Assembly (NCBI GenBank): GCA_043228905.1
Contig: JBHGNT010001149.1
Location: forward strand, 1 to 11,533
DNA: 11,533 nt
Source of the DNA: Azolla caroliniana
Lineage: Eukaryota; Plantae; Polypodiophyta
Reading direction: 5' to 3'
A program made the translations under genes and the position numbers. The number at the start of each line of letters is the position of its first letter. Within the stretch, counting starts at the first letter, position 1. Shown in pieces: positions 1-11,533 of the stretch. Under the pieces are notes generated by a model that worked only from the letters and a program-made list of their open reading frames with translations, had not been told where the DNA came from and searched no databases.

Positions 1-576
1 CATTTGGAGAGGCTACGCAAGATCCAGATGGATCTCTCTACTCACCTTCGTCATGCTCAACACACACAGAAGACTTATGCGGATCGTCATCGGATTCCCT
101 CCTCTTTTGCCATCGGAGATCGGGTATGGCTCTTACGTCGTCACATCAAGACTACTCGACCGTGCGACAAATTGGATTATCGACGACTCGGTGCCTTCCG
201 TATTACGGGTAAGATTAATGATGTCACCTTCTGCCTTGATCTCCCTCCGTAGCTTCAGATACATTTGGTTTTCCATTATTCTCTTCTTGAACCTTATAAA
301 GCAAACACCATTCCCGATCGTGTGACACCACCACCGCCCCTGCTGGAGTTGGACGCCGGCCCGGAGTATGAAGTTGCTGCCATCCTCGATTCCAAACTTG
401 TTCGCAACAAACTTTATTACTTGGTCGATTGGCTCGGTTATAGTTCGAGCGAACGTACTTGGGAACCCGTCGAGCATCTTGCCAATGCACAGGATCTTCT
501 TGCTGATTTCCACCGAAAATATCCGGACAAACCCGGTCCACAATTAGCGCCGACTCGTTCCACTCGTCGTCTTTAA
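1..576 (+). pseudogene. pol: pol C-terminus: integrase tail with GPY/F-type region and chromodomain; premature stop at 250-252
   Basis: FAIGDRVWL...KLDYRRLGAFRI...VFHYSLLEPY, then EYEVAAILDSKLVRNKLYYLVDWLGYSSSERTWEPVEHL. ORFs 4-252 and 265-576 share a frame and are separated by one TAG. Confidence 0.93.
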
Positions 577-587
577 GGGGGAGATAG
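575..587 (+). other. Polypurine tract (copy A)
   Basis: AAGGGGGAGATAG directly before the LTR start TGTCA at 588. Confidence 0.88.
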
Positions 588-596
588 TGTCATGAT

Positions 597-656
597 ATGG
601 CAAGACTCGAACCCATGACCTTATGCTACATGGGTCGAGCTCTTACCATTAGACTA
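597..656 (-). promoter_or_regulatory. tRNA-derived Pol III A/B-box cassette, antisense within LTR A, forming a long hairpin
   Basis: Minus strand reads TAGTCTAATGG (A box, 656-646) ... AAGGTCATGGGTTCGAGTC (variable-loop/T-arm-like, B box 613-604). Arms 597-617 and 629-649 are complementary. Confidence 0.7.
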
Positions 657-716
657 TGAATTGTAATTTGTAGGATATTATTTTCATTTATGTTTTATCA
701 TAGAAAATTGATGTAT

Positions 717-778
717 ATTCCAGATCTCTCTGGAACATTCTAGAAGCTTCAAGATTATTCCTAAAAACACTATAAAAG
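717..778 (+). promoter_or_regulatory. Heat-shock-element array plus TATA box in U3 of LTR A
   Basis: TTCcaGATctCTCtgGAAcaTTCtaGAAgcTTCaaGATtaTTC (718-760) has four perfect alternating nGAAn units at 733-750. TATAAAAG at 771-778. Confidence 0.7.
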
Positions 779-1004
779 GAGGCACAAGGCATTGTTTTGA
801 ACCAAATTGGTTCAACACCAGTCTTAAGCCTCTTAGCCGATTTGTACTTATCTTTCATATAATATAAGAGCTGCTGTCATCATCCTATCTCTCTCTCTAC
901 TCTTCTCACTTTCTCTCTCTCGAGAATCTTACGCAGTCCCGTCCTCTTAGTACTACTCTTCTTAGTACCAATTCCATCTCTACTTTAGTACTATTCCTGA
1001 CACT

Positions 1005-2838
1005 CGGTGGTCAAATTTTATCATTCCGCGTAAAGTACGCATGGGGTATTGCTCCATTTGCGCAAATCTTAAAAGTTTGGCTAAAGGTGCCAAGACATAA
1101 ATGGAAAAGGATATGCGTAAGAAGTTACTACAGGAGCATTATGAGACACAATCGTTAGAACGAAAGAAGGCGATGCATCATAGAGAGAAGTGTTTGAAGA
1201 GGCCCGAACAATACATGTGCTTAATGGTAGATGGCATGGACCAGAAGAAGACGTGCTTGCCGCATATGCAGAGGCTCCCCAAATACATCAATGATGAGTG
1301 CCTTGTTCAAATGCACTTGGTGGGATGCTTGGCTTATAATAGGTCTGTTGAACCTAACGTCTTCATTACATACCCCAATGTTCACAATGACCCTAACCTA
1401 ATAGTTACAGTGATTCACCGAGTTTTGATGTCTTGGGACGAACCGTTTCCCCCTGTTCTATACATTCAATTGGATAATACTACTAGAGAGAACAAAAATT
1501 CAACTATGTTTGGCTATCTAAGTATGTTATTCAACCAAGGATTGTTTAGAAAAGTGAAAGTCCATTTTCTTTTGGTTGGCCACACATGATCATATAAATA
1601 AGATGTTTAGCACATTCTCCAGACAGTTGTCTCGGCATGATGCTTTCACATTACCAAAACTATTTGATGTCATTTGTGATGCATATACACCACACCCAAA
1701 AGTGTTACACTTGAAGGAGGTATATGACTTTACGAGATATATATCAGATGGGTGTGTTGGGAATGTTAAAGTGCTCACCTAATTAAACAATATAAGCTTC
1801 AATCACATTTTTATGATAAAGAAAAATGAAATAAGTGTTGAATCTACGCTTTTGTATGCCAAACAATATTCATCTTCTACAAAATGGGAACTTGAAGGTG
1901 GTTGCCAGTTCTTACTTTGTATGCCAAGTACAATTGTCCATGGAGCTAAACAAATGCCAATTGAGAAGAAAGGGCAGTTGCATAGTGACTTGGTATCGGA
2001 ACGAAAACAATTATGGCTCCAAGCCTTAGAAGAAAAAAGAAATCATATTGAGGCCGCAAAGAAATATGCCGCACAACAAGACACGTCATGGTGGGATGTA
2101 GTTTTTAGTGATTAGAAAGGAATTATAGACAATTGTGTATTTGGTGATAATTGCAATTTGGAAACGCCATTCACATGGTCGCTACAACATGATCATGTAA
2201 ATAAAACTTCGGAGCAACCAGCAAATGCGATTAATCACAATTTGGTCCATCCACAACAAAGAGACATTTATGTGGGACCAAGGATGACCAAAGCAACCGA
2301 AGCTAGATGGCAAGGTAATTTGCAAGAGCTCGCGGCGGGGATGTTGATTGCAATGCCTGTTGATGAGGACTCACATGGCCATCAATTTTGGGTTGGTAAA
2401 ATTCTACAAGTGCTAATGCATGAAATAGAAAACATGATCAAGTCTATAAAAGTTCATTGGTACAACACTAGAAGTGCAAATGCTTTTACAGGTAAGTATA
2501 CGTTGGAGATGATTGAATGCCCAATGACAAGGGGAGGTAGGAAGAGGAAGCGAAACATTCCTAACACCTCAACCCTTGATGTCTCTGATGTGGATATCAT
2601 CATGTATGACTTCACGCTTACAAAAGTCGAACGATTAAGAAAGTCAACAATAGATATAATAAAAGAAAAATTACCAGGTCTACAAGGTGGCTTGAGTCGA
2701 AGGCAAACGAGATCTGCTACATATAATCTAGAGTCAAACCATTTGGTTTATGACGAAGATAATGCATTGATTGGTACATCCGAGGATGATGAGGATGAAT
2801 CGTCATTGTATATTAGTTATAGTAGTGATTTTCCATAA
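1005..2838 (+). pseudogene. DDD-type DNA transposase, Sola-like, 5'-truncated by copy A; about 610 codons with 3 stops and 1 frameshift
   Basis: Frame is open from 1005: IPRKVRMGYCSIC (CxxC) ...H. Then VDGMDQKKT, LYIQLDNTTRENKN and FLLVGHT/HDHINKMFS (frameshift near 1586). ORFs 1576, 1813 and 2158 share one frame, split by TAA 1780 and TAG 2113. NLS-like RKRKR and acidic tail. Superfamily assigned from motif recall only. Confidence 0.68.
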
Positions 2839-3242
2839 AGGAGTGATCATGAATGTATTTTTGGCTATTAAGTGTAACTACATTCTGCTTGTAACAAATC
2901 GAGTAATATAAAAGCATGTGTTTTGAATTCTTATGATTTCTATGAAAATCGTTTCTTATAAAATAACATTGGTTGTAAAGTTTGTGATATAAATTAAGAA
3001 TATAACGTTTTGAAATTCCTCTTTTATTTATTTATTTCTAAATCACGAAAATAGTCAATTTTTAACCTTTTTCATAGTATAGTTGAGAATGTATGATACT
3101 GGTATCAATGTGCTTTGTAAAATCATTGAAAAAGTACTAAAATCAATAAGAATATTCCTTATCCTTACATTTATGCGTGATCCTTCCACTTGCAAACGCG
3201 AACGTGTTTAAATCCTATTCTCGATTCTTTTATTTAACCTAT

Positions 3243-3343
3243 TGTCAGGAATAGTACTAAAACAGAGAGAGAATCGGTACTAGAGAAGGGAAGTACTATT
3301 AGTACTAAGAGGACTGAGTGCGTAAGACTCACGAAAGAGGAAG
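3243..3343 (-). repeat. Distal (U5) part of copy B 3' LTR
   Basis: TGTCAGGAATAGTACTAAA at 3243 is the exact reverse complement of LTR A 984-1002. Similarity continues through TAGTACTAAGAGGAC..TGCGTAAGA. Confidence 0.92.

Positions 3344-3379
<36 letters not shown>
3344..3379 (-). repeat. (ATCT)9 microsatellite 3' tail of the LINE
   Basis: (AGAT)9 on +, about 55 nt past the inferred ORF2 stop. No such array in LTR A. Confidence 0.88.
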
Positions 3380-3434
3380 TATATTAGCGTCTTCGGAGGT
3401 CAAATATGACCTATGAGACCAAAAATATTACATT

Positions 3435-6400
3435 TCACGTGATACGTGTGAAAGTGAGTAGTGACTCTCGATGTTCAAGAACTTTACTAATGAATGTTGC
3501 AATCAAGAGTGCACATTGTGGTTGTGAGAGGAATTCATGCAAAGATTGGACTCAGTCGAAGAGATGTGGAAAGATGGTCGAATATGATCAAAGGCAGAGC
3601 ATTGTATCAAAGTGTGATACTCAGACTTGCAAACTTGTTTAGGGCAAAGGGTGCATAGCTGACCACTCTCATCACTTGTGCCCCAACGCCCTGTTTCACA
3701 TCGCAATGCATGTGAGCTAATTCTCATGAAAGCAATGGTTCGAATGGCAGATAATGGTATGGGCTCTAACATGTATCGATGTGTACGATTTCCCCGTTCC
3801 GCAAAGAATATGGTTTTGTAGTTAGGTGCAACATGTGTAGTATAATGTGTGAAGCGCGAGCCTCCACATTTGTCCCACGTCATGATACATTGGCGTTGCA
3901 AAAATGCCTCATTTACAGAGGAATCTAATGATGCATCATGAAGCAAGTGTCTCGCATCCCATCTACCAAACCATTTTTTATATCTTGCATCCAACCGGAA
4001 CACAAAATTTTTCTTTTATGCGTCTTTTGGATCTTTTTGCTTGCTTCCCACCCAATTCTAGGAAGTCGATGTGAGGGACTTTTTTGAACCTTAAGCATGT
4101 ATTTAACAACCCTTTCCATGGCCATGATCTCAATGGGAAGCGATCCCGTCTCAAGGAGGAGGGTGTAGGGCGTTTGTTTCTTAACTTGTAGAAACTTTGT
4201 AAGAAAATGTTTTTGGACATTTTTAAACTCTTTCCACATAGATTTAGGGATGCTACCGCCCCATACTTCCACCCCATAGAGAATAACCAATGTCACCAAA
4301 GTGTCGAAAAGATATTTCTTGAGGACCCAAGACTTAATATCTCCAAGATTGCATGTGTTCTCAAATGCATAGTATGCTCGCTTGCCTGCCTCTAAGCGGC
4401 GTGTAGCACATTCATTCCATCTATGATTTGAAGGAACTTCAAGGCTAAGATATTTGAAGCTTTCCACACATTCAAGTGGCTCATTGTTGTACATAATGCA
4501 TGGTTTATCTCTTTTTTGGCTCTTCACAAGCATAATCTTTGTTTTAGAGCTATTGACACTTAATTTAGTATGCATGCAAAAATTTTCCAATGCCTTCATA
4601 AGCTTTTGTGCATCTCCTAAAGTATTTGCAAAAAGTACTACATCATCTGCATATAGCAAAAGCATAATCACAACATTCCCAATGGCAACTTCTTCAACAC
4701 ATTCTTCCTTTGCAAACTTGGTAACCATTTCTTCCAATTCATCAATGCATAGACCGAATAGTGTTGGTGAGAGTGGACATCCTTGCTTAACACCAATAGT
4801 GCTTTTGAAAAAATTTGAAAGTTTATCTCTCATGCACACACAACATATAACCTTCTCATAAATTCGGGAAATTGCAAGCATATATTCACTTGGCACCTCA
4901 AGTTCTCCCATTCGCCTCCAAAGATGCTCACGAGGTACCATATCAAAAGCTTTCTTGAAGTCTACAAAGAAACAATATAAACCTTTACCTCTAAGGCGAC
5001 TTTCCTCCATTAATACTCAAAGGGTGACAAGGTGATCAATGGTGCTATGGTGTTTTTGAAAGCCAGCTTGTCCATAAGCTCTCTTACCACTTTTTTCAGC
5101 CCATACACTTATCTTTGATTCCATTATACATCCAAATAGTTTAGCCATTAATGAGCCAACCATGATGGTTCGATAGTTGTTTACATTATTTATATCTCCA
5201 CCTTTATGTAAAGGTTTGATCCAATTTGTAGTCCAATCGTACGGCATACCATGTTGCAATGCATCATTAAACATATCTCTTATCCATATATGTGCTTCCT
5301 TTCCCGTCCATTTGAGCATTTCAACCTTTATACATTGAAGATCGCTTGCCTTTCGAGACGCCAATTTCTTAAGTCCTATGCATATATCTTCAATTGTAAA
5401 GAAGGGAGGCATTTGTGAAAGAGAACCATAACACATCATCTTTCCGGCAAGAGATAACTCATATAAATTCTTACAATGCATAGACAAGTCATGAAGAGTT
5501 AAGTCACCATAACTCTCAACACGTTTCCCCTTTAGATTTCCCCAAAATTTGGCACATGCATGTGCTTTCTCTTATGTTTGGATAAATTGTTGAGTAACTT
5601 CCCATATTCTTCTCTTTCTTTGAATAAGCCTTTTATACTCATGCAAATGCTTTTGGTAATTCTCTTTATCCATAACTACATCCAAAACCATAAGGCACTT
5701 TCATGCTTCACGACATTCTTTATCAAACCATTTTTTCCTAAGTTTCTTGGTGCATTTCCAAGATGTGCAGCTGGTCGAATTTTTTTTTTTTGTAGAGGAG
5801 AGAATGACTTTCTTGAAAGCTTCCCATTTTCATTCTAGTGTGGCACCATGTTGTATCTTTGTCATTTGTAACATATCCTCAACCATCTTGGAATACATGG
5901 GTGCTCGCTTAAGTTTCATGCTCAAGTGCGGTTGTTTATTATCTTCAATAGCCTTCTCACAATCAAACCTATGCATACATTTGAGATCAATACATAAAGA
6001 CCTATGATCGGATTCCGGTGTCCATTCACCAAGTGAGAATTTATGTATACGATCCAAAATACCTTCGGAAAGTAGCACATAGTCAATCACACTATTTCCG
6101 TTGTGTTTTCTACATGTAAAACCATTAGTGTTGGGCCATAAGGAAATACCATTTGCAATAGCAATCTGGTAGTATTGCACATTTGTAGGAGTAACTTCCC
6201 AAATTGGTCCGGATCTTTTTCATCACTAGAAGAGCGGCTATACATTTGCATATCCTCTTGCATCCTTGAGATATGTGGCATGAAAGATTCTTGTGAATCA
6301 AGTTGGAAACTTCTTCTACGAGCATTCATGTCACCAAAGACAATAACTTCCCCTTTGGATTTGAAATAAGCAATATCATCTTCTAGATTGGCAAATGGTT

Positions 6401-6803
6401 GATCTTTATCCAAACAAGCATAAAAGTTAGAATCTTGATGAGGAATGTAACATCCAACTACAAAAGTGGGCAAATCATTCGGTGTTTCTATTTTGAGTCA
6501 TATGTAGCATTTATGTTCATCATTTTTTATGATTGACACATATTTCTCTATTTCCTTCTTAATCAAACATGCCACCCCTCCTTGTCCTCTTCTTTGTCTT
6601 GGATTTTTCTTCCATATCAAAGAGTGTACATTATAGTTTCCTAAACCTTGAATCCTTTGAGTATCATGCTCCCATGTTTCAACAAGAAGTGTGATGTCCG
6701 AGTCATTGGTGAACTCCTCTATGCCAAATCCTGCATTCCATGGGTATCCATTGCAATTCCAAAAGAATAGTCGTAAAAGGTGTGGGTTAGTCTCATAGAT
6801 CAC
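3435..6803 (-). pseudogene. LINE ORF2: AP endonuclease, reverse transcriptase and C-terminal Cys/His knuckle; several stops and frameshifts
   Basis: APE motifs FWNCNG, LVETW, GGVA, GDMNAR, SVIDY, SDH. RT motifs NYRTIMV, QAGF, FVDFKKAFD, GVKQGCPLSPTLF, LLYADD, FKYL. C-terminus RISSHALRCETGRW..CTLC..EYHTLIQC. Reconstructed stop TGA at 3437-3435 after a terminal frameshift. Confidence 0.93.
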
Positions 6804-6809
6804 GTGTCC

Positions 6810-7681
6810 CTATTTGCCTATATTTCCATCTTTAGGCACATCCTTAACCTTATTTTTCAATCTTTCTTCATATGCTTTACGGCGAGCATTCTGTTGTGAG
6901 ATAGTACGATCTTCACTCACAAAGCATTGCGTACCTTTGAGGTATACCCAACTATTTTCGAGTATGATCCGCCGCTTTGTATCATCTGTCATTGTGCATA
7001 CAATAGGCCTTTCTCTGGAGCGAGTAACACCATGTTTCCCAACTCGGTGTGCCCCATATACATTCACATCTGACATCCCATAATGCATGCTAAATAATTC
7101 ACCAATGGCCTTTCCAAGGGATGCCGTTGTTTCCATACTCTCTTCTTTAATCCCACAGACGACAATATTCTTTGATCATCGTTCACGTTTATTTCAATTC
7201 TCAGACATCTTTGCTTTCTATATTCTTCTCTTGATGCATCACATGCATATTAGATGAGTTTGATAGCACATCCCCACCACATATATCGGCCCATGACTTC
7301 GTTGTACATACATTTTTCATCTCACTTACATCCCGCCTCATCGTGTCCAATTTTTTATTCTTTTAATGCTTCCTTTAACTCAATCTTGTTAAGGCGCTCA
7401 TTTGTTTCGAAAGAAGCTCTTTTACATTCTTGAATCTCTTCTTGAAGTTTTGCAACCACTTGTTTAAGACTTTCATTCTCAATGACAACACTTTGGAGCT
7501 TAGCATTCTCTTTCATTTACGTCCTAATCTCTTCACCTTGCTTGTTTATGGTTTCTTGAAGAGAAATCAAGTGACTCATAAGCATTTTGTCCATTGCATT
7601 GGAATCAAGATTTGTTGGTGATCTCGGCCCATTATCAATCATACCCCCGAACTTTGCGGTGGCTTTACGAGTATTTGCCAT
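6810..7681 (-). pseudogene. LINE ORF1: coiled coil followed by L1-ORF1p-like RRM/CTD region, disrupted
   Basis: ATG at 7681 (MANTRKATAKFG), heptad-rich LQSVVIENESLKQVVAKLQEEIQE, then SKNIVVCGIKEE, AHRVGK, RPIV and FVSEDRT..Q..RRK. TAG at 6812-6810. Confidence 0.8.
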
Positions 7682-7903
7682 TGTAGGGACAAAACCTATG
7701 GGAAGAGAGAGACAGAGAGGGAAGGAGAGAGAATGTACCTTTCACTCGATTTAGGGCTTCAAAATCTACCTTGCGTTTGAGGAACCGTGGGGCAAAGATG
7801 GTTGCGGATGAAAATGCTCATAACTTCTCATCACAGTAACGGAATTCAGTAAATGAACATTGTTTAGAAAGTTCTCTGAAAGAGCTTTCGAATGAGCTAT
7901 AGA

Positions 7904-7906
<3 letters not shown>

Positions 7907-7950
<44 letters not shown>
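7907..7950. repeat. (GA)22 microsatellite in LTR B at the LINE 5' junction
   Basis: Perfect dinucleotide run, homologous to the shorter (TC)n tract in LTR A near 885-920. Confidence 0.95.
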
Positions 7951-7955
<5 letters not shown>

Positions 7956-8057
7956 ATGATAACAGATGATATATTATGTGAAGAGTAAATACAAAATAGT
8001 TATGAGGCGTAAGACTGGCGTTGAACCAATTTGGTTCGAAATGATGCCTTGTGCCTC

Positions 8058-8118
8058 CTTTTATAGTGTTCTCAGGAGTAGTCCTGAAGCTTCTAGAATG
8101 TTCCAAAGAAATCTGGAA
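8058..8118 (-). promoter_or_regulatory. Heat-shock-element array plus TATA box in LTR B
   Basis: GAAgcTTCtaGAAtgTTC at 8086-8103 is identical to the LTR A core. TATAAAAG on - at 8065-8058. Confidence 0.7.
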
Positions 8119-8179
8119 TATACATTAATTTTCTATGGTAAAACTTATATGAAAATAAAATCCTACGTATTACAATAGA

Positions 8180-8232
8180 TAGTGCAATGGTCAAGAGCTC
8201 GACCCATATAACATGGGTTCGAGTCTTGCCAT
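8180..8232 (+). promoter_or_regulatory. tRNA-derived A/B-box hairpin cassette, antisense within LTR B
   Basis: TAGTGCAATGG (8180-8190) and GGTTCGAGTC (8216-8225). An 8-bp deletion relative to copy A falls in the hairpin loop. Confidence 0.65.
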
Positions 8233-8249
8233 ATCATGACATTGTGGCC

Positions 8250-10456
8250 CCTTAAAACGATGAGTGTTACGAGGCAGCGCTGATTGGGGACCAGGTTTGT
8301 CCGGATACTGTTGGTGGAAATCAGCAAGAAGATCATGAGCATTGGTGACATGCTCGACGGGTTCCCAAGTACGTTCTCTTGGACTATAGCCGAGCCAATC
8401 GACCAAATAATAAAGTTTGTTGCGAACAAACTTGGAGTCGAGGACGACAACAACTTCATATTCTGGGCTAGCGTCCAACTCAAGCGGGGGCGGCGGCGGC
8501 GTAACACGATCGGGAATAGTGTTGGCCTGATAAGATTTGAGAAGAGAACTATGAAAGAACGGATGTATTTGAAGGTGTTGAGGAAGATCAAGGCGGAACG
8601 TGGCATCATTAATCTTGCCGATAATACGGAAAGGACCGAGTCGTCGATAATCAAATTTGTCGCATGGTCGAGTAGTCTTGATGTGACGACGTAAGAGCCA
8701 TACTCAATCTCTGATGGCAAAAGAGGAGGGAAGCCGATGACGATCTGCATAAGTCTTCTGTGTGTGTCAAGCATGACGAAGATGAGTAGATAGATCCGTC
8801 TGAATCTTGTGTAGCCTCTCCAAATGATCCTCGACACGAGGATTGGTAGGTAGCTCCGGAGTGTCGATCACAGACCAGCGAGGATGAGAACTAGTATAAG
8901 TGTAAAATGGGGAGACCCGAGTTTAGGAGTGAATAGCGTTATCATAAGCAAACTCAGCAAAGTGGAGAATATCAGCCCAATCGTCCTGTTGATAACTCAG
9001 AAAACACCGAAGATATTGTTTTAGCGTTTGGTTTGTTCTTTCTGGTTGCCCATCAGTTTGGGGATGATAGCCGGAAGAGAGGTTGCAAGAGACCTTGAGC
9101 ATCTTGAAGAGATGCTTCCAAAATTTGGAGACGAATTGAGGTCTGTGGTCACTGATGATACTGTCTAGGAGGCCATGATGCCGAAAAATCTCACGCATGA
9201 CAAGGGCGGCGGTTTCCTTACTAGCGTCTTTACTAGGCAACAAGCATCATAGGTTCGAACATAGTTCTCGACAAAACGTCGCATATGGGGCCACCAAAAA
9301 GATTGTCGGACTAGATCCAATGTCTTAGTACTACCGAAATGTCCAGTTGTATGGGTATCGTCACAATTTTGGATGATTTGAAGGCGACAGGAGCAATCGG
9401 GAACATACACGAGCTTTTTAAAGAATAAAAAACCATCATGATATTCGAATTATCGGTAGTCTATACCTGGTTGTTGAGACTAGGAATAGGATGCCCGAGA
9501 GGCATCAATTTGTGCTAGAATGGCTTGAGCAAAAATGTCTATCTTCAAATTGGCACGTATGGCATCGATAATCCGGGAATCCAGTGGAGTGTGAAAAAAC
9601 CGCGTTGTGTGCAAACGTGTTGGTCCCAAGATTACCTGCTTTTGATTATCAAATGCTGGATCACCAGGACGAGGTGCAAGATATGAGCATCGCGATAGTG
9701 CATCTGCTTTTCCTTGTTGTTTCCCCGGCTGATATGTGATTTTGAAGTCAAAACATATGAGAAATTGGGCCCACCGAGGTTGTCGATTTAGTACGCGAGC
9801 ATTCTAGAAATATGCAAGATTTTTGTGATCATTGAAGATGATGACCTGATGAGGAGAGCCTTCTAAGAAGTGCCGCCAGTGCACAAACCAATCCACAATG
9901 GCTAATAACTCCTTGTCATGTGTCTCGTAGTTGATTTTCGGGGCATCAAATTTGCGCGAGTGGAAAGCCACATGATGTAACTCTTCTTTATCTCCTTGTT
10001 GTGAAAGGATGCTACCGAGGGTGAAATCCGATGCGTCAGCCTCCATGATGAATGGTTTGTTTGTATCCACATGAGCTAGAATAGGAGCTCATGTAAAGTC
10101 TTTCTTAAGATGCATAAAAGCCATGTCTGCTTCATTGGACCAAAGAAAGGATTGTCCCTTCTTGGTAAGCTATATGAGAGGCAAAATAATCTTCGAGTAA
10201 TCTTGTATAAACTTGTGGTAGAATTTAGTGAAGCCTAGGAAACATTGCACATCTCATATCGAACGTGGAGTTTGCCACTCTAGCACAATTTTGACTTTAG
10301 CTGGATCCATGAACATGCCTTTTGAGGAGATGACGTAGCCTAGAAATTCCACTTGCTTGCAGTCAAAGCTACGTTTTTCTAGTTTGGCTTAAAGACGATG
10401 CTGTTGGAGTGATTTTAGTACTAATAGTACATGAGAATCATGCTCTTCCTGAGTCT
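8250..10456 (-). pseudogene. pol: pol of copy B: RT C-terminal half, RNase H, integrase (with internal deletion) and chromodomain
   Basis: KTQEEHDSHV..AKLEK..VEFLGYVIS (RT). EADASDF..VAFHSRK..NYETHDKELLAIV..DHKNL (RNase H). GHFGSTKT..FWWPHM (zinc finger). IISDHRPQF..YHPQTDGQPERTNQ (IN core). EYEV..YLVDWLGY..TWEP (chromodomain). Confidence 0.95.
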
Positions 10457-10641
10457 TGTCACGGACATAGACGAGGGCAAGGACAAGTAGGCGAGCTCAA
10501 TATTAACAAAGAGAGAAAGATAGATATATAGATAGAGAGAACAAGAGAGAGAGAGAGAGAGGGTAGACAAAAGAGCGACAACTAAATTATGCTTCCAGAA
10601 TTGGTGTTGTTCACCTTGATTGTAATCAAGGTGCACCGAAA

Positions 10642-10749
10642 TATTTATACAAGAATGTGGTGGTATGCATTTAAGCTAGGAAACATCTAGAGAATGCATG
10701 GAAACTTCTAGAGAGTGCATGTTTATGCATTCTCTAGAAGTTTCTTGAA
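10642..10749 (-). promoter_or_regulatory. HSE-like repeats plus TATA box in LTR C
   Basis: GAAgtTTCttGAA at 10737-10749 and GAAacTTCtaGAG at 10701-10713. TATAAATA on - at about 10649-10642. Confidence 0.6.
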
Positions 10750-10808
10750 AGTTTTACTGATTAACTTACAATGTAAAAAGTTGAAATTTATTCAATACAT
10801 AATGCATA

Positions 10809-10883
10809 GATGGAATGTAGCTCAATTGGTAAGGTTGCCCAATAAGACCAAGAGGTCATGGGTTCAACCTCCTACATTCCATC
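10809..10883 (+). promoter_or_regulatory. tRNA-like A/B-box cassette, antisense within LTR C; not a functional tRNA
   Basis: Acceptor-like TGGAATG/CATTCCA spanning 71 nt. A box TAGCTCAATTGG (10818-10829). GAGGTCATGGGTTCAA with B box from 10861. The anticodon arm does not pair. Confidence 0.75.
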
Positions 10884-10895
10884 GTGTCTATGAAA

Positions 10896-10908
10896 TTATT
10901 CTCCCTCT
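10896..10908 (-). other. Polypurine tract (copy C)
   Basis: AGAGGGAGAATAA on -, directly before the LTR. Confidence 0.82.
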
Positions 10909-11533
10909 AAGGTTTCCTCTTGAGACTCACGGTTGGCTTATGTGGGTATCGTCGATGAAAATCACGAATGGCCTCCAAAATGGGGTACCTTTTCCATAAG
11001 ACCAAATATTGGAGCTGTCAACGATGATATCGAGAGTCGAGGATTTGGTCAACCTCATATTCTTCGCCCGTCGACAATTCCACAAGTGGCAGTGGAGGAG
11101 GGTGTCGTCCTGGAATTCGAGAAGGATGGTAGAGTTTGAGGAGGGAAACATGAAAAAAATCGTGAATCCTGAATGTTGGTGGAAGTGCTAACCGGAAGGC
11201 GACTGGGTTGATTCGTTCGATGATATGAAAGGGGCGTAGTCTTTTGTAGTCCAATTTTGCAGAAGGACGTGTGGTGGCGATGTGACGATGTAACAGCCAA
11301 ACCATGTCCCCGATTGCAAATGTCGGTGGAGCTAAACGATATCGGTCCGCTTGATCTTTATAGTGGTCACCAGCAACACGGAGCTCCAAGGAGAGGTCAC
11401 GATGGACATTGTGTAAAGCGCAGGCACGCGTGTCTACCGAAGGATTGACTGAAGTTGTAGGTATGGAAATGCTGAAACGAGGTTGAAATACATAGTTTGC
11501 AAAGAAGGGGGAAACCTTAGTCGAAGCATGGAT
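10907..11533 (-). pseudogene. pol: pol C-terminus of copy C: integrase tail and partly deleted chromodomain
   Basis: FAIGDMVWL..KLDYKRLRPF..FHVSLLKLY..EEYEVDQILDSRYHR*QLQYLVLWKRYPILEAIRDFHRRYPHKP, with stop TAG at 10909-10907. Confidence 0.9.

What the first reader, a model, noticed from the sequence alone, without database searches (positions are those of the whole stretch)
10809..10883. tRNA-derived Pol III cassette at the U3 edge of LTRs in two different protein-coding chromovirus families
Seen: all three LTRs carry A- and B-box-like motifs at tRNA-like spacing within their first about 90 bp, always antisense to the element (A 656-604, B 8180-8225, C 10818-10871). LTRs A and C are otherwise not alignable by eye, yet share AGGTCATGGGTTC exactly. 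C keeps a 7-bp acceptor-like stem spanning 71 nt. Known: small-RNA-gene-derived LTR segments occur in non-autonomous elements such as Cassandra TRIMs (5S rRNA). tRNA genes and B boxes bind TFIIIC and can act as chromatin barriers, and Ty3 targets Pol III genes. Inference: the fixed position and orientation across families suggest a maintained module. It could be a TFIIIC-bound insulator shielding the LTR promoter in heterochromatin, or an outward-firing Pol III promoter producing antisense RNA over the PPT and chromodomain (first T4 on that strand at 519-516 for A and 10990-10993 for C). I cannot check whether this is already described for Tcn1-like elements.
Basis: partly seen in the sequence, partly recalled or inferred. 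Interest (0 to 1): 0.85.

Follow-up and report, generated by a model that had tools for sequence, protein, structure and literature searches.

The report
tRNA promoter built into retrotransposon ends
At the outer edge of their terminal repeats, a group of protein-coding jumping genes, probably from a moss or another non-seed plant, carries a back-to-front worn tRNA gene whose promoter boxes are kept across very different families, which likely lets the element recruit the tRNA transcription machinery as a shield against silencing.

Summary
Observation confirmed and extended. All three LTRs in the window (all 3' LTRs of Tcn1-type chromoviruses) carry antisense tRNA A and B boxes at the U3 edge. 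A search anchored on the integrase/chromodomain, not on the motif, gave 66 scorable LTR starts: 19 carry the cassette, 47 do not. Carriers span about 8 families with 45-76% integrase-end identity; six carrier-clade contigs hold an unbroken ~1200-aa pol. Across families the B box, the D-loop GG, the variable loop, the box spacing and an A+T-rich zone upstream are kept. Acceptor and anticodon stems are lost. The elements self-prime, so no tRNA primer is involved. It is not a tRNA gene, a one-off SINE insertion or a Helenus TRIM: those are non-coding with sense tRNA. Best reading: a maintained TFIIIC/TFIIIB (Pol III) promoter facing outward, likely a chromatin barrier for the element's Pol II promoter. 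Binding, transcription and barrier activity are untested. New: the window's two families have also reshaped the cassette into strong hairpins, which most other families lack. Not found in 9 literature searches.

The parts
10811..10882 (+). tRNA-like cassette of LTR C (antisense to element C), tRNA positions 1-73
   Evidence: Rfam RF00005 18.6 bits, below gathering score; box scan 1 of 17 mismatches, 0 of 60 shuffles
10818..10829 (+). A box of cassette C
10861..10871 (+). B box of cassette C; the window copy departs from the consensus at position 61 (10870), where most laid contigs have the consensus base
10809..10883 (.). 12-bp inverted repeat closing a long hairpin over cassette C
   Evidence: fold z -3.9 and -4.1 on the two strands, 0 of 200 shuffles
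10766..10805 (+). A+T-rich zone upstream of cassette C (80% A+T), candidate TFIIIB landing site
10457..10895 (-). LTR C: 3' LTR of element C, nested in the RT region of element B; Pol II TATA at 10649-10642
   Evidence: follows PPT 10908-10899
11018..11533 (-). integrase C-terminus (Tf2-1 SH3) and start of the chromodomain of element C; the frame is broken after this
   Evidence: Pfam PF24626 E 1.7e-19
588..1002 (+). LTR A: 3' LTR (TG...CA); PPT 575-584, Pol II TATA 771-777, self-primer motif 809-819
592..663 (-). tRNA-like cassette of LTR A (A box 656-646, B box 613-603); also a long hairpin
   Evidence: 0 of 17 mismatches, 0 of 60 shuffles; fold z -5.7 and -4.6
669..708 (-). A+T-rich zone upstream of cassette A (82% A+T)
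253..576 (+). chromodomain end of pol of element A
   Evidence: Pfam Chromo E 1.6e-14
7906..8241 (-). LTR B, 5' part (same family as A), cut in its CT repeat by a LINE
   Evidence: 90% to the L001 LTR
3243..3382 (-). LTR B, 3' remainder beyond the LINE
   Evidence: 77% to L001 LTR positions 296-447
8173..8237 (+). cassette of LTR B (A box 8180-8190, B box 8216-8226), with an 8-nt deletion of the variable loop
8245..10456 (-). broken pol of element B (RT end, RNase H, integrase, SH3, chromodomain)
   Evidence: Pfam

Best explanation
The outer (U3) edge of these self-priming, protein-coding chromovirus LTRs holds a back-to-front tRNA-derived A box, B box and A+T-rich upstream zone that is kept across divergent families and likely binds TFIIIC/TFIIIB as an outward-facing Pol III promoter, which would act as a chromatin barrier for the element's own Pol II promoter 100-200 bp further in. 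Shown: anatomy, position, orientation, spread across about 8 coding families, loss of the tRNA cloverleaf ends, retention of the boxes, and self-priming. Inferred: capture of a tRNA gene or tRNA-SINE head into an ancestral LTR and copying into both LTRs; purifying selection at DNA level; TFIIIC then TFIIIB loading. Also inferred: a nucleosome-poor barrier between the flanking heterochromatin, where chromodomain integrases are thought to insert, and the Pol II TATA/start. Short Pol III transcripts may be a by-product.
For: Motif-blind sampling: 19 of 66 scorable LTR starts plus 3 of 3 window LTRs have antisense boxes with at most 3 of 17 mismatches, spacing 43-44 in 18 of 22; the other 47 have at least 4 mismatches or no box pair. 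In 10 family representatives G19, A44, T47, G53, T54, T55 and A58 are 10 of 10. Mean column conservation: variable loop 0.94, B box 0.82, A box 0.70, anticodon arm 0.57, acceptor 0.50-0.51. Inner U3 between families is at shuffle level (0.49 vs 0.49, 28 pairs). The B box sits 15-48 nt from the LTR edge with unrelated spacers, so it is not integrase-end hitchhiking. A+T peaks at 0.82-0.93 from -40 to -11 and exceeds the rest of U3 in 12 of 12 rows; no such peak in 41 cassette-less LTRs, 0.56 vs 0.57. This matches the TFIIIB zone of plant tRNA genes (PMC3082873, PMC13578239 passages). Within families, listed variants avoid the boxes: family A 3 substitution sites in 588-663 vs 14 in 664-765; family C none in the A box and one in the B box, toward consensus (16 rows hidden in each). 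Intact pol ORFs of 1183-1235 aa in L001, L004, L007, L011, L013, L015.
Against: No occupancy, RNA or reporter data. TFIIIC barriers are established in yeast and mammals (reference titles seen; otherwise recalled), and I saw no demonstration in plants. 47 related chromodomain LTRs, Selaginella SM-Tcn1 and the first 400 nt of P. patens RLG1 (both by eye) do without it, so it is not needed for this lifestyle. The variable loop, not a known TFIIIC contact, is the best-kept part. Inner D- and T-stem pairs are largely kept (11-24 paired in 20 of 21 rows, with C-G/U-A/U-G types), and both window families form strong hairpins; these point to some RNA-level constraint. Whole-core identity between families (0.60) is barely above that of the A+T-rich flank (0.58). 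All 19 carrier loci share one id prefix and may come from one campaign and host group.
Confidence: 0.45

Rival explanations
1. The cassette is a working outward Pol III promoter whose RNA is the point: a 75-180 nt antisense or tRNA-elbow-like/hairpin RNA that tunes silencing or copy number, over the PPT and chromodomain at 3' LTRs and into host DNA at 5' LTRs.
For: Full promoter anatomy including the upstream A+T zone. Inner D and T stems are kept, with G-U pairs that work only on the Pol III strand; covariation score reached by 8 of 500 shuffles. A T4 terminator lies inside the LTR in 5 of 10 family representatives.
Against: T4 excess is not significant (shuffle mean 2.6, p 0.065). Transcript length would differ widely (first T4 about 150, 180 and 850 nt from the cassette start for A, C and B). 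G-U pairs can arise from C-to-T decay. The 8 of 500 figure is within what relatedness alone gives, by the tool's own calibration.
Confidence: 0.2
2. What is selected is a hairpin at the U3 tip next to the PPT, used in reverse transcription or RNA packaging; the tRNA relic was only raw material.
For: W_A, W_B, L001 and W_C fold with z -4.0 to -7.0 on both strands. Pairing of positions 22-36 with 48-63 holds in 72.8% of cells vs 25-47% when slid, and explains the kept ATG/CAT. U3 stem-loops near the PPT are described for Sire and HIV (PMC3601003 passage).
Against: Only 4 of 20 rows reach z below -2.5 on the element strand (5 of 20 on the tRNA strand), vs 2 of 45 cassette-less LTRs. L003, L009/L011/L014, L015 and L027 keep boxes without a hairpin. 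Covariation is not above shuffles (52 of 500), the structure was drawn from family A, and A and C use different pairing registers. It does not explain the A box, the spacing or the A+T zone.
Confidence: 0.13
3. Neutral passenger: an old tRNA-SINE head fixed in an ancestral LTR, or passed between families by U3-tip recombination, and now decaying.
For: Single copies carry box lesions (LTR B deletion, L005, L009, L012). Many relatives lack it. Scan note e1-9852194 reads a similar fungal case as a passenger (unchecked).
Against: Box positions are invariant across families with 45-76% integrase-end identity whose inner U3 is at shuffle level, while the stretches between and after the boxes have diverged. 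This fits neither neutral decay nor recent copying.
Confidence: 0.12
4. The element's RNA carries the complement of tRNA D and T arms in U3 in order to anneal a host tRNA, as in the Ty3 3' PBS or the tRNA-like stretch in HIV-1 U3-R.
For: Same strand logic and place: in Ty3 the T and D arms of tRNAi-Met pair with U3 (PMC5371799 passages); the HIV case was seen only as a citation.
Against: These elements have no tRNA PBS. The sequence after the LTR pairs with the transcript 5' end, with compensatory change between families (12 bp in L004, L011, L015; 9 bp in L027), so no primer tRNA is there to bridge. Families differ inside the A-box arm, so no single tRNA is complemented.
Confidence: 0.05
5. 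The cassette is a landing pad that attracts Pol III-targeting retrotransposons, or a decoy, as scan note e1-10420520 proposes for a fungal genome.
For: Only that unchecked note.
Against: The nested insertions in this window lie elsewhere (C in B's RT, the LINE in B's CT repeat). A landing pad would not explain selection on the carrier.
Confidence: 0.05

Closest known systems
Helenus / TRIMp3 (Kojima 2024, PMC10886601; text parts 1-4 of 6 and supplement passages read), with Cassandra and Ajax
   Same: tRNA-derived sequence inside an LTR; A and B boxes kept while the cloverleaf decays; proposed origin from a SINE or tRNA inserted in an LTR; the same 13-mer occurs 4 times in the Helenus supplement.
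   Different: Helenus is non-coding and 311-1263 bp long, with a tRNA PBS. In the supplement LTRs seen, its tRNA part is sense and near the LTR 3' end, and it is proposed to drive the element's own transcript. Here the elements encode gag-pol, self-prime, keep a Pol II TATA, and the cassette is antisense at the U3 edge. The paper argues that autonomous partners should not share such LTR sequence, but notes that 'not a few' Repbase LTRs resemble tRNA parts and followed up only TRIMs.
Tcn1 chromoviruses: SM-Tcn1 of Selaginella and RLG1 of Physcomitrium patens (PMC2864245, PMC6317226, PMC7466625)
   Same: Chromodomain integrase, overlapping gag/pol, self-priming. By eye, SM-Tcn1 shares the pol motifs, the R-region motif and the self-primer/PBS pair of L004. 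LTR C's 3' end resembles the inverted start of RLG1.
   Different: No cassette seen by eye at the U3 edge of SM-Tcn1 (tandem repeats instead) or in the first 400 nt of the RLG1 transcript. None of the passages read mentions a Pol III module.
Ty3 bipartite PBS and the tRNA(Lys3)-like sequence in HIV-1 U3-R
   Same: tRNA-complementary sequence in U3 of the genomic RNA of a coding element.
   Different: Those pair with the primer tRNA. These elements use no tRNA primer and keep promoter-type features (box spacing, upstream A+T zone).
tDNA/TFIIIC chromatin barriers and B2 SINE boundaries (titles and listing only)
   Same: A/B-box DNA at a boundary between silent and active chromatin, as proposed here.
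   Different: Known cases are host loci or SINEs in yeast and mammals, not a built-in LTR module. Activity is untested here.

Membership tests
Tcn1 chromovirus (Ty3/gypsy) | chromodomain at the integrase C-terminus, followed by PPT and LTR | tested here: met
   Pfam Chromo and SH3_Tf2-1 for A and B; SH3 plus a broken chromodomain start for C
Tcn1 chromovirus (Ty3/gypsy) | self-priming instead of a tRNA PBS | tested here: met
   12-bp PBS/R complement with covariation in L004, L011, L015 and 9 bp in L027, of 11 loci examined; not testable for family C
Tcn1 chromovirus (Ty3/gypsy) | phylogenetic placement with named Tcn1 references (RT/RH/INT) | tested here: inconclusive
   trees held no named reference; likeness to SM-Tcn1 is by eye only
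Helenus / TRIMp3 | non-autonomous, short (up to about 1.3 kb), no coding sequence | tested here: not met
   gag 414-431 aa and pol about 1200 aa in carrier contigs
Helenus / TRIMp3 | tRNA-like sequence in the LTR with boxes kept and cloverleaf decayed | tested here: met
Helenus / TRIMp3 | tRNA part in sense orientation so that Pol III can transcribe the element; tRNA PBS | tested here: not met
   antisense in 22 of 22 carriers; self-priming. A weaker sense-strand box pair scores above shuffles in L002, L008, L013, L066
functional tRNA gene | cloverleaf with acceptor and anticodon stems; ARAGORN/Rfam call | tested here: not met
   ARAGORN 0 in the window and in 94 of 94 loci; Rfam below gathering; acceptor 47% and anticodon 37% paired
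tRNA-SINE insertion | few copies, own target-site duplication and tail, occurs outside LTRs | tested here: not met
   fixed at the LTR edge in about 8 families; profile R1 over 95 sources hits only LTR edges at E below 1e-5 except one relic in L040; 66 contigs with diverse flanks at LTR A's edge. A host SINE as source could not be searched (no genome)
Pol III type 2 promoter / TFIIIC barrier | A and B boxes at tRNA spacing with an A+T-rich upstream zone | tested here: met
Pol III type 2 promoter / TFIIIC barrier | TFIIIC/TFIIIB occupancy, transcription, barrier activity | not testable with these tools
   needs ChIP, stranded short-RNA reads and reporters

The most novel reading that the evidence does not exclude
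Autonomous heterochromatin-targeting chromoviruses of a non-seed plant lineage have domesticated a tRNA-gene promoter as a portable TFIIIC insulator at both ends of every copy, gaining it twice or passing it between two Tcn1 sub-lineages in one host. They thereby seed very many Pol III factor sites and barriers through plant heterochromatin.
Probability: 0.3. Interest if true: 0.85.

Novelty: new variant of a known kind. Interest (0 to 1): 0.66.

Why it matters
Small-RNA-derived LTR segments are described for short non-coding TRIMs, where they drive the element's own transcript. Here the same kind of module sits backwards in full-length coding elements, where it cannot do that job, yet it is conserved. 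That offers a concrete answer to how chromodomain retrotransposons that insert into heterochromatin stay expressible, and a natural test system for whether tRNA-type boxes act as chromatin barriers in plants. High-copy LTRs with intact boxes could also redistribute TFIIIC genome-wide and add tRNA-pseudogene calls in such genomes.

Tried and rejected
No whole genome is held, so genome-wide copy counts, 5'/3' LTR pairs, host tRNA genes and host SINEs could not be examined. Viral collection scans found no relatives. Blast of two cassettes against phage records gave only chance-level hits (E 3-10; some 21-22 nt pieces on tRNA-Met/Thr), so the source isotype is undetermined. Rfam on 18 carrier loci gave no tRNA hit. 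The sequencing-run search listed no RNA holder. Two guessed-RNA contig sets laid on LTR A gave 6 and 3 pieces; contigs show neither strand nor start, so this says nothing on expression. Contig depth was not used as copy number, although it is far higher on the LTRs than on the adjacent coding end, which may mean many solo LTRs or derivatives; an intact family C element was not seen. Rejected: that the U3 B box is a second PBS pairing with the self-primer, because in L004 the self-primer changes and the U3 box does not follow. One origin versus two is unresolved: in the 37-row tree 10 of 11 carriers form a clade (95/84) and W_C lies outside in all 200 bootstrap trees, but the AU test does not reject one clade (p 0.42; the 97-row quick tree also left L027 outside). 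Cluster look-up gave no organism names. Piekna-Przybylska 2010 is not held. Scan look-ups by sequence found nothing, nor did one by words. Rows dropped: 25 of 94 loci had no PPT/LTR start found and 3 were too short. L004 was left out of alignment A3 as a near-copy of L003.

Full report
Setting. The window is a nest of transposon remains. It holds three 3' LTRs of chromodomain Ty3/gypsy elements, each following an integrase SH3/chromodomain end and a PPT. LTR A is at 588-1002 (+). LTR B runs 8241-7906 (-), with its remainder at 3382-3243 because a LINE inserted in its CT repeat. LTR C runs 10895-10457 (-), nested in B's RT region. A and B are one family; C's integrase end is only 47% identical to family A. 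No genome is held. The host is inferred to be a moss or another non-seed plant from the distribution of Tcn1 elements (PMC6317226 and PMC2864245 passages); it was not identified.

Observation. A has perfect A and B boxes (0 of 17 mismatches against a recalled consensus) 43 nt apart. C has 1 mismatch at the same spacing. B has both boxes but an 8-nt deletion between them. All face out of the element, and 0 of 60 shuffles match as well for each. They are not tRNA genes: ARAGORN finds none, and Rfam gives C only 18.6 bits against 29 and nothing for A. The exact 13-mer shared by A and C also stands 4 times in the Helenus supplement, so it marks tRNA ancestry, not a shared capture.

Spread. I searched with an alignment of the SH3-chromodomain protein, so selection was blind to the motif, and got 94 loci (the metagenome scan kept the best 80 of at least 597). 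69 had a PPT and LTR start and 66 were long enough to score. 19 carry antisense boxes with at most 3 mismatches (0 of 60 shuffles in 17, 1 and 2 of 60 in two). 47 have 4 or more mismatches or no box pair; one of them, L071, scored 0 of 60 at 4 mismatches. Spacing is 43-44 in 18 of 22 carriers, window included. The B box lies 15-48 nt from the edge behind unrelated spacers. Carriers fall into about 8 families with 45-76% identity at the integrase end. Six contigs of the carrier clade hold an unbroken pol of 1183-1235 aa ending at the PPT (L007's LTR is too short to score), and L001 and L013 also hold gag. A profile of the cassette hit, over 524 kb, only these LTR edges, a second LTR in L050 and one relic in L040 at E below 1e-5. 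Family C occurs in 4 of 4 runs laid, from 4 studies and 4 coded organisms. Most laid depth has the consensus base at B-box position 61 and the TG start, where the window copy deviates. At LTR A's edge, 66 contigs of one run continue into diverse flanks, as expected for many independent insertions. Caveat: the 19 loci share one id prefix and may reflect one host group, and the 47 negatives include near-copies of a few families.

What is conserved. In 10 family representatives, G19, A44, T47, G53, T54, T55 and A58 are invariant. Mean column conservation is 0.94 for the variable loop, 0.82 for the B box, 0.70 for the A box, 0.57 for the anticodon arm and 0.50-0.51 for the acceptor strands. Inner U3 is at shuffle level between families (0.49), although whole-core identity (0.60) is only slightly above the A+T-rich flank (0.58). 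A+T content peaks at 0.82-0.93 from -40 to -11 of the tRNA start and exceeds the rest of U3 in 12 of 12 rows, with no peak in 41 cassette-less LTRs. Plant tRNA genes load TFIIIB on such a zone (PMC3082873, PMC13578239 passages). On the cloverleaf, acceptor (47%) and anticodon (37%) stems are gone, while the inner three pairs of the D and T stems are mostly kept (13-20 of 21 rows each). Within families, the listed variants avoid the boxes (16 rows hidden in each table, and differences are counted against the window copy).

A complication. In both window families the cassette is also a strong hairpin on both strands (z -3.9 to -5.7, 0 of 200 shuffles). In A the stretch after the D arm has become an inverted copy of the B-box region. 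In C the 'acceptor stem' is part of a 12-bp perfect inverted repeat. Only 4 of 20 rows reach z below -2.5 on the element strand, covariation is not above shuffles, and several families keep boxes without a hairpin. So the boxes, not the hairpin, are the common feature.

Priming. The sequence after the LTR pairs with the start of R, with compensatory change between families (L004, L011, L015 12 bp; L027 9 bp; of 11 loci examined). This is Tf1-type self-priming, as predicted for 83% of 1500 Tcn1 elements. It argues against a Ty3-like second PBS in U3 (PMC5371799 passages). A Pol II TATA lies about 35-40 nt before the self-primer and 100-200 nt inside the cassette, so the two promoters face away from each other.

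Origin. Ten of 11 carriers form a clade (95/84) with no scored cassette-less member. W_C lies outside in all 200 bootstrap trees, but one clade is not rejected (AU p 0.42). By eye, SM-Tcn1 resembles the main clade in pol and self-primer yet has no cassette, and the first 400 nt of P. patens RLG1, whose start resembles LTR C's inverted end, has none either. Gain within one host lineage, once with transfer or twice, is therefore plausible but not shown.

Mechanism. I commit to a maintained, outward-facing TFIIIC/TFIIIB site that likely acts as a barrier for the element's Pol II promoter (0.45). That it is a selected Pol III-type promoter of some use I put near 0.7. RLG1's chromodomain is proposed to target heterochromatin (PMC7466625 passage), and the cassette at a 5' LTR sits between the flank and the TATA. 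Rivals: a functional short Pol III RNA (0.2; internal T4 in 5 of 10 families, p 0.065), a PPT-proximal hairpin (0.13), a passenger (0.12), tRNA annealing (0.05) and a landing pad (0.05). Binding, transcription and barrier activity are all untested.

Known versus new. Closest is Helenus/TRIMp3 (PMC10886601, text parts 1-4 of 6; supplement passages), which fails membership on autonomy, orientation and priming. Nine literature searches (listings read, plus passages of PMC13570524, PMC3601003, PMC6468702, PMC13437025) showed no report of such a module in coding chromoviruses. Subscription journals and Repbase were not searchable, and Kojima notes unexamined tRNA-like LTRs in Repbase. Two unchecked notes of this scan describe tRNA boxes in fungal LTRs; they are leads to recurrence, not support. 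Verdict: real, a new variant of a known kind, interest 0.66.

Noticed in passing
window 809-819 (+); same place in L001, L010, L014, L013, L015, L019, L066: The self-primer at the start of R reads as a sense-strand B-box match in 7 of 10 family representatives; in L003/L004 it has changed together with the PBS, so it is probably constrained by priming, not by TFIIIC.
   Followed up: partly
L013, L008, L066, L002, first 120 nt of the LTR: The inverted copy of the B-box region creates a second, weaker A/B-box pair on the element's own strand (1-3 mismatches, 0 of 100 shuffles), making the cassette nearly symmetric.
   Followed up: partly
L040:12472-12559 (-): Degenerate tRNA-like stretch 5 kb from a cassette-less element, found by profile R1 (E 1.8e-6); a tRNA pseudogene, a SINE head or another LTR edge.
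   Followed up: partly
window 3383-7905 (-): A broken LINE (endonuclease and RT; Pfam) inserted in the CT microsatellite of LTR B, with a short-repeat tail at about 3344-3375.
   Followed up: partly
window 1101-2838 (+): Broken ORFs with DUF7869 between LTR A and the end of LTR B, probably a DNA-transposon remnant.
   Followed up: no
window 10691-10753 and 721-750; L003 LTR 130-230: TCTAGA-centred palindromes or tandem repeats in inner U3 recur in several carrier families.
   Followed up: no
runs X1 and X21 laid on window 10815-10869 and 597-664: Single contigs show the cassette duplicated head to tail (tables 5c and 8).
   Followed up: no
PMC2864245 supplement, SM-Tcn1: The paper found no priming site, but by eye the sequence after its 5' LTR pairs with R just as in L004, so it appears to self-prime.
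   Followed up: partly
L081-L094: Fourteen contigs in prokaryotic genome records encode chromovirus-like integrase ends, probably eukaryotic contamination.
   Followed up: no
L045, L046, L064, L071 LTR starts: A faint antisense B-box-like word 6-11 nt from the edge in an otherwise cassette-less family (4-5 mismatches); possibly chance.
   Followed up: no
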